From a virus, in IMG/VR virus record IMGVR_UViG_3300036770_004485: a stretch of DNA of 64,000 nt. One strand, written 5' to 3'. This document shows, piece by piece, positions 1 through 64,000 of this stretch. A program made the position numbers and the translations under genes. Numbering within the stretch: the first letter of the stretch is position 1; the number at the start of each line of letters is the position of its first letter. The notes below the pieces were generated by a model. The model was not told the origin of the DNA, ran no database searches, and saw only the letters and a program-made list of their open reading frames with translations.

Positions 1-103
1 CACAAATTGGACATCTAAAATTGTATAAGTTATTCTTTACTTTCTTGAACTTATCCAGTCGTGAAGAGAGCAGTCCAATATATTTTGCATCAATGTGATC
101 CAT
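1..103 (-). CDS. gp61: DNA primase gp61, N-terminal part (runs off the window edge)
   Basis: Manual translation from ATG at 103: MDHIDAKYIGLLSSRLDKFKKVKNNLYNFRCPIC. This matches the start of T4-like primases with the first CxxC of the Zn-binding domain. Not in the ORF track. Confidence 0.8.
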   Translation of the reverse strand, partial: MDHIDAKYIGLLSSRLDKFKKVKNNLYNFRCPIC

Positions 104-494
104 CCACAGTCTTAGCGTGTACTGCCATTATAGCAGGTTTGCTGTTAGATGTCATCATATCCTTTACATGCTCTAAAGATTTTGGATTAGTGGCAACCAT
201 TATCAAACCAACAATGGCTATTGATATCCAAAGTTTTTTTTCTAGTAACGAAACTCTTGTAGATAGTGACTCATTATCGCTGTCCACTTTATCACGGAGT
301 TTGTCAACTTTAGTAAATAATAGTTCGTCAGTTTCTTCCTGCTTTGTAATTCTTTCTTCATGGACGGCTAGCATCCTTGACACAGTATTATTTACCTCTG
401 CAATTTTTTCAATTGCAGAATCTAATTTTGAAACAAGTCGCTCAAAATGATCGACCTTTTCTTCCAAAACGGCTACTTTTATTTGACAGTCCAT
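90..494 (-). CDS. Conserved phage protein: coiled coil plus C-terminal hydrophobic helix
   Basis: 134-aa ORF in the coupled gene string; heptad-rich N-terminus, then LWISIAIVGLIMVAT. Confidence 0.75.
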   Translation of the reverse strand: MDCQIKVAVLEEKVDHFERLVSKLDSAIEKIAEVNNTVSRMLAVHEERITKQEETDELLFTKVDKLRDKVDSDNESLSTRVSLLEKKLWISIAIVGLIMVATNPKSLEHVKDMMTSNSKPAIMAVHAKTVDGSH

Positions 495-664
495 CTGGAT
501 CTGCTTCCTGTTCCTAGAGAAATGTACCTTTTCTTTTTCCTCCTTACAGGAGGATCATCTCCAGATTCAACAGAACCAGCAATGTTCCCACTACCAATAT
601 TTATAGTAGGAGATTCTTCTCTGAGATAACCAAGTATTTTATTCAGAATCTTGTCCCTGTCCAT
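479..664 (-). CDS. Small hypothetical protein (basic C-terminus)
   Basis: 61-aa ORF overlapping both neighbours; DPPVRRKKKRY..GSRSRW tail typical of cyanomyovirus small ORFs. Confidence 0.65.
   Translation of the reverse strand: MDRDKILNKILGYLREESPTINIGSGNIAGSVESGDDPPVRRKKKRYISLGTGSRSRWTVK
598..605 (-). promoter_or_regulatory. T4-type late promoter TATAAATA (inside the 61-aa ORF)
   Basis: Exact consensus about 100 nt upstream of the 90..494 gene. Confidence 0.45.
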
Positions 665-1037
665 GATACTCGGTTTGTAAAAGTTTAAAGCATTCTAAAT
701 CAACTTGGATATCGTGTATGTAACATTTTGGAGTCTGTGGAAAACGATTCAAAAATAACAAGAATGCTTTCATCGTTGACCACAAATCTTTATCAATTTT
801 ATAGAACAGTAATGGGACAGTTGCATCCCCAAATATGTTGAATAAAATAATAAAATGATTGAGCAGTAAATGAGATTTTAGGATGCCAGTTTTTTTGAAA
901 CGCTTCAGTAATCTTTTGATATACTTGAAGCGTTTCATATCATCCAAAAAATCATCTCTCGTTACGGAGTGAGGATTCTCATAATGCCGTATCGCAAAAA
1001 GCATAAAGTTGTCATCATTTAGTTCATGAAATATCAT
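639..1037 (-). CDS. Conserved T4-like phage hypothetical protein
   Basis: 132 aa, ELNDDNFMLFAIRHYENP...LLLNHFIILFNIFG motif familiar from T4-like cyanophages. Confidence 0.8.
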   Translation of the reverse strand: MIFHELNDDNFMLFAIRHYENPHSVTRDDFLDDMKRFKYIKRLLKRFKKTGILKSHLLLNHFIILFNIFGDATVPLLFYKIDKDLWSTMKAFLLFLNRFPQTPKCYIHDIQVDLECFKLLQTEYHGQGQDSE

Positions 1038-1046
1038 GCTTTCTTA

Positions 1047-1592
1047 TCATCTATAATTTGGATATGGTTCGTTGCCAGTTTGAATACCAGACATGGCAAC
1101 AAATACTTCTGACTTAACTCTCAGGTTTCCGTGATTGTCGGTGTAAGTCTGAACACCAACCCAACCAGAGTGAGCAGGACGATATCCAGAAGCAGTTGCA
1201 AGACCTTGATAGCCAATGGTCATTGCAGTTGACCCAACACCAAAGTATCTTACAGTGGCAATACCTGTTCTTTCTTGAGCGACAGCCAGAGGATCTTCAT
1301 CAAGAGATTCTGGCATCTGAGTTAATGAGTAGGCAACACCAGCAATTGCTCCAGTTGCATCAGGAATTAGAGCTTCAGTACTAGCAATCGTAACAAGTCT
1401 TGCACTTGTTACACCGACAATCTGGGCAAATCCACAAGTCGCACCAAGTCCAAGTTTGATCATAGGTGTAATGGTTCCAATTCCAGATGTGAATGGACCA
1501 GCACCAATATCAATAGTTTTAGCGGACAAATTTACAGTGGCAATACCTGTTGCATTTGACTGAAAGTTGTCTCTATCTCCCCAAAGAGCCAT
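1047..1592 (-). CDS. Putative virion structural protein (beta-rich, MALWG start)
   Basis: Likely start is MALWG at 1592 (ORF track extends to 1619); late promoter directly upstream; G/T/A-rich; HSGWVG motif. Confidence 0.7.
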   Translation of the reverse strand: MALWGDRDNFQSNATGIATVNLSAKTIDIGAGPFTSGIGTITPMIKLGLGATCGFAQIVGVTSARLVTIASTEALIPDATGAIAGVAYSLTQMPESLDEDPLAVAQERTGIATVRYFGVGSTAMTIGYQGLATASGYRPAHSGWVGVQTYTDNHGNLRVKSEVFVAMSGIQTGNEPYPNYR

Positions 1593-1619
1593 GTCTTTAC
1601 CTAATTGATTTTCTATCAA

Positions 1620-1627
1620 TATTTATA
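1620..1627 (-). promoter_or_regulatory. Late promoter TATAAATA
   Basis: Exact consensus 28 nt upstream of the MALWG start. Confidence 0.8.
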
Positions 1628-1659
1628 AAAAAAGGGACATCCACTTATAGATGTCCCTT
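1627..1659 (-). terminator. Rho-independent terminator
   Basis: Stem aagggacatc/gatgtccctt with 8-nt loop, followed by a U7 tract on the minus strand. Confidence 0.85.
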
Positions 1660-1679
1660 ATTGTATTGTTTTCTTCCTA

Positions 1680-1850
1680 TCAGCAGTTCTTGAGAAGTGC
1701 TGTTTTTACTGTTGCGGCAATGACATTATCAATATCATTGTCGGTGGTTTTTACATAACGATCTAGAAGATCGCATACAAGTCTCTTAGTATGGCAAGAA
1801 TTAAGTGCCATGATAAGAAGTGGTTTTACTAGTTCTACAAGTGATCCCAT
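1680..1850 (-). CDS. 56-aa amphipathic small protein (missed by the ORF track)
   Basis: MGSLVELVKPLLIMALNSCHTKRLVCDLLDRYVKTTDNDIDNVIAATVKTALLKNC; GGAGG SD; CTAAATA at 1880-1886; tandem TGA TAG stops; terminator follows. Confidence 0.75.
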   Translation of the reverse strand: MGSLVELVKPLLIMALNSCHTKRLVCDLLDRYVKTTDNDIDNVIAATVKTALLKNC

Positions 1851-1879
1851 GATGTCCTCCGTAAAAGAGTGTCCTAGCT

Positions 1880-1886
1880 TATTTAG
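1880..1886 (-). promoter_or_regulatory. Late promoter variant CTAAATA
   Basis: Just downstream of the 574-aa gene stop and upstream of the 56-aa gene. Confidence 0.6.
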
Positions 1887-1888
1887 AA

Positions 1889-3613
1889 TTAGTCAAATCT
1901 TGAATGCATCATATCTTGTGCTCTTTGAGCATCAGCACGACGTTTTGCTACTTTTTGAGCAGGAGTCACTTGGGTATTTGGTTTCTTCTCACCAGGTACT
2001 TTCTTTTTCCCTCTTGGTTGAACTCCCATTCTACTAGTGCCCATTGATTTAGCAACTAACTCAAATGCTTTATTGCGGGGTTTTCTTGGAGTTCCTGCAA
2101 CTTTGTCTTCTTTTCTTCTTTCGTCAAGAATTTCAACCTCCTCATTTGCTTTCTTCATCTTAGGAGCACTTGCGGGATGAGTGTCCTTGTAGAAAGTTGG
2201 TGAACGTCTTGCTTTATCTGCCTCTTGCTTTTCTCTCTTTGCTTTTTCAGACGCACGGTGCATCTTGCTGAAACGAGTTGTGTTTTTCTTTTCAGCATCA
2301 GTCGTATTAGGAACTGCAGGATTTCCTTTTTTAGCATAGACAGAACCTGCCCTTGCCTTCGCCATTTGTTTTTCAACTTTCTTGAAGGGGAAAGATTGCT
2401 TCGCTTCATCAATTTCAATCTCTTCCTTAGCAACTTTCTTTTCAGGAAGACCTTTATGTTTGGTTCCAGCAAAATCCTTTGCTGCTTTCTTGCTCATACC
2501 AGAAGCTGCTTTAGCGACCTCAGGAGAGGCAGGGGTTTCGCCCTTCTTTGCCGCATAAACCATACCCATGAAGCGTTGCTGTGATTTGCTCAATGCCTTT
2601 TCTTCAATATTGTCTTCTCCAAGGTGCGAAGCAGCTTTGTATCTCTTATCACCTGCTTTGTACTTTTGGTATGCAAGAGTATTTGCTTTTTTGTCGGCAG
2701 CAGTAACAGTCATGCGAGTATCTTTTTTCTCTGCCTGTTTGCTCTTAGCATAATCCATATAGGATACTTCGCCAAGTTCAATCACTTCTATAATCTCAGC
2801 ACCTAATTCATAAGCAATATCTTCTAATTTTAAATCTGGATCAATGACAACTTTATTCTTTACCTTTTTTTCTTTGATTTGCTTATCATCTTCAGTATCA
2901 AGAATCTCAGAAAGATCTTGTCTCCAGTTAGATAAACTTTCTTTCATTCCTTTCTTCTTAGCAATCGCTTTACCAATTGCTTTTCTTCTCTTATGAAGAT
3001 ACTTATCTGACTTATCAGTATCACCATCATTATCAATGTCAGAGTCTTCTCTTCCTACTGGATCAAGTGCTTCATTTTTGGGAGCTGGTGGAATATCTTT
3101 TCTACCAATCTTTCTATCATATGCAAATACATCAATTTTCTTTTTTTCCTTTGCAGCATCTTGTCTCGCTGCGCCCTTTGGATCAATTGCTTCAGTGTAT
3201 TGAACTTCTTCTGGGAAAGGATTTCCGACAGTGATCTTTGCTTTTTTAGTTGCTTTATCATGAGCTTCAATACTCTTTGATTGATAATCAGCATAGTCTT
3301 TACCAGCACTTGCTGCTTTCTTTCCAGGAGTGATGCTCTTTACACCAGGACGCTTTGCTTCACGCTCGCGCTCTGATTGACGTTCCTTTGCAAGCATTCT
3401 ACGATACTCACTGTCTTCACCTTCACCAACAAGTTTCTTTCTGGCGGCAGCTGCCATATCCTTATGAGCCTTAGTCTTCTTCATATCTTCAACTGCTTTT
3501 TCATTATTCTTACGACGCTTCTCCATATCAGTCTCCAAATAAGAAGACTCATTCATTTGCATATAAAGACTCGTTAGCTCACTAAGAGCCTTTTTGTTAT
3601 TGTAGAGATCCAT
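1889..3613 (-). CDS. Highly charged modular late protein (DUF3008-like module); probable head-internal protein
   Basis: 574 aa, K/E/A-rich; [19 protein letters not shown]...[14 protein letters not shown] module; [11 protein letters not shown] motif; late promoter upstream. Confidence 0.75.
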
Positions 3614-3617
3614 TACA

Positions 3618-5087
3618 CTAAGACTTTTTATACTTATTTATAAATTCTTTGATACCTGTCTGATTATATCCGCTATATGCTTTACCACCTGGTTGCAAAT
3701 TCATCTTATCTCCCTTTTCAAATCCAGGTGTCATATCAGAAGCATACTTGAAGTATCCCCCAGTGCCGGCAAGAGTATTTGGTTTGCCAGGAACTCTAGT
3801 CTTTCCTTCAACTCTCTTCTCTTGATATGCCTCTTTGAAATTTTTAGGTAAATTTTTTGCTTGAGGAATAAAAGCACCATATGGTCCAACGTTTGGATCT
3901 TGCTTATCTACAAATCCATCAATATTGTTATCTTTTCTATTGACTGCTTTTTTAGCAAGTTGTCTAAGATTACCCGATGGATTTTCAATCTCTCTTGTTT
4001 CACGCAAATCACGAATCCAGGACTTGAACATCATATTATCCTCAGTGACACAAATCAAATGATTAGTTCCTCTACGAATAATTTTACCAATCAATCCAGT
4101 ATTGAGATTTTCTACAATGTCACCTACTCTAAAAATTAATTCGTTGACATAATTTTCTCTTAGACCTTTCCAATCAAGTTTTGGAGCAATCTCCCAAAGA
4201 TTAATTGATTCTGCGGTGACCTTTCCCTTGATACCCATCTTACTACGAAGAGTATTGAAAAGTTTCTTTGCGTCTTCATCATCTAATGCTTTAGGGACCC
4301 CCGATCTGAACGTCTTGAAATCTCCATCAGCAGCTGCTTTTCTAAGTTTAGAGGCAGACATGCCCTCGACACCTTCAGCATCGGGATCACGCTCCCCTGC
4401 TGACACAACGTTAATTTCGTCAAAATCATACAATTCGCCGTTGTAGTTATTTGCGAGTTTCTCAAACTCTGCTTTTCGGTCAGCACCAACCATGATGTTG
4501 ATACCTGTGTATCCGTCCTCATATGCCCTCGTTAAAACGTCAAATATGCTTCTCATATCCTCATCGTTGATGATCCTTTCTCCATGTGTTGGATACATCT
4601 TTCTCATGTATGAAATTTTTTCATCAGCAGAAAGAGGATTTTTCTTAGGATCTTCTGAACGTGATGGATAAATTTTGTATGCTCCGCCACCAGCCTGTTT
4701 TTTAGTAGCATCCAAAAGTTTTTCGTGACCTACAGTTGGTGGGTTGAAACGACCAAACGCAACCGTTAAAAATCTTTTTTCACCAGTTTGTTCTGGTGCT
4801 GAACCCTCTTCTCCAGAGGAGCGGCGTGGTTCAGGTCTTGCCTGTGCTGTTGGTTGAGTTTCTTTAGAAGGAGCAGCAGTAGTGGATTGCTTTTGAGCAC
4901 CAGGTTCTTCTTTTTTACCCTCTCTTCCTTTACTTAAGAGGAGATCGCCTTTATAAGTTCTGCCCTTGTATTGTCCCTGACGATCATACCAGTTCCCGTG
5001 CCCATCCGAAACCAACCCCAAACGCTTTGCTTTTTCTACAGCGCGTGAGATTACTGCCTCCGAAATGAATTGCGAAAAACTTTTCAT
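3618..5087 (-). CDS. HIGH-superfamily nucleotidyltransferase (cyanophage 'cytidyltransferase')
   Basis: [15 protein letters not shown] (HxGH-like), [12 protein letters not shown] (KMSKS-like); N-terminus [10 protein letters not shown]. Confidence 0.85.
3635..3642 (-). promoter_or_regulatory. Late promoter TATAAATA embedded in the FINKY codons of the upstream gene
   Basis: Exact consensus 22 nt upstream of the 574-aa ATG. Confidence 0.8.
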
Positions 5088-5109
5088 TTATAGTATCCTT
5101 CTTAACTAT

Positions 5110-5117
5110 TATTTATT
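5110..5117 (-). promoter_or_regulatory. Late promoter AATAAATA
   Basis: NATAAATA 23 nt upstream of the nucleotidyltransferase ATG. Confidence 0.7.
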
Positions 5118-5120
5118 GAT

Positions 5121-6296
5121 TCAATAAATCTTCAAAAATGGTCCGTTAGTTGATCCAAATTCTTTCTTAGCTCCATAATACAAAACTCTACACCAGTTTT
5201 GCATTTCTTTTTTTGTAGCAAGTTCAGTCCATATTTTTGCCCATTCCATCGCAATAAGTTTTGATGAAAATCTTCCTCCAGAACTTCTATCTACCTTTCC
5301 AGTTTCATAGATGATAGCGTTTTCTAGAACTGCTTCAAATCCATCTGCTATTTTTCTTTTGTCTTGGTATACAGCAACTTCTCCAAAATCAACCATAGTA
5401 TTAGTGCTTAATCGATTATAAAGTTTTATCCAATAATCTTTATCGGCATCATTCCACTGACCAACTGGAGGAATATGAGGATGTTTGGCGGCAGAAGATG
5501 GTCTTGTAAATCCAAGATCTGATAAAAATTTATCCATGGCAACACTAGAAACTTTTCCCAGTTTTGCTCCAGCATCTTTTCCCTTAGGTGTTAGGTCTGT
5601 TTGAACAAGATTTCTCTCTTTTGAATATTGAAAGTTTCTAGATTGACCATGAATTTTTCCACCAGATTCCGTTTGCAAATCAAATCCCAACTCTCCAGTA
5701 TCAAACAAGTAATTTTGTTTTTTACCAAGTGTAAGCGTACATTTCAAGGATCCTGGAACTAAATCAATATTAATTCTCGCACTTTTATCTCCGCCCATAT
5801 TTGCTAGTTCAGCACTAGCAGTTTTTTTATTTTTTGCAATTGCTTTGAGAGAAACTCCTACAAGAATTTTTTCTTCCAATGCTTCTCTCATATAAGCATT
5901 CAACAAAACAAGGTTTGCTTGTTTTGTCATTCCATCAATATTGGTGAGTTCTCTTATAGTTCCTTCTATTGTTCCTTTCTCACTTTTTTTAATAAGCACT
6001 ATATCCATTGGATTCCAACGATCCTTTACAGAAACGCCACAGTCTCTTTTGGCAATGTCTTCCAAAAATGGCATAATTCCAGAATCTCTAGAATATTCAT
6101 ATCCTTTTTTAGAACCAAGAAAATTCTTTAGAGCTATTGCTTGTTTTCTATAAGTTTCTTTCCACTCAGAATTATATCCATCATAAACTTTCAGCATAAT
6201 TGCATCCGATGGTTCTTTTCCATTTTCTATAAAATGCTCAAAGAAAACTTTAGATCCGTTTTCTTGTTTTGCAGTTTCAATAGCGTTAGTTGCCAT
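5121..6296 (-). CDS. Putative PD-(D/E)xK restriction-like endonuclease
   Basis: 391 aa; WNPMDIVL...VGVSLK pattern resembles the PD...(S/E)xK catalytic core. The CDS is solid; the function is inferred. Confidence 0.55.
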   Translation of the reverse strand: MATNAIETAKQENGSKVFFEHFIENGKEPSDAIMLKVYDGYNSEWKETYRKQAIALKNFLGSKKGYEYSRDSGIMPFLEDIAKRDCGVSVKDRWNPMDIVLIKKSEKGTIEGTIRELTNIDGMTKQANLVLLNAYMREALEEKILVGVSLKAIAKNKKTASAELANMGGDKSARINIDLVPGSLKCTLTLGKKQNYLFDTGELGFDLQTESGGKIHGQSRNFQYSKERNLVQTDLTPKGKDAGAKLGKVSSVAMDKFLSDLGFTRPSSAAKHPHIPPVGQWNDADKDYWIKLYNRLSTNTMVDFGEVAVYQDKRKIADGFEAVLENAIIYETGKVDRSSGGRFSSKLIAMEWAKIWTELATKKEMQNWCRVLYYGAKKEFGSTNGPFLKIY

Positions 6297-6301
6297 CGGA
6301 T

Positions 6302-6329
6302 AAAAAAACCCCTCTAATATTTAGAGGGG
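6302..6329 (-). terminator. Terminator after mazG containing late promoter CTAAATA (6318-6324)
   Basis: cccctctaa-tat-ttagagggg hairpin plus U7 tract. Confidence 0.8.
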
Positions 6330-6340
6330 TATAAATTGCA

Positions 6341-6745
6341 TTAAAGATCTCCTTCTTTGCGATGTTCAGAACGCTCAACACTGAATGTTCCCTCTGGATA
6401 ACGAGCACTAAGTTTTTCATAATTCATTTGAAGAATTTCTTCAATACTAATATCAAGTGCCATACATGCTTGAGCAACATACCACATGATATCACCCAGT
6501 TCACGTTTCATGTGAAAAATATTATCTTCATTGTATGGTTTTCCTTGAAAAATAATTTTCTTTACAACTTCAGTAAACTCACCCGCTTCAGATGTCATAC
6601 CAAGAGCAGCAGTTAGAAGTTGAGTAACATTGCACCTGTCCTCAAGTTCAAGTGAGTTGAGTCTTGTTAGAAAAACAGCATAGTCCAAAGAAGTGGAACT
6701 AGTTGTTTCACGTACAAATTCGACGTAATTTTGTGGGTCAATCAT
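6341..6745 (-). CDS. mazG: MazG-family nucleoside triphosphate pyrophosphohydrolase
   Basis: LGMTSEAGEFTEVVKK...MKRELGDIMWY motif; typical position after gp41. Confidence 0.92.
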   Translation of the reverse strand: MIDPQNYVEFVRETTSSTSLDYAVFLTRLNSLELEDRCNVTQLLTAALGMTSEAGEFTEVVKKIIFQGKPYNEDNIFHMKRELGDIMWYVAQACMALDISIEEILQMNYEKLSARYPEGTFSVERSEHRKEGDL

Positions 6746-8124
6746 TAGAATTTAAGTGATGAGAATTTTTTCTTTAGGTTTGATTCTTCAGGATAATCAT
6801 ACTCTTCCTCCTTGCCATTGTCAAGGATGTCGTTTTGTGCTGACTGTTCACAATCGTACAGTCTCATTTTAGCACGATCAATGCCAACTACAAAACGTTT
6901 ATTCATAGTTGGATCATTATATCTATTCTTCAATTGCTTGACCATAATTTGACCAAGACCTTCAAGTTCCTCAGTGGAGATTAGAGCAAACATCAAGTCA
7001 GCAGTAGCAGGGAGACCAAATGATTCTGAAGTATCGGTTAGTTCAACATCAGAAGAACCATAACCAGAACGAGTGGTTTGAGTAGCAGAAACAATAGGGA
7101 CATTTGCTTCCACGGCAAGACCACGAAGTTCTTCGGCAATTGCCTTTACAAACGTATATGAATTGATGTTGCTATTTCCACGGTATCTAGAAGAAACGCA
7201 GATGTTTAGATAATCAATAAAGATAATATCTGGACGGAAGGATTTCTTCAGTGCCAGTTCATTCAAAAGAGACCTGAAATGACCAGCATGTGCTGATGCA
7301 GTTGGATACTCTTTGATGATGAGTTGACCTTGTGTTTTCTTAGCAAGACTGTTGACCTTGCTTTCAAACATTTGTTTAGGCAGATCAGTGATATCCTGAA
7401 TATTTACATTGAGGAGGTTGGCATCAATTCGCTCAGCAATTTTCTCCTCTGCCATTTCACATGTAATGTAGAGTACGTTCTTGCCTTGCATGAGACAGGC
7501 ACTAGCAACATGGCACATGAATAGACTTTTGCCGACACCCGTACCAGCAAGAGCGATATTGAGAGTCTTATTAGGTAAACCACCTTTGGTAATTTTGTTA
7601 AAGTATTCAAGGTCAAACGGAATTTTTTCCTCTTTTCTGTGGTATAAAGCATAACGTTCTTCGTAATCTAAAAGATAATCATGCCCAACATGATTATCAA
7701 AAGAAACTGCTAGAGCATCTGAGAGAATGGATGGAATCGCATCTCTACCTTTCTTATCATCTCCGCCATCGGCAAGAGCAATAGATTCCATGAGTGCTAG
7801 ATAAATGGCACGATCACGACACCACTTCTCTGTGGTGTCCATCAACCATTCAGAATCTACTGGTTCTTTTTCTAAGTAGGAAAGAATCTTAGAAACTTCT
7901 TTATAAGAAGTTTCATTCAAGTCTGCCCTGTTTTCTACCTCAATAGATAATGCTTCTTTATTGGGTAACTCATCATATTTGACAATGAATGATGAAATCT
8001 CCTCAAAAAGAATTTGATTACTTGAATCTTCAAAGTAATCTTTTTTGATAAATGGAATAACTTTTCGTACAAATTCTTCATTAAAGAGGAGATTCCTGAT
8101 TACAAGAATCTCAACTTTCTCCAT
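6745..8124 (-). CDS. gp41: Replicative DNA helicase gp41 (DnaB-like)
   Basis: Walker [29 protein letters not shown]. Confidence 0.96.
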
Positions 8125-9118
8125 AACTAAACTCCCTCTTAGCAGTTTCGTCTAATGCTTGCATGACTTGTTGTGTAAAGTACTGATCTGGATTCTTCAA
8201 AATTTCTTTTCCATAAATTTTCTTTCCGTCCATTTCATAACGCCCTGCTACATTTTTCCAGAGTCCACCAACCTCACCGAGTTCAAGAAGTCCATAATAC
8301 CGATCAAGACCACGTTCATCATAATACAAACGAATCTCAACTTCTTTGTTTTCTTTACTCAAACGCGATTTAGCAGTCTTTGCTTTGATAATATTTCCAA
8401 TGACTTCTGTTCCATCCTTTTCTTTCTTCTTGCTGAGATAGATGATAGTAGAAGCGGCATACTTAAGACCACTACCACCACCCATCTCTTTTGTAGGTAC
8501 ATAAGCGCCGATAACATCATAGGTGTGGTTGGTAACAATCATTGGTATATTAGCCTGCCCCAACTTCAATGTCAACATTCTGAAAGCACCCTTTACAAGT
8601 TGTGATTTTGTCATATCACGAACTTGTTTATCATTCAGTGCATCAGTAATCTCTTTCTCGGTTGAGAGCATTCCCAAAGAGTCTAACACAAACATACAAG
8701 GTTTGCGTTCATCTACTGGTGCCTTCAAATACATATCTACTGCTTTGAGTGCCTTTCCACGAAACTCTTCCACAGTAACAACGTTGACAACAACCAAACG
8801 AGAAGTATCAATTCCACGGGATTCTACAAGCGATTTAGTAATAGCAGCCTCAGTGTCAAAGTAGAGACAGTAACCATTGGGATGAGTATCAAGAAAGTTC
8901 TTAACCACTGCGAGAGAGAAAAAAGTCTTTCCAGTACTAGACTCTCCAGCAATAGCAGTAATCTTATTCCCAGATACACCACCAAAAATACTACCTGAAA
9001 CCAGTGCATTAAAAATGTATGAACCCGTATCAACATATTTTTCTGTTTCGTCAATATCGGAGGCAAGTTGTGTGTATTCACCTCCTATTTCCTTTACAAT
9101 ATCCTTCAAAAAATCCAT
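8111..9118 (-). CDS. uvsX: RecA-like recombinase UvsX
   Basis: [28 protein letters not shown]; likely start MDFLKD at 9118 (coupled to the upstream stop). Confidence 0.95.
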
Positions 9119-9300
9119 CAATACCACCTCATACTGTTCAGATATTCTAGCACATTCTGGCGAATATCCATCAATTCTGTATAGCATTTTTGATCATGAG
9201 CACATTGTCTCAGATCTTGATCTGGTTTCAGAACAGATTCCACAAACAAATCCAGTCCACGATTCCACTTTTCTTGTTTTGATTCATCATCGTTTGTCAT
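9118..9300 (-). CDS. Small conserved hypothetical protein
   Basis: 60 aa, coupled between gp43 and uvsX; [23 protein letters not shown] motif typical of cyanomyoviruses. Confidence 0.75.
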
Positions 9301-11792
9301 GAGAAGAAAGACTCCAAAGTTACAGTTTTTTCAACAGACCATCCAATAGCATCAAGAATTGTTTTTAGTGGTTCTAAAAATGCTTTTTCAAATTGAAGGT
9401 CATAATCAATGTATTGTTCTAGATCAAGTTCTTTTGGCCAATCTTGAATAAATGTCAAAACATTTTCATGGATTGGATTTGGTTTTTTCAAATAACAGAA
9501 CTTGATTTTTTCCCCATTTTGAATGAGAGAATATTTGTGTGTTAATTTTTTCTGTTTTATGTAGTAATTGAAAAGAAGTGCCCCACGAACATGAATAGGA
9601 GTTCCTTTTTCGTAAATTGAGTTTACTGATCTATACTTTTCAACATCAGAAACGGAACGAGGAAATGAAACTTCTTCTGGTTTGAGAGACTTGAATTCTT
9701 TTTTACACGTTGATACAAAATTAATTATATCATCTTCCGATCCATTCATCATAATTTTGAAAGAATCCTTTAGCATCTTTCGGCATGGTGCAGGAGTTGA
9801 TGATTTGACTGCTTCAATACCCATTACCTTTAGTTTCGGAGATTCATAACGAACTCCTTCGCTGTCCCAAACGTTGAGGATATAACGTTTCTTAGCAGTC
9901 CAGATTCCACGATCAGCAATGTTCTCTCGCTTCATCTGCATCTTTTGATCATATGCATTCACATATTCTGCCAGTTCTTTATAAGAACTTTCAATATATT
10001 TTTCAAGTTCCATTGCACAGATCTTATCAAGGAACGAAACAATGCTTTCAGTAGTTTTTTCTCTTCCCTGGTATACAGTTTTGACCAAAGGGCCCATATT
10101 GAGATAGATAGAATCAGTATCTGAAGCAATAACATAATCTTCACCCTCTGTTTTGAGAATATTATTTAAGTAGACATTCATTTTATTTTCAATCCACCTA
10201 ATTGATGCCTGACCAGAAAGTGTAATTGCTTCTGCATTTTCAAGTTTATAATATCGAAAATACTGATTACCAATTGCACCATAGGCAGAATTGAGTTGAA
10301 TCTTTCTTGCCATTTGAATGTTATTGCAACGAGCAATTTCTTTTTCAAGTTCTATCGTAGGAGTTTTTTCATACTGCTGTTTGGCAGCAATCATCTTCTT
10401 TTTGTAGATGGTACGATCTTCATAGATTTTTTCCATCAATTCTGGAAGAAATCCACGAAACTTTTTAGTATACATTGCACCATTGGCAGCAGTGGCATAC
10501 TTACCATCAGCAATAAAAGTCCCCGATAAGATTTTGTCCACAGAGCAACTTGGATGAGGAGTGTCCAAAAGAGTCTCTGGAGAAATGTTATATTGCATGA
10601 TGAGATGCGGATACAGACTATTCAAGTCAAAAGATACGACCCAATCATAACTACCTGGTTTAGGTTCTTTTACATATGCTCCTTCATACTTTTCATCCTT
10701 TGATGACTTTTTCTTTTGAGGAATGACAATGTTTCTTTTTTTGAGATAATTGTAGATAATAGAATCCCACATTCGGACTTGATAAAACACATCGGTAAAA
10801 TTTGCCTTTGCATCATATGCCATTGTAATAGCAAGTTCAATTAGTTTCATCTTGTCTTCCAAGCGGTCAACAAGTTCTACGTCAATAATGTTATACTCAA
10901 CAAACTTTTGCCAATTTCCTGTATAAAATTCTTTGAAGGTATCAAATTCAGAGTGATCAAGTTTTTTCTGACCAAGTTCAACCTCTGCAATATGATCTAG
11001 ACGATAAGATTCCTGGTTTGTATAAGTAAATTTCTTATACAAATCAAGATAATCCAGCTGAGTCACGCCACCAATATCCAAAGATTTGTGACAACGACCT
11101 TTGATGTATACTTCCTGTTCTGTGACAAGACCCCAAGGAGAAAGTCTTTTCATTCTTTTTTCGCCAAGAACACGTTTGAGACGACCACCAATGTATGGCA
11201 TATCAAATAACTGAATATTCCATCCAGTTATTACTTCTGGTGTCTGTTGTTCCCAATAAGAAATAAATTTTTCTAAAAGATCATGCTCATTGTTGCAGAC
11301 AATATATAAGAGATCTTTTCTTTGAGTCTTAAATGGTTTTACACCCCAAGTAATAATTTTCTTGGAGGCATAATCTTGTATTGTAATCGTAAGAAGTTCT
11401 TCGGAGCAAGTATTTACATCAGGAAATCCTTCCTCAGAAGTTGTTTCAATGTCAAGAGTTACAAGTTTGATTTTTGACATATCAAACTTGATTTCTTCTT
11501 CTGGATATTTTTCAGAAATATACTGATAAATGTAACGCTCATTGCCATAGATGTTGAACCCATCAACATCTTTATATTTTTCCAAAAACTCACGACAATC
11601 TTTGACATAACCTGGTTGAATAGGTTCTACAGTCTTACCATCTAAAGTTTTGTATTTTCCTTTTTCACTCTTTGAATCCACAAAAAGTGTTGGTTTGAAC
11701 TCATCTCTTAGAGAGAAATGTTCTCCATTATCATAACCACGAACGAGAAATTGATTCCCGACAAGTTGAACGTTAGTGTAAAATCGCATCAA
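9297..11792 (-). CDS. gp43: Family B DNA polymerase gp43
   Basis: ExoI LDIET; motif A FDLNSLYP; motif B KIQLNSAYG; motif C SDTDS; uninterrupted 831 aa. Confidence 0.98.
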   Translation of the reverse strand: MMRFYTNVQLVGNQFLVRGYDNGEHFSLRDEFKPTLFVDSKSEKGKYKTLDGKTVEPIQPGYVKDCREFLEKYKDVDGFNIYGNERYIYQYISEKYPEEEIKFDMSKIKLVTLDIETTSEEGFPDVNTCSEELLTITIQDYASKKIITWGVKPFKTQRKDLLYIVCNNEHDLLEKFISYWEQQTPEVITGWNIQLFDMPYIGGRLKRVLGEKRMKRLSPWGLVTEQEVYIKGRCHKSLDIGGVTQLDYLDLYKKFTYTNQESYRLDHIAEVELGQKKLDHSEFDTFKEFYTGNWQKFVEYNIIDVELVDRLEDKMKLIELAITMAYDAKANFTDVFYQVRMWDSIIYNYLKKRNIVIPQKKKSSKDEKYEGAYVKEPKPGSYDWVVSFDLNSLYPHLIMQYNISPETLLDTPHPSCSVDKILSGTFIADGKYATAANGAMYTKKFRGFLPELMEKIYEDRTIYKKKMIAAKQQYEKTPTIELEKEIARCNNIQMARKIQLNSAYGAIGNQYFRYYKLENAEAITLSGQASIRWIENKMNVYLNNILKTEGEDYVIASDTDSIYLNMGPLVKTVYQGREKTTESIVSFLDKICAMELEKYIESSYKELAEYVNAYDQKMQMKRENIADRGIWTAKKRYILNVWDSEGVRYESPKLKVMGIEAVKSSTPAPCRKMLKDSFKIMMNGSEDDIINFVSTCKKEFKSLKPEEVSFPRSVSDVEKYRSVNSIYEKGTPIHVRGALLFNYYIKQKKLTHKYSLIQNGEKIKFCYLKKPNPIHENVLTFIQDWPKELDLEQYIDYDLQFEKAFLEPLKTILDAIGWSVEKTVTLESFFS

Positions 11793-12049
11793 GAAATTAG
11801 AGACTTGTACTTTTCAAGGAGTTTGGTGTTGGGATCAACAATTGTCAAAATTTTATCTGAACTAATCATGAAGGTGTTTTGTACTGTGAAATCGATACAC
11901 CACGGTACAAGTTCGCCAGTTGATTGCACAATTACGTAGGGTTCTATAAGTTTGCAATCTGGTTCACCAAGTTCAGAACTAACTTCAATTAGTTGTGATA
12001 TCAGAATTGAATTGTTGGTCAGTAATAGAACTTTGATTTGTTTTTCCAT
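11789..12049 (-). CDS. Small beta-rich protein, putative Sm-like fold
   Basis: 86 aa; pattern shared with the 116-aa neighbour and with 28026..28421 (..P....PW....DKILTIVDP..LEKY). Confidence 0.7.
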   Translation of the reverse strand: MEKQIKVLLLTNNSILISQLIEVSSELGEPDCKLIEPYVIVQSTGELVPWCIDFTVQNTFMISSDKILTIVDPNTKLLEKYKSLIS

Positions 12050-12335
12050 TTTTTAATCCTTCTTTGTATTTTTCAACCACTTGGGGAATAGGGTCAACTA
12101 GGGTGATAATCCAATCTGGTGCTACTGGAATTTCTTTCTCTGCAGAAAGAGGAATCCATGGAGCAAAGACAATATCAATATTTTTGTTTGGAAAATATAT
12201 TGATTCTGGATCTAAAAAGCGAACTGTTGCAGGATTGCTGAACGTATATCCTACCACACGTTCGTTCATTAGAAGTTCTTTTACATCGGCAATTACATCT
12301 TCTCCCGACTTCAATACTGCAAGTTTAATGCTCAT
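11985..12335 (-). CDS. Small beta-rich protein, putative Sm-like fold
   Basis: 116 aa; VLKSGEDVIADV..NP..APWIP..DWIITLVDP..VEKY; perfect sigma70 promoter upstream. Confidence 0.75.
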   Translation of the reverse strand: MSIKLAVLKSGEDVIADVKELLMNERVVGYTFSNPATVRFLDPESIYFPNKNIDIVFAPWIPLSAEKEIPVAPDWIITLVDPIPQVVEKYKEGLKNGKTNQSSITDQQFNSDITTN

Positions 12336-12357
12336 GCATATCCTAATATCTCAAGGT

Positions 12358-12386
12358 ATTATAGCAATAAAAAAGGGAGGTGTCAA
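12358..12386 (-). promoter_or_regulatory. Perfect sigma70 promoter TTGACA-N17-TATAAT
   Basis: -35 at 12381-12386, -10 at 12358-12363; drives the Sm-like pair and gp43 operon. Confidence 0.9.
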
Positions 12387-12409
12387 CTGGATTTTGCCAG
12401 TTACCTCCC
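12369..12409 (-). terminator. Terminator after hsp20
   Basis: gggaggt..aactgg/ccagtt..acctccc bulged stem plus U6 tract; overlaps the sigma70 promoter. Confidence 0.75.
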
Positions 12410-12440
12410 GTGGCATAGCGCCGACGATATTCAATTGTAT

Positions 12441-12875
12441 TTATAGATAATCCTTTCGTGTATGATGCTCTGGAATCACTTTGCCCAAAGATACTATCAA
12501 TAGTCCATTATCAAAGGTAACATCTCGTACTTCTGTATCGTCGGAGAGAGTCCACGCCCTTTTGAAAGATCGTTGAGCCAATCCCTTATGGATGTAGTTG
12601 GCATCAGATTCTTTATCTTCTTTTTGTCCTTCAACAAAAAGTTTTCCATACTCTGTGTATACATGAACTTCCTCCTTCTTAAATCCTGCAAGTGCAAGTT
12701 CCAGACGAGATTCTACATTACTTACTTTGATGAAGTTATATGGTGGATAATTAGAACTTGTCTCATGAAGACTAAAGACACGATCAAAATAATCATCCAA
12801 TCCAATACTATTGCGAGTGATTCTATCCATTAATGATGGAAGATCCGCAGCAGTATAACGTGCAAGGTTTGTCAT
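12441..12875 (-). CDS. hsp20: Small heat-shock protein (alpha-crystallin domain)
   Basis: SSNYPPYN, LELALAGF, HKGLAQRSF, FDNGLL; likely start MTNLARY at 12875 with GGAG SD. Confidence 0.93.
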   Translation of the reverse strand: MTNLARYTAADLPSLMDRITRNSIGLDDYFDRVFSLHETSSNYPPYNFIKVSNVESRLELALAGFKKEEVHVYTEYGKLFVEGQKEDKESDANYIHKGLAQRSFKRAWTLSDDTEVRDVTFDNGLLIVSLGKVIPEHHTRKDYL

Positions 12876-12935
12876 TATGGTAGCTCCTTTGAAAGCGAGT
12901 TTGTATTTTGTGGACCCTTTCGGCATCCAATATTA

Positions 12936-12944
12936 ATTATACCA
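12936..12944 (-). promoter_or_regulatory. Extended -10 promoter TGgTATAAT for hsp20
   Basis: Immediately downstream of a terminator; no canonical -35. Confidence 0.65.
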
Positions 12945-12950
12945 AAAGAC

Positions 12951-12977
12951 AAAAAAAGACGGGTGGCGAAACCCGTC
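12951..12977 (-). terminator. Rho-independent terminator
   Basis: gacgggt-ggcgaa-acccgtc stem plus U7 tract. Confidence 0.85.
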
Positions 12978-13026
12978 CTTTAGTAGCGTATATTCCGTAT
13001 GTAGCGTGTCGCGCACGAAAGAGCGA
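12951..13026 (-). ncRNA. Candidate late small RNA (~76 nt)
   Basis: Bounded by TATAAATA (13032-13039) and a terminator; no ATG-led ORF; GUCGC/GCGAC hairpin; two ACGCUAC repeats. Confidence 0.55.
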
Positions 13027-13031
13027 CGCTT

Positions 13032-13039
13032 TATTTATA
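13032..13039 (-). promoter_or_regulatory. Late promoter TATAAATA
   Basis: Exact consensus overlapping the stop codon of the 2OG oxygenase gene. Confidence 0.75.
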
Positions 13040-13592
13040 GTTCGTTTATTAAGAAGGGGCAATTTATTCTATCGAATAGATCAAAATTATATGATATTAT
13101 TGTTTTTCTACTACCTTCATTTTTTGGTGCTCTATGAATTATATGACTAGGGAAAAAAATGATATCTCCTTCTTTAGCGTTTATTTTTGTTATTTTGTTA
13201 TTGAACGGATGAAGTATTTCAGTTTGAGGTGAATTTTTTGGAAGTTCTAAATAATAAACGCCAGTGTAATGTCCACCATGAATGTGCCATCCATGATATG
13301 ATTTGTTTTCATATTGTTGATACCAAATTGCACTTAGTTTTCCAATTTTTTGCACTCCTATCTCTAATAGAAATTTTTCTAATATTTTTTCAAATAGTGG
13401 CAAAAAATATTTTACCCATGGTCTTTCAAAATCATCTCCAACTTTCCAATCAAATTTAGTTATTGTGTCTATATAAGCATTTTTTGAATGATTATTATCA
13501 TTATGAATGCAGTCTAAGATGATTTTTTTTACTTTTTCGTGATTATCTAGCGTAAACTTACATATACAATCTTTTATAATTTGTTTTTTCAC
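13035..13592 (-). CDS. 2OG-Fe(II) oxygenase-like protein (HxH type)
   Basis: WYQQY..YHGWHIH..TGVYYL, EGDIIFFPSHIIHRA..RKTIISYN; likely GTG start at 13592 overlapping the regA TGA. Confidence 0.8.
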   Translation of the reverse strand: MKKQIIKDCICKFTLDNHEKVKKIILDCIHNDNNHSKNAYIDTITKFDWKVGDDFERPWVKYFLPLFEKILEKFLLEIGVQKIGKLSAIWYQQYENKSYHGWHIHGGHYTGVYYLELPKNSPQTEILHPFNNKITKINAKEGDIIFFPSHIIHRAPKNEGSRKTIISYNFDLFDRINCPFLINEL

Positions 13593-14017
13593 TCTTGAAC
13601 TTTTTTCTTTCCAATATTGTATTTTGTTTCCAAAGTCCATTCTTCCTTCTCTTTGAAAGAGAGAACTTTGATTTGGTTCAGAGGAGCAATTTCAGTAATA
13701 GTCTCTGCATTGACTACTTCAATAAGACCCCAATCAGATAGTAACTGAGTAATACGATTACGACGCTGAACATCGTTCGGAGTAAGATTTGCATGTTTAC
13801 CATCCAAAGCAAACAACTCTTTGAAATGAACGATAAAATATCGACCCTGTTTATGCAAAATATGACAGGATTGATACAGTTTCTTCTCTTTACGAGATGC
13901 AACACCAATACGTGTCAGAGTTTCTCTAACTTTGAGAAAGTCATCTGGTTCTCTCAAAATTACTTCAATCATTTGGTCTTGTGACCACTTCACTTCAGGT
14001 TCTCTCACCGTACTCAT
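13589..14017 (-). CDS. regA: Translational repressor RegA
   Basis: PDDFLKVRETLTRIGVAS, LYQSCHILHKQGRYFIVHFKELFALDG. Confidence 0.96.
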   Translation of the reverse strand: MSTVREPEVKWSQDQMIEVILREPDDFLKVRETLTRIGVASRKEKKLYQSCHILHKQGRYFIVHFKELFALDGKHANLTPNDVQRRNRITQLLSDWGLIEVVNAETITEIAPLNQIKVLSFKEKEEWTLETKYNIGKKKVQE

Positions 14018-14388
14018 TTTCTTCCTCCAGTTTCAAGTTTTTGTCTGATGTAATTGAGTTGTTGTTTAGATAAAATTCTGAGTGCTTGTGATGCTTTCTC
14101 ATTGCTATAACCATAATATTGTTTTACAATATCAAGGTCTTCTATTTTATCCTTTTTGATCCAAGGAGAAAATCTCTTCCTTTTCCTCAGACTATTTAGA
14201 TAAAACTGATATTGCATATCTTTATCTAAGTGATGATTAATATTCATCTCGTTCACAAACAATACACAATCAATGTGTCCAGAAAGGCAACGATTGACAA
14301 TGTAAGGAGGATAAGATCGGATATTCTCTGGTTCAGCAATATCTTCCTTTGTGAAGTTGATAGAATTAAGCCAATCTTTCAGTTCCAT
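14014..14388 (-). CDS. gp62: Clamp loader small subunit gp62
   Basis: LKDWLNSIN, YPPYIVNR, YYGYSNEKA; likely start MELKD at 14388. Confidence 0.92.
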   Translation of the reverse strand: MELKDWLNSINFTKEDIAEPENIRSYPPYIVNRCLSGHIDCVLFVNEMNINHHLDKDMQYQFYLNSLRKRKRFSPWIKKDKIEDLDIVKQYYGYSNEKASQALRILSKQQLNYIRQKLETGGRK

Positions 14389-15205
14389 AATTAAATAACA
14401 AAAGTTCCTTACGTTCTTTTTGCTCGCGCATGTATTCACCAACAGATCGCATGGTATAGGTCAAATCAAATTCCGCCGCTTTCCAGTTTTTGAATCTATC
14501 TTTTACCAATTGATCTGAATTATAACTAATCATCTGATGCATACGACAAGAATCGCAATCAGTAGCAAACTTATCGTGATCAAATCCTTTGTGCATTGAT
14601 CCTTTGTTCCCATAGAGATTGTCCTTAATGTCATAAGGAGGATCCAAATACAGAAAAGCATCCATATTGTCATCCATCAAATAATCGTATGAGTAATTAG
14701 TTATTCTCCAGTTTGCAATTAGTTTGGAGTATTCTGGTAATTTTTCAATGCCGCGTATACTAAAGTTGCTGTTGGACGCTTGTTGTGAAAATGATGAGCT
14801 CTCTGTAAGGCCACTGAAACTGCACTTATTGACAACGTAGAAAGCCACAGCACGATCGAGATTAGACAGAAGTGGTTCATTTACAAATACCTTTGAATGA
14901 TAAAATAATACTTTTGCTTTGTCTGGAGTATTATTTTTTGACTTTAGATCTAGCAACTTATCTTTCATTTCAGGTCCAAACATCTGGAGTTGCTGCCAGA
15001 AGTTTACCAATGGTTCATATAAGTCATTTACCCATATTTTGATGTCTGGGTATTTTTTAGTAATATGAATCGCAACGCTTCCTCCACCAAGAAATGGTTC
15101 ACGAAACTCATTGTAGTTACGGAGGTCTGGAAAGTATTGATCCATCTTGGTGCAAGCACGGGACTTGCCTCCAGGATAGCGAAGAGGTGTTTTGAGTGAT
15201 TTCAT
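14366..15205 (-). CDS. dam: DNA adenine methyltransferase (D12/Dam class)
   Basis: LRYPGGKS, EPFLGGGSV, NDL, YLDPPY; likely start MKSLKT at 15205. Target site not determinable from sequence. Confidence 0.88.
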   Translation of the reverse strand: MKSLKTPLRYPGGKSRACTKMDQYFPDLRNYNEFREPFLGGGSVAIHITKKYPDIKIWVNDLYEPLVNFWQQLQMFGPEMKDKLLDLKSKNNTPDKAKVLFYHSKVFVNEPLLSNLDRAVAFYVVNKCSFSGLTESSSFSQQASNSNFSIRGIEKLPEYSKLIANWRITNYSYDYLMDDNMDAFLYLDPPYDIKDNLYGNKGSMHKGFDHDKFATDCDSCRMHQMISYNSDQLVKDRFKNWKAAEFDLTYTMRSVGEYMREQKERKELLLFNYGTERLA

Positions 15206-15741
15206 GAGTAAGTTACTGTCATAACAATTCTCCTGCATCCAGGTGTTGGTTGATGAATGGAATGAAGAGCGCAATCAAATGTTATTATATCATCTTCTGA
15301 CGGAAAATGGGTCTTTTTTTGACCATCAAAAAAGACATCAATTTGTCCACCAGAAAATTTATTGAGGTAGAAAATCAAATTTTTATGTTCAAAATCATCA
15401 TGATCTAAGTGAGGAACACTTGGATTTCCATCATAATAATGAACACAATTTATACCAATCCTGTGTATAAATTTTGCATTTAGATTATTCTCTCTGAAGA
15501 TTTGAGTTACAACGATATCGCATAATTGCACTAAATCAGACCTTGGAACTGAAACATGAATTCCATTTGATGGACTTGGACCTGATAAAACTTCATGCAT
15601 ATAAATTGGATTGTTTGTATATCCATCCAAATTGGTCTTCGTACATGTTTCATGATAATGCCAAGGAAAATATGGACCTAAAACTTTCTGCTTTAGGTCA
15701 ACATATTCTTTAGTTTTCGGATTCTTCAGTAAATTTATCAT
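15202..15741 (-). CDS. 2OG-Fe(II) oxygenase (prolyl-hydroxylase-like)
   Basis: PHLDHD..KNLIFYLN..GG..HSIH..RRIVM = HxD...H...R. Confidence 0.8.
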   Translation of the reverse strand: MINLLKNPKTKEYVDLKQKVLGPYFPWHYHETCTKTNLDGYTNNPIYMHEVLSGPSPSNGIHVSVPRSDLVQLCDIVVTQIFRENNLNAKFIHRIGINCVHYYDGNPSVPHLDHDDFEHKNLIFYLNKFSGGQIDVFFDGQKKTHFPSEDDIITFDCALHSIHQPTPGCRRIVMTVTYS

Positions 15742-15898
15742 AGTCTGGTTCGTGATACTTCAAAAATTCACGAAAGGTCAATTTCATTTCCTTTTGTGTC
15801 ATACCACAATGAGTGGCGGCGGCAGGAAGATTCATTGTGGACCGAAATAATCCCCAATTTGCCTCTGCTACAGTTTTAGGATTAGTTTTACTACTCAC
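15710..15898 (-). CDS. Small conserved protein, possible HTH
   Basis: 62 aa; MNLPAAATHCGMTQKEMKLTFREF resembles a helix-turn-helix. Confidence 0.65.
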   Translation of the reverse strand: MSSKTNPKTVAEANWGLFRSTMNLPAAATHCGMTQKEMKLTFREFLKYHEPDYDKFTEESEN

Positions 15899-16839
15899 TT
15901 GAATTCACACTCACACATGATTTCTGTCAGAGCAGCAAGAACATTTACTTCTTGATCAGCAACGAAGGCAATTTGATACTGATACTTAGCAATAACAAGC
16001 ACAGCAGCAGGAATGCTAGGGTTCTCAAGGGCATCAAGAAGAGCATCGTAAAGACGACGGAGAAGTACAGCAGGATCATTGTCCAGATTAGCAACGACCC
16101 ATTTCCTAACCTCCGTAAAGTTTTTTTCTTTGAGACATTTAATGAGATCATTGATCTTTACATCAGAAAATTCAGCAAGAATAGCAGAGTCAATTACTCC
16201 ACCAGCAGCATACCGTTGGCATTCATTTAGAACACGACGCCAATCTGGGAAATGCTTGTTGATTAGTTGAACAAGAACTTTTGGATCATACTCAATTTTT
16301 TCCTGATCCAAAATCGTTTGGAGACGTTTGAAAAAGTTTCCTGCGATAACTGGACGTTGTTTGGCAGCGATACTAAACTCAATGACTGCACATCGAGAAT
16401 GGAGTGGTTCAATGATTTTGTTTTTGTAGTTGCAGGTAAAAATGAATCGACAGTTGTTATAAAACGCCTCAATATTTGCCCGTAACAAGAGTTGTACGTC
16501 GTGGGTTGTGTTATCTGCCTCATCAATAATGATGACTTTGTGTTTACCAGTTGCTTGAAGTGATAAGGTCGAAGCAAAGTTTTTTGCTTGGTTCCGTACC
16601 GTGTCCAAAAATCGTCCTTCGTCAGATCCATTGATAATAATGTAATCACATCCTAGTTGTTCGCAAAGTGCCCTGGCAATGGTTGTTTTACCACAACCAG
16701 CAGGACCAGAAAGAAGAAGGTTGGGAATCTCTCCCTTATCTACAAACTCCTGAAAAGTAGATTTGATAGAGTCGGGGAGGATACAATCCTCAACCTTTTT
16801 GGGGCGATATTTTTCAACCCAAAGGAAATCACTCTTCAT
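15895..16839 (-). CDS. gp44: Clamp loader large subunit gp44 (AAA+)
   Basis: LWVEKYRP, GPAGCGKT, IIIDEAD, PLHSRC; likely start MKSDFL at 16839. Confidence 0.96.
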   Translation of the reverse strand: MKSDFLWVEKYRPKKVEDCILPDSIKSTFQEFVDKGEIPNLLLSGPAGCGKTTIARALCEQLGCDYIIINGSDEGRFLDTVRNQAKNFASTLSLQATGKHKVIIIDEADNTTHDVQLLLRANIEAFYNNCRFIFTCNYKNKIIEPLHSRCAVIEFSIAAKQRPVIAGNFFKRLQTILDQEKIEYDPKVLVQLINKHFPDWRRVLNECQRYAAGGVIDSAILAEFSDVKINDLIKCLKEKNFTEVRKWVVANLDNDPAVLLRRLYDALLDALENPSIPAAVLVIAKYQYQIAFVADQEVNVLAALTEIMCECEFK

Positions 16840-17515
16840 ACTTGGTATCTTCAAGGGCAATGAAATAAGTCAGGTCACGATCTTTGCTAGTAAACCTAGA
16901 AAGACCTGCCTTAGATACTACCACATCATAAGTTCCAGGAATGAGTTTGATGTTCTCAACTTTGAAGTTGAATTCAAAGGTGCTAATAGTTTCTCCAACT
17001 ACAATTGAGAAATCATTGGAGGTTTCGTTCTTCTTGTCACGGACAACCAGTTTAACCACGCCTGCCTCACCGACTGCAGAAAAATCGGGCAACTGATAGA
17101 CCGCTGCTGCCTTCAGAAGACGATCTAGGTTTTGAGTAGAGAGGACAAAGCACACGTCCTCTGAGGGCAGTGTGAGGGTCTTCTCAGGGGGCGAAATGAT
17201 GACATTGGGATCAGCAAAGAAATACTTGGACCGTGACTTACCTTCACGAATCACAACGTAATTATCATTCTCAAAGTCCAGTTCTGGATCTTTGTGAAGG
17301 GACATACCATTCAGAAATTGGTTCAAATCATAGATTCCAAAATCCTTTGGAAGTTCCTCAGTAATAGTTGCTTCGGCAAGAATATTTTTCATTACCGAAA
17401 TAGTACGAATAGAGTTACCCTGTTTGAACATCAGAGATTGATTGATGTTACTGAAGTTCTTCAGCAGAGTAACAGTGGAGTCAGAAAGTTTCATAGTTTG
17501 AGGTTTCAGTTTCAT
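16829..17515 (-). CDS. gp45: Sliding clamp gp45
   Basis: MKLS..TVTLLKNFSNINQS, FGIYDLNQFL; position next to gp44. Confidence 0.94.
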   Translation of the reverse strand: MKLKPQTMKLSDSTVTLLKNFSNINQSLMFKQGNSIRTISVMKNILAEATITEELPKDFGIYDLNQFLNGMSLHKDPELDFENDNYVVIREGKSRSKYFFADPNVIISPPEKTLTLPSEDVCFVLSTQNLDRLLKAAAVYQLPDFSAVGEAGVVKLVVRDKKNETSNDFSIVVGETISTFEFNFKVENIKLIPGTYDVVVSKAGLSRFTSKDRDLTYFIALEDTKYEE

Positions 17516-17517
17516 AA

Positions 17518-17931
17518 TCAACGAAATTCAGAAAGACCATTATCTTTGCGGGAATAATGACCATCAAAGTGAAGAAGAAGCATAGCATAATGAATGACTT
17601 TCATCAAGTCACGCTTATTTCGTCCATCCTTATCACCATAGCGACTGCCGTATTTTAGGATATTTGCTTGACAAAATCCAGGAGCAAGATCTTTGGCAGC
17701 CATCAAATCAATTGTTTGAATGTCTTTGTAGTCTTGATTGTGTCCGCAGTAATGACTGCCATAAGTGCTAGTTACATATTCTTCAATATCTTTAAGAATC
17801 TTATCTTCATTGTACTTCCAAAGATGGTTGGTTGGTTCGTTCATAACGGGCGTTTTTGTCAAATTAAGCATTCCTGTCTTTTGATTTTGAGACAGAATGA
17901 ATTCGTATTGTGAATAAGGATGCTCGTCCAT
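17518..17931 (-). CDS. DUF3310 / T7 gp1.7-like protein (possible nucleotide kinase)
   Basis: SHY..IQTID..GFCQANILKYGSRYGDKDG..DLMKVIHY pattern. Confidence 0.6.
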   Translation of the reverse strand: MDEHPYSQYEFILSQNQKTGMLNLTKTPVMNEPTNHLWKYNEDKILKDIEEYVTSTYGSHYCGHNQDYKDIQTIDLMAAKDLAPGFCQANILKYGSRYGDKDGRNKRDLMKVIHYAMLLLHFDGHYSRKDNGLSEFR

Positions 17932-17949
17932 AATAAAAAGGAGATTGTA

Positions 17950-19002
17950 TTACGATTCTACCTCAAACTTAACGTCTGTGTCAACCTTATCATAGAGATC
18001 CATGAATGCTTGCTTGGTTTCATCATCAAAACGGTTCAGACAAACTTGAATTGCCTTTGCTTTGTCACCAAAGATTTTGTATGCCTGAATGATGTGAACC
18101 AAACGACGGGTGGAGATTACTTCATCAATACCTCCATCATAGAAGGTCTTACGGATGATATCTGCCCAATCAGCAAGACGTTGACAGAATATAGAATCAT
18201 CACAGAGTTTACTAAGAATCCGACTTTCAATTGCAGGAGAAGGGTATTCTTGCTCAAAAGTCACACAGAAACGTTCAAGAAATGCTTCATTAAGAACGTT
18301 AGTGCCGATGAAGCGACCATCATCAGAACCTTTACCCTTGGTGTTTGCAGTTGCAATCACATTGAAACCAGCAGTGGGTTTTACAAAGCGACCGATCTTT
18401 TTCAGGAAAACACCTTTGCCTTCCAGAATAGATTGCAGACACAGAATCTTATTAGATGCCAGATCAATCTCGTCAAGAAGCAGAACAGCACCACGCTCAA
18501 GTGCTTCAATCACTGGACCATTATGCCAGGCAGTTTCACCATTGACCAGACGGAATCCACCAATAAGATCGTCTTCATCAGTTTCAATGGTAATGTTGAC
18601 ACGAATCAATTCACGTCCCAATTGAGCACACGCTTGTTCCACACCAAACGTTTTACCGTTACCCGAAAGACCCGTAATGAACGTAGGGTAAAAGAGACGG
18701 GACTCAATAATTTTTTTAATATCACCAAAGTTACCAAACTTGACGAAGGTATCATCTTTACTAGGAATCAGATTTTGTTCGAAAGAAGGAATAACAGAGG
18801 GGGCATTAAAGGCATTTTCAATATTTTCCACAACTTTACTGGTTACTTCTAGATTCCATTTTCCACGACCAACTTTGTATGGTTCGATATATTTTGTAAC
18901 AGTCTGATAAGAAATATCAGCAGAAGCACAGTAACCACGAACATCTGCAGCAATAAATTCAGAACCGTAGAGATTACGAAGGGCGTCAACGTGATTTGAC
19001 AT
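17950..19002 (-). CDS. cobS: MoxR/CobS-like AAA+ ATPase
   Basis: GLSGNGKT, LLLDEID, ATANTKG, AFLERF; standard cyanomyovirus 'cobS' homolog. A cobalamin role is not established. Confidence 0.9.
   Translation of the reverse strand: MSNHVDALRNLYGSEFIAADVRGYCASADISYQTVTKYIEPYKVGRGKWNLEVTSKVVENIENAFNAPSVIPSFEQNLIPSKDDTFVKFGNFGDIKKIIESRLFYPTFITGLSGNGKTFGVEQACAQLGRELIRVNITIETDEDDLIGGFRLVNGETAWHNGPVIEALERGAVLLLDEIDLASNKILCLQSILEGKGVFLKKIGRFVKPTAGFNVIATANTKGKGSDDGRFIGTNVLNEAFLERFCVTFEQEYPSPAIESRILSKLCDDSIFCQRLADWADIIRKTFYDGGIDEVISTRRLVHIIQAYKIFGDKAKAIQVCLNRFDDETKQAFMDLYDKVDTDVKFEVES
17955..17984 (-). promoter_or_regulatory. sigma70 promoter TTGACA-N18-TAGAAT in the 3' end of the AAA+ gene
   Basis: -35 at 17979-17984, -10 at 17955-17960; upstream of the DUF3310/gp45/gp44 string. 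Confidence 0.65.
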
Positions 19003-19019
19003 TTCAAGTGGTTTGTTGA

Positions 19020-19424
19020 TTACTCTGTTATTATAGCAGGGATTCCGTCAGGCCATGGCAGACCATAAGACGGTTCTTCAAGTGTCACATCATCAAAAGG
19101 TCTTTCATAAACTTTATGAGAAGACACCCAAGATTTAAGTGCTGTTTTCATATAAGCAAATCCTTTCATAGGATCAGTATGATCCCCACATGTAAAAATA
19201 TCACACACAGCCATTTCTTTTTCAGGCCATGTGTGAATTGAAATATGAGATTCAGCCAAAAGAGTAACTGCTGTTATCCCCTGTGGTTCAAATTGATGTG
19301 ATACTGTATTCAAAAAAGTGGAACCACAATAATTAGCAGTTTCGTATAAAAGTTTTTCAATGAACATCCGATCATTGAGAAGCTCTACATCACACCTGTA
19401 GAGAGTAAAAAGTACATGTTTCAA
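19020..19424 (-). CDS. speD: Pyruvoyl-dependent S-adenosylmethionine decarboxylase proenzyme family
   Basis: FEPQGITAVTLLAE/SHISIHTWPE..CDIFTCG with the self-cleavage site. Confidence 0.92.
   Translation of the reverse strand: MKHVLFTLYRCDVELLNDRMFIEKLLYETANYCGSTFLNTVSHQFEPQGITAVTLLAESHISIHTWPEKEMAVCDIFTCGDHTDPMKGFAYMKTALKSWVSSHKVYERPFDDVTLEEPSYGLPWPDGIPAIITE
19030..19086 (-). promoter_or_regulatory. Extended -10 promoter (TGcTATAAT) with upstream palindrome GACACTT-GAAG-AACCGTC
   Basis: -10 at 19030-19035; palindrome at 19069-19086; lies in the speD 3' end. Confidence 0.65.
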
Positions 19425-19940
19425 TTACCCTATCCAATTAGGTTTGCGTTCTGGCATACGAATGTAATTTGATGCTACCCATGGTTTGGATGCAATGTAC
19501 ATTTTATACGCAGTATAAGTATCTATACTAGAATCAAATTTGTACTCATCTGGCATAGCTCTGACAAATGGAGTTACTTTTGTAATCTTTCCTTTTGGAA
19601 AAATATAATAAGCGTGAACAAGAGTATTGTAACATGAATGGGTTTTTTTATACCTCAAATGATACTCATCACATAAGTTCATTCCCCATTTGATTAACCA
19701 GTAGGCATTATGAATACTTTCAGATGCCCATTTGGTACATGGATGATTTCTAAATGCTCCTTTTTCAGTTTGATAGGGAGTATTATCTTTTTTATAAAGA
19801 GGACCATAATTATGTCCCCATTTTTTAGATGCCACAATAGAAAGCATTTGGCAACATTCTAGTGGCATCTTTACGATATGTTTATCTGGCAAACAAATAG
19901 CACTCTCGGCAGGAAATGGATTTGTGACGAAGATGTTCAT
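19425..19940 (-). CDS. Pyrimidine-dimer DNA glycosylase / endonuclease V-like protein
   Basis: MNIFV..DKHIVKMPLECCQMLS, NHPCTKW, PFVRAMPDEYK motifs. Confidence 0.75.
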   Translation of the reverse strand: MNIFVTNPFPAESAICLPDKHIVKMPLECCQMLSIVASKKWGHNYGPLYKKDNTPYQTEKGAFRNHPCTKWASESIHNAYWLIKWGMNLCDEYHLRYKKTHSCYNTLVHAYYIFPKGKITKVTPFVRAMPDEYKFDSSIDTYTAYKMYIASKPWVASNYIRMPERKPNWIG

Positions 19941-22060
19941 GCAACAAGTGTGACAAACTCTGAAAGAATTTTACGATTAAATTTTGATTTGTTCAAAGAT
20001 TTTTTGAAAGCAGCACGAATTGTAGCTTTTCCAGCACCCTCTTCAACATCAAAAGAGGAATCTTCATGCAAATTATTGGAACTAATGACAAAAAACTTAG
20101 TGAATGAGGGAATAGAGATTGAAGCAGACTTTTCTTTTTTGAATTGAAATTGAATTTTATCGTGTTCATTTAATGAATACTCTCTAACAAATCTACTAAG
20201 TTGAGAAGCATTAGCAATTCGAATACCAATGAAGTTTACTTCGGGATAGTTGTCACTAAGATTTTTCAAAATTGCAGTGGTGTGATTTTCTCCTAATTTG
20301 TAGGTAGTGCGAAGTTTACGATCTCGAATGTAAATGTTATCGCCCCAACGAATGTGGTAAGGTTTGATCTCTTTTTGACCGCTATATCCATAACGTTCCG
20401 ATGCATATGCAACAGGAGCAGCTTCACCATCAGTCAAAATAATTGTATGAAGTTTTTGAAGTTGATGTTTTGTTTTGAATGCGGGAATAATCTTATGCAA
20501 AGTCATCAATGCTTCATTCAGAGGTGTTCCTGATAACTGAAAAACTGGAGGGTAATCAACATGTCCAGAGAGATCATTGCTTACTCCAGTAGTAAGGCAC
20601 CAAAAATTCACACACTGACGTTCAAATTCTTGAGCATTGCAATCACTATTGAGAAATTCAAGCATACGAAAGTTTTTATCAATCCAAAAAGTATCTTTGA
20701 TTGGAGTTTCAATCAAACTTCTTAGATTGTATTCATCATCCTCATTGACATACCAGGCATTTGTAAATCCATAAACCTTGAAAGGAATTTTTACTTTACG
20801 GCAAAACCACACAAGATTCAGCATTTGCTTTACAGTTGATCCAATTGTATTTCCCATGGATCCAGACCAATCCAAAACAAAAATCAAACCATGATTTTTT
20901 CCATCTGCAAAGGTAGTTACTTTTTTGAACAAATCTTCATTGTACTTATACGTATGAAGTTTAGAACAATCAAGAACACCTGATCGAGAAGTAGAAGCAC
21001 GGGCATAAGAATCTGCAGATTTCTTACACTCAAATTCTTTTACCAAATAATTAACTTCTTTTTGAGATTCATTTTTGTATTTTCGGTATTCTTTTTTGGC
21101 AGCACCAATATAATAATCTTTCATGGCATCTTCAACATAAATTCTATCCCAAAAAGTTTCAAGCACTTCATTGATTTGAGTATTTTTGATCACTGCTTTA
21201 CCAAGAGGAATATTTGAAAGTTCAATGTACTTGAAATCCCTACGATGAGAGTCAATCAAATCCTTAAGTTTATCAGCAAGTCTTTCCATGGTACTCACAG
21301 AAGGATCTTCATTTAGGCGATTTTCATTGCCCTCTCTAAAATCTTCTGCGTTTTCACCAGGTTCCTCATTTGATTCTTCAGTTTTTGAAGAGTCATCGCT
21401 CTCACCATCTTCATCAAAAGAGGAGTCATCACTACTTTCAGTTTGACCTCCAGGTTGACCAGATTGCTGTTGATTTTGTTGAGGAGGAATTTCTGTTTTG
21501 GTTTCTTTTTCTAGTTCTTCTTTACAATATTTGTAAAGAAGTTCTGATGCACGAAGTACATCTTCAAACGTTTCGCACTGAGAGATTGTATCAACAACTG
21601 TTTGTTCTTTAGCGGTAAATTTAATTCCAAGGAAAGAACCAATTTTGAAATGTAAGTTGATGCGATCCGCAAGATTCATCTTGGAGATATCTTCATCGGC
21701 AAGCATGAAGAAATCCATCTCATGGAGTTCTCCATAACCTTTATAGAAGGTTTTTGAAAGACCAGGAAAACGACGTTTGATCAATTTTTCAATTCGAACA
21801 TCTTCTACGACATTCAAAAAGGTTTGAGGTGCTTTACACTTTTCAGTCCAATCTTCATTAGGAGTATACAAAGCATGACCAACTTCATGCGCCACCAGAA
21901 GATCAAAGATAGTATCAGTTGCTTTATCCCAAATTGGAAGAGTCAGAACACGTGTTTCCACATTGAATTGTGCTGTCTGAACTTGACGATGCTCAACCAG
22001 AAGATTTTCTTGTGCTAGAAGTTTGGCAACAGTTCCTTTGACTTCAAGATTGATGGGCAT
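19937..22060 (-). CDS. HExxH metallopeptidase-like plus VWA (CobT-like) protein
   Basis: LVAHEVGHAL; acidic linker; MIDAS DWSGS, SGTPLNEAL, LTDGEA. Confidence 0.85.
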   Translation of the reverse strand: MPINLEVKGTVAKLLAQENLLVEHRQVQTAQFNVETRVLTLPIWDKATDTIFDLLVAHEVGHALYTPNEDWTEKCKAPQTFLNVVEDVRIEKLIKRRFPGLSKTFYKGYGELHEMDFFMLADEDISKMNLADRINLHFKIGSFLGIKFTAKEQTVVDTISQCETFEDVLRASELLYKYCKEELEKETKTEIPPQQNQQQSGQPGGQTESSDDSSFDEDGESDDSSKTEESNEEPGENAEDFREGNENRLNEDPSVSTMERLADKLKDLIDSHRRDFKYIELSNIPLGKAVIKNTQINEVLETFWDRIYVEDAMKDYYIGAAKKEYRKYKNESQKEVNYLVKEFECKKSADSYARASTSRSGVLDCSKLHTYKYNEDLFKKVTTFADGKNHGLIFVLDWSGSMGNTIGSTVKQMLNLVWFCRKVKIPFKVYGFTNAWYVNEDDEYNLRSLIETPIKDTFWIDKNFRMLEFLNSDCNAQEFERQCVNFWCLTTGVSNDLSGHVDYPPVFQLSGTPLNEALMTLHKIIPAFKTKHQLQKLHTIILTDGEAAPVAYASERYGYSGQKEIKPYHIRWGDNIYIRDRKLRTTYKLGENHTTAILKNLSDNYPEVNFIGIRIANASQLSRFVREYSLNEHDKIQFQFKKEKSASISIPSFTKFFVISSNNLHEDSSFDVEEGAGKATIRAAFKKSLNKSKFNRKILSEFVTLVA

Positions 22061-22230
22061 CGGTCTTCCTTGTTTGTCTTACCATAATACGACGAAACCT
22101 CCCGCTTGGGGAGGTTCAGTAGACGGTTTTTCAACTGTCTGCGCCTGGCACGTGCCTGGCGCATTGCTTGTGGTTTGAGATGGCGTTTCTGATCTTTTTT
22201 GGAGTGATGCTGCCAATTTGGGACCTTCAT
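22015..22230 (-). CDS. Small basic conserved hypothetical protein
   Basis: MKVPNWQHHSKKDQKRHLKPQAMRQAR N-terminus typical of cyanomyoviruses; 3' half overlaps the promoter and start of the next gene. Confidence 0.65.
   Translation of the reverse strand: MKVPNWQHHSKKDQKRHLKPQAMRQARARRRQLKNRLLNLPKREVSSYYGKTNKEDRCPSILKSKELLPNF
22084..22139 (-). promoter_or_regulatory. -10 box TATTAT with upstream palindrome GACAGTT-GAAA-AACCGTC
   Basis: -10 at 22084-22089; palindrome at 22122-22139; same geometry as the AAA+ promoter. Confidence 0.55.
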
Positions 22231-22256
22231 GGGTCTGGTGAGATTTCCTATCCTAT

Positions 22257-24392
22257 CTAGGATAGCAGCATGTTCTCTAACATGTCAAGCTCTTTTAATT
22301 TTTCAGTTCTAAGTTGATCTTTTGTTTTTGCTTTTGGTTTTTTAAAAAATCTTGCTAATGATTTTCTATTTGGATCTTCAACATCTACTTTTTTATTTTT
22401 TGACTCTCCACCAAATAATTTACCATAAGTCAGTGGTTCTTTTACCGTTTTGAAAGTCTTTGGATCAGAAAGTTTAATATTTCTTGCCAGAATTTTTTTC
22501 ACCCTTGAAGTTTGTTGTTTATTTTCTGGAAAGTGAGTGTCAACATACAAATTTGAAGTTTGAACTAGAAGATCATTTTTTATTTCTTTTTCTCGATATA
22601 TTCTTTCTTCTGGAGATAATGTAGACAATTTTATAGAAGTTTGAAATTCGATCAACAAATATTTTTTAATTGGATCTGGAAGATTTTTTATTCCATTAAT
22701 TAGCAAATCAAATTCATTTATAACATTTTCTTCATTTATTTTTTCCCTTCTTTTATATTTTTCAAAAAGAGTTTCTTCTTTTACAGGTTGATTTTTATAA
22801 CCTGGTGCTAATTTTTGTGCATCTTTTGCGGGAATAACAGTTTCAAAGTGAACTATAGGAGCGTTTTTTCCAGGAGTTCCAGGAATCAATCCAAATCCAG
22901 ATTGGTCAAAAAAAGTTTGAACACTTTCACTTGCTTCTTTCTGAGCTTTGCTTTTTTCTGCCTGCTTACTACCCTTAGCATCATCATAAAGTGCTCCAAC
23001 AAAATCAGTAACAAAACTAGAGACTAATTTTACAATTGGTTTATTCGCAATATCCGACGATGGACCAAATCCATAGGTATCTGGAATACGAATATTTCCT
23101 TCCTTATCAATATAAGGTTTTCCAGTAATATTATTATGAGTCCCCTTCGCTCCTATATTCCCACCCTGTTCTATTCCTCTGCTGGTTTGTCTTTGTAAAT
23201 ATTGATCTATAGGACCATCAATTTTAGGTTGATATCCCTTTAAGAGATATTCTTGTGTCGATGATGAGACTTTATTTTGCAATGGATTACTTTTTGTTCC
23301 GATAGAATTGGGAGGTAACGTATATCGACCATCAGGACCTTGAGGACCTAACTTCGTAGATCCTATTACATTTTTCACATTAGACAATAAATTTATTCCA
23401 TCTTCAATACCATCAGTAATTTTTGTTATTGGCTTAGTAAAATCTTGTTTTGATATAGATTTTTCTATTGATCTAATATTCTCCCCAACTTTATTAATTG
23501 CTTTTTCCGTATTTTTACCAAATTCATTGAGTGCTTTTCCAACATTTTTTGCAAATGCAATCGCAGATTTAATAAATCCAGGATAATAATTTGGATCACC
23601 TAGATTATTTTGTCGTACAAGAACAGGTTTAGGTGGTCCTTCAGGAACCCCAGGAATTGCAGGTATTTCGGGAACACCTGGATCTGTCATTATTCTGTTT
23701 GGTAAAGGATTACCGTTCGCATCAGCAGCAATCCATAATGTAAATGCATATAAAGCATAATCTGCTTTTGGAGTGCTATTATTTGACAGATTTGATGGAT
23801 AATATTGTGTAGCACCTTTGCAAGTTCCAAAAAGGCAATCTAATTGTCTCCAAAGATAAATTGTTTTTGTTATTTTACCAGGATAGGGCCATCTATAATA
23901 AGCCTCTGCATATGCTCTCCCAAGATCGGTGGAGGCATTCCCAAAAACGCCCACAGATGCAACTGATGTAAATCCACCAGAACTTAAGTATCCAACATAA
24001 TTGGTAGATAACCAACCATCTCTTATTATAAATCCAACTGGAACTACACCTTCAGGATATGTGCCTTCAATTTGTCGTGTTGCAGCAACTTGTTCTCCAT
24101 TATAAGTGGTGTATAGGTTTGCAGGCACATTCACTGGAGCATCAGGATCACTACCATCCCCTTGATCTCCCCACACAAAATCATCTGGATTAGAAATACC
24201 ACCAGTTACATTTTCATAAGTTGGAGGAACTGCTGGAACTGCAGGAACTTCTGGAATTGCAGGATCACCTGGTTCAAATCCAGTCACAGTATAAAGACCG
24301 GTTGTTCTCATTGCCTCATTTAAGCGACAAATTTTTTCTTCAATCTCAACAAGAGGTTTTTTATATTTCTTTATCTTAGCAAAGGTGCCCAT
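22257..24392 (-). CDS. Large late hypothetical protein with Pro-rich linkers
   Basis: 711 aa; GATAAATA promoter at 24413-24420; PAIPEVPAVPAVPP and PGVPEIPAIPGVPEGPP linkers. Confidence 0.8.
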   Translation of the reverse strand: MGTFAKIKKYKKPLVEIEEKICRLNEAMRTTGLYTVTGFEPGDPAIPEVPAVPAVPPTYENVTGGISNPDDFVWGDQGDGSDPDAPVNVPANLYTTYNGEQVAATRQIEGTYPEGVVPVGFIIRDGWLSTNYVGYLSSGGFTSVASVGVFGNASTDLGRAYAEAYYRWPYPGKITKTIYLWRQLDCLFGTCKGATQYYPSNLSNNSTPKADYALYAFTLWIAADANGNPLPNRIMTDPGVPEIPAIPGVPEGPPKPVLVRQNNLGDPNYYPGFIKSAIAFAKNVGKALNEFGKNTEKAINKVGENIRSIEKSISKQDFTKPITKITDGIEDGINLLSNVKNVIGSTKLGPQGPDGRYTLPPNSIGTKSNPLQNKVSSSTQEYLLKGYQPKIDGPIDQYLQRQTSRGIEQGGNIGAKGTHNNITGKPYIDKEGNIRIPDTYGFGPSSDIANKPIVKLVSSFVTDFVGALYDDAKGSKQAEKSKAQKEASESVQTFFDQSGFGLIPGTPGKNAPIVHFETVIPAKDAQKLAPGYKNQPVKEETLFEKYKRREKINEENVINEFDLLINGIKNLPDPIKKYLLIEFQTSIKLSTLSPEERIYREKEIKNDLLVQTSNLYVDTHFPENKQQTSRVKKILARNIKLSDPKTFKTVKEPLTYGKLFGGESKNKKVDVEDPNRKSLARFFKKPKAKTKDQLRTEKLKELDMLENMLLS

Positions 24393-24407
24393 CAGAAAAA
24401 AAATCCT

Positions 24408-26123
24408 CTAGGTATTTATCTTTCTACTAAATCCTTTGACTTTCTCAAAGCGTATGACACTTTCAAATTTGTCATACAATCCCTCCTTATGAGAGATTAC
24501 AAACACATTAGCATCACCAATTACAAACTTGATAATCTTTAGAAAATCATCTGTACCAAATCCATCAAGAGAACTATCAAATACCTCATCCATAATCAAA
24601 AGATTTGTATTGATGGAATTTTTGAATCTGGCAACTTCTCTCCAAGTAAAAAGAAGTGCCAAATCAATTCTCATTTTTTCTCCTTCACTAAAAGAAGCGT
24701 ATGAAAAATCTGCATGAATTGGAGATTGAATACTTTCATTGAATTCTTCATCAAGTTGAAAATTGATAAAGAAATCCATCAGTTGAAGATAACGATTGAC
24801 TTGTTTGTTGATGAAGGGGAGGTACTGTTTAATAATTTTGGTTTTGACTCCCCCATCCTTCAATAAGGAATACACAAAGTCGTGATTTTTAATTGATTCA
24901 GTCTTTGTTGCTAACTCTTCATATGTTCCCTGTAAAGACTCATTGAATGTTTTTAGTTTCTCGTGCTCAGCATTTCTGTTTTCAAGTTGTTCGGTAATTC
25001 TTTGAACTTCCGATTCCAGATCTCTGCATTGTCGTTGTATGCCAGAAACAATAGCATTGTTTTGAGTAATTTCATTAGTTAGGGAAGCAACCTCCTGTGT
25101 GAGTTCGGTAAAGCGGACCTCTCTTGACTCCTCTGTTTGTATTTTAGATTCTAAATCGCACAGACCTTCATGTAACTTTTCTATTGAAGCATTGAGTTCC
25201 GCTATTCTATTTACACGAAAATCTTGCTCAATAGATTGAGTACAGGTAGGGCAAACCTCATTATCAAAGAAAAACTTTGACTCTTCATTTGCGGTTTCTT
25301 TCTTTTGCTGAATTTGTGCTCTCAGTTGTGCGTACTTGAATAAAGTTTTACCTGCTCCCTCAAACTCTTTAATATGAACATTTACTTCTTCAATTTTTTT
25401 TGATAGGTCATCATTAGACTTTAGAAGAACAGTTGCTTCACCTGCAAACTTTTTTATCTTTTGCTTTCTATCTAAAATATCATCCTTACCTTTCTGTTCA
25501 ATAGAATCTATGAATTCTTGCTGCATCTTGATTTTATCTTTCAAAGAATCTTTCTTCAAATCAAGAACATTCACATCATCCTTCAACATACGAATCTTAT
25601 CTTTGATGAGATAATTCATTGAGGAAAAGATCTTGATGTCCAAAAGATCTTCAATAACTTCCCTCCGATGTGCCAAAGGAAGTTGCATAAAAGGTACAAA
25701 AGTACTACTACCCAAAATAACAATTTGAGTAAACGACTTAAAGTTCAATTTGAGAATATTTTGTTCTAACTGCTTTTGTTGATCATTGGAAGAAGCGTCC
25801 TGGTCAACCATTTTACCATCAACCCATATCTCAAACTTAGTCGGTTTGAGACCACGTATAATTTTATACTCCTTTCCTTTGATATCAAATTCAACCTCTA
25901 CAACACAATCCTTTTCATTTACTGAATTAATAAGTTGAGGTTTATTGATCTTTCGAAATGGTTTATTGAACAACGAAAAGGTAAGAGCATCCAAAATGGT
26001 TGACTTACCAGAACCATTTGTTCCTATGATGATAGTATTTTCAGACTCATTTAGTTTTACTTCAGTCCATTGATTGCCAGTAGAAAGAAAATTCTTCCAG
26101 CGAATATTCTTAAATGTGATCAT
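24408..26123 (-). CDS. gp46: SbcC/Rad50-like recombination endonuclease subunit gp46
   Basis: GTNGSGKS, coiled coil with CPTC hook, FSEGE, LIMDEVFD. Confidence 0.96.
   Translation of the reverse strand: MITFKNIRWKNFLSTGNQWTEVKLNESENTIIIGTNGSGKSTILDALTFSLFNKPFRKINKPQLINSVNEKDCVVEVEFDIKGKEYKIIRGLKPTKFEIWVDGKMVDQDASSNDQQKQLEQNILKLNFKSFTQIVILGSSTFVPFMQLPLAHRREVIEDLLDIKIFSSMNYLIKDKIRMLKDDVNVLDLKKDSLKDKIKMQQEFIDSIEQKGKDDILDRKQKIKKFAGEATVLLKSNDDLSKKIEEVNVHIKEFEGAGKTLFKYAQLRAQIQQKKETANEESKFFFDNEVCPTCTQSIEQDFRVNRIAELNASIEKLHEGLCDLESKIQTEESREVRFTELTQEVASLTNEITQNNAIVSGIQRQCRDLESEVQRITEQLENRNAEHEKLKTFNESLQGTYEELATKTESIKNHDFVYSLLKDGGVKTKIIKQYLPFINKQVNRYLQLMDFFINFQLDEEFNESIQSPIHADFSYASFSEGEKMRIDLALLFTWREVARFKNSINTNLLIMDEVFDSSLDGFGTDDFLKIIKFVIGDANVFVISHKEGLYDKFESVIRFEKVKGFSRKINT
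24413..24420 (-). promoter_or_regulatory. Late promoter GATAAATA in the last codons of gp46
   Basis: NATAAATA 21 nt upstream of the 711-aa ATG. Confidence 0.7.
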
Positions 26124-26400
26124 GAAAAGAAACTTTTGGAGGAACTACAATATCATTGGGAGTAATGATAGCATATCTTGTGGAAGAAAATTCGCAAGCT
26201 TTGACCATCATTTCATCATCGACTTCGATAACATGCATGGTTGGAAAATCATCTTCCTCTAACATCATAGCATATCTCATAGCATCATCCTCTTCTTGGA
26301 ACAGGTATAAAACCTGATCTCCATCATCATTAACTACAGAATATGCACCTTCATCTTCTTTACCTTCTATGGTAAGAACAAACACGTTAGAATACCTCAC
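26110..26400 (-). CDS. Conserved acidic hypothetical protein between gp47 and gp46
   Basis: 96 aa, coupled to both neighbours; LYLFQEEDDAMRYAMML. Confidence 0.8.
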   Translation of the reverse strand: MRYSNVFVLTIEGKEDEGAYSVVNDDGDQVLYLFQEEDDAMRYAMMLEEDDFPTMHVIEVDDEMMVKACEFSSTRYAIITPNDIVVPPKVSFHDHI

Positions 26401-27427
26401 ATGCTTCTTGATAGATATTTTTTATAATATCTTTTACGGCATTCTTATCTATATCAGTTTCGGATTCATCAAGGTATCGACTCAATATTGTAAGAGTGTC
26501 TTCTGATTGCTCTACTTCAAAATTTTCGTTTTCATTTATTGCAAAGTTTTCTACGATTTTGAGATCTGCAACACCAGAACTCATAACTTTGTCAATATAC
26601 TTTTCAAAATTCTTTGGATCTGTCTTTTTACGAACAATAATTTTTACAATTTTATTTTCAAAATCGGACACATTGAATGTTTGATAAGGAGTGTCATCAT
26701 AATACAATCTATAAAACATTCTAAAAGGATTATTGATTGGGGTCACTTCCAAAGTGTTTGTATCAAAGATATGAAATCCTCTGGTTTCCTCCAAATCACT
26801 CCAATAAATTTCATATGGATTGCCAAGATAATGAATATTATCATCACTACTTCTGTGATGATAATGTCCAGAAAATACTTTTTTGAATTTTTTATATGGA
26901 GATCTATCAGCACCATGTTCCATCAAATGAACTCTATTGGCATAAAAACCAGTAAGTTCCAAATGCCCCATAACAACTGGAGAAGTTGTTTTTTGTAAAG
27001 TTTTATATGTCAGTTCTTCATTCTCTTGATTAATCCAAGGCACAAAAAGAACATTCAATTTGTCCAATGTTACTTCTGTTGGTTTTGAATATACATTTAC
27101 ATTTTTATATTCTCTAAGTAGAAGATCAACCGCATTCACATCATTTGTGTTTTTATAATATGCCGTATGATTTCCAACGATAGTATGAACTGTGATACCC
27201 ATTTTTTCTAGAGTATCATAATAATTATCCTTTGCCCAAGCAAGAGCAGAAAAATCAATACCTTTACGACTATCAAAGGTATCACCCATATCAATAACTG
27301 TGGTGATACCTTCCCGTTTTATGGTAGGAAAGAATACTTCATTATAAAACTTCAAAAAGAAGTCATGAAACAATTTGGAATTTTTACGAGCACCAAAGTG
27401 TTGGTCAGTAATTACGGCAATTTTCAC
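26387..27427 (-). CDS. gp47: SbcD/Mre11-like recombination endonuclease subunit gp47
   Basis: ITDQHFG, DMGDTFD, VGNHT, GHLE, SGHYH phosphoesterase motifs. Confidence 0.96.
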   Translation of the reverse strand: MKIAVITDQHFGARKNSKLFHDFFLKFYNEVFFPTIKREGITTVIDMGDTFDSRKGIDFSALAWAKDNYYDTLEKMGITVHTIVGNHTAYYKNTNDVNAVDLLLREYKNVNVYSKPTEVTLDKLNVLFVPWINQENEELTYKTLQKTTSPVVMGHLELTGFYANRVHLMEHGADRSPYKKFKKVFSGHYHHRSSDDNIHYLGNPYEIYWSDLEETRGFHIFDTNTLEVTPINNPFRMFYRLYYDDTPYQTFNVSDFENKIVKIIVRKKTDPKNFEKYIDKVMSSGVADLKIVENFAINENENFEVEQSEDTLTILSRYLDESETDIDKNAVKDIIKNIYQEACEVF

Positions 27428-27921
27428 GAACGAAGTTTCAGCTGTACGTTGTCCTTGATGGAATTATAGTCGGAATAGTTGCTCCCGTCAAGTGTGTTGT
27501 TATCTACAAACACCTCATCGTATCCAGACCTTTCAAGAATCTTATTCTTGATTTCCAACTGCTTCTTTTCTCTTTGAATTCTTCTCAAAAAAGCGTAGTG
27601 AATAATTTGAGTAAAGTAAGCAAAAGGATTCTGCGATTTCTCTGGATTGAAATTATTGATATACTGTACACAATTTTCAATTCCATCACAAACCATGTCA
27701 TCCTTGAACATATAATTGACAAAGTTTGGTTTGTATGATAGATGAGTTGCAATTTTTAGAAAGCATTCCCCAATATAATTTGGAATACGTGGTTTTGGCA
27801 GACCCTGTTCTTGTGCCACAACGATTTCTTTTTTATATTCGATGATAGCCGCAAGAAATTCTTTATTGTTTACGTAATGCTCTGACCTCTTACGGGTTTT
27901 AGGCATGTTAGTTATTAGCAT
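27424..27921 (-). CDS. gp55: Late transcription sigma factor gp55
   Basis: HYVNNKEFL, YIGECFLKIA, NPFAYFTQIIHYAFLRRI. Confidence 0.95.
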   Translation of the reverse strand: MLITNMPKTRKRSEHYVNNKEFLAAIIEYKKEIVVAQEQGLPKPRIPNYIGECFLKIATHLSYKPNFVNYMFKDDMVCDGIENCVQYINNFNPEKSQNPFAYFTQIIHYAFLRRIQREKKQLEIKNKILERSGYDEVFVDNNTLDGSNYSDYNSIKDNVQLKLRS

Positions 27922-27950
27922 GTATAAGTTTTAATTTATAACGTAATATC

Positions 27951-27978
27951 ATTATAGCACAAACAAAGGGCTTGACAA
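27951..27978 (-). promoter_or_regulatory. sigma70 promoter TTGTCA-N16-TATAAT for gp55
   Basis: -10 at 27951-27956 (TGc extension); -35 at 27973-27978. Confidence 0.7.
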
Positions 27979-28000
27979 GTCCCCAAAATGTGTGTAGACT
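27972..28000 (+). promoter_or_regulatory. Antisense sigma70 promoter TTGACA-N17-TAGACT
   Basis: -35 at 27972-27977, -10 at 27995-28000; points into the 3' end of the 131-aa gene. Confidence 0.55.
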
Positions 28001-28025
28001 ACCTTTGTCCGGGTTGAAGAGATAA

Positions 28026-28421
28026 TTATATTCTATAGAGTTTCTCTAAGATCTCTTTAGCTTCAATCACACTAGATATATATCCCATTTTACGATTTAG
28101 TGTTTCTTTGTTTGGAGTTGAACTATTTGATGAAGATTCACGGACGTATTGATGATAAACAGAGATTATTTCAATATTATTATTTTCAGTAATTGTTACA
28201 ACTCTGTTCATATCAATGATGAACAAATCTTCATCTGTAGTTTTTATCCAAGGTTCAACTTTCCAACCAACAGTCCCATATTTTTTTAATTTAATTTCTT
28301 CTACTATAATTGGATGAGAAAGTAGAAGCAAAGTCCTATCATCTTCATCACATACTGCAACTTTTGAAAAAAGTTCTTCACCAGTTATAAGTTTAATGGT
28401 TGCGTAAAAATCTTCTTCCAT
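28026..28421 (-). CDS. Small protein, putative Sm-like fold
   Basis: IKLITGEELFSKV..HP..EPWI..DLFIIDMNRVVTITE; resembles the pair upstream of gp43. Confidence 0.7.
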   Translation of the reverse strand: MEEDFYATIKLITGEELFSKVAVCDEDDRTLLLLSHPIIVEEIKLKKYGTVGWKVEPWIKTTDEDLFIIDMNRVVTITENNNIEIISVYHQYVRESSSNSSTPNKETLNRKMGYISSVIEAKEILEKLYRI

Positions 28422-28422
28422 G

Positions 28423-29886
28423 TTATTTTAGATTGACGGTGATGATTTCGTAGTTGAAGTTTTCCTCATTGTAAATTCTAATACGTTCTATCAAATGATT
28501 TAGAGTATAATTTTTTTTAGAATTATGAGTGCAATCATCTGCAATGTCAAAAAGAATTGCTTTTGTTTTATTATTGCCTTTACGCAAAACTCTTCCAATA
28601 CTTTGTAAATTACGAATTCTCGATTTACTAGGTGATGCAAATATTACATTATGAAGATTTTTAATGTTAATACCTGTGGAAAAAGTTCCATAACTAGCGA
28701 CAATAATTGCATTATCTTCTGACTCAGTAATGGTTCTAACTTCCTCACGTTCTTGAGCATCCACTCCACCATGTACGAAGAAAACCTTTCGACTTTCATT
28801 CGCCTTTTTGTTATTTATTTCCTTATAAAGGATCTCACCATGAGTTTCGACTCTACTGTATAATACGAGAGTGTTTCCTTTTAGATCTATTGCAAGATTT
28901 GTAATGAACTTATTTCTTTGTTCATGAGTAATTAAATATTGAATTTCGTCTTCATAGGTTTCAAATTTTTTTGGAGAATGTTTGAGTACAATGCAGTTGA
29001 TATCAAGTTTGGATAGGAATCCTTTCTCCATCAATTCTTCTGTACGAATAATCTTGTATGATGGACCGAATAATCCTTCCAATACCCATTTATGAGTTTG
29101 AGTTCCATCAAGTGTTCCAGTAAATCCAAACCTATACTTTGCAGTATGAAGTTTAGTCATGATTTGAATCAAAGACTTTGATTTGAAAAGATGTGCCTCA
29201 TCTCCAATTACAACATCGTATTTTTCAAACCACTTCCTTTCAAGTTTATAGATAGATTGCCACGTGGTAATAGTAATTGGACGATCATCAACCTTTTCAC
29301 GACCAGAATAGATTAGGTGACAATAAGATTCTGCATCCCAACCATAGTCCTGAAAGTCTTTATACATCTGTTCTACAAGACTGGTCGTTGGAACAACTAG
29401 AAGTATTCGTAAATTCCTTTCTGAATAGTATCTTACGATTGAATAAATCATCAACGATTTGCCTGAAGCAGTGGGAGATATCAATAGTCTTCTATTGTGC
29501 CGTAAAGCATCGTATACTCCCTCTACTTGATACTCTCTTGGAGAATGAGAGCAAATAGATTTCATATAATTTTCTACACCCTCCTTTGAAATGTCTTCAT
29601 TTACTTCAAAAGGAGTTCCAAAAAATTTATTGTCTACAAACTTATATTCGTATCCGTAACGTTTGCAAAAAGATATAAGTTTGTCTAGAAGTCCAACATA
29701 AATTTCGCCTGTTGCTGTAGAGAATAGGCGAATTTTTCCGTCCCAATATTTGTTTCTATATTGAGGCATAAATTTTGCACCTGGAACATCAAATGTAAAT
29801 TCATCCGATAGTTCTTGATAAACGTGAGGTTCTGCGTTTACTTTAAGATATACTTCATTTTTCTTTTCAATACTAATTTCAACCAT
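28423..29886 (-). CDS. uvsW: SF2 RNA-DNA/DNA-DNA helicase UvsW
   Basis: PTASGKS, GDEAH, GFTGT, LQSIGRVLR. Confidence 0.96.
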   Translation of the reverse strand: MVEISIEKKNEVYLKVNAEPHVYQELSDEFTFDVPGAKFMPQYRNKYWDGKIRLFSTATGEIYVGLLDKLISFCKRYGYEYKFVDNKFFGTPFEVNEDISKEGVENYMKSICSHSPREYQVEGVYDALRHNRRLLISPTASGKSLMIYSIVRYYSERNLRILLVVPTTSLVEQMYKDFQDYGWDAESYCHLIYSGREKVDDRPITITTWQSIYKLERKWFEKYDVVIGDEAHLFKSKSLIQIMTKLHTAKYRFGFTGTLDGTQTHKWVLEGLFGPSYKIIRTEELMEKGFLSKLDINCIVLKHSPKKFETYEDEIQYLITHEQRNKFITNLAIDLKGNTLVLYSRVETHGEILYKEINNKKANESRKVFFVHGGVDAQEREEVRTITESEDNAIIVASYGTFSTGINIKNLHNVIFASPSKSRIRNLQSIGRVLRKGNNKTKAILFDIADDCTHNSKKNYTLNHLIERIRIYNEENFNYEIITVNLK

Positions 29887-30310
29887 AACCTGCTACAAAT
29901 TTTTGCCACTCGATGGCATTCTTTATCTGATAAGTGCGATTACTTATCTGTTTGAGAATGCTCTCAATATAATTTAGCATTGTTTCATAATAGTCAATTT
30001 TGAGATTGATATTCATCAAAGATTCATCTGCATCCAGGTACTTTGTAAGAGTATCTTTATCTCGTATTTTTTTAGGAAATGGATTCTCTACATATACCTC
30101 TGGATCTGCCTTTCCAGAATAGTATTCATATCTGTCATGTCTAATATTTTTACGTTGCTGTTCTGCTTTTTTACGCAACAAAAGCACGCTATTGAATAGT
30201 TCATGATATTTTGCGTGTAAAGAAGGTATTTTTAGTGATTCTTCGTGCAAATTATCTTGATCAATCTGTGAGTCTTTTTCCCACATACTTTGTATAGTTT
30301 CAAGATTCAT
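29879..30310 (-). CDS. uvsY: Recombination mediator UvsY
   Basis: WEKDSQID..SLKIPSLHAKY; RTYQIKNAIEW; position before uvsW. Confidence 0.9.
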   Translation of the reverse strand: MNLETIQSMWEKDSQIDQDNLHEESLKIPSLHAKYHELFNSVLLLRKKAEQQRKNIRHDRYEYYSGKADPEVYVENPFPKKIRDKDTLTKYLDADESLMNINLKIDYYETMLNYIESILKQISNRTYQIKNAIEWQKFVAGYG

Positions 30311-30876
30311 AAAGGATTGCCAGCCAAGTCGGTGATAGTATATAAAGTATACTTGAAAGTTACATCTGCTGTAAAGTATTCAATATCATTCTCTGTTGCA
30401 TCAAATTGCAGAGTAGAAAGTGATACTGGAAACATTCCATAAAACTTTACAAGGAATTGTGGGTTCAAAGTACTATTAAGAACTTCAAGGGTTGCGTCAG
30501 AATATAGAACTTCTTCTGATTTATAAAATTGTTGATTGTAAAGGTCTGAATTTTTGCCAGAAATTTCAGAATAAATTTCTCTCAAACTTTCTGGAAACCC
30601 CATTCCTCTCATCCAATTTTGCAACTGCATATAATTGGAAAGATCTTCATCAATCAAAAAACGAAGATTGAAATCTTGAAATTCTAATTTGTCCCCTGGC
30701 CTAGGTATATCTTTTAGATATGTCGGTTGAACAGCAACTCCCAAATCAATTCCTGGGATTTGTGCAGTATTTGAAAAAAAACTTACCTTTGGACAACGTT
30801 GGATTGTAAAATTAAATCCAGTCGGAGAAAGATAATTTCTATTCTGTATTTGCTTATCGTATATTGAACGTGCCAT
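30307..30876 (-). CDS. gp3: Tail completion / tube terminator gp3
   Basis: NRNYLSPTGF, PGIDLG, PGDKL, FPVSLSTLQFD, VTFKYT. Confidence 0.88.
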   Translation of the reverse strand: MARSIYDKQIQNRNYLSPTGFNFTIQRCPKVSFFSNTAQIPGIDLGVAVQPTYLKDIPRPGDKLEFQDFNLRFLIDEDLSNYMQLQNWMRGMGFPESLREIYSEISGKNSDLYNQQFYKSEEVLYSDATLEVLNSTLNPQFLVKFYGMFPVSLSTLQFDATENDIEYFTADVTFKYTLYTITDLAGNPL

Positions 30877-30899
30877 TAGTTCCGCAGGTCTCCATCATG

Positions 30900-31109
30900 C
30901 TATTTATTTCTGTGCCATCCCTCTGGTTCTGTGGCATGTATCCAATCTTTCAAATCACTTACATATTTTCTTAATATCTCTGCTTGTTCGTGATGAAAAA
31001 TATCGCCTGTGGATAAATGAAGTCTTGAATGCAAGTCTATTGCGTCTAGACACTTCTTTATGATTGGGTTCCAGGGTTCCCTAAAAGAAGTATTCCATTC
31101 CCTTGCCAT
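30900..31109 (-). CDS. Small conserved hypothetical protein
   Basis: 69 aa, MAREWNT..EPWN; CTAAATA at 31132-31138 upstream. Confidence 0.75.
   Translation of the reverse strand: MAREWNTSFREPWNPIIKKCLDAIDLHSRLHLSTGDIFHHEQAEILRKYVSDLKDWIHATEPEGWHRNK
30901..30908 (-). promoter_or_regulatory. Late promoter AATAAATA for gp3
   Basis: Encoded by the RNK* codons of the upstream ORF. Confidence 0.65.
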
Positions 31110-31138
31110 ATAATTGAATATGGGAACAATCTATTTAG

Positions 31139-31165
31139 AAAAAAAGAGGGTCCTTTCGGACCCTC
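31139..31165 (-). terminator. Terminator after gp23
   Basis: gagggtcc/ggaccctc stem, GAAA tetraloop, U7 tract; followed by CTAAATA late promoter. Confidence 0.9.
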
Positions 31166-31203
31166 TGATGCACTTCCTTCACACAAGTGAATTATAGCAC
31201 AAA

Positions 31204-32619
31204 TCACATTAGGTTGGTAACCTTGACTCTTCTGTAGTAACGGTTCAGAGAAGGAGCAAGGCGTCCTAGACCCTGATCAGTACCTTCAGCGAATGGGTTG
31301 GCAACTAGACCATAACGGGTCTTAAAGCCAATCTTAGGCTGGAAGTTGTTCTCACCAACGGCACGAACCATTTGGAGAGGAACATAAGGGCAGTAGAAGA
31401 TACCAGCGTCATAAGGTGAAGAACCCTTATAACCAACAACGTAGTACTGATTAGCAGCAACGTTAGCAGCATATGGGTCAATATAGACGCGATACTTACC
31501 ATTGATGGTTCCAGCAAAGGTGTTGCCAGTGTCATCAACGTTGAGGTTAGCGTTCAGAGCAGGGGTGTAATCAAGTACACCAGCCATGGTTAGGGCAGAA
31601 GCAACGTCAGCAGAAGTCATGATGATGTTGCCCTTTCCTCTACGAGTTCTCTGAGCGATAGCGTTGGCATCACGCTCAATCTGGAAGAGGAGACCCTTGA
31701 ACTTCTCAACTGACCAACGACCGTTGGAGTCAACGTCAAGGTTGAACTCACCAGCGGTAGCGGTGTTGACGGTAGCACCCTGTTCAGCAACCTTGTAGAT
31801 GGTTCTGATGACTTCACGGTTGATCTCAGCCAGAATCTCAGTTGAGAGAATGTTGGCAAGTTCAGCCTCAGCATTCAAACCATGAATTGCCTTAAGGTCT
31901 TGAGCGAGTTCTAGTGAATACTCAGCTTTGAGAGCACGTGACTTAGCAGTAACGGTAACTTTCTCGATTGAGAAAGCCATTTCGTTGAAAGCATTGGTGG
32001 TAGTGCCATCAAGTGCTTCAGCATCAGCAGTACCCATGCCCTGACCAACGTTGTACTGCGTTGAAGTAGCAGCACCAACAGGGTTCAGAACTGAAGGGTT
32101 AGTGCCAGTCTGTGAAGTAGTACCGAAACCAGCAGCAACATCAGAGAAGTAGCTGGTGTTATCGAAGCCATGATCCATACCTGAGAAGGAGGTATCAGCT
32201 TCGTTATAGAAGGCTTCAGTGCCACTCATTCCTGGAGTACCAGGAGCAGCATAGCGTGAACGCATTGCAAAGATGAGTCCAGTAGGACCGTTCATTGGTT
32301 GAACGCCAGCGAGGTCATAAGCGACCAGGTTGGGCATTGCACGTCTGATCAATGAGATCAGAACTGGATCGAAACCAGCAACAGGACCAGCACTAGCAGC
32401 ATCAGCACTGAAACCAGCGGCTGAAACTGAACTATTGGTATTGATGGTTGGAGTTTCCATGAGGTTCATGCCACTATTGAAGGCATGTTCTTCACGGAGG
32501 AATTTCTCTTGGTTCTCTAGCAGAACAGCGGTTACAGCTCTACGATGGGAGTCTTGAATGCCTCCATCATGATCAAGAAGCGGCTTCCACTTTTCTACCA
32601 GATGCTCTGAATGGAACAT
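31204..32619 (-). CDS. gp23: Major capsid protein gp23
   Basis: GFDPVLISLIRRAMP, GVQPMNGPTGLIFAMR, EMAFSIEKVTV, FYCPYVPL. Confidence 0.98.
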   Translation of the reverse strand: MFHSEHLVEKWKPLLDHDGGIQDSHRRAVTAVLLENQEKFLREEHAFNSGMNLMETPTINTNSSVSAAGFSADAASAGPVAGFDPVLISLIRRAMPNLVAYDLAGVQPMNGPTGLIFAMRSRYAAPGTPGMSGTEAFYNEADTSFSGMDHGFDNTSYFSDVAAGFGTTSQTGTNPSVLNPVGAATSTQYNVGQGMGTADAEALDGTTTNAFNEMAFSIEKVTVTAKSRALKAEYSLELAQDLKAIHGLNAEAELANILSTEILAEINREVIRTIYKVAEQGATVNTATAGEFNLDVDSNGRWSVEKFKGLLFQIERDANAIAQRTRRGKGNIIMTSADVASALTMAGVLDYTPALNANLNVDDTGNTFAGTINGKYRVYIDPYAANVAANQYYVVGYKGSSPYDAGIFYCPYVPLQMVRAVGENNFQPKIGFKTRYGLVANPFAEGTDQGLGRLAPSLNRYYRRVKVTNLM

Positions 32620-32663
32620 TGGTTTTTACCTTTGGTAAACGTTTGGGTTTGTTAATCTTAAAT

Positions 32664-33746
32664 TCACTTGGTATTCATCTTGCTGAGCATCTCGATGTAG
32701 GATGACATACCACCAGTAGGAACTTCGGTATGATCTACACCTTCAGATAGGGTATCAGCAGTTGATGATTGAGTCACTGATCTGGTATTAGAGAAATATG
32801 ATTCTCTCAGTGTGACCAGTTTTTCTCTAAACGATTCTTCACCATCAAACTCAACACCTTCGGCAAGTGAAGCGAGCTTCTCTTTCTGGGTCTCAGCAAG
32901 ACCTTCAGAGACATCAGCAAGAATTCCATCAGCAACCGACTCTGCGAGACGGCGATTGAGGGAAATATTCTTTTCGATTTGCTCGTTGAGTTTAGTCTCC
33001 ATGTCATCTAACTTATCTGCCATGGCAGACAAGACATCATATTTCTCTTCAGGAATTGATACATAATGTTCTTCAAAAAGTGACTTCATACCTTCTAAGA
33101 AGGATTCAGTCATTTCAACTTTAAGTCCTCTTTCTACAGCGATTTGATTCTCTGAGATCCACTCATCTGCAACATACTCTAGATAAGAATCAACACGCTC
33201 TTGAAGTTCTACTTTGAGTTCTTCTACTTCCTCTGCAAGAGCCATAGCATATTGCTCTTCCAGGGATTCTCTGATTTCTGCTACCTTAGACTTAAGGGCA
33301 GCTTCAAAAATGGTTTTTGCTTTTTCCTTGAACTCTTCTGAAAGTTCTTCTCCACCGAGAAGAGCATTGACATCTTCTTCGACATCAATTTCTTCTTCTA
33401 CGATTTCATCTTCATCTTCTTCAGTTTCATCAACTTCGGATAGCACTTCTTCATCATCAAGTTCTTCTTCTTCTTTCATACCTTTCATGCCATCGGCACT
33501 CTTGGCACCTTTATTCACAACATCACGAACTTGCTTCAAAGTCCCACCAGGAGTTTTCAGTTTTGCACTATCGTCATCAGAACGATAGTTTTCTGGGGTA
33601 GGACCTCCCAAATCCTCTACGCTGCCTAGTTGAGTGCCAGGGTCTGCCATTTTTGGCATGGATTCGGCAGCCTTTGCACCAGCATTAACAGCGGTTTTGG
33701 ATTGCTTTGTGCCTACTTCCATTTCTTGTAGATTTCCACGCGACAT
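32664..33746 (-). CDS. gp22: Prohead core scaffold gp22
   Basis: Very acidic; LSEEFKEKAKTIFEAA, DSYLEYVADEW. Confidence 0.92.
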   Translation of the reverse strand: MSRGNLQEMEVGTKQSKTAVNAGAKAAESMPKMADPGTQLGSVEDLGGPTPENYRSDDDSAKLKTPGGTLKQVRDVVNKGAKSADGMKGMKEEEELDDEEVLSEVDETEEDEDEIVEEEIDVEEDVNALLGGEELSEEFKEKAKTIFEAALKSKVAEIRESLEEQYAMALAEEVEELKVELQERVDSYLEYVADEWISENQIAVERGLKVEMTESFLEGMKSLFEEHYVSIPEEKYDVLSAMADKLDDMETKLNEQIEKNISLNRRLAESVADGILADVSEGLAETQKEKLASLAEGVEFDGEESFREKLVTLRESYFSNTRSVTQSSTADTLSEGVDHTEVPTGGMSSYIEMLSKMNTK

Positions 33747-33782
33747 TTGAAGTTCTCCGATTTAAACCTTTGTATTAGTCTA

Positions 33783-33794
33783 TATTTATTTATA
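33783..33794 (-). promoter_or_regulatory. Tandem late promoters TATAAATA/AATAAATA for gp22-gp23
   Basis: Exact consensus at 33787-33794 overlapping a second box at 33783-33790. Confidence 0.8.
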
Positions 33795-33795
33795 A

Positions 33796-34446
33796 TTAGA
33801 TATTTTGTAAGAAGTCATTAAAGAGACGTAATTTATTCTCATCAAGTCTCTTTTGATCAACTAAAGTATTGATCTCTTTGTATGTCTTTTTAGCGTATGC
33901 TTCACGCAATACGCCTCCATCCCATACCCACTCTTTTCCTTCCATAATACCTTCAACAAAAGCATCAGGAGCAGAAGGATCGGCAACAATATCAGCAGCA
34001 GTTGCTAACATGAAATCATCGCTGACAACATTGATTCCCTCTCTTGTTAATTTGAGAGAACCAATTCCTCTAGAAGAAACCCCCAGTTTTACACCTTCAT
34101 CAATAAGAGAAGATGCAATCTTTCCCATTGGAGTATTGAGAATTTTCGCTTTGCCAATAAAATTGTTACCACTTTCTCTGAGTGAAATAATTTTGTGAGA
34201 AACTCTATCAAGGTTTACCGTTGGACCTTCTGGATGTCCTAGTTCACCTAGAGCTCTTCCTTTCATCACATGATTCTCATTGTATCTACCAACTTCACGC
34301 CTGAGCGTTTCCATTGGATACATACGACCATTGCGGTTTTTGATATTACCTTGGAGGAAGATTCCTTCGATATAGAGTTGTTTCTTGCCGTTTTTTGACT
34401 CGACAAGAAACTCAACTGATTCGATTTCTTCTGTGATGAGCTTCAT
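33796..34446 (-). CDS. gp21: Prohead protease gp21
   Basis: MKLITEE, NRNGRMYP, ALGELGHP, LGVSSRGIGS, ADPSAPDAFV. Confidence 0.96.
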   Translation of the reverse strand: MKLITEEIESVEFLVESKNGKKQLYIEGIFLQGNIKNRNGRMYPMETLRREVGRYNENHVMKGRALGELGHPEGPTVNLDRVSHKIISLRESGNNFIGKAKILNTPMGKIASSLIDEGVKLGVSSRGIGSLKLTREGINVVSDDFMLATAADIVADPSAPDAFVEGIMEGKEWVWDGGVLREAYAKKTYKEINTLVDQKRLDENKLRLFNDFLQNI

Positions 34447-34448
34447 TT

Positions 34449-34976
34449 TTATGCCTGAGATGAAATTTGTATTTCGGCAATACTGAGTGGTGCCGCTGAA
34501 ACTGTACCTAATGCAGAAATTTTTATGCTCCTGGCAACGGTAGCACTGGTAAGTGCAATACCTGTTATTGCTGAACTATTATGAGAAATGGTAATCGAAG
34601 AATCTGTTGTTGCCGTGACAAGATTATGTGTTGTATTAATGCCTGCAGGATGTGCATTTTCAATCGTTACATAATCCCCAACTAAAAATGGATTACCAGC
34701 ATTTTCAGCAAAAGCAATAACTGTGGTTGTTCCTGTTGTAATGCCAGAAATTCTTTGTCTTGCAACTCTCTCTTTTATAATTTCAGATCTTTGAGTTGGG
34801 ACATGGAAAGAATTAATCGTGGCAACAGGATCTCCACCGATATCAAGATAAACTGCGGTTGCTGCTGTTGATACTCTAAGGTATCCAGTTTTTAGTGCAA
34901 TGCCACCGGTTGTAGTTGCAGCACCAGAACCTGCAGTAAGTTGATTATATGTTTGTACAATCTTTAATGCCATCAC
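34449..34976 (-). CDS. Conserved beta-rich hypothetical protein in the head operon
   Basis: 175 aa, T/A/G/I-rich; coupled to its neighbours. Confidence 0.75.
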   Translation of the reverse strand: MMALKIVQTYNQLTAGSGAATTTGGIALKTGYLRVSTAATAVYLDIGGDPVATINSFHVPTQRSEIIKERVARQRISGITTGTTTVIAFAENAGNPFLVGDYVTIENAHPAGINTTHNLVTATTDSSITISHNSSAITGIALTSATVARSIKISALGTVSAAPLSIAEIQISSQA

Positions 34977-35179
34977 TCTTCCTCTTCGGATTCTTCTTCA
35001 TAATCATCTTCTTCAACTTCTTCATCATCTACATCATGCTCTCCAAACAAAGATGAAGCAGCATATGGTTTCATACCATCAACTCTTTCAGATGCTTTTG
35101 AAAAGAGAATCTCCTTCATTTTATCTGAAATAGAAGATGGAGATTCATCAGTCACCATTAAATCCATTAATTCTTCCAT
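34973..35179 (-). CDS. Probable prohead core protein (gp67/gp68 position)
   Basis: Small and acidic, directly after portal; likely start MEELM at 35179. Confidence 0.65.
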   Translation of the reverse strand: MEELMDLMVTDESPSSISDKMKEILFSKASERVDGMKPYAASSLFGEHDVDDEEVEEDDYEEESEEEE

Positions 35180-35200
35180 TTTATTAATAAACAAAGACTA

Positions 35201-35212
35201 TATTTATTTATA
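35201..35212 (-). promoter_or_regulatory. Tandem late promoters TATAAATA/AATAAATA
   Basis: Overlap the gp20 stop codon. Confidence 0.75.
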
Positions 35213-36890
35213 TTTCACCACCTTTGGGTGTTTTTACTTCTGTTGTACTTCCTTGAGATTCTAAATCTGGTTCCATTACTGGTTTGCCTAGGTCTGGACC
35301 AGCACCAACTGCTCCCTCTTGAGCACCCATTTGTCCAACCCCATCCATTGCCATTGCTGCTTCCAATGGATCTACAATGATTCCATCTTCAATTTCTTTT
35401 TTGATCTTTGCATCTTCTTCAAGAATGTCTGCATCTGTTTGACGAATAATCTTACGACGAACATAATCTTGTGAGAAGTACTTGCCAATGTAAGGTTCTG
35501 CTAAGGTTGCAAGATTGATTCTATTTTCCATCAATTCTGCTTCTTTCAATTCGGAAAAATGATTATCATATAGGAAGTCAAACTGAATATGTTCAGACAT
35601 TGACTCCCAATCTTCTGGGGTAATGATATTTTTAAGGAGAAGTTGTGTCCTCAACATATCAAGGAACATAGCAGAAAATCTTTTTCTTAGACGACCAACA
35701 AACTTACTGAACTTGAGTTCATCTCTTAGAATTTCTGACGAACGTCCAAGGTTGAAACCACCATCTCCTTCAATACGAGAGATGGGAACATTTAGTGATT
35801 TGTAAAGTTTCTTTTTGAAATATTCAACGTCTGTTAGTTCACCAAGATTCTGTCCACCAGGAAGAGTTGTAATTTCTGTACCACGACCACCCTCTCTACG
35901 TGGTAACCAAAAATCTTCCATCATAGACATAAACTTTTTATCATCACGAATTTCACCAGTCGCAGCATTATAAACTAGTTTATTTCTATAACGAGACATT
36001 ACATCACGCAAGTATTGTTCCGCTTTTACTTTTGGAAGATTGCCTACATCGATATAAAAAATTCTACGCTCTGGAGCACGAGATAGTCTGTAGATAACGA
36101 GACTATCTTCAATCATACGAAGTTGATTGAGTGCTTTGATTGCTTTGTGTAGATATGAAAGTGTTGATCCTTTATTTCTATCTACAAGACCAGATGTGCA
36201 ATATGTAATTGAGTCCTTTGAAAATCTAACTCCCTTTTGATCTTGAGCAGCAGCTGGATTTCCTACAGGGTAACTGAGTTTTGGAGTATAAATGAAATAC
36301 TCTTCAATCTCTGGAAATGCCTGATCCACTGAATTTAGATCTGTTTTTCTAGCAATAATTCCTTGATCCTTTGTGGTCTTTTTTGCATGACGAACATAAC
36401 GCATTTTTGCTGCATCAATGTATCTCAACTCCTGAATTCCTTTATCAGGTTTTTTAAGATCAATTACTTTGTGGTAATATAGTCTACCATCTACATACCA
36501 GTTTCTATAAATTTCATGAGACTTTTTATCAAAATCCAATAGATCTTTGATAAATTTAAACTCTTCTCTTATTTTTTTCTTTATCCCATCCGAAGCATTG
36601 AGATTTGATAGTTCAATTTCTACAGGACTGTCGTTGAGATCACTTACAATTGCTTCATGTACAATATCTTCAATGGCACTGTCCACCTCTGGGTGCAGTG
36701 CCATTTCTCTATAACGACGAATAAGTTCAACTTCGTTTTTATATGTGCCCTCTAAGTCAATATAAGAACCAAAAAATCCGGAAGTAATATAGTGGTCATT
36801 CCCGTCCTCATCACTTGGAGGAACAGGACTGACCACTGATTTTGATACTTCATCAGTATCCTCAATTGAAAACCCGAATAATTTCGCCAT
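35208..36890 (-). CDS. gp20: Portal protein gp20
   Basis: YREMALHPEVDSAI, WYVDGRLYYH, RAPERRIFYIDVGNLP, EDFWLPRREGGRGTEI. Confidence 0.98.
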   Translation of the reverse strand: MAKLFGFSIEDTDEVSKSVVSPVPPSDEDGNDHYITSGFFGSYIDLEGTYKNEVELIRRYREMALHPEVDSAIEDIVHEAIVSDLNDSPVEIELSNLNASDGIKKKIREEFKFIKDLLDFDKKSHEIYRNWYVDGRLYYHKVIDLKKPDKGIQELRYIDAAKMRYVRHAKKTTKDQGIIARKTDLNSVDQAFPEIEEYFIYTPKLSYPVGNPAAAQDQKGVRFSKDSITYCTSGLVDRNKGSTLSYLHKAIKALNQLRMIEDSLVIYRLSRAPERRIFYIDVGNLPKVKAEQYLRDVMSRYRNKLVYNAATGEIRDDKKFMSMMEDFWLPRREGGRGTEITTLPGGQNLGELTDVEYFKKKLYKSLNVPISRIEGDGGFNLGRSSEILRDELKFSKFVGRLRKRFSAMFLDMLRTQLLLKNIITPEDWESMSEHIQFDFLYDNHFSELKEAELMENRINLATLAEPYIGKYFSQDYVRRKIIRQTDADILEEDAKIKKEIEDGIIVDPLEAAMAMDGVGQMGAQEGAVGAGPDLGKPVMEPDLESQGSTTEVKTPKGGEI

Positions 36891-36912
36891 CGTGTAATTT
36901 TGTCGTATGAAC

Positions 36913-36920
36913 TATTTATT
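36913..36920 (-). promoter_or_regulatory. Late promoter AATAAATA for gp20
   Basis: Overlaps the gp19 stop. Confidence 0.7.
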
Positions 36921-37551
36921 AGTTCAACGCACCAGGTCCACCGTCGATTTCGAAATATTGAACTTGTAGTTCAACAGTGAATTCTTCAACTGTGTCTCCA
37001 GTGTCATATGACAGAGCAATTTCAGAAACTGATGTTGGGAAGATATCGTAAAAACGATATGATCTCAGTACATTAGCCTTAGTCTGTGTTACTCTTCCTG
37101 GACCTGCATCTGGAACTGCCGTAGTGGTTTCTATTTGCCCACTAGTTCCTCTTCCAAGTTGATACACATACGCATCTTTCATGTAAGCATTTGGATTAGA
37201 TGCGCCAGTGTTGTTAGACAACTTGCTGATACCGTTCATCCAAGTTTCAAATGCGTGACGAATTCTGAAGTCTTCGTCATTGATAACAGTGATGGTCCAA
37301 GGATCAAAGGTTCTGTCTCCAGCAACTTTTAGAGTACGACCTCTAAAAGGAACATCGATTGATGCAACGTTTGAAGCAGGAAGGTTAGCTCCTTTGCACA
37401 TGAAGGTTAGATCCTTCAGCATTTCTCCATCTTTAGTAACATAAGATGGGAATTCTGGAATCGTAACTTCAAATAAATTGGGGCGTGCCCCACCGCCTTT
37501 TAGGACGGATTTGAAGTTCGAAATAGTTTTAATTGAAGGTGATTCTGCCAT
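36919..37551 (-). CDS. gp19: Tail tube protein gp19
   Basis: GGGARPNLFEV, VPFRGRTLKVAGDRTFDPWTITVIND, FPTSVSEIALSYD. Confidence 0.96.
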   Translation of the reverse strand: MAESPSIKTISNFKSVLKGGGARPNLFEVTIPEFPSYVTKDGEMLKDLTFMCKGANLPASNVASIDVPFRGRTLKVAGDRTFDPWTITVINDEDFRIRHAFETWMNGISKLSNNTGASNPNAYMKDAYVYQLGRGTSGQIETTTAVPDAGPGRVTQTKANVLRSYRFYDIFPTSVSEIALSYDTGDTVEEFTVELQVQYFEIDGGPGALN

Positions 37552-37581
37552 TGGTCTTTGCTCTCAGGTGATCTTCGTGAA

Positions 37582-39801
37582 TTAGACTCTACCAGCGACT
37601 TCCTCAAAGCTGACACCAGTTCTGGTGGCAACAAAGGTGAGGGAGACGTAGTTGATCGACTTGGCGGGCTTCAGGAAGATGTCCGCTCTGAACTCATTAT
37701 TGTCAATAACATCAGGTGTGTTATTTGTTTCGTCACAAATAACCAAGAAGTCGTAAAGACCTCTCTTAGCTTGAACATCGCGGAGATAAGGTTCTACGAT
37801 GTTTACAAAGTTCGCTCTTGTGATTTCATCGTTGAGTTCAAATAGTTGCGCTTTAGCAGCACCCTCTAGAGCTTGCTCCACAGTCAGGAACAATCTTCTA
37901 ACGTTGATTCTATCAAACGCGGAGGCATAACCAAGAGCAGTCTTATCACCGAAGAGCAGAATTCCGATACCAGGTTGGAATGAAATTGGATTTACACGAG
38001 CCTGATAAAGTTCATCTCTTTGATTTTGATTTGGATTGAATGCAAGTTTAATTGCATTGTTCAACACACCACGCTGTTGTCCAGCAGGTGAGAACCATGG
38101 GAACGCTCTAATATTAGTACGAACCATGAGACCAGCAACGTCAGCGTTCGTTGGAACGTAACGGAACTGATTATTGAATCTATCGTAAGTATACTTATAA
38201 CCAGAATCAATGATGCCATAAGATGAAGATCTAATACCGTTAGCAAATTTGATAATGTTTGCTGCTTGTGTATCATCATCAATAACTCCAACAACACCAT
38301 CTCTATGTGGAGAAATGGTAGCAACACAATCAAGTCTTTCTTCAGCAATGGAAATAAGTCTGTTTGCTTTTGCTTGAGACTCTTCAATTCCATTGATGCT
38401 TGGTCCCATGATTAAGTAATCAACAGCAATCTCTTCCTTATTGCGGAAAAGATTATATGAAGTAATTAGATCTCCAAGAGTTGCTTTATGTCCTCCAGCA
38501 GCACTGTAATCAACACCACCGCTAAATGCATATCCAACATTACCAATTGCAGAGAACGTAATGCCCTGAGCATTTTGTCCCCATAGACCTTCAGAAGTTG
38601 TAACTGGAACAAAAGCAGTAGAGAAACCAGTTGCTCTAGGAACAGTATTCCAGTATGTATCTGGATCGGCAGATGGATTTACACCCGCATAAGCATAACC
38701 AGAGAAATCTGCGAGGAAATCCTTGTACCAGATTTTCTGTGGAGCATTTACCGAAGAAACGGTATCAAGTGCTTTGGAAAGAGAAGAAAACTTCTCAACA
38801 ATGTTTCCTTGAATTCCAGTTACTGCACCTTCATCATCAACAATACAAATATTGATACCATCATTGTATCCTTGACGCTCACTTACGTAATTATTGCTTA
38901 CTGGTTTTGGTGCAATAGACTTCCAGAAGATGTTTCCATTTACAATTGGAAGTTGTTGTTGATCGTACCAATCAATAGCTGTAGCAGCACTTCTTCCTGT
39001 TCCAGTTACTGTTCCAGAACTATCTTTGAAAACTAGTGAAGTATCATCTTGGAAAGTGCTACCAATTGAGATTGAAGCAGCATCACTATTCTTCTCATAA
39101 GAAATTCTAGTCTCAGTTGCGCCAGCACCAACGGTTTCTACACGTGAGAACCATTTAACATCAAAGGTTGAATTTCCAGCATTGGAGTCAGTCTTTACTC
39201 CAGTAACAATACCCTTGAGGTAACCAGTGAATGTGGAAATAGTTCCGGTTGATGCATTTGGTAGAACTAGGTTGCTCAGACCCATGGTTACAGCGTAACC
39301 AACAGTGATGCCAAAACCAGCAAGACTTGTAGTATTGATGCCAACGGTTTGGTCGGCAAGATCGTCAATAAAGCATACTTTCAGACCATTTGCCCATCTA
39401 CCTGGGGTTTTTGCAGCAAAAGTCCAACCAGTATCAGATTGATAGTTCTGCTTATAATCGTCGTAATTTTTAATCTTCAGAGATGTATCTGAAGAAACAT
39501 CGCTACCAGCATTAGCATTATTGAGGGTGGCACCATTAGTTCTTACTACTTTTAGAACGCCACCATACGATAGGAAAGAACTAGCACACATCCAATACTC
39601 ATATTGAGCATCCGTACTAATTGGTTTTCCAAAAACTTCAATAAGTTCTTGCTCTGTCTCAATGGTATATGGTTCGTCTACAGGTCCTCTTTGAAAAGGA
39701 CCGCAGATAGCTCCGATATTATCTAAAACGTTTTCTGCTCTACCTACAGTGAGGTCAACCTCCCTGATAAGTACACCAGGAGACAATAATGCTACTGCCA
39801 T
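37582..39801 (-). CDS. gp18: Tail sheath protein gp18
   Basis: LSPGVLIREVDLT, PWFSPAG, SAFDRINVRRLF, PAKSINYVSLTF. Confidence 0.97.
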   Translation of the reverse strand: MAVALLSPGVLIREVDLTVGRAENVLDNIGAICGPFQRGPVDEPYTIETEQELIEVFGKPISTDAQYEYWMCASSFLSYGGVLKVVRTNGATLNNANAGSDVSSDTSLKIKNYDDYKQNYQSDTGWTFAAKTPGRWANGLKVCFIDDLADQTVGINTTSLAGFGITVGYAVTMGLSNLVLPNASTGTISTFTGYLKGIVTGVKTDSNAGNSTFDVKWFSRVETVGAGATETRISYEKNSDAASISIGSTFQDDTSLVFKDSSGTVTGTGRSAATAIDWYDQQQLPIVNGNIFWKSIAPKPVSNNYVSERQGYNDGINICIVDDEGAVTGIQGNIVEKFSSLSKALDTVSSVNAPQKIWYKDFLADFSGYAYAGVNPSADPDTYWNTVPRATGFSTAFVPVTTSEGLWGQNAQGITFSAIGNVGYAFSGGVDYSAAGGHKATLGDLITSYNLFRNKEEIAVDYLIMGPSINGIEESQAKANRLISIAEERLDCVATISPHRDGVVGVIDDDTQAANIIKFANGIRSSSYGIIDSGYKYTYDRFNNQFRYVPTNADVAGLMVRTNIRAFPWFSPAGQQRGVLNNAIKLAFNPNQNQRDELYQARVNPISFQPGIGILLFGDKTALGYASAFDRINVRRLFLTVEQALEGAAKAQLFELNDEITRANFVNIVEPYLRDVQAKRGLYDFLVICDETNNTPDVIDNNEFRADIFLKPAKSINYVSLTFVATRTGVSFEEVAGRV

Positions 39802-39835
39802 TTGATTCTCCTAAAGGTCCATTTTTGTCTAAAAA

Positions 39836-39843
39836 TATTTATA
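39836..39843 (-). promoter_or_regulatory. Late promoter TATAAATA for gp18-gp19
   Basis: Exact consensus; AGGAG SD downstream. Confidence 0.85.
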
Positions 39844-39854
39844 ATTAAGACCTT

Positions 39855-41504
39855 TTACAGATAGTCCCACATGTATGAACGATCACCATACTCATCAGTA
39901 AACCATCTATCTCCATCAGCATCAACAAAACTATTGGTATCTGTTAGTCCATCATCCAAAAATCCGAAAGGAGACATATCTTGTTCAATCTGATTTTTTT
40001 GTTCTTCATACAACCTCTTACGAACATCTTGATCCGTAAGTTCTTTGAAGTAATCTTGAGCAACTAACCAAGCATATATGACCAAACACATTGCAAGGTC
40101 ATCATTACATCCTTCTTCTGCCTCAAAGGAATTATGCTTTGATATAAAAGTAGTTAGTTCTGATATTACTTCATAATCTTTGAATAATAATTTGTCGGAC
40201 TCAATCATTGTTTTCAAATTGAGTGAACCAACTTTTTTTACAGTCTTAGACATCTTGACGCCAAGTTGTGTTTTCTTTCCACTAAAACCTTGTCCAACTA
40301 TTTGTCCTGCTCGTCCTCTCATAGAACACATGAGAAGATTTTGATATTCCAAATCATACTGTAAGATTGATGCTACTTGATCTCCAATATCATTAACCTC
40401 ACATAAAATAAAGGCATTGTTGTATGCTTTACAAGTTTCCCAAATAATGTTTGGAAACAGCATTGGTTTGATATCATTCTTTCGGTATTTCACCACAAGC
40501 TTGTGTGGGAAAGATGTGATATCAATTACTACAAATGCAGAGTAATCTTCACCAACTCCTCTTGCTACGTCAACCGTACAAACATAATCATGATTTGAAA
40601 TTGGATCTTCATAAACATCCAAACCTTGATTTGATTTAATGGGAGTATCATAAATCATGCTCCTTAATTTTGCTGGAGCAATTAGCGTATCAACAGATCC
40701 TAAGAATTCACATTCAAATTCAACTTTGAATTGCTGTTCGCTAGTGTTTTTGATTGTTTGTTCTCGCCAAGCTTCATCTCTTCCTGGAACTTCAGACCAA
40801 TGAACTTGAGTGGGAACGTATTCATTTGCACCTCTTTCCGCATCATGCCACATGCGATAGAAGTGATTCATACCCTTGGGGGTAGAAACAATAATAATTT
40901 TTGTGGATTTACCAGATGAAATTGTGGGATAAACTGAACTAAAGAAGTCATCAGCAATATGATTTGGAACGAACGCAAATTCGTCCAAGAAAATAATGTT
41001 GAAGGTCATACCACGAACAGCAGCAGCCGATGTAGATGCTGCTAAAATTTTGCTTCCATTTTCTAATTCAATGTTACCTTTATTCCATGCCAAAACACCC
41101 TGCTGCATCCACTTAGGAAGATTCTCATATGCAGTGGCTAGTCTTGATAATAGGTCTCTGGCAGTAGATGCTTTGTTTGCCAGAATACCAATATTAACAT
41201 TGTCGTTGAAGACTAAGTAATGAAGAAGATATGATACCGACGTAGTAGACTTACCAGTCTGACGAGGCATCATACAAATATTAAATCTATTTTCATGAAA
41301 TCGTGATATCAATTTCTCCTGAAATGGCCACATCTCAAAAGGAACGAGACCTTCATCAACGTTAACAATTTTGATATAATTTCTAGCAAAATATACTGGA
41401 TCTTCTTTACACTTAATAAACTCCTGAATTTGCTCAGCAGTAAATTCAATTTTTGTGTTTGCTTTCTTTAGATTGGGATTACCAAGATATACTTCATTTG
41501 CCAT
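39855..41504 (-). CDS. gp17: Terminase large subunit gp17
   Basis: YLGNPNLK, PRQTGKS, IFLDEFAF, VSTPKG, DVARG, DDLAM. Confidence 0.97.
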   Translation of the reverse strand: MANEVYLGNPNLKKANTKIEFTAEQIQEFIKCKEDPVYFARNYIKIVNVDEGLVPFEMWPFQEKLISRFHENRFNICMMPRQTGKSTTSVSYLLHYLVFNDNVNIGILANKASTARDLLSRLATAYENLPKWMQQGVLAWNKGNIELENGSKILAASTSAAAVRGMTFNIIFLDEFAFVPNHIADDFFSSVYPTISSGKSTKIIIVSTPKGMNHFYRMWHDAERGANEYVPTQVHWSEVPGRDEAWREQTIKNTSEQQFKVEFECEFLGSVDTLIAPAKLRSMIYDTPIKSNQGLDVYEDPISNHDYVCTVDVARGVGEDYSAFVVIDITSFPHKLVVKYRKNDIKPMLFPNIIWETCKAYNNAFILCEVNDIGDQVASILQYDLEYQNLLMCSMRGRAGQIVGQGFSGKKTQLGVKMSKTVKKVGSLNLKTMIESDKLLFKDYEVISELTTFISKHNSFEAEEGCNDDLAMCLVIYAWLVAQDYFKELTDQDVRKRLYEEQKNQIEQDMSPFGFLDDGLTDTNSFVDADGDRWFTDEYGDRSYMWDYL

Positions 41505-41507
41505 AAA

Positions 41508-41666
41508 TCAGATCCACTTTGGCGGATTATGTGGGCATTTTGCAAATGGAAGTTTAGTTTTTATTTCCATAAAGCAATTACAAATAGCACATCTTTTATA
41601 CTTTCCTTTTAGATATTCACACGATTCGCAAATTTTCATTCGCTCTTCAGCAGTCATCTTTTCCAT
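41508..41666 (-). CDS. 52-aa Cys-rich putative Zn-finger protein (missed by the ORF track)
   Basis: MEKMTAEERMKICESCEYLKGKYKRCAICNCFMEIKTKLPFAKCPHNPPKWI; CxxC..CxxCxC..CP; start codon uncertain (41678/41666/41657). Confidence 0.75.
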   Translation of the reverse strand: MEKMTAEERMKICESCEYLKGKYKRCAICNCFMEIKTKLPFAKCPHNPPKWI

Positions 41667-41769
41667 GTTGTTCATCATATGCTTCTTTCAATATATATCC
41701 AACACAAATAATAGTACCAATCAAAACTAACCCAACGCCAATATTTACAGACCAAACTACATCATTCAT
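41647..41769 (-). CDS. 40-aa single-TM protein (missed by the ORF track)
   Basis: MNDVVWSVNIGVGLVLIGTIICVGYILKEAYDEQHGKDDC. Confidence 0.65.
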   Translation of the reverse strand: MNDVVWSVNIGVGLVLIGTIICVGYILKEAYDEQHGKDDC

Positions 41770-41884
41770 TTTCTTCATCCTCATCCTCATAGGTTGAAGG
41801 TTCCTCAAAGAGTTCTTGCATTTTTTGTTGAATAACTCTTTGTTGTAATTGAATCAAGTCTTCTTCTTTGATCTCAATACTCAT
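41762..41884 (-). CDS. 40-aa acidic protein (missed by the ORF track)
   Basis: MSIEIKEEDLIQLQQRVIQQKMQELFEEPSTYEDEDEENE; ATGA-type overlap with the upstream gene. Confidence 0.6.
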   Translation of the reverse strand: MSIEIKEEDLIQLQQRVIQQKMQELFEEPSTYEDEDEENE

Positions 41885-42093
41885 GGATGATCGTTTTCTA
41901 ACTCTGTTAATCTTTTTTCCCAAGTGGTTCCTTTTTCAGAACCTCTTTTAGGATTTATACAAGTATCATCTCCAAAATTATTGCAGACAAGTCCAGCGAG
42001 GTCATCTTCATTTCCTGGTTTATTTGTGCCAGTCCAAAAATGCTGTCCGTTTATCCACGTAGCACCACATTTAGGGCAGGTTTTAGTGTTCAT
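41881..42093 (-). CDS. Small Cys-containing conserved protein
   Basis: Likely start MNTKTCPKCGATWINGQHFW at 42093 (ATGA overlap); LAGLVCN..CINP. Confidence 0.75.
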   Translation of the reverse strand: MNTKTCPKCGATWINGQHFWTGTNKPGNEDDLAGLVCNNFGDDTCINPKRGSEKGTTWEKRLTELENDHP

Positions 42094-42296
42094 TTGAAAT
42101 CCTTGAATTTGGATGGGTGAATAAGTTGTCTTTCCAACTGCTTCTTCATCATCCACATTCTAATCTTGACATATGCATAGCGCAACTGCAGGTCAAGATA
42201 CACAAAAACGCGCATGGTTCCTTCAAATCCTGCATAGATGATCATGCAAGCAATAATAGTAATAGTCAAATAAAGACTAAGGATAGATGGGTCCAT
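42090..42296 (-). CDS. 68-aa membrane protein
   Basis: N-terminal hydrophobic helix LYLTITIIACMIIYAG followed by a basic amphipathic tail. Confidence 0.7.
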   Translation of the reverse strand: MDPSILSLYLTITIIACMIIYAGFEGTMRVFVYLDLQLRYAYVKIRMWMMKKQLERQLIHPSKFKDFK

Positions 42297-42360
42297 GAAG
42301 GCACAGAGCTATTGAATAATAGTATCTATATGATACACTTTTTCTTAACAATTTTTTGTA

Positions 42361-43101
42361 TCAACCGCCACTATCGTTTTGAATTAAAAGTATATCAAAA
42401 GCAGCAGTGTATCTACCATTATTACTTCTAGTAGTCAGTCTTACATCAATATCGGAGTGTTGTGGAAGTTCCTGAGGGAAGGAAAACTTATAAACATACT
42501 CTCCACCAGAACCACTAACTTCAAATGTATGCCCTACTCTAAATGACTGTCCAATTGTATTATATCTTACCATCATAAATCCAGTTGCATCAGCACCTGA
42601 CTGAGCAGAACAGACTCCTTGATACAAGTATCCCGTATATCCATTAGGAACCGTGTATATTGCCATCAAAGTTTGTCCAAGTCCTGCGGTAATTCTAAGA
42701 ACTTCTGTACCACCTCTAGAAAAATTTAATTGTCCTACATTTGTAGTTCCGGTTTTTACATATCCACGAAATACTCTTTTAAAAATTTTAGTTCCTGTAA
42801 CAGTTCCAGAACTTGATAGTGTAAAATCCTCTTCAATTTGATCCCAATTGGAATCTAGTCCAACAATAGTTATAACTTTATCATTATCGTCTGCACCAAC
42901 TTGTGCTGCTACAAGAACTCCTGGAGTATTAAAAGCACTCCAAGGATATAGAGTATCTGCTTTATCCCACACTGTTGCAGTTGTATTTGTTGATTGTCCT
43001 GGAGTTGCACCAAACTTATGAAGTGTTGATGCTCCACGAACTTTCCCACGAGCAACATTCAAATCAAATTGTTCATCCCAAATATAGTTACGAAAAGCCA
43101 T
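42361..43101 (-). CDS. Conserved phage hypothetical protein (beta-rich, probably structural)
   Basis: 246 aa; VARGKVRG..HKFG motif. Confidence 0.75.
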   Translation of the reverse strand: MAFRNYIWDEQFDLNVARGKVRGASTLHKFGATPGQSTNTTATVWDKADTLYPWSAFNTPGVLVAAQVGADDNDKVITIVGLDSNWDQIEEDFTLSSSGTVTGTKIFKRVFRGYVKTGTTNVGQLNFSRGGTEVLRITAGLGQTLMAIYTVPNGYTGYLYQGVCSAQSGADATGFMMVRYNTIGQSFRVGHTFEVSGSGGEYVYKFSFPQELPQHSDIDVRLTTRSNNGRYTAAFDILLIQNDSGG

Positions 43102-43104
43102 AGT

Positions 43105-43419
43105 TTAAATCCAGTCTAATTTTGCTGGGTGGTAACGTTTTACATTTTTGATATTGGTACTGTTTTCTGTTTGAGGATAAATTTGTTGAACTACGGCACC
43201 TGGGTATTCATTTTGCAATTGTTCTGTCAGTTCTCTTGATGAGGGAAGACCATTTTTCGTGGTCATTTCCATTCGGAGTAAATTTCCTTTCCATAGAACA
43301 TCAGCAACAAAACTTTCACCCATTTCTTCTTGTGAAGTTGATCCACCTATAATCATTGTTCCGTTGAAGTCTCCAGCGATATTTACGCTTTCTGAGAGAA
43401 ACTGTTGAAAACTTTTCAT
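43105..43419 (-). CDS. 104-aa protein with capsid-targeting-like N-terminus
   Basis: MKSFQQFLSE; body homologous to a module inside the adjacent 765-aa protein. Confidence 0.8.
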   Translation of the reverse strand: MKSFQQFLSESVNIAGDFNGTMIIGGSTSQEEMGESFVADVLWKGNLLRMEMTTKNGLPSSRELTEQLQNEYPGAVVQQIYPQTENSTNIKNVKRYHPAKLDWI

Positions 43420-43420
43420 G

Positions 43421-45718
43421 TCAGCAATTCCAAGCTCTGAGTGATTTGTTGATTCTGCTATTTGGATCGTTAGCAGTTTTAGCAGAAGTTAGTTTCTTTT
43501 TCATTCCACTCATTCTGGCACAGAATGAAGCACGACGTTTGTTACCAACTTTCTTTGAAGGTGCTTTTAGATCTGAACCGGGGTTTTCACGCTCATATGA
43601 CTTGCGACCTTTTTCATTTAGTCCACCACTTTGATTTTTTCCTTCTTTGCGTTGCCACGCCGCAACTTCTGTTTGCATCATCATATCAGTTCCTTTTTTC
43701 TTTTGAACTGCTTTTGCTTGCAATTGAATTTTTTGGCGGTTCAGCATTAGTTGGCGTCTTGCAATTTGTTGTGCTTGCTTTTCTTCAGAATCATTTTGCT
43801 CCGTTTGTTCTGCAACTCTCAATAGAGGTTGTGTTGGATCAATTGTTGATTTATGATACTGAGAGACGCGGGCATCTGGATATATTTTCTGAACCGCTGC
43901 CGTGACCTCCTGTTTTGTTGGAACGTGAAGTGTTGGGAAGAATAGTTGCATCATATAAAACTTGCCTCTAAAGACAAGCATTACATTCATTACCTGACCA
44001 TTCTCGCGGGGAAGAGTAACAGCCTCAGAGACATATGAAAAATCTGTTTGTCCACTGCTATCTTCATGGGAATAACCCTCCTTTTCGCAACGGTTGTAGG
44101 TCTTACCGAAGAGTTTCTGCGTGCCTACTTTTTTATAACCTTTCCAACACTTCTTGCCTGCCTCATTGATTTCAATAGCACCAATTGATTCCAGAGCGGC
44201 AATTTGTGAGGGCGTAAACCCTTCCTTTTTGGTTTTATTGCCCCAACTGTCAGCGCCAACTTTGCGGCACTTTACAAGGGCACCAGAGGCATATGCAGAA
44301 GGCCAAACCTTGTAACGTGACTTGACCTTATGATAACATGCATCCTTTTCTTCATAGTGAAAACTTCTGTTTTTAGTTTTTGATGGGAGTTTACCACTTC
44401 TTACTTTTGTTGAAGAAGTCTCACCATATCCTTCTGGATGCTTACCAGTTTTTGTCTTACCAATTGTGTCTGACTTTGCTTTGCTTCCTTTTTCAGTATA
44501 ATGTAACTTTGCTGGTTTATCTTTATCCTTTGTAATTACAGATTCTTGATCATGCTTTCTGCCAAGACGACGCATTACTTTTCCAAAACGTCTTTTTGAC
44601 ATTCCTTTTCCAGGACTGGTGTGATATGAAACTTCTCTTCCTGTTTCTCCACTACCATACTTATATTCACCTACACCCTTTTTATATCCAATACCATGCT
44701 TCTTAAGGTCCTTTTCCAAACCTTTTCTTTTAGTGCGATTTGTTTTTTCATCAGATCCACGATCTGCAGAAATATGACCTGTAGTTTGAGTCTTGGACTT
44801 GCTCATTGCTCTTGCAAGTCCACCTTCTTGAACAAATTCTTCTTTATTCATCTCTCCACTATCTACATAATCAGCAGCAGAATCTAGATAATCAGCTGCT
44901 TTTGTAATTTTGGATTGAACCCACGCCTCAACTTCTCCTTCACCCTTTGCCATTTTTTTCTGCAATCTTTTTGCGGCATTCATTATTGTTGAAATTTCTG
45001 ATCTAGCCATTGAGTACTCGTGGTCTTTTGCTTCTGTCTTCACGTTGATTGCCTTTCCACTTCTATTTGGATTTGGATCTTGACGATTTTTGCGACGAAA
45101 CGCTGCTTCTTCTTCTCCCTTATCTAAAGCACGTTTCATTTTACTAGAACCGCATTTTGGTTTGGTTGTTTGACCTGGTTGTTTTGCACAGGGTTTTCCA
45201 GCGTACTTACCACCCAGTTGAACCCATCCAGGTTTTCCATCTGAAGATTTGCTTTTAGAAAACCAATCATGTAAAGAGCTATCGCCAGATTTATTTTCTT
45301 CGTAAGCCATACCTCTTTTAGTATGCTTCAGTTCACCTTTTTGTTTTGCTAACAATTTCTTGGAAGCAGTCGCAACATTAATATCTGCTGGATTTTCGTC
45401 AGGTGTTTTCTTTGATGGTTTATCATAGATATCAACATCTCCATCGGCATCACGATCAACATACTGTACTGTTGCGTGATGTACTAATTGCTTTAGATCT
45501 AAATTAGGATCTAGCTGATGCTGCTTACCTTTTAGGTGTGGAGTTTTATGAGTAAATTTTGAATATTTAACTCCAGACATATCTTCAGAAACTGAAGCAC
45601 CATTTTCTTTGCGAAGCATTCCCTCTGGATCTACCATGAATCCTTTGGGGATATCTTTGCACACTTCATCTGTGTAGCAATAGTATTTTCCAGCAGGACA
45701 CTTACCGTTCTTCATCAA
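43421..45718 (-). CDS. Modular basic late protein (probable head-internal polyprotein)
   Basis: 765 aa of short basic modules separated by Glu motifs; C-terminal AAWQRKEGKN..SFCARM..LRAWNC module; late promoter upstream. Confidence 0.8.
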   Translation of the reverse strand: MMKNGKCPAGKYYCYTDEVCKDIPKGFMVDPEGMLRKENGASVSEDMSGVKYSKFTHKTPHLKGKQHQLDPNLDLKQLVHHATVQYVDRDADGDVDIYDKPSKKTPDENPADINVATASKKLLAKQKGELKHTKRGMAYEENKSGDSSLHDWFSKSKSSDGKPGWVQLGGKYAGKPCAKQPGQTTKPKCGSSKMKRALDKGEEEAAFRRKNRQDPNPNRSGKAINVKTEAKDHEYSMARSEISTIMNAAKRLQKKMAKGEGEVEAWVQSKITKAADYLDSAADYVDSGEMNKEEFVQEGGLARAMSKSKTQTTGHISADRGSDEKTNRTKRKGLEKDLKKHGIGYKKGVGEYKYGSGETGREVSYHTSPGKGMSKRRFGKVMRRLGRKHDQESVITKDKDKPAKLHYTEKGSKAKSDTIGKTKTGKHPEGYGETSSTKVRSGKLPSKTKNRSFHYEEKDACYHKVKSRYKVWPSAYASGALVKCRKVGADSWGNKTKKEGFTPSQIAALESIGAIEINEAGKKCWKGYKKVGTQKLFGKTYNRCEKEGYSHEDSSGQTDFSYVSEAVTLPRENGQVMNVMLVFRGKFYMMQLFFPTLHVPTKQEVTAAVQKIYPDARVSQYHKSTIDPTQPLLRVAEQTEQNDSEEKQAQQIARRQLMLNRQKIQLQAKAVQKKKGTDMMMQTEVAAWQRKEGKNQSGGLNEKGRKSYERENPGSDLKAPSKKVGNKRRASFCARMSGMKKKLTSAKTANDPNSRINKSLRAWNC

Positions 45719-45737
45719 ATAAAAAGAGACCTCTTTT

Positions 45738-45745
45738 TATTTATA
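45738..45745 (-). promoter_or_regulatory. Late promoter TATAAATA
   Basis: Exact consensus overlapping the stop of the 80-aa gene, 20 nt before the 765-aa ATG. Confidence 0.8.
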
Positions 45746-45983
45746 GTCCAATGATTGTAAGTGGGTCCGATAATGAAGTTACCGATGCTACACCTGAACT
45801 TATTACTATACTATTTCTATTATAAAAATTAATGGTTTGTGCAGTTCCAACTACGCTCCCGCCACTATCAATTCCTACAGACTTATTATTCACCCAACTT
45901 TGTACTCCAACTGTACTACTTGATAGTACATATCCATCAGCGATTGGTTTTCTAAGATTTTTTTGACTGATGAGTTTAGGCAT
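45741..45983 (-). CDS. 80-aa putative fiber-associated structural protein
   Basis: S/G/V/T-rich; VGTAQTINF motif; coupled downstream of the spike genes. Confidence 0.65.
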   Translation of the reverse strand: MPKLISQKNLRKPIADGYVLSSSTVGVQSWVNNKSVGIDSGGSVVGTAQTINFYNRNSIVISSGVASVTSLSDPLTIIGL

Positions 45984-46311
45984 TTGCTGTCTCTAAAACA
46001 GAGAGTAGAATTTTTAGAGTGCTATTTGCACCAGCACTTGCTGTAATTGAATCACCAGTTTCAAGAACTAATTTCCCATCTAAAGGAATAAAAGCATCAT
46101 TTACTGGAACTGTTCCCTGTTTGATTAATTCTGTAGAAGTTCCACTTCTAACATGAGAAACTGTAACAGTTGTATCAGACACACCAACGTTGGTTACATG
46201 AGCATAGAGAATAATACCAGTATAACCAGTGGGTGCAGTATAAATCGTTTGATTACTCGTGGTGAGTGCAACGGTTTCTGTTTGAAATCTATTGAGTGCT
46301 AATTGTGCCAT
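45976..46311 (-). CDS. 111-aa beta-sandwich structural protein
   Basis: TIYTAPTG..ILYAHVTN..GKLVLETGDSI; follows the spike gene. Confidence 0.7.
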   Translation of the reverse strand: MAQLALNRFQTETVALTTSNQTIYTAPTGYTGIILYAHVTNVGVSDTTVTVSHVRSGTSTELIKQGTVPVNDAFIPLDGKLVLETGDSITASAGANSTLKILLSVLETANA

Positions 46312-46312
46312 T

Positions 46313-49300
46313 TTAACTCAGAGCTAGGATGAATGGTGTGATCTCCGAGAATAAACTTCTTGAAAATGCTCTACCACTAATTGTACCGGTATTTTGATTT
46401 ATTTGCAAACCATCTCCAATTCTAAAATTGCCTGCTTGATCCGTACTAGTATATACAACTTTTCCACCATCCACAGTAACAACTTCATTTGCTTGTACTG
46501 TTACTCCACCAAGTCTTGGAGTCGCTTGTTGAATTGTATTTCCAGATCCAACATATTCGAAAGTGTGAGAACTAGCAACGATTCTACTTACTTGGTAAAA
46601 ATATGCTGTTGTTCCTGCACTTACAGAATTTAGTAAATTCTCCTCAAGAGTTATAGTGGAAATTCCAGATATTGGAGTGGTCGAACTATTTATTGTATAG
46701 TAAATGGGAGACATTGATGCAACTGCCGTTGCTTGAGTTCCTGATAGTGGTGGATCTATTGTAATTGTTGGAGTGGATTCGTATTGAGTTCCACTTGAAA
46801 TAATAGTAATCGAATCAATTTTATCTCCATTCAAAGTGGCAAACGCTGTTGCCGCAGTTCCACTTGGTCCTGTTGGAGCGGCAATGATTACATTTGGAGT
46901 TACTGTATATCCAGATCCAACATTTGAAAGAGTAATTGTATTGATAGATTGATATAACTTGTCAAAATAAACTACTTGACCATCGTAGGGTCTTTCTGTT
47001 CCAAGACCAGAAATAGTTATTTGATCCTGCGCTGCAGCGGTTGTAATTCCTACAGAAGCACTAACAAACTGTCTTTCTCCAACTCCCCTGGCAACAAGAC
47101 CATAAGTTCCAAAACTAGAGTTACTATTTGTAAGATCAACCTGACCACCAGTATCACACGTAATCGCTTCATTGCAGCAGATAGTGAATACAGAAACTAA
47201 CTGAGCAAATCCTCCATTAGTTACTGCAACTCCAACTCCTCCTTGATTATACTGTGTATAACTATCGCAAACCATTGATTTCAATGATTCTGCTTGATTT
47301 CCATCAATTCTCAATCCTGTACCAGTAGTTGTATTACTAGTGCAGTTTTGAATGTATGGACTTTCCCAACTTCCTCCGTCTTGATTATTTGCAATACCAG
47401 TGGTTGGAAAAGCAACCGCAGCTGCTGGTGCAACATGATTTGTAAAAGTCATGTTTGCAATATAACAACCTTTTCTTACATGGAAAAGATCTTGATTTGC
47501 AGTATTGGGACTTACAGTTACGGTTTTTAAGTCATCACCTACGATAGAAACAAATGCAGGAATTTCAATTGGATTACTCTCCAGATAATTTCCTGCTTTG
47601 ACTCTAATTGTCGTACCAGTTGTTGCAATGCCAACGGCAGCTGCAATTGTCAAAAATGCATTATCAATAGAGGTTCCATTATTGGAGTCATTTCCATCTT
47701 TTGCAACATAAATGACGTTCGGAGCAGAGTTGATACCTGTCCCACTAATGGTAATATCGCCTAAATTGATACTATTATTATTACCATCGATAGTAACTGA
47801 TGCTGTACCGATAGTAATAATTCCTGTTACGCGAGCATTGCCATTAACAATCAAAGCAGTTGTAGCTGATCCTGCATTGACAATCAAACCATCTCTAAAT
47901 GTACCAATTCCAAGGGAATCTACATTTGTTACATCCTCATACGTTACTGTGCCTGCTACAGAAATATTTCCTGTAATGTACGTATCACCTTGAACATATA
48001 GTGCATAATCTTGCCTAGCAGTGGTTGCAATTCCAACATTTTTTGTTGTATGAATACCTGCAGTACCTACTGCCCATGTGCCAGCAGCTCCAACTGCTTG
48101 TCTATTATTTCTCCAAAGACCAGAGCTTGAATCATAATTTAGAACATCCTCATTCTGCAATGTAGATGTGTTTATTGCTACATTAGATAACTGATCAATG
48201 AGAGTTACTCCAATTCCTGTTGAAGGAACTGTTTTCCACTTATTTGAAGACGAGTTCCATCTAAGAACATATCCATCAGACAATCCAGTAATATCTACAT
48301 CATCAAGATCTCTGATAAATCCAGCACCACCACCACCTATGGCAGCAAGTTGTGTTTGAATTCGATTTATGAATACTCTATAGTGATTAGAAAGATCATC
48401 TAACGTGGCAAATTTTTGATCTAAAGGTGTAAGTGGATCTGAATTATTTTCAGTAGGAGGTTCGCTGAGTAAGTATCCTTCTTGAAGGTCCTGTTGTTTT
48501 TCTTTTATTTCCTCAATCAGAACTTTAAGATCACTTACTTCAGAAAGTTTTTCTCTAATGTCTTTTAGTTCTTCTTCATAATATTTTGGTTTTGGAAGTG
48601 ACTTTATTTTATCCTGAAGAACTTCTACTTCGCTATCAAGTTTATTTCCGAAAGACTCAGTTGTTTCTAAAAATTTCTGTTCTAACTTTGAGACAATTTC
48701 TAGGGTTGTGCTTTTGAATGAATCTAAATTGTCTTCCGTTACAATTTCAAATTCTTTTTGATTATCTTTTAGTTTCTTTTGAAGATTCCAAATTACTTGA
48801 GATTGTTCTTTTAGTTGATCAAATATTTCTTTTTTTACAGTAGAAACTCTTTCATGAATTGTTTTGAAATCTGTTTTTATTTCGAAACTTTCTACATCAT
48901 TTTGTTCAATGAGTTTATTGAGTTCTGTTTGAACCTGTTCAGATACTGTTTCTACAGAATCTCTTATAATTCTAAAATTTTCATCAATAACATTGAAGGT
49001 TTTACCAATCCACGAAAAGTCGGGTACTTCATTTACATTTTGAATCCACTGAGGAAGTTCTGGAATTGAACTTTTTACATTCTCAATAGATTCCTTTATT
49101 AATTCTAATTCATCTTCATAATATCGTATTTCAGGAACTACAGGAATACTTTCCTTTACATTATCGATGATATCGCATATTGCTTCAAGTTCCTTATCGT
49201 AATTCTTAATTTCTGGTATTTCTGGGATGCTCTCACGAACATCATTAATCATACGTACCAGTTCGACCCAAGGTTCTGGTTTTACTAGATCTTCAACTTC

Positions 49301-49453
49301 TATAAAAGTGTTTCCTTCTGCATCTTCTATAGTTTGAATATCTTGTTCTTCCTCAATAAATTCTTCTACAGAAGGAAGAATTTCTGGTTGCCCAAGTATT
49401 TCCTCAATAGAAGGTAAATCTTTATTTTCAGAATAATTATGTTCCTCGGGCAT
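46313..49453 (-). CDS. Tail fiber/spike-like protein with pectin-lyase-like beta-helix
   Basis: Acidic coiled-coil N-terminus; GGGGAGFIRDLDDVD linker; IYVAKDGNDSN..TIAAA..V.AGNY.E..V.IVG; repeated SYTQYNQGG beta-helix pattern. Confidence 0.75.
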   Translation of the reverse strand: MPEEHNYSENKDLPSIEEILGQPEILPSVEEFIEEEQDIQTIEDAEGNTFIEVEDLVKPEPWVELVRMINDVRESIPEIPEIKNYDKELEAICDIIDNVKESIPVVPEIRYYEDELELIKESIENVKSSIPELPQWIQNVNEVPDFSWIGKTFNVIDENFRIIRDSVETVSEQVQTELNKLIEQNDVESFEIKTDFKTIHERVSTVKKEIFDQLKEQSQVIWNLQKKLKDNQKEFEIVTEDNLDSFKSTTLEIVSKLEQKFLETTESFGNKLDSEVEVLQDKIKSLPKPKYYEEELKDIREKLSEVSDLKVLIEEIKEKQQDLQEGYLLSEPPTENNSDPLTPLDQKFATLDDLSNHYRVFINRIQTQLAAIGGGGAGFIRDLDDVDITGLSDGYVLRWNSSSNKWKTVPSTGIGVTLIDQLSNVAINTSTLQNEDVLNYDSSSGLWRNNRQAVGAAGTWAVGTAGIHTTKNVGIATTARQDYALYVQGDTYITGNISVAGTVTYEDVTNVDSLGIGTFRDGLIVNAGSATTALIVNGNARVTGIITIGTASVTIDGNNNSINLGDITISGTGINSAPNVIYVAKDGNDSNNGTSIDNAFLTIAAAVGIATTGTTIRVKAGNYLESNPIEIPAFVSIVGDDLKTVTVSPNTANQDLFHVRKGCYIANMTFTNHVAPAAAVAFPTTGIANNQDGGSWESPYIQNCTSNTTTGTGLRIDGNQAESLKSMVCDSYTQYNQGGVGVAVTNGGFAQLVSVFTICCNEAITCDTGGQVDLTNSNSSFGTYGLVARGVGERQFVSASVGITTAAAQDQITISGLGTERPYDGQVVYFDKLYQSINTITLSNVGSGYTVTPNVIIAAPTGPSGTAATAFATLNGDKIDSITIISSGTQYESTPTITIDPPLSGTQATAVASMSPIYYTINSSTTPISGISTITLEENLLNSVSAGTTAYFYQVSRIVASSHTFEYVGSGNTIQQATPRLGGVTVQANEVVTVDGGKVVYTSTDQAGNFRIGDGLQINQNTGTISGRAFSRSLFSEITPFILALS

Positions 49454-49471
49454 TTTTAGTCACAGTTTTAT

Positions 49472-49885
49472 CTATTTATTTTGAGACTTTTGCATATCTT
49501 TTAGCATCTTAGTCAAATCCGCAGTTGAACCAACAAATAATGCATTAGTGACGTTTGTTGGACCCTTTTGAATATCTTCTTCAATGTCCTTCAATTTTTT
49601 CTGAAGATCCATTAGTTTATCCGTGGCATCAGAGACACTTTTTATAAGTTGACCAGCAACTTCATACGCTCTTGGCATATCACTTTCTTGGGCAAGTTCA
49701 AGAATGCCGTTGATTGCCTCTTGACCTTTCTCTATGATACTATAAAGATTTCCTCTCGTGTACTCGTAATCTTTTCTAACGTCACTTTTTTCTGTAGTCG
49801 TAATTGATTTAATATCAACCTCTTTTGCCGATTCTACAATTTCCCCAGCAACATCGAAAGTTTTGTTTAGGTCATCATACTTCAT
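49472..49885 (-). CDS. gp16: Terminase small subunit gp16
   Basis: DYEYTRGNL, SDMPRAYEVAGQL, NALFVGST. Confidence 0.93.
   Translation of the reverse strand: MKYDDLNKTFDVAGEIVESAKEVDIKSITTTEKSDVRKDYEYTRGNLYSIIEKGQEAINGILELAQESDMPRAYEVAGQLIKSVSDATDKLMDLQKKLKDIEEDIQKGPTNVTNALFVGSTADLTKMLKDMQKSQNK
49473..49480 (-). promoter_or_regulatory. Late promoter AATAAATA in the gp16 QNK* codons
   Basis: 20 nt upstream of the 1046-aa ATG. Confidence 0.7.
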
Positions 49886-50931
49886 ACATCAGTACCTTCA
49901 GATGGGCTATATTCCTTGAAGTCTTGGAAGAACGATACGGTTTCATTGAAACCAAAATCATCTCCAATCTCAATCAATGCATCATCAGCAGCATTGAGAA
50001 TATTTACTCCAGATCCTCCAACGTGAGAGGATGCTATAGTTCCATCTTGACCTCTTCTGACTATGAGACTATTTCCATTGATAGATTCAATGTAAAGTTC
50101 TTCGTCATTAATTGTAATGTAAGTAGACGCAGATAAAGCGGATGAATCTGCAACAGAAACAATGTTGTCTTCGGAATCAATGTCCTGCGACAAGTATGTA
50201 GTCGCATCTCCAGTGTAGTTTTGTGTTGCTCTTGGAGTTACTGAGTAACGAAGTTCTCTGCGTGGATTCTTTGTGTCCATACCAGACATATAATCCAAAG
50301 TAGCTCTTTTGATAATACCAGCAGTCTGATCTGGAACAGGACCAAACAAAAATGTTTTTGCAGTAAATGATAATGTATAAATTAGTGCTCTTCTGGTTGA
50401 ATAATCACCTTCATAATCGTCAGTAAAATTTACACTATCCAATATAATAGGAACATCTCTCTTTTCGTTTATATCTCCTGCAAGAGTGATTGTTATATTA
50501 TATGAAGGTTGAAAATATGGTAAAATTTGTTCTACAATTTGTAATGCGTCGTCATTAAGTTTTACCATAATATTCAATTCAAATTCCATATTATATGGAA
50601 CCGGCATATACATCTTTTTTATAGATGTAGAGTCGCTAGTTTTCTTTGTGAGAAATGTTTGAGTTTGTGTTACTTTTCTTGTTGGATCATAGTTTAATCC
50701 AGTGAACTCAAATGACATTCTAGGAAGTGTAATTTGAGTTGGTTTGTTCAGATTTGGATTTTGTTCCACTCTCGCAAGAAACTTTTGTGTTGGTCCATAT
50801 GCTAAAGGAACCTTCATTACACTAACTGAGGAACCATTATCATCAAAGTGCTTAACAGTTATATTATTAAATAATGTTCCAAATCCTATGACAGTTCTCC
50901 TCAGAACCTCATTGTAAAAGTATCCAAACAT
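49882..50931 (-). CDS. gp15: Tail sheath stabilizer/completion protein gp15
   Basis: MFGYFYNEVLRR..FGTLFN, VPLAYGP, LPRMSFE, IVEQILPYFQP. Confidence 0.94.
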   Translation of the reverse strand: MFGYFYNEVLRRTVIGFGTLFNNITVKHFDDNGSSVSVMKVPLAYGPTQKFLARVEQNPNLNKPTQITLPRMSFEFTGLNYDPTRKVTQTQTFLTKKTSDSTSIKKMYMPVPYNMEFELNIMVKLNDDALQIVEQILPYFQPSYNITITLAGDINEKRDVPIILDSVNFTDDYEGDYSTRRALIYTLSFTAKTFLFGPVPDQTAGIIKRATLDYMSGMDTKNPRRELRYSVTPRATQNYTGDATTYLSQDIDSEDNIVSVADSSALSASTYITINDEELYIESINGNSLIVRRGQDGTIASSHVGGSGVNILNAADDALIEIGDDFGFNETVSFFQDFKEYSPSEGTDV

Positions 50932-50967
50932 TACACTTTCCGCGTTAATAATAACTATTTAACAATT

Positions 50968-52338
50968 TTACACCTCTCCAAATGGATTTTTCTGAGAAAA
51001 GTCCAAAATAGCATCTGCCTCAGACTGAATGACATCATTTTCGGCATATGTGTCAAGAAGATCATCCGTGTTAGATCGTTGTAAAGTATAAACTGCTCCA
51101 GACTCTGAACCAGTAATTGTTTCTCCTGAGGTGAATGTTCCATCTGCAATTGAAACTTTTAAGGTTTTATCTAAAGCATTCCAAACTTTTACTCTACCTT
51201 GAGTTCCAGAAATAGATCCAGTCACAACTTCATTATAAATGAAATCACCAGATCCAATCATAGAAGGATTTGAAATAGTTATAATCGGAGATGTTGTATA
51301 TCCATAACCAGCGTTTGAAATTCTAATAGCAGTTATTGTTCCAGATGATGAAACAACGGCTTCTCCAATTGCAGTAATACCAGCACCAGGAGAACTAAAT
51401 GTAACTGTTGGTGTTGTGGAGTATCCAGAACCACTATTCGTAATAGTAATTATTCCAACTCCTCCAGTTGTTGCAATTCCCACAGTTGTTGCTGCACCAG
51501 ATCCTCCTCCACCAACAAAAACTACAGATGGAGGAACTGTATACCCATACCCTGGGTTTGTAAGTAAAACTTGTTTAATTGAGGATTGTGTTGCAAGTCC
51601 AACTTTGGATGTTGTTATTGCAACTGCGGTGGCCGTAAATCCACCAGAAGATGCAGAAGATATTGCAACTATTGGTGTTGAAGTATATCCAAAACCATCA
51701 TTTAGCAATCTAATAAATTGCAATCCACCATTTACAAATGTTGCTGTTGCTGTTGCTGTTACTCCAACGCCGAGTAATGTAAGAGTTTCGGTATAACCTG
51801 CATCTTGCATACTGTCGTCAATATTATTGATTCCAGTGTCAATAACTTCGTCTTCATACCTAAACAACTCACACCTCATTTCATAGGTGTAAAGTTTTTG
51901 TAGTTGATAGAATGGATTTGCGTAATCAATATACTTAATTTCATACAATCTATCGTCAAGAGGAAAATAAATTAAATCTCCTTCTTTTGGTCTCTTTGAT
52001 AGTTTTATGTTTTGTTCATTTTTTATTAGTGGTTGAATATAATTTTCCCATCTTTCTCTTGATATAATCAATGTTACATCATCCTGTTCCATCACTCCAA
52101 ATTTTGAGAGTATGGTTCCAGCACCTTCATACCCTTCAGATTTTACATATGCCTCTATTGGATATGCATCATCAAACTTAGATTGAATAACTTCTTTGAT
52201 AACTGTATTTTGAGTTACATATTTTCTAGGAATATAATAGATTTCAACTCCATACATGCGAAGTTGTTCATTAATGAGGTCTTGAACAAGACCTTGTTCT
52301 CCTCTAGTTCCCTGAGTAAAGTATGGATTTAGGGTCAT
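50968..52338 (-). CDS. gp14: Neck protein gp14 with inserted beta-repeat domain
   Basis: LNPYF..EQGLVQDLINEQLRMYG, PKEGDLIYFP, FYQLQKLY; C-terminal DFSQKNPFG. Confidence 0.92.
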   Translation of the reverse strand: MTLNPYFTQGTRGEQGLVQDLINEQLRMYGVEIYYIPRKYVTQNTVIKEVIQSKFDDAYPIEAYVKSEGYEGAGTILSKFGVMEQDDVTLIISRERWENYIQPLIKNEQNIKLSKRPKEGDLIYFPLDDRLYEIKYIDYANPFYQLQKLYTYEMRCELFRYEDEVIDTGINNIDDSMQDAGYTETLTLLGVGVTATATATFVNGGLQFIRLLNDGFGYTSTPIVAISSASSGGFTATAVAITTSKVGLATQSSIKQVLLTNPGYGYTVPPSVVFVGGGGSGAATTVGIATTGGVGIITITNSGSGYSTTPTVTFSSPGAGITAIGEAVVSSSGTITAIRISNAGYGYTTSPIITISNPSMIGSGDFIYNEVVTGSISGTQGRVKVWNALDKTLKVSIADGTFTSGETITGSESGAVYTLQRSNTDDLLDTYAENDVIQSEADAILDFSQKNPFGEV

Positions 52339-53174
52339 TATCCGATCATGTCCAGAGGTGGAATTTCGTATGTTGAAAGCATCTGTTCTCTGATCTTATC
52401 CAATTCAATAACCGCATCATCGTAAATTTGCCTTCCATTTAGTTCAACTCCACCGGGTAGTTTGACTCCTTGGAATTTAATCAGATTTTGTCCCCACTGT
52501 TTTTTCATAAGAGAAGTAAGGTACATCTTCAAAAATCTGTCATTATAAACTTTGGTAAAATCATTAGGATCTAATACTCTCCAACAATCAATAATTAACC
52601 AATCACCAACTGCTAAATCTCCAAAATCTACATCCAAATATAATCTTTGCTGCCTAATATTAAATCTTATTTGCTTTTCAGTATTCAATAGAAAATCAAT
52701 GTCCTCTAACTTTGTTTTTACCATTGAATATGTTAGTAATTCTAATGAATCAAAATAATAAACATCATTTAGAAAAAGTTGATACTTTACACTAAACATG
52801 TTATTAGAAACAGTTTGTGAACCATCATATTTGAATATTTTATTTACACCAATAACTGAATCAGGAAGTTTTATATAATTACTATTTTCTTTGTATGTGA
52901 ACGTTCCTAAAGTATCATTTACAGTTGTATTTACAATACCAGCAGTTGGATCATTTCCAGAGGGTGCTCTACCTCTATTAATATCTGCTTGTGTTATTTG
53001 ATATTTCAAATACATTTGCATGACGCCATCATAGTGACGTTCTTGCCAAAATTGAATAGCATCATCTACTAGATCATCGATCTGTTCGTCCGCAATATTG
53101 ATTTCTAAAACAGGCGCACCAAGTTGTCTTAGACAATAATCAATTAGACCAGATCTGTTTGATGGTTTAGACAT
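52338..53174 (-). CDS. gp13: Neck protein gp13
   Basis: YCLRQLGAPVLEIN, QWGQNLIKF.GVKLPGGVELNG. Confidence 0.94.
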   Translation of the reverse strand: MSKPSNRSGLIDYCLRQLGAPVLEINIADEQIDDLVDDAIQFWQERHYDGVMQMYLKYQITQADINRGRAPSGNDPTAGIVNTTVNDTLGTFTYKENSNYIKLPDSVIGVNKIFKYDGSQTVSNNMFSVKYQLFLNDVYYFDSLELLTYSMVKTKLEDIDFLLNTEKQIRFNIRQQRLYLDVDFGDLAVGDWLIIDCWRVLDPNDFTKVYNDRFLKMYLTSLMKKQWGQNLIKFQGVKLPGGVELNGRQIYDDAVIELDKIREQMLSTYEIPPLDMIG

Positions 53175-53193
53175 ATCACGAGTCCTCCTATCC

Positions 53194-53200
53194 TATTTAG
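53194..53200 (-). promoter_or_regulatory. Late promoter variant CTAAATA for gp13
   Basis: Overlaps the upstream stop; GGAGG SD downstream. Confidence 0.65.
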
Positions 53201-53571
53201 ATAGATGAAGTAATTCCTGCTTTGACCATCAAATCTCCTTCGATAATTCTATAAATCGTAGTTCCACTATTAACTAATACATCATAGCGATATCTTCCTT
53301 CTTTCAATCCAACAGTATTTGCCGCAGTCAATCCTAAAGTTATTCTGCCAGTCGTAATTCCAACAGAAAAAGTTCTGAGAGCATAATTTGATGCACCAAC
53401 TCCAACCGATTTTGCTAATTTTGCAGATCCAGTATAACCAGAAAAATTAAACGATGTACCACCTATTGTTGTTACACTATAATTTGCAACAAAACTGGCA
53501 CCTGTTGAAATTACTTGATTTATTGCGTAAGGAACCCCTGATGAAGGATCAAATGTAAAAGATGCGTCCAT
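53197..53571 (-). CDS. Small Ig-like structural protein
   Basis: 124 aa; ITLGLTAANT..L.EGRYRYDVLV..IEG pattern. Confidence 0.7.
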   Translation of the reverse strand: MDASFTFDPSSGVPYAINQVISTGASFVANYSVTTIGGTSFNFSGYTGSAKLAKSVGVGASNYALRTFSVGITTGRITLGLTAANTVGLKEGRYRYDVLVNSGTTIYRIIEGDLMVKAGITSSI

Positions 53572-53789
53572 TACTTTTCTGCTAGTTTGAGTAAAAGATT
53601 TTTGATATCTAAAATATCATTTTTTAATGAGTCTATTTCGCTTTTCAAGACTCCCATTTCACTTTTCTCTGCATCATGATTTGCTTTCCGAATAAAATAA
53701 TTTTTGTAGGCACTATTATTTGAATTTATAATGGCCCCTGTACTAGCATCCCTTCTTAAGTTTGGATGTCCTTCTACTTTATATTTCAT
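53571..53789 (-). CDS. Small conserved T4-like hypothetical protein
   Basis: KVEGHPNLRRDASTGAIIN then a short coiled coil. Confidence 0.8.
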   Translation of the reverse strand: MKYKVEGHPNLRRDASTGAIINSNNSAYKNYFIRKANHDAEKSEMGVLKSEIDSLKNDILDIKNLLLKLAEK

Positions 53790-56700
53790 CGAACTGCAAT
53801 TACACGTAGATCTTTAATCTTGGGTGGTTGTGCTTGATTTGTACCAGACATGATGATCTTGATTGAGAATGCTGTAAATTCAGGAAGATCATCAACAAAG
53901 AATTCATAATCTTTATATTCACCTGGTTTGCTTGGAGTCACATAAGCATTTGGAAGACCATTATTGTTTGATTTGTCAATAATGTTTCCAAGATCGTCGA
54001 TATTATTGTAACCTGGGAATAAATCATAAGGAACAGAATCAATATTTGCATCATTAGTGTATATTTTATAAAGAACTCTTATATCGGATGATTCATGCCT
54101 ATATGCACTAAACAGAACTTTGATTGAGTTTGCTGGATTTGATAAATCAACTTTTTTAGTGATATAAACTGCAGAGTTTGGATCTCTTCCCGTTATGGTG
54201 ACAGAATTATCAGTTGTATAGTCACTTATTGGCATATTTAAGCGATTAGATGTAAACACCATGTTTACTCGATCCAAATCAACGGCAGGAGAAACAAAAG
54301 AATTGTTGCTATTGAATTCTAAGTCAAAAGTAAATGATCTATTAGCTGGAAGATTTGTAAGTATTGAATCCTCATTCAGTTTTGAAGCAACGATTCTTGG
54401 TGTAGATAAATCATTTGGTTTATCTAAAGAAACTGACTCATAACCCAAATCTACAAATGGGGATTCAACTCCATCAACACTTGTTGCACTAGTAGTTCTG
54501 ACACTTGCATTCAAACTAGTTCCAGGCAAGATTAGTGTTTGAACGTTTGGAGTAATTGTCTCAAATTGAATGTTCTTAGTGGAAGTAACGGTATCACCGC
54601 CAACTTTTTTAGTAGAATTAAAATAAAGTTTTGGATGACCTGCATTTGTTGATCTATCAATTCCGTTTGTAGACGTATCAATTTTTACATAGAAATTATC
54701 AAGTTCTCTAGCATTTTCTACTGTTGCATCTCCCAAAGTATGAACTTTATTGATTCTTCTTAAAGAAATTCCATTAAGTTCATACTTGGTTATGTATTCG
54801 CCAGCATTATGTAAGAATGAACCACTATTATCAATATTTCTTGATATACCCGTTAGTTCTGATCCGTTAACTCCTGTATAAGAGATAATTTCATTTCCTA
54901 ATAATGCATATCCTGGATTTGTTGTTCCAACGCCAACGTTTTCAAAAATTTCAAACTTAGAGGTATTTGCAATTGCAATATTTGAGGCAGCGGTTTGATC
55001 CACATTTGCAACAATTGTCGTTGGTCTCATATCCGATCTTATATTCGTCAATTTAACGACATTTGACGACGAATACATTCCATGATTTCTATTTCTCACA
55101 TTCAAATGCAAACCATCATATAAAGAATTTTCAGTAATTGAATCAGCAACAACCCCTGTCAAAACTGTTACTGCACCAGTAGATTGATTTCTATACGTTA
55201 TAGTAGATGCTGAACCAGTATTGAATATACCTTGAACAGAATCAAGTTCAATTGAATTGATTGCCGAAATAATACCAACACTTAGTCTTGCATTTCTTCC
55301 TAGTGTACTACTTCCAAGAGTTGTAATACCTAGTTCATCACCAACCGAATAACCGGTTCCACCATTTGTTATAAAACAGGAAGTTATTCCGCCATTATTT
55401 ACTGTAACACTAGCAGTAGCATTTTTTCCATATCCCGATAAAGTAGTCAATGAAACATTGGTATATGTTTCAATACCACTGCTTGGAGTATAACCAATAC
55501 CCGCATTAATAATACCAACCGAATTTCCTAATCCTATGGCACCATATGTGTCTATTACGACTCCAGAAGCTGTAATATTGTTTACTTGGGAGATGTTTAT
55601 ACCTTGTACAACAATTGCTTCTTGAGCAGAACTTAGAGTAGTACCTAATCCAACTATTATTCTCTTTGAAAGAACCTCTACGGGATTTTCTCCAAGTTTT
55701 ACAATTCCACCATTTCCTAGAGAAAGAATTGGATTATAGAATGTAGCATTTGCTCTAGTATTTGTTGTAAACTGAGCTCTATACATTGTAAATTTGATAT
55801 CTTCAAACTGACTTGCATCCCATGTGGAACCATTCTGTGACTTGAAGAGAGATCCTAGTAAAGGCTGTTGTGCAATGACCGGACGAGGAGCGTCTGGATT
55901 CGTCAAGGAATTTGTTATATCCTCTTCACCCATTCTCGATATCCAAACCCCATAATTTGGAGTATCTGCAAGAAGAACAAATGAGTATTCGGTATTACCT
56001 TTCAGATAAACTGGAGACTTGAAGGTGAATTTTGTAGGAATAGATGCATCATCTGAAATATTGACTTCCGATGGCATAAGATCAAGTTCGCTAAATGGAA
56101 CTACTGAAGTTGTTGGAGTTCCGTCACGCATGGTTCTAATTTGCATGGTGACGGGAAGAACGGTATCTTTCGCTTGGAAAAATACTTCAATTGCAGTTAT
56201 AAATGCACCTTCAGCAGAATTGATAAAGAATGATTGTGCTAATGGATCCCTAGGAGAACTACAGTTGCTAGTAAATGCTGTTTGTGTTGAACCTAGATTT
56301 GCAGTAGCAATTAGATTTCCACCGGCATCAAAATTGTATGATCTTCCACCACCACTGGATCTACCACCTCTAGAACTAGAACTAGAACTACTTCTATAAC
56401 TTCTTGAGGAAGTACCGCTAATTCTGGTTGAAGTATATAAAGTTCTTGTTGATCCAAGATTTCCAGTTGGAATCAATCTTCCACTAGAATCAAAGTTATA
56501 AATTCTTCCTCCACTTCTGTCAGGTGTTCTAGTTCTTCCCTCAAATCCTCTCGTTCCTCCTGCTCTGCGACTTGATGAACTGGATGGAGATGTAGCTCCG
56601 CATTCTCTTGGTGCTCCAGGTCTTGTAAGAAGAGCAGCAGTGTTATAAATTAAACCAGCTTCATAATCACCAACTGCTCTAGCATATTCTGTGTATGAAC

Positions 56701-59700
56701 CATATCCATTGTTGACAGCAGTTGTGTATGCGACATAGCGAGCGTCGCAATTAGCAGCGGGTCGTTGTCTTACATTAGTAAGAATTGTATCTTGAGATAC
56801 TTCACTAATGACAGAACTTGAAGACCCAAGAATTGTCTCTGATGAAGTGGATTGTTGGAATATTGATTTATGAATCGCGGTCGATCTTACTGAAACAATA
56901 TTTTCTTCAGTGAATTCTAAAACTCCACTTGCAGGGAAAACAGTTTCCGCAGCAGTTGAATTTAGAGATGATATAAAATTGATTGTTGGTAAGGATGTTA
57001 GTTTTACAATTTTTGATCCAGTGATAAACTGAGGATTACTTGGTGCCGAGGGATCAGGAATGAATAACGAACCAATTACATTTCCAACTTCATCAGTGAT
57101 TAGTCTGATATTAGTTACTGTTGCCTGAGCTCCACTAGTTAGACCCTTTAAGACCATTCCTTGTCGTGGATGTCCAAAGTATTCTCCACTAGTGGTAGCG
57201 GAAAGAGAAGTAGTATCTACATTCAAAATTGTTGATGTAGATGAATATTCATCTGGTAAAGTAACTACTGAATTGTATGGATTAGAAGAAAATACTGATG
57301 TAGGTACATCATATGGACCATCTTTGTGATTTGCATATGCAACTCTAAATTTGAAGGTTGGTAGAATACCTCCAGGTGTAATATCAGTATCTGGAATATC
57401 TTTGAGCATTGTTCCAGTTACAGTCTCTCCAACTTGGAAAGTGCCACTGGTCATTTGAATTTCTAATAATTTAGGACAAACATAATCAATCATCCCAACA
57501 TTATCCAGAACTGGATAGACCTGAGTTCCAGGTCTCATTCTTGTTCCTCTAAACTCAATATTACGAGATCTCATGAAGGTAATATTTGTCCTATTCAGAA
57601 CTTTATTGCCAACATTTATCTTTTCAATATGAGGTGTTGTTCTTATAGCAACACCCTCTCGTGTTAATTGATGTAATTGAACTTCAGTAGTTGTTCTAAC
57701 TGTTTGTGTAGTAGTGGTTCTTATATCATCAGTAGTATTGAGTTGCTTTGTTGATGTGATTACCTGAGTCGTATCAGAAGTTCTTGTGTCTCTACCAACA
57801 ACAGTATCTACCCATGATCCCCATTCAATTTCAGCAAATCCACTTGCTTCATTAATGCCTAATCTCTGAACAGATGCTACGAAATCTGGTCCCTGAGCAT
57901 CAAATTCATTAGTTTTTATAATCTTTTGATCTACCCAAATATCTGAGGATGGATACAGAGTTAGAGTACCCATCCATTTCGTCACTAAGAACGGGTTTAC
58001 AGATTCAACTCTTGATGCAAAGATATTCTGCATCAAGATTAGATCTGCATAATTTAGAGTTAGCAAATCTCCAGTTTTTCTAAGATTTGGATCAATTACC
58101 TCATCATTGAACCTACTATCTCTAGTTGATGGAACTGATGCGCCTATTCCTGATATAGCAGTTGTTGCTAAAACTAAGTCAAGAGAGGTTGTAAAGTGTG
58201 GAGGTCTAAGTTCGTTATTATAAGTATCAATAGAACATGCAAAATCTGGATTTGATTGATCTTGAATAATGTGAGTTTTGAAATTGTCAACAAAAAATCC
58301 ACTCTTAAATCTATCAAATCCTCTTGCATCTTGTATGGTCAATGCTTCAGTTTCTTTTTCGAGTAAAGAAAGCGCAGTATAATATTCTAAATTGGTAATC
58401 CTCGTATCAAGGTTACCAATATCTTTCATTGTGTATCTCTTATGTTCTGCTCTTTTGATTTGAATCGAATCGAGAGAGAAAAGATATGGTGGTAAAGTTA
58501 TTGTTGCAACTTCTAGATTGCCATCCAAGTCAGCAGGTAATTGTGGACTTTCAGATGGAACTCCTCTGACCACATTGAATTTTCCGTTACTATCAAGATA
58601 AATTTTATCAATTCTGCCAAGATAGTACTGATAATTTAGTACAATGTTCTCATCAGATACTAAAATGTTTGAAACCGATTGACCACTTTGAGTAAAATCT
58701 CTAGAGGCAAAATCAAAGGGAGATCTGGTGCTACTTGTTGAATAATCACCAACTCTTGGTCTGATGTCTAAAATATCAGTGTTTCTGACTCCTTCAAATG
58801 AAGGAATATCGCCTGAATATAGTTCATTATCATAACTTTCTGATGTGAAAATATCTCCGGTATCACTTGATGGAACTTCAAAATTTTGAAATATAATTTT
58901 TACTCTTCTCTTTGGTTGAGGTCTGCCTTTTTTGAGAATTATTCTTCCATAATCATAAAAAGATGATCTTTGACCGTTATCTAAGATATAATCATTTGTT
59001 ACATTTTTATCAGATGGTCCAATATTTGCACAAATGCTTCCAATTTTTGAAACTTCTGCTGAAATGGTTTCTCCCAAAGAAAACACTTTCTCATTCAAAT
59101 AAACGATTTCAAATTGAGTCGAAGAAAGAGCAGAAACAATTCTTGCAACGGCTTTTGTGCTAGACCCAACAATTTTTTCGCCAAGTATAAAATCAGAAGT
59201 TGATTGTGTTGGACCACTAATAGATGTTAATGTTATAGATGGCAAATTTGGATCATTTGAATCATCGGATTCAAATATTCCAAGAATTCTTAAAACATCT
59301 GGTTTATTCAACGATATTTCTTTATCTTGTACGCGGGTTCCATAAACATTACTATAAATCAAACCATCTCCAAGAGTAGTTGATCCAATTCCAGAAGACG
59401 GATTTGAAGAACGGGATACTATTATTGAAGATACATTTTTGAGTAATTTTTTCTTTTCTACAACTTTATTTTTGTTTAGTACAGCACTAACTCTAATATT
59501 GGATTCCGATGCTCTTGATAATCCAGATATAGTAACATTTTTTGCATTTGTTGATACTTGTACTTTATCACTAGTCAAAGGTTCTATGGTTCCGTCGCGG
59601 TATGCAACATGATATCTTTCTTCATCGAATGGCAGATAATATTCATTATCTACTGCTGTTGGTAAAGAGAGAGCACTAGACGCAGAAGAAACATTAGTAA

Positions 59701-61783
59701 AAAACTTTTTAATAATTAAGTCTGAAGATCCCAAATCAACGCTGTCAATGTTGTTTTGATTTAATCTAGTAAATAGAGAATTATCTTCAACGTTGATTAG
59801 ATTGCCAGAGACAACCTCTAAGTTTGTAATTGTTTGACTAGTAGTTGGAGCAGATCCATCAACTACATTTGTTACCGTTTGAATTCCTGCTAGAGTTATA
59901 CTAGTTCCGCCAGATCCAATACTTTCAACTTTTAGAACAATAGGAGATACAACGTCAATGGCATTGAATCTAACAAGATCATTTGTAGTAATAATACCGA
60001 CAAAGGTTCCTTGTGGAGCAGATATAGTACTTACGCCAGGGTTTCCACTTCTAGCAGTTATCGTGAATGGATTCGAAAATCTACTTTTAGTGGTCAGTTT
60101 TAGATCAGCGTTGAATGTAGAAACACCTACAGTTGTTCCCTGATATATTGATTTGACGTTTGATATATCATAATTTGTGCTTATTGATACTGTTGTATTA
60201 TAATCAATTCCATCAATTACTAGTTTTTCCCCTCTATTAAACGTTCCTCTAACTTGCCTTAGATTGAAGGTTGAAATTCCAGATGCATCTTCAACAACAA
60301 AACCAGAAGCACCACTATACTTTCCTTCAACAAATGCTCCTGATCTTAATGAAGCAAAAGGTTGAGTTACTTCTAGTTTTGTATAAGGGGAAATGTCAAA
60401 AAGTCTTAGTGTATATTCTGATTCTGGACCTACAAATACTTGAGATTCTAAGTTATAATCATAAATTCTGCATTCACCAATAGCATTACCTGACGGAGCA
60501 GTTGATGCTACTCCAACTCTTTGATCTCTGAGAGTGGCAGCAATCGTAGTTCCAAATCCTACGACAGGAGAACCATGAATATTATTGATGACAATTTTTG
60601 GACCCACAGAGAGAGGAACTGCTTCTGCAAATACTTGTCTTGTCGTTCTTGGTTTTTCAATGTCAATTACAGTATCTGTTTGTTTATTAACTTCAAAACC
60701 TCTAACATATGCTTTTCCTGAGGAAATAACATACTCCATCAAAGAATCTGATGGAGTATTGCCTTGATATGTGAAATCTCCTTGATTGTAAATACCGTCA
60801 TTACCAAGGTAATTATTTAAAGTATTTTTTACTGATATATCAAATGATTTGATGTAATAATCGCCAGATTCATCATAAGTTCTTCTAGCAAATTCTGCCT
60901 TGATATAATTATAATCAGTGTTTTCAACAAACGTTTCTATTTCACCATTTTGTATTCTCATCAATTCAACAAAACTTGGATCATCATTATCAATGATGAG
61001 TTTTGAAACCAAAGATGCTGTAATTTTTAATCTATCCGCTCCTGGAGCAGAATAATTACTAAAACCTTGTGCATTGTCGTTTAGAGACGGATCTTCATCT
61101 GCGTTTATTATTTCTTCTTGAATGGATAAACCTACCTTTACAGTTGGTGTTGGGGAATACTGCGAAAGAATGATTGTTTGAGGATTAATAGTTACAAAAT
61201 TTCCCCTCAAAAAATAAACACCAGATTGAATATTAGCTGCGGACCCTTGAACGTTTGATTCAACAGAAATAGCATTAGCAAATCCTTGATTTGCTGAAAT
61301 TGTTGTGTTACCGTAAGAAAGAGTTTCTAATAAAATTAAAGTTTCGCCGTCTTGAAATGTTCCAGTTACAAAATCAGATCCAGATTTAACAACATTAAAG
61401 TATAGCGTAAACAAAGTTCTCTCAGATTCTGTATCCGAAAGAACATATTCAACTCTTGCTTCTACACCAGAATTTTGACCTCTTATAGTTTTTCCAATCA
61501 GTTGAGATGCATATAGTGAAACTGGAATCCCAAGATATGAAGACTCTATACAAACTCCAGGAAAAACATCAAGATATGATAGTTGCCCAGGAATTACTTT
61601 AGATCCTTCTTTGAAAAAATGCGTGCCAAATTTTTCAATTTGATCTTGAAGTATTGACTGTAAACCAGTCAGTTCTCTTGCTTGTACAGGAGTTCCTGGT
61701 TTAAAAAGAATTCTATGGAAATTTTTTGCTGGATCAAAATCATCATGATATGGAGAAATGTTGAGATTGGTTTCCTGTGGCAT
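53786..61783 (-). CDS. Giant virion structural protein (VrlC/DUF4815-like)
   Basis: 2665 aa; MPQETNLNISPYHDDFD..FKPGTPVQARELT, RRTYDESGDY, GFFVDNF, DPLAQSF; follows gp8. Confidence 0.88.
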   Translation of the reverse strand: MPQETNLNISPYHDDFDPAKNFHRILFKPGTPVQARELTGLQSILQDQIEKFGTHFFKEGSKVIPGQLSYLDVFPGVCIESSYLGIPVSLYASQLIGKTIRGQNSGVEARVEYVLSDTESERTLFTLYFNVVKSGSDFVTGTFQDGETLILLETLSYGNTTISANQGFANAISVESNVQGSAANIQSGVYFLRGNFVTINPQTIILSQYSPTPTVKVGLSIQEEIINADEDPSLNDNAQGFSNYSAPGADRLKITASLVSKLIIDNDDPSFVELMRIQNGEIETFVENTDYNYIKAEFARRTYDESGDYYIKSFDISVKNTLNNYLGNDGIYNQGDFTYQGNTPSDSLMEYVISSGKAYVRGFEVNKQTDTVIDIEKPRTTRQVFAEAVPLSVGPKIVINNIHGSPVVGFGTTIAATLRDQRVGVASTAPSGNAIGECRIYDYNLESQVFVGPESEYTLRLFDISPYTKLEVTQPFASLRSGAFVEGKYSGASGFVVEDASGISTFNLRQVRGTFNRGEKLVIDGIDYNTTVSISTNYDISNVKSIYQGTTVGVSTFNADLKLTTKSRFSNPFTITARSGNPGVSTISAPQGTFVGIITTNDLVRFNAIDVVSPIVLKVESIGSGGTSITLAGIQTVTNVVDGSAPTTSQTITNLEVVSGNLINVEDNSLFTRLNQNNIDSVDLGSSDLIIKKFFTNVSSASSALSLPTAVDNEYYLPFDEERYHVAYRDGTIEPLTSDKVQVSTNAKNVTISGLSRASESNIRVSAVLNKNKVVEKKKLLKNVSSIIVSRSSNPSSGIGSTTLGDGLIYSNVYGTRVQDKEISLNKPDVLRILGIFESDDSNDPNLPSITLTSISGPTQSTSDFILGEKIVGSSTKAVARIVSALSSTQFEIVYLNEKVFSLGETISAEVSKIGSICANIGPSDKNVTNDYILDNGQRSSFYDYGRIILKKGRPQPKRRVKIIFQNFEVPSSDTGDIFTSESYDNELYSGDIPSFEGVRNTDILDIRPRVGDYSTSSTRSPFDFASRDFTQSGQSVSNILVSDENIVLNYQYYLGRIDKIYLDSNGKFNVVRGVPSESPQLPADLDGNLEVATITLPPYLFSLDSIQIKRAEHKRYTMKDIGNLDTRITNLEYYTALSLLEKETEALTIQDARGFDRFKSGFFVDNFKTHIIQDQSNPDFACSIDTYNNELRPPHFTTSLDLVLATTAISGIGASVPSTRDSRFNDEVIDPNLRKTGDLLTLNYADLILMQNIFASRVESVNPFLVTKWMGTLTLYPSSDIWVDQKIIKTNEFDAQGPDFVASVQRLGINEASGFAEIEWGSWVDTVVGRDTRTSDTTQVITSTKQLNTTDDIRTTTTQTVRTTTEVQLHQLTREGVAIRTTPHIEKINVGNKVLNRTNITFMRSRNIEFRGTRMRPGTQVYPVLDNVGMIDYVCPKLLEIQMTSGTFQVGETVTGTMLKDIPDTDITPGGILPTFKFRVAYANHKDGPYDVPTSVFSSNPYNSVVTLPDEYSSTSTILNVDTTSLSATTSGEYFGHPRQGMVLKGLTSGAQATVTNIRLITDEVGNVIGSLFIPDPSAPSNPQFITGSKIVKLTSLPTINFISSLNSTAAETVFPASGVLEFTEENIVSVRSTAIHKSIFQQSTSSETILGSSSSVISEVSQDTILTNVRQRPAANCDARYVAYTTAVNNGYGSYTEYARAVGDYEAGLIYNTAALLTRPGAPRECGATSPSSSSSRRAGGTRGFEGRTRTPDRSGGRIYNFDSSGRLIPTGNLGSTRTLYTSTRISGTSSRSYRSSSSSSSRGGRSSGGGRSYNFDAGGNLIATANLGSTQTAFTSNCSSPRDPLAQSFFINSAEGAFITAIEVFFQAKDTVLPVTMQIRTMRDGTPTTSVVPFSELDLMPSEVNISDDASIPTKFTFKSPVYLKGNTEYSFVLLADTPNYGVWISRMGEEDITNSLTNPDAPRPVIAQQPLLGSLFKSQNGSTWDASQFEDIKFTMYRAQFTTNTRANATFYNPILSLGNGGIVKLGENPVEVLSKRIIVGLGTTLSSAQEAIVVQGINISQVNNITASGVVIDTYGAIGLGNSVGIINAGIGYTPSSGIETYTNVSLTTLSGYGKNATASVTVNNGGITSCFITNGGTGYSVGDELGITTLGSSTLGRNARLSVGIISAINSIELDSVQGIFNTGSASTITYRNQSTGAVTVLTGVVADSITENSLYDGLHLNVRNRNHGMYSSSNVVKLTNIRSDMRPTTIVANVDQTAASNIAIANTSKFEIFENVGVGTTNPGYALLGNEIISYTGVNGSELTGISRNIDNSGSFLHNAGEYITKYELNGISLRRINKVHTLGDATVENARELDNFYVKIDTSTNGIDRSTNAGHPKLYFNSTKKVGGDTVTSTKNIQFETITPNVQTLILPGTSLNASVRTTSATSVDGVESPFVDLGYESVSLDKPNDLSTPRIVASKLNEDSILTNLPANRSFTFDLEFNSNNSFVSPAVDLDRVNMVFTSNRLNMPISDYTTDNSVTITGRDPNSAVYITKKVDLSNPANSIKVLFSAYRHESSDIRVLYKIYTNDANIDSVPYDLFPGYNNIDDLGNIIDKSNNNGLPNAYVTPSKPGEYKDYEFFVDDLPEFTAFSIKIIMSGTNQAQPPKIKDLRVIAVR

Positions 61784-61787
61784 TTTC

Positions 61788-63335
61788 TTAGAATTCTAAA
61801 ACAATTTTAATATCTTCTTTTTGATTTGAGGATCTCAATACAGACGGTCTGTTATCAATGTAAATGATTTCACCGCTCTGTCTTTGAACTTCTGGATTTG
61901 ATATTCCCTTATCAAAAGTTTGCCCTAGGTAATAGGTCTTACTATTTAGAACGGTAGAGACACCACTAAATGAAGTGTCTATAGCAACCGTAGCATTTCC
62001 ACCATTGATATTAAATGATCCTGTTCCATTATGAGTATTTTGGAACCTTAGTAATTTGTAACCATATAAAGGCGGTGTTCCAACAGTTGCTGAAGTTGCT
62101 ACTTGATTATCTTGCCAATACTTTATAACTCCAGTCGTAGAGTCCCAAGAAACAACTCTACCAATGGCAGTAGAACCAATACCGATTGTTTGAGTTATAA
62201 TATCATCCGGATTAAAAACAATATTAGACAAATTACTTGCCGTAACTTTTAGAGCATAGACACCACTAGCTTTGCTTGCGGTCAATGTAGATGTTGAATT
62301 ATAAACCAAAGGATCTTTTACAATTCCAATTCTAGCAAATTCATTACCAGTTATAAAGTCAGGGTTAGTATCATCATTTTCTAAACGAGAATACACCATA
62401 ACTTTACGAGCTCCAAGTTCATGGTATATGTTGCTTCCATGCCCCCCAATAGGAGGTATAATTACATTTGTTGCAGCATCAGTGCTGGAAGATGAATTAG
62501 TAATACCAGAACCGTCTAGATCTAAAGTTCCAAAGGAATATCCAGATCCACCATTAGATATATCAACTGATTCAATTTTTCCTTCGGCGTTTACAGTTAC
62601 ACTTGCTTTTGCTCCTTCTCCGTCACCCAAAATACTAACATTTGAATATGTAGTTGCAGTTCCATATCCAGAACCACGATTCGTTATCGTGACAATTTTT
62701 AATTGTCCACTAGTCGCAGCATTGTCTCTAACTGCAGCATTATCAGAAGAAGTTGACCAATTTTCTGGAATGGGTATAAAATTAGTAGATTCAAATCTTA
62801 AAATGTCCGTTGGAGTTAATGTGTAAAGATATTTCCAAACATATCCATCACCACTGCTTCCTGCAGCTCTTGGTTCTAAATCTGTAAATAGTGGTTCATC
62901 CAGTGAAGGTTTTCCAGTTGGATTTTCTGGAGAAATGCCATTATCCAAGCAAACATAAACTCTATAGTCTCTGTTGAGGACATAATATTTTGCACTATAA
63001 AGATTAGTTGCACTTGATACAGGGGCAAGATTGTTTCTACTATAATCTTGCCTATACATATCATACTTTTCACCAGAAGTCCAAATATATTTGTCAATAA
63101 CTCTTCTAACATCAGAAGAATTAATTCTTTTCATTGCAATGATTGAGTCCCAATATCTGTTGGAGTCTTCAAAAGAATCAACTGGTGCTGGAGGACTTGT
63201 GTTCCAAGTCGGACTTATATTAGTTGCATTTGGCAAACCAATCCAAACGTAATAAGAACTGGTAGTGGAAGCAATACCAGATCTAAAGTTACTTGCATTT
63301 AGAATACGAAGCTGTTCAGTTATAATGGCAGACAT
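61788..63335 (-). CDS. gp8: Baseplate wedge subunit gp8
   Basis: MSAIITEQLRILNA, KYYVLNRDYRVYVCLDN, DGYVWKYLY, GEIIYIDNR..EDIKIVLEF. Confidence 0.92.
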   Translation of the reverse strand: MSAIITEQLRILNASNFRSGIASTTSSYYVWIGLPNATNISPTWNTSPPAPVDSFEDSNRYWDSIIAMKRINSSDVRRVIDKYIWTSGEKYDMYRQDYSRNNLAPVSSATNLYSAKYYVLNRDYRVYVCLDNGISPENPTGKPSLDEPLFTDLEPRAAGSSGDGYVWKYLYTLTPTDILRFESTNFIPIPENWSTSSDNAAVRDNAATSGQLKIVTITNRGSGYGTATTYSNVSILGDGEGAKASVTVNAEGKIESVDISNGGSGYSFGTLDLDGSGITNSSSSTDAATNVIIPPIGGHGSNIYHELGARKVMVYSRLENDDTNPDFITGNEFARIGIVKDPLVYNSTSTLTASKASGVYALKVTASNLSNIVFNPDDIITQTIGIGSTAIGRVVSWDSTTGVIKYWQDNQVATSATVGTPPLYGYKLLRFQNTHNGTGSFNINGGNATVAIDTSFSGVSTVLNSKTYYLGQTFDKGISNPEVQRQSGEIIYIDNRPSVLRSSNQKEDIKIVLEF

Positions 63336-63352
63336 TTGGACTTTTTTCTAGT

Positions 63353-63360
63353 TATTTATG
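63353..63360 (-). promoter_or_regulatory. Late promoter CATAAATA for gp8
   Basis: Overlaps the upstream stop codon. Confidence 0.7.
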
Positions 63361-64000
63361 TTAGGTATCCAACCGATTTTAGAGGAGTTCGTCTTACAAC
63401 AACAGGAGATGTTGAAATTCCCAATAATCCATTGTTCAAAATCGGAGTAAATGTTTTTGCAATACCAGATCTGGTAAAGTTTCTAAGTTTACCCCAACTA
63501 TATTGACCATAAAAATCACTATATCCAATTCCAGATAGTCCATTATAACTAGAAACGCTGACCGTAACTTTTGCAACATAAGTTGTACCAAATCCAACTG
63601 CATCTGTCGTCGCTACTGAAACTGAAATCGCTTCATAAACATTATCTAAGAATGAAGTGCCAATTCCATACACCGAACCAGAAAGATCTAAAGATGTGAC
63701 GCCATTTCCTACATTGGAATCATAAACAACGAATGGGAATCCAGATGCAATGTTAGAAATTGTCTGTATTCCAGATGGTCCAACATAAGCAGAACTTCTT
63801 AGAGGTGAATCCGCAGGTATTAGTAAGTCAAATACAAGTCCTGTTGATGCTAAACCAACTGAAGTAGTCGCTACGCCAGTTATTATTCCAAAGTCTCCAG
63901 AATAATTGACATTGTATATGACTTCTTTGTCAAATTTTGGTTGTTCAATCAATACTACTGGAGGATTTGTAAAAGTATATGCAGATCCAGGAGAACTAAG
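63356..64000 (-). CDS. gp7: C-terminal part of baseplate wedge initiator gp7 (starts beyond the window)
   Basis: Frame is open from base 64000 (LSSPGSAYTFTNPPVVLIEQP...); YGQYSWGK tail; directly precedes gp8. Confidence 0.75.
   Translation of the reverse strand, partial: LSSPGSAYTFTNPPVVLIEQPKFDKEVIYNVNYSGDFGIITGVATTSVGLASTGLVFDLLIPADSPLRSSAYVGPSGIQTISNIASGFPFVVYDSNVGNGVTSLDLSGSVYGIGTSFLDNVYEAISVSVATTDAVGFGTTYVAKVTVSVSSYNGLSGIGYSDFYGQYSWGKLRNFTRSGIAKTFTPILNNGLLGISTSPVVVRRTPLKSVGYLT

Follow-up and report, generated by a model that had tools for sequence, protein, structure and literature searches.

Three predicted Sm-like paralogues of the 3BY7-type family in a marine phage genome, two of them in tandem upstream of gp43

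Three small genes on the minus strand of a viral genome, two of them overlapping and one 16 kb away, encode proteins that a reading of the sequence alone had proposed to be related to each other and to Hfq. In this study, we reexamined them in the window, that is, the whole analyzed stretch of 64,000 nucleotides from IMG/VR virus record IMGVR_UViG_3300036770_004485. All three open reading frames are present at the positions given for them earlier. Paralogue A (116 amino acids; 11985..12335, minus strand) belongs to Pfam DUF6561 and phrog_431, paralogue B (86 amino acids; 11789..12049, minus strand) is an archetypal DUF6561 protein assigned to phrog_483, and together they make up the span 11789-12335. 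Paralogue C (131 amino acids; 28026..28421, minus strand) matches PF16243 (Sm_like) and phrog_471. The protein-coding neighbors that had been named for the A-B pair were likewise identified: the family B DNA polymerase gp43 (9297..11792, minus strand), HSP20, and RegA.

The placement of A and B in tandem upstream of gp43 was confirmed, and the two genes overlap by 65 nt (11985..12049, minus strand), as read directly from the sequence. The pair was said to stand under a perfect sigma70 promoter, and this description is accurate: a TTGACA box, a 17-nt spacer, and a TATAAT box with a TG extension occupy 12386..12358 on the minus strand and match the consensus at 12 of 12 positions. This arrangement is not peculiar to one genome. 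A and B are adjacent in all 79 IMG/VR loci compared, with an overlap of 29 to 77 nt and with B in the +1 frame in 78 of the 79. Upstream of the A orthologue, a TTGAC-like -35 box, a spacer mostly of 17 nt, and a TG-extended -10 box recur, the last of these ending some 21 nt upstream of the start codon; the promoter matches at least 10 of the 12 consensus positions in 56 of 69 distinct IMG/VR loci. At the other end of the pair, the TGA stop codon of B (11791-11789) and the ATG of gp43 (11789-11787) have one base in common, giving TGATG, and most related loci likewise have TGATG or ATGA at this junction, followed by MRFY.... The overlap of the B stop with the gp43 start suggests translational coupling. 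The invariable adjacency and overlap of A and B, the conserved position of their promoter, and the usual run of B into gp43 are new results of this work. From the host-type character of the promoter we infer that A and B are expressed early.

The persistence of the +1 relation raises the question of whether A and B are joined by a programmed frameshift or a fusion, but neither is needed to explain it. B starts in the disordered tail of A, directly after the conserved helix, so that an insertion or deletion would break one of the two genes, which accounts for the retention of the frame in 78 of 79 loci. The purine-rich, Shine-Dalgarno-like stretch before B lies within the codons of the C-terminal helix of A, and a stop codon in the frame of B stands one codon upstream of the B ATG. 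No fused A-B protein was found among 149 of the 150 best representatives, the long ones carrying acidic tails only; in the longer A-family members, these tails are rich in D, E, and S.

Paralogue C occupies a different and equally constant position. It lies between the gene for the UvsW helicase (28423..29886, minus strand; Pfam UvsW_N, ResIII, and Helicase_C), whose stop codon directly precedes the C start, and that for the late sigma factor gp55 (27424..27921, minus strand; phrog_234, late sigma transcription factor, E = 5e-71), about 100 nt downstream. Wherever a related locus has room for the neighboring gene, UvsW is directly upstream of C on the same strand (76 of 76) and gp55 is downstream (64 of 64). 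This fixed slot between uvsW and gp55 is also a new result.

The relatedness of the three proteins, first noticed by eye, stands well above chance. DUF6561 matches A with 29.9 bits and B with 107.2 bits, and PF16243 matches C with 37.1 bits, all above the curated cutoffs; DUF6561 (PF20198) reaches C only below threshold, and both Pfam families are present in many A-family homologues. The PHROG assignments of A, B, and C have E values of 1e-28, 5e-25, and 4e-36, and PHROGs 431, 483, and 471 cross-match all three proteins. When profiles of the three families were scanned against the 587 six-frame open reading frames of the window, the best nonself matches of each were the other two paralogues, with E values of 1.7e-5 and 8e-4 for the A-family profile, 2.5e-4 and 4.6e-3 for B, and only 0.23 and 0.34 for C. 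Comparison of the families by hhalign gave 95% for A-B, 72% for A-C, and 31% for B-C, so the A family acts as the bridge between B and C. The three-way alignment shows low pairwise identities (28% and 19%), and the families are conserved in 218, 961, and 893 homologous proteins. The sequence pattern proposed as common to all three holds for the PW motif, the D..I.T..P strand, and the helix tyrosine; the GE turn is missing from the family of the 86-amino-acid protein, which has TNN in its place. No fourth paralogue was found by the profile scan in any of the six frames of the window. A 47-amino-acid open reading frame at 30091-30231 gave marginal matches to all three profiles (E = 0.7 to 4.6) and is regarded as noise because it is an alternative frame inside a 143-amino-acid gene at 29879-30310.

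The Sm-like fold had likewise been guessed by eye, and structure prediction bears it out for A and C. The AlphaFold2 model of A (pLDDT 81.8) has strands at residues 2-8, 13-23, 26-40, 55-59, 68-71, and 76-80 and a helix at 84-101, with residues 99-116 below a pLDDT of 50, giving a layout of beta-barrel, C-terminal helix, and disordered tail. The model of C (pLDDT 78.2; helices at 83-100 and 118-130) consists of a barrel, a helix, a disordered linker, and a conserved C-terminal helix. Both contain a five-stranded bent beta-barrel with a C-terminal helix; the first strand lies at residues 2-8 in A and 5-11 in C, and the helix follows the barrel, with none at the N terminus. The closest structure to the A model is 3BY7 (VIA Z score 14.1, rmsd 1.8 over 82 of 82 residues; Foldseek E = 1.5e-6, TM score 0.92), although identity in the structural alignment is only 21 to 24%. 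Below it come Sm, LSm, SmAP, Gemin6/7, and EDC3-LSm chains with Z scores of 6.5 to 7.7 and rmsd values of about 2 to 3 Å over 55 to 65 residues, and a NatC subunit is also among the matches. For C, 3BY7 and the TIP60 cages rank first in Foldseek (E = 1e-4 to 6e-4), followed by Sm, LSm, SmAP, and Hfq; the Foldseek probability is about 1.0 for both models. The comparison with Hfq and LSm structures that had been recommended as a check thus returns Sm/LSm matches for both models and Hfq in the list for C, ranked below 3BY7. Profiles of all three families also match the 3BY7 sequence (E = 3.9e-7, 5.5e-4 for B, and 0.017). B is placed in the group by profile similarity over its whole length, both to the A family (95%) and to 3BY7 end to end (E = 5.5e-4).

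3BY7 itself has five chains, and it serves as the pentamer module of the designed 60-chain TIP60 cages (entries 7EQ9, 7XM1, and 9UOL). Its structure goes back to a 2009 paper (Das 2009, Proteins 75:296; JCSG, ocean metagenome), and papers citing that work describe it as Sm-like, with a C-terminal helix present and an N-terminal helix absent (10.1101/140376, PMC12152347); a pentamer is described in PMC3710371. The Sm-like fold of the family and a suspected nucleic acid role were in print in 2009, so that the idea put forward from the sequence is not new. Our proteins share with 3BY7 the predicted fold, sequence-profile homology in all three families, and the GE(D/E), PW, and D..I.T..P motifs. 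They differ in family and in setting: the best PHROG of 3BY7 is phrog_527, a fourth family beside 431, 483, and 471, and the isolate gene nearest to it comes from a Pelagibacter myophage (41.6%, E = 2e-14) and not from a cyanophage. 3BY7 was studied as a homopentamer, while the genome analyzed here encodes a set of three paralogues, of which A and B are coexpressed. Pfam and PHROG keep these proteins apart as PF16243, PF20198, 471, 431, 483, and 527, with DUF6561 labeled as of unknown function; by sequence profiles, DUF6561 belongs with the Sm_like family. We are highly confident that A, B, and C are members of the 3BY7-type Sm-like family of T4-like marine phages, in family and in fold: the profiles show that the three are homologous to one another and to 3BY7, and for A and C the 3BY7 fold is predicted.

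By analogy with 3BY7, each protein would form a ring, and the pore would be its likely working site because of where the conserved motifs of the superfamily would lie. These are a GE(D/E) turn that joins strands 1 and 2 and a PW turn that follows strand 4; placed by predicted secondary structure on the textbook Sm topology, they map to loops L2 and L5. In that topology, L2 and L5 face the ring pore. A single-stranded nucleic acid, with RNA as the first choice, is the likeliest ligand, putatively bound early in infection. The strong acidity of the three families (pI medians of 4.5, 4.4, and 4.9 and net charges of -8, -6, and -6) leads us to expect a sequence-selective binder or protector at the pore, in the manner of LSm rings, which bind RNA 3' ends, and not an annealing chaperone of the Hfq kind. 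A and B, made from one mRNA, probably coassemble or act together, judging from the gene arrangement; their universal adjacency and overlap fit coassembly. Taken as a whole, a 3BY7-type ring that putatively binds a single-stranded nucleic acid, most likely RNA, early in infection is the best explanation we can offer, and we give it an even chance of being right. For the putative RNA-binding ring function taken by itself, our confidence falls somewhat short of even. We found no report of RNA or DNA binding by a family member in the literature consulted.

A second possibility, which we consider unlikely, is that the rings bind or regulate proteins, serving as adaptors of replication and recombination (with gp43, UvsW, or the clamp loader as partners) or as nucleic acid mimics, with the barrel, helices, or tails as docking surfaces. 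Every copy sits in the replication module and abuts or overlaps a replication gene, A-B before gp43 and C after UvsW in 76 of 76 loci; Synechococcus phage ACG-2014b carries a fourth paralogue, placed between gp44 and gp62, and in a pelagiphage the homologue is found two genes upstream of gp43. The acidity of the proteins, the D/E/S-rich tails of longer A-family members, and the conserved C-terminal helix of C after its disordered linker would suit such a role, and protein-binding Sm-like domains (the EDC3 LSm domain, Gemin6/7, and the NatC subunit) occur in the match list. However, nearly all genes of the region abut or overlap their neighbors, so tight junctions are not specific evidence. The best-conserved motifs, moreover, are predicted in the pore-facing loops, the site at which Sm rings bind RNA. 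In addition, hhalign detected no likeness between the C-terminal part of C and the UvsW.1-like end of T4 UvsW (probability 1.6%), and we rejected the idea that its terminal helix is a counterpart of that end.

The sequence-only reading had gone further and proposed a hetero-oligomeric ring that chaperones phage small or antisense RNAs or modulates host RNA decay. In the version weighed here, A, B, and C would be the subunits of an Hfq-like chaperone that anneals such RNAs, the neighboring small RNA candidate among them, to their targets or redirects host RNA decay, and that stands in for the Hfq missing from many picocyanobacteria. The predicted Sm-like fold, the presence of three paralogues per genome with two coexpressed, and a terminator at 12981..12954 near the A-B pair with a neighboring small RNA candidate are in keeping with this proposal, as is the absence of Hfq from 10 of 12 Prochlorococcus strains (PMC2518516). 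Still, several observations speak against it. Annealing of the Hfq type requires basic surfaces at the rim and face, whereas all three proteins are acidic and B contains no arginine at all, as judged by composition. No LSM or Hfq Pfam model matched A, B, or C in hmmscan at E values up to 10, so that the presence of the canonical uridine-pocket residues should not be taken for granted; composition and the lack of an LSM/Hfq match make a poor fit to an annealing chaperone. The A-B pair stands under an early host-type promoter, whereas the neighboring RNA is taken to be late, and closeness is weak evidence in a densely packed replication module. C, for its part, lies at a distance of 16 kb and is invariably linked to uvsW and gp55. 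Rfam at gathering thresholds gave no match over the whole window, so no known RNA family is tied to the three genes. A chaperone role like that of Hfq is possible but not favored, and the proposal in its full form seems to us improbable. We are equally doubtful of a related version, in which A and B make up an obligate hetero-ring, with C as part of a phage Sm/LSm-type RNA-binding system that would protect or gate phage transcripts early in infection, including the gp43 message on which A and B are themselves encoded, in hosts mostly devoid of Hfq. Hetero-rings built from paralogous subunits have a precedent in eukaryotic Sm and LSm proteins, but 3BY7 forms a homopentamer on its own, which counts against the need for an A-B hetero-ring. 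To our knowledge, heteromeric Sm rings are so far confined to eukaryotes, and an A-B hetero-ring, if real, would be a viral one. Finally, the notion that the likeness of the three is a compositional accident, or that the open reading frames are not expressed genes, draws on the low pairwise identities and the weak B-C profile comparison and can be dismissed in the face of curated Pfam thresholds, hundreds of conserved homologues, transitive profile links and a common solved relative, two independent models with one fold, and conserved synteny and promoter.

With Hfq and Sm/LSm rings, the 3BY7-type proteins share the bent five-stranded barrel (in the A and C models) and the ring (in 3BY7). Those proteins carry an N-terminal alpha-helix before strand 1, which the A and C models lack; their Sm1/Sm2 signature, as captured by the LSM and Hfq profiles, is not matched by A, B, or C; and they have six or seven subunits, compared with five in 3BY7. 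The acidity of A, B, and C and their want of these motifs and of that helix also count among the new results. Another set for comparison is GoF, MotB.1, and Frd.2 of phage T4, early proteins with an LSm-like fold (Kim et al. 2025, PMC12152347). These too are small, phage-only proteins with a predicted five-stranded LSm-like barrel, three per genome, but they carry an extra C-terminal domain and occupy other genome positions, and modeling gave no confident multimers for them (PMC12152347), in contrast to 3BY7 with its proven ring. Their early expression is known, while that of A-B is deduced from its promoter. Since tblastn at E ≤ 1e-3 finds only cyanophage and marine virus records, there is no detectable sequence relation between the T4 proteins and A or C. 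A mutant of one of the T4 proteins stabilizes an mRNA, although wild-type GoF and MotB.1 showed no RNA effect (PMC12152347).

In the same tblastn searches, with A and C as queries, 360 phage records contained A and 407 contained C, all from Synechococcus or Prochlorococcus myoviruses or marine viruses. At this threshold, A and C are confined to cyanomyoviruses, in which they are near-universal. Marine cyanomyoviruses are among the most abundant viruses of the ocean, and the genes lie in their core replication module, A-B under what reads as a strong early promoter. Our findings reidentify a known family and do not establish a new system. They do offer a cleaner starting point, with DUF6561 placed beside Sm_like, a fixed A-B unit usually leading into gp43, acidic proteins, and an unsupported annotation set aside: phrog_471 carries the legacy label "methylamine utilization", in favor of which nothing was found for C. 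In the literature searched, we found no paper linking that label with cyanophages and no mention of DUF6561, PF20198, or PF16243, and the text of the P-HM2 transcriptome paper, consulted for expression timing, does not name the A, B, or C genes. If RNA binding is borne out, the proteins would give the phage its own counterpart of Hfq and LSm in hosts that are largely without Hfq.

The source phage of the window is of the T4-like marine cyanophage type. In the pelagiphage, the gene between the Sm-like gene and gp43 was considered as a B-type paralogue and proved to be a real 2Fe-2S ferredoxin, with the Cys motif and no match to the profiles. Phage S-SM2 has the same three copies as the genome studied here.

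The three minus-strand open reading frames that a sequence-only reading had grouped as Sm/Hfq-like paralogues encode proteins of 116 aa (A, 11985-12335), 86 aa (B, 11789-12049, directly after A), and 131 aa (C, 28026-28421), and the observation of three related ORFs is confirmed. Pfam DUF6561 matched A with 29.9 bits and B with 107.2 bits (cut-off, 27), and PF16243, which Pfam already names 'Sm_like', matched C with 37.1 bits (cut-off, 29.4), the DUF6561 match on C being weak; both models are present in many A homologues. The best PHROGs were 431, 483, and 471 for A, B, and C, and each protein also matched the others' families and phrog_527. Family alignments made from 50 (A), 45 (B), and 47 (C) homologues were paired by hhalign at 95% for A with B, 72% for A with C, and 31% for B with C. 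When each family profile was run against the window's full set of 587 six-frame ORFs, its best non-self matches were the other two proteins and none besides. These comparisons indicate that A, B, and C are related. The sequence pattern by which they had been linked held in part: PW, D..I.T..P, and a helix Tyr are common to all three, while the GE turn is absent from the B family. The N-terminal 77 residues of 3BY7, a crystal structure of a phage Sm-like relative, matched PHROG 527 best, followed by 431, 483, and 471, so that, judged by sequence, the four PHROGs and two Pfam families are a single superfamily that includes DUF6561.

A and C were modeled with AlphaFold2 (pLDDT 81.8 and 78.2, respectively). 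In both models, six predicted strand segments make up a barrel with no N-terminal helix, and a helix follows at residues 84-101 in A and 83-100 in C; past this helix, A ends in a disordered tail, and C continues through a linker into a second, conserved helix (118-130). In Foldseek against the PDB, the top match of A was 3BY7 (E 1.5e-6, TM 0.92), and the top matches of C were 3BY7 and the TIP60 cages, which are designed from its pentamer module (E 1e-4 to 6e-4, TM up to 0.82). The comparison with Hfq and LSm that had been proposed as a check returned spliceosomal Sm, LSm, SmAP, and Hfq chains below these top matches for both proteins. In VIA-align, A superimposed on 3BY7 with Z 14.1 and an rmsd of 1.8 A over 82/82 residues at 24% identity, and beneath it stood uniformly Sm, LSm, Gemin6/7, and EDC3-LSm chains (Z 6.5-7.7). 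The structure models cover A and C; B aligns with 3BY7 end to end in sequence, and all three family profiles match 3BY7. The models and their structural matches, along with these profile matches, indicate that the Sm-like fold called by eye was right. 3BY7, published in 2009, is described as a pentamer in which the N-terminal helix is missing and a C-terminal one is present (PMC3710371, 10.1101/140376, PMC12152347), and the models of A and C share this helix arrangement; the 3BY7 entry holds five chains and the TIP60 cages sixty. Given this solved relative and the existing Pfam name, the window proteins are new members of an already known family.

The window is a portion of a T4-like cyanomyovirus; among isolates, Synechococcus phages such as S-SM2 come nearest to it (~74% nucleotide identity over hsp20-regA). 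As the earlier reading had it, A and B lie in tandem upstream of gp43, the family B DNA polymerase gene. Genes for HSP20, a 2OG-Fe(II) oxygenase, and RegA lie upstream of them. B starts 65 nt ahead of A's end, and its TGA stop shares one base with the conserved gp43 ATG (TGATG). ORF calling places the gp43 start at a TTG (11792); the start that is conserved across loci is the ATG at 11789-11787, from which the protein begins MRFY... A B-type gene directly follows the A-type gene in 79 of 80 IMG/VR loci, the remaining locus ending 31 nt past A. The overlap is 29-77 nt, in the +1 frame in 78/79 loci, with a purine-rich Shine-Dalgarno-like stretch for B within codons of A's C-terminal helix, and in most loci the stop codon of B and the start codon of gp43 overlap as TGATG or ATGA. 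The perfect sigma70 promoter claimed for the pair is indeed a 12/12 match (TTGACA-17-TG-TATAAT), and it has counterparts at the corresponding position elsewhere, their -10 box ending ~21 nt ahead of the start codon; among 69 distinct loci, 56 match at least 10/12. This conservation argues for early transcription of A and B by the host polymerase. C starts directly after the UvsW stop and lies ~100 nt upstream of the late sigma factor gene gp55, and its position is fixed (UvsW directly upstream in 76/76 loci, gp55 downstream in 64/64). Near its 3' end are a sigma70-like promoter for gp55 (27978..27951, minus strand, 11/12) and, back-to-back with it and directed antisense into C, TTGACA-17-TAGACT (27972..28000, plus strand, 10/12), both consensus matches only.

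With homology, fold, gene arrangement, and promoter established, we infer a mechanism as follows. A, B, and C probably form rings, as 3BY7 does. A single early mRNA with an internal start would yield both A and B, so that joint action is probable and co-assembly possible. Two superfamily-wide motifs, GE(D/E) joining strands 1 and 2 and PW following strand 4, would fall in loops L2 and L5, which with L3 face the lumen in Sm rings (PMC3710371). The pore is thus the probable working site, its conserved tryptophan being available for base stacking. That the pore would bind single-stranded RNA is our first choice, held tentatively. A serious rival, which we consider rather unlikely, is that the proteins serve the replication machinery as adaptors that bind other proteins. 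Sm-like domains that bind proteins exist, and every copy abuts or lies near a replication gene: A and B precede gp43, C follows UvsW, Synechococcus phage ACG-2014b has a fourth paralogue between gp44 and gp62, and a pelagiphage homologue stands two genes ahead of gp43. However, nearly all genes in this region abut their neighbors, so such junctions are not specific. An Hfq-type annealing chaperone is less likely and strikes us as improbable, because the proteins are acidic (median pI 4.5, 4.4, and 4.9 and net charge -8, -6, and -6 for the A, B, and C families; B has no arginine) and lack both the Sm/Hfq sequence signature in Pfam and the N-terminal helix. The putative RNA-chaperone function first proposed is only partly plausible. 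Its tie to a neighboring putative late small RNA is unsupported: only its terminator was seen, a strong intrinsic-terminator-like hairpin of 11 pairs followed by a T run, between the oxygenase gene and hsp20 (12954-12981, minus strand); Rfam at gathering thresholds had no match in the window, this stretch included; and an early promoter is not obviously compatible with a late RNA.

The family is abundant and core to cyanomyoviruses, and the conserved overlapping A-B-gp43 unit offers a concrete handle for experiments. By tblastn, 360 phage records matched A and 407 matched C, every one of them from a Synechococcus or Prochlorococcus myovirus or a marine virus, and the window's set of three copies recurs exactly in S-SM2. 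When 1.84 billion representatives were searched by profile, 860 clusters matched at E<=1e-3; the top 150 are nearly all single-domain proteins of 73-203 aa, the longer A-type members differing only by added D/E/S-rich tails. In the A homologues P0387, P0405, P0416, P0441, P0474, and P0508, the disordered tail becomes a strongly acidic D/E/S-rich tract of 50-90 residues. In this they resemble the acidic C termini of SSB, gp32, and Hfq, whose roles are partner docking or competition with nucleic acid. C orthologues, like phrog_471, are widely annotated as 'methylamine utilization protein', which looks like a propagated legacy label without support from this analysis.

The fourth, 3BY7-like paralogue has no copy among the window's six-frame ORFs by profile scan and is carried by some cyanomyoviruses. 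In ACG-2014b (97 aa; NC_047719.1 127094-127387, L168:3001-3294) it shares 4 nt with the end of gp44, a clamp-loader gene, and precedes a DNA methyltransferase gene and gp62. The closest relative of 3BY7 among isolated phages is a gene of the Pelagibacter myophage Mosig EXVC030M (MT647606.1 3027-3341, L167:4001-4315; 41.6% identity, E 2e-14), separated from gp43 by a true 2Fe-2S ferredoxin gene; the best cyanophage match reached 37.5% (E 4e-5). The sequence of 3BY7, to which a 'putative cyanophage origin' has been given, may thus in fact come from a T4-like phage of SAR11. A single Sinorhizobium phage record was matched as well.

Follow-up and report, generated by a model that had tools for sequence, protein, structure and literature searches.

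Several described systems resemble the locus considered here in one respect or another. Promoter-early stem-loop (PeSL) cassettes have reportedly been recognised in T4-type phages by Arbiol, Comeau and Krisch in 2010, and phage PhiTE is said to carry a pseudo-ToxI that acts as a mimic of a type III antitoxin, work attributed to Blower et al. in 2012. ToxI itself consists of 36-nt repeats in tandem that are homologous to a locus of the host. In Stx phages, StxS is a trans-acting regulatory small RNA made by the lambdoid unit that extends from PR' to tR' (PMC7547250). In cyanomyoviruses, late promoters were located by Sullivan et al. through the sequence TATAAAT (PMC3037559), and an abiF RNA motif (RF03085) of 37 nt has been reported once, in S-CREM1 at positions 10531-10567 (PMC9964418). 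The cyanomyovirus S-PM2 carries CfrI, a non-coding RNA that spans several hundred nucleotides in cis-antisense orientation to psbA and the F-CphI gene (Millard et al. 2010, as cited in PMC10690425); the citing paper, of 2023, catalogues 10,006 candidate RNAs of viruses.

The locus described here lies in a 64,000-nt stretch of the IMG/VR virus record IMGVR_UViG_3300036770_004485, hereafter the window, which comes from a T4-like cyanomyovirus whose best phage matches were 70-85% identical (blastn), with no close sequenced relative. The minus strand is the coding strand for all genes of the window, and around the locus it reads, from 5' to 3', Dam-like methylase, gp62, regA, 2OG-Fe(II) oxygenase, RNA unit, hsp20, two DUF6561 genes and the gp43 DNA polymerase. 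An earlier note on this DNA had placed an ORF-less late small RNA between the regA cluster and hsp20. The hsp20 side of this placement was correct, and the immediate upstream neighbour proved to be the oxygenase gene, with regA one gene further upstream. The parts that the note had listed, namely a perfect late promoter, a 5' hairpin, two ACGCUAC copies flanking a GGAA and a terminator of the unit's own, were all present at the positions that it gave (Table 1). As had also been stated, the predicted transcript contained no ATG and the unit was GC-rich (50.6%, against 36.4% for the window). The fold z-score of the unit was -3.1, and its 20-mer core occurred once in the window and was matched in 0 of 100 shuffles. 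A BoxA-like sequence in the window copy, CGCUCUUU, was taken as a coincidence because it is not conserved in the other subtypes described below.

Table 1. Features of the RNA unit and its surroundings in the window (positions are those of the window).
Feature	Position	Strand	Remarks
regA	14017..13592	minus	
2OG-Fe(II) oxygenase gene	13640..13035	minus	201 aa; directly upstream of the RNA unit
RNA unit	13039..12951	minus	late box to T run
Late promoter box TATAAATA	13032..13039	minus	T4-type, perfect match; its TAA (13037-13035) is the stop codon of the oxygenase gene
Hairpin P1	13008..13027	minus	arms GUCGC (13027-13023) and GCGAC (13012-13008), 5 bp; loop UCUUUCGUGC
UUCGUGC in P1 loop	13019-13013	minus	invariant in the family
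Single-stranded tract ACGCUACAUACGGAAUAUACGCUAC	12983..13007	minus	unpaired in the minimum-energy fold
CUACA and CGGAA	13004-13000 and 12997-12993	minus	conserved words in the tract; GGAA at 12996-12993
ACGCTAC copies	13007-13001 and 12989-12983	minus	spacing 18 nt; the sole two in 64 kb
Intrinsic terminator	12951..12981	minus	stem AAAGGACGGGU/ACCCGUCUUUU (12981-12954), 11 pairs, 6-nt loop
U7 tail of terminator	12957-12951	minus	
Extended -10 promoter TGGTATAAT	12936..12944	minus	assigned to hsp20, not to the RNA unit
hsp20 5' leader	12932..12870	minus	
hsp20	12875..12441	minus	downstream of the RNA unit
Second ORF-less late unit	12445..12362	minus	directly after hsp20; TATAAATA at 12445-12438
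TTGACA-17-TATAAT promoter	12386-12358		perfect; embedded in the 3' arm of the second unit
DUF6561 gene	12335..11985	minus	E 6e-7
DUF6561 gene	12049..11789	minus	E 4e-31

Conservation provided the strongest support for the unit. It recurred at 80-98% identity (blastn) in S-SM2, SynMITS9220M01, Bellamy, Syn19, Syn2 and the RB11-B group, and a copy at a different site, near gp32, was found in S-BM3. Two phages of Prochlorococcus, P-HM2 and P-TIM68, were added as carriers by the covariance model. Among isolate records, the A-like core was found in 9, the B-like core in 34 and the D-like core in 232, at one place per record; these sets overlap in part and together comprise approximately 270 records, and all isolate carriers are phages of Synechococcus or Prochlorococcus. 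In IMG/VR, the exact core pattern matched at least 119 loci, approximately four of them chance matches in GC-rich coding DNA. As a guard against circularity, loci were additionally fetched with the Hsp20 protein alone; this retrieval recovered stems and linkers outside the reach of the core pattern and yielded 32 further copies among 80 loci, bringing the IMG/VR copies from both routes to more than 150. Whole-genome scans with the covariance model returned exactly one copy each in S-SM2, S-BM3, Syn19, Bellamy and RB11-B, and the scan of the window likewise returned one, with no second copy elsewhere in the 64 kb. The same type of whole-genome scan found no copy in S-PM2 and P-SSM2 and only noise in Syn9. 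Not every cyanomyovirus needs the unit, then, since these two phages, and probably Syn9 too, are without it.

Outside phages, the core pattern was sought in one genome for each of 185,579 GTDB species of bacteria and archaea and gave five matches, all in GC-rich non-cyanobacteria and consistent with chance, and none in cyanobacteria; because the pattern was limited to the A and B cores, distant homologues could escape it. This result, together with the lack of an adjacent toxin gene, spoke against the suggestion that the RNA mimics an antitoxin derived from the host. The comparison with Rfam that the earlier note had proposed gave no family at gathering score anywhere in the window (Rfam 15). 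At E<=10, the surroundings of the unit (12800-13200) returned noise only (STnc50, L20_leader, RefA9 and Bp1_162, far below threshold), abiF was not among the matches, and in six relatives nothing fell on the unit at E<=1. A likeness to the preQ1-I and glutamine riboswitches, based on shared words, was dismissed because neither model matched, and a search for tRNA or tmRNA found none. In a literature search, neither the core sequence nor the unit was found to have been described; the 2023 catalogue could list the motif. As judged from these searches, the family is restricted to T4-like cyanophages (Kyanoviridae), and the unit is a new family of putative phage small RNA without a catalogued relative in Rfam.

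Across the family, the predicted RNA was 63-84 nt long (median 75). Its 5' hairpin, P1, comprised 5-9 bp and occurred as four stem types, which define the subtypes: A, GUCGC/GCGAC (the type of the window); B, GUGUC or GUGCU/GGCAC; C, GUGCC/GGCAC; and D, GAGACC/GGUCUC. Measured on a structure-aware alignment, P1 was paired in 100% of 350 cells, compared with 72.6 ± 1.8% in shuffled controls (0 of 500 reached the observed value) and 24-63% in slid controls. Three pairs were altered on both sides, in 83 cells. The model used for this purpose, R2, was built from a gap-free seed alignment; an earlier covariance model, R1, had placed P1 in the wrong register (53% paired), and MAFFT with RNAalifold on 96 sequences missed both helices. 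The covariation reflects few independent events, because the changes amount to a few lineage-level switches among the four stem types. The expectation that the hairpin would be conserved in related phages was thus borne out, in covarying form and in units 80-98% identical, although the same expectation for the repeats held in subtype A only.

Stem covariation would fit a hairpin in DNA equally well, and one site of the unit adjoins gp32. The unit could accordingly be conceived as a DNA-level element, either a single-stranded DNA hairpin or a protein site for replication, recombination or packaging. However, its orientation strictly followed the gene strand, and a promoter box and a U-tailed terminator bracketed every copy. 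As for a tiny peptide gene, an ATG was present in 6 of the 77 distinct sequences and absent from the other 71, no Shine-Dalgarno sequence was found, and close relatives differed by frame-breaking indels of 1 and 2 nt within the unit. We therefore regard an origin of the conservation in DNA function or in a peptide as extremely improbable. In the Syn19 record (L004:604-729), a 41-aa hypothetical protein, Syn19_156, has been called across the RNA unit; this call is probably spurious, given the indels and the lack of start codons in the family.

The apical loop of P1 consisted of 0-3 variable nucleotides followed by UUCGUGC, which did not vary, including in the 32 copies that had been retrieved through the Hsp20 protein and not through a sequence pattern. 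Downstream of P1, a tract of the form (Y)CUAC(A/G), 2-5 nt and then (C)GGAA was kept in all copies and was unpaired in the minimum-energy fold (median 86%, 77 sequences). A terminator followed the core on its 3' side in 96 of 98 distinct pattern-derived copies among the matches listed, with a median stem energy of -13.1 kcal/mol, and its stem sequences were unrelated between copies. A pseudoknot between loop and tract (UUUCG with CGGAA) was considered and rejected: it can form, with 96% of cells paired, yet covariation was lacking, either for or against it, and where CGGAA has A or G in place of C, the change is not compensated. In one B subtype (L009, L018, L077 and similar loci), the 5' arm and flank repeat the loop word in a tandem UUUCGUGC-UUUUCGUGC, and an alternative register of the hairpin is possible there.

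The earlier note had regarded the twin ACGCUAC words as the working part, which would bind a dimeric protein and serve as a decoy antitoxin for an AbiF/HEPN or type III toxin, or as a sponge for a RegA/Csr-like protein. In favour of this model, the window shares its two exact words, 18 nt apart, with other phages of subtype A, many copies of subtypes B to D have CCCUAUAAAGAGG as a degenerate second word behind the first, and regA is the commonest upstream neighbour. The pseudo-ToxI of PhiTE reportedly offers a precedent for antitoxin mimicry. Nevertheless, two ACGCUAC copies were present in only 19 of the 77 distinct sequences, all of subtype A, whereas subtypes B, C and D carried a single (C/U)CUAC(A/G) word; P-HM2, P-TIM68 and copies with other terminators had no second word. 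Because the second ACGCUAC is confined to subtype A, a twin-repeat sponge for a dimer is not the mechanism of the family. In addition, 37% of the copies listed lay away from regA. Neither the tandem repeats of approximately 34-45 nt expected of a type III antitoxin nor a nearby toxin gene was found, and the pattern scan gave no homologous RNA in any cyanobacterial species genome. The relationship to abiF also failed, since RF03085 did not match and the location, between a 2OG-Fe(II) oxygenase gene and hsp20, is not upstream of an abiF-type gene, as would be expected of that motif; the cyanomyovirus abiF match to which the earlier note referred is that in S-CREM1 (PMC9964418), a different 37-nt element. 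The model in which the two words bind a dimeric protein is therefore considered very unlikely. What comparative evidence supported in the earlier proposal was the putative late non-coding RNA as an ORF-less, conserved and self-contained module of promoter and terminator.

A late promoter box was present in every copy of the family; among the matches listed, it read ATAAATA in 72, CTAAATA in 22 and ATATATA in 2, and in 67 of the 77 distinct sequences, 4-5 nt separated an (A/C)TAAATA box from the P1 base downstream of it. In the window, ATAAATA occurred 19 times on the gene strand and not once on the other strand, and 18 of the 25 (A/C)TAAATA boxes were intergenic, 17-40 nt before an ORF. This placement is the one expected of T4-type late promoters, and we infer that the predicted box of the RNA unit fires during infection. 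Two points count against the reading as an RNA gene: stop codons overlap the box, and two of the reading frames through ATAAATA(A/G) contain stops. In the window, only two boxes are directed into a terminator without an ORF, that of the RNA unit and one directly after hsp20.

The boxes also provide a usable late-promoter map for the phage of the window. The one after hsp20 opens a second ORF-less late unit of approximately 60 nt (GAAUAUCGUCGGCGC...AACUGGCAAAAUCCAGUU...), with a U6 terminator, a fold energy of -24 kcal/mol and a z-score of -3.0. This second unit was found in 353 phage records at 80-95% identity (blastn), and its site varied: Bellamy and S-SM2 have it after hsp20, and in Syn19, S-RIM8 and S-H35 it lies elsewhere. 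It had no match in Rfam. A perfect TTGACA-17-TATAAT is embedded in its 3' arm, so the promoter of the next gene may account for part of its conservation, as in a PeSL cassette. Another late box directed into a terminator was observed in Syn9 (L218:1500-1565; NC_008296, approximately 119410-119475), a phage without the RNA family: CATAAATA is followed after approximately 20 nt by a GGGGGU/ACCCCC terminator and then by a second box, CCTAAATA, before the next gene.

The genomic neighbours were compared in 114 pattern-derived copies among the matches listed, chosen regardless of what lay beside them. In this set, regA was upstream in 63%, hsp20 downstream in 58% and both in 32%, and the flanking genes fell into 17 upstream and 26 downstream clusters (16 and 25 besides regA and hsp20, respectively); across all copies, there were at least 21 upstream and 29 downstream clusters. 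No same-strand gene lay within 300 nt downstream in 12 of the 114. The P-HM2 copy (GU075905, 5885-5968) follows gp32 at a convergent junction, and approximately 1 kb upstream of it lies a strong match to the manA RNA (L217:387-585; RF01745, 170 bits), a known motif. Other copies are situated between gp18, the tail sheath gene, and gp19, or after DUF680, glutaredoxin or ParB-like genes. In the window, the oxygenase gene has been inserted between regA and the box, and in the loci L143 and L187, a gene has been inserted between the terminator and hsp20. Since these insertions sit exactly outside both ends, the box and the T run mark the boundaries of a module, and the unit moves, or is spared, as one block from box to T run. 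The varied neighbours argue against a leader or attenuator, or a 3' tail, of one particular gene. The unit thus showed what is expected of a free-standing small RNA, namely a terminator of its own without an ORF and conservation independent of its neighbours, and the combination of fixed parts and variable flanks favours an autonomous late small-RNA gene over a leader or an untranslated tail.

The same surroundings could be explained by a regulatory cassette without any trans-acting RNA, comparable to the PeSL cassettes, in which a structured 3' end or terminator of the upstream gene is joined to promoters for the downstream gene, and the core stabilises or processes the upstream mRNA or serves recombination. 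Among the copies listed, the unit abutted the stop codon of a same-strand ORF in 151 of 155. A TGnTATAAT-like box came next after the T run in most contexts with a same-strand downstream gene and was missing in P-HM2, where no gene follows on that strand. The unit occupies the plastic region from regA to gp43, with genes inserted exactly at its edges, and the second ORF-less unit of the window embeds a perfect sigma-70 promoter. However, shuffling of the PeSL type requires several copies per genome, and the single copy of the unit therefore argues against a recombination cassette of this kind. A plain terminator and promoter would also leave unexplained the covarying extra hairpin, the invariant loop and a box at a fixed distance of 4-5 nt, and the upstream genes span all temporal classes, including those of regA, gp32 and gp18. 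On balance, a cassette that acts without a trans RNA seems unlikely. The upstream gene needs the terminator as well, so that some of the module must work in cis under any reading.

A further possibility is that the conserved RNA is a late leader or conditional terminator acting in cis, which would set read-through into the downstream gene and leave the short RNA as a by-product; it might be an aptamer resembling a riboswitch, an antitermination signal of the put or nut kind, or a switch of the lambda PR'-tR' type. Attenuators and lambda PR'-tR' show the same succession of promoter, conserved structured RNA, terminator and gene; hsp20 would come to be expressed late, and a compact pseudoknot between loop and tail is feasible. 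Yet the downstream genes belong to 26 unrelated clusters, or are missing altogether within 300 nt in the 12 listed copies mentioned above, and they have promoters of their own. In P-HM2, read-through at the convergent junction would run antisense into baseplate genes. Furthermore, P1 and the terminator coexisted in the minimum-energy fold of 76 of the 77 sequences, the pseudoknot lacked covariation and no riboswitch family matched. As the terminator sequences differ completely between copies, there is no conserved antiterminator pairing; thus, neither a constant class of downstream gene nor a conserved alternative pairing of sensor and terminator, both expected of riboswitches and attenuators, was found. 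This explanation is considered quite improbable.

Downstream of the unit, the 5' leader of hsp20 was itself conserved in approximately 150 cyanomyovirus records. It matched the ROSE_3 RNA thermometer below threshold, scoring 24 bits where the gathering cutoff is 43, and the leaders of four other phages did so at 23-25 bits. In its first hairpin, the stem is kept while the tetraloop alternates between GAAA, UUCG and GUAA in relatives. The two small genes that follow hsp20 match Pfam DUF6561 (Table 1).

Taken together, these results make it probable, though well short of assured, that the unit is an autonomous, single-copy non-coding RNA gene of approximately 75 nt and a member of a large family confined to T4-like cyanophages (Kyanoviridae). 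In this autonomous gene, the late transcription machinery of the phage would start at the (A/C)TAAATA box, the 5' end of the RNA would lie at or beside the P1 base and its 3' end at the intrinsic terminator. The mature RNA would then comprise a 5' hairpin presenting UUCGUGC, an unpaired tract with CUAC(A/G) and (C)GGAA, and the terminator hairpin. A hairpin, an exposed tract and a terminator are how trans-acting small RNAs are usually built, and we infer that the RNA accumulates and acts in trans late in infection.

Loop and tract might form the recognition surface for one conserved partner, which could be a protein or an RNA and of phage or host origin. The loop is invariant despite the changing stem and the tract keeps its two words, which points to sequence-specific recognition by a single conserved partner. 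The UUCG within UUCGUGC fits the YUNR turn known from the loops by which antisense RNAs recognise their targets; kissing between two RNAs is accordingly no less plausible than binding of a protein. Within the window, the complement of the loop, GCACGAA, occurred 5 times against 3.5 expected, its lone mRNA-sense site lying within a coding region, and the complement of the tract occurred 9 times against 14 expected, so that neither was in excess. Pairing of the loop with the loop of the hsp20 leader hairpin (CGAAAG) was rejected because of the alternating tetraloop of that hairpin.

Cyanomyoviruses are among the most abundant viruses of the ocean and control populations of Synechococcus and Prochlorococcus, and their regulation has so far been read almost wholly through proteins. 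A 7-nt loop that does not vary across phages whose proteins differ by 15-30% suggests a specific, strongly selected interaction that has yet to be named. More tentatively, T4-like cyanophages could possess an undescribed layer of dedicated late small RNAs, of which this family would be a nearly ubiquitous representative, its invariant loop engaging a conserved factor of host or phage; we put this forward as a possibility that we hold to be doubtful. Such RNAs might, for example, act as decoys against a host defence or nuclease, or as kissing-loop regulators of late translation or mRNA decay. The gene is a short module carried by cultured phages whose hosts are tractable (P-HM2, Syn19, Syn33, S-SM2 and the S-RIM series), so that the question can be tested directly. 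The annotation of the RNA unit also needs to be put right.

Compared with the described systems, the unit shares with the PeSL cassettes a short conserved intergenic stem-loop or terminator with promoter boxes, placed at the edges of shuffled genes in plastic regions; PeSL cassettes, however, occur in many copies per genome with early promoters overlapping the stem-loop, whereas the unit is single-copy, begins with a late box and has an extra covarying hairpin. Like the pseudo-ToxI of PhiTE, it is a putative non-coding RNA of a phage, has short repeats without a toxin gene beside them and would, under the model of the earlier note, act as a decoy, but in contrast to ToxI, its word has 7 nt, is subtype-specific and has no host homologue that our scan could find. 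With the abiF motif of S-CREM1 it has in common that both are small ORF-less RNAs of T4-like cyanophages; the abiF hairpin motif has 37 nt and lies at a different locus, and the unit fails the abiF model even at E<=10. CfrI is likewise a non-coding RNA of a T4-like cyanophage, although it is antisense and belongs to S-PM2, from which the intergenic unit of approximately 75 nt is absent. A further likeness in layout is to the lambda 6S RNA and StxS (PMC7547250). The lambda PR' unit is the entry to a whole late operon, reached through read-through by the Q antiterminator, whereas the genes downstream of the cyanophage unit are varied or absent, its promoter is of the gp55-dependent T4 type with no known Q-like factor, and its sequence is unrelated. 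In both cases, nonetheless, a phage late promoter, putative in the cyanophage unit, leads within a few dozen nucleotides into a terminator, and the product, predicted for the cyanophage unit, is a short RNA without an ORF.
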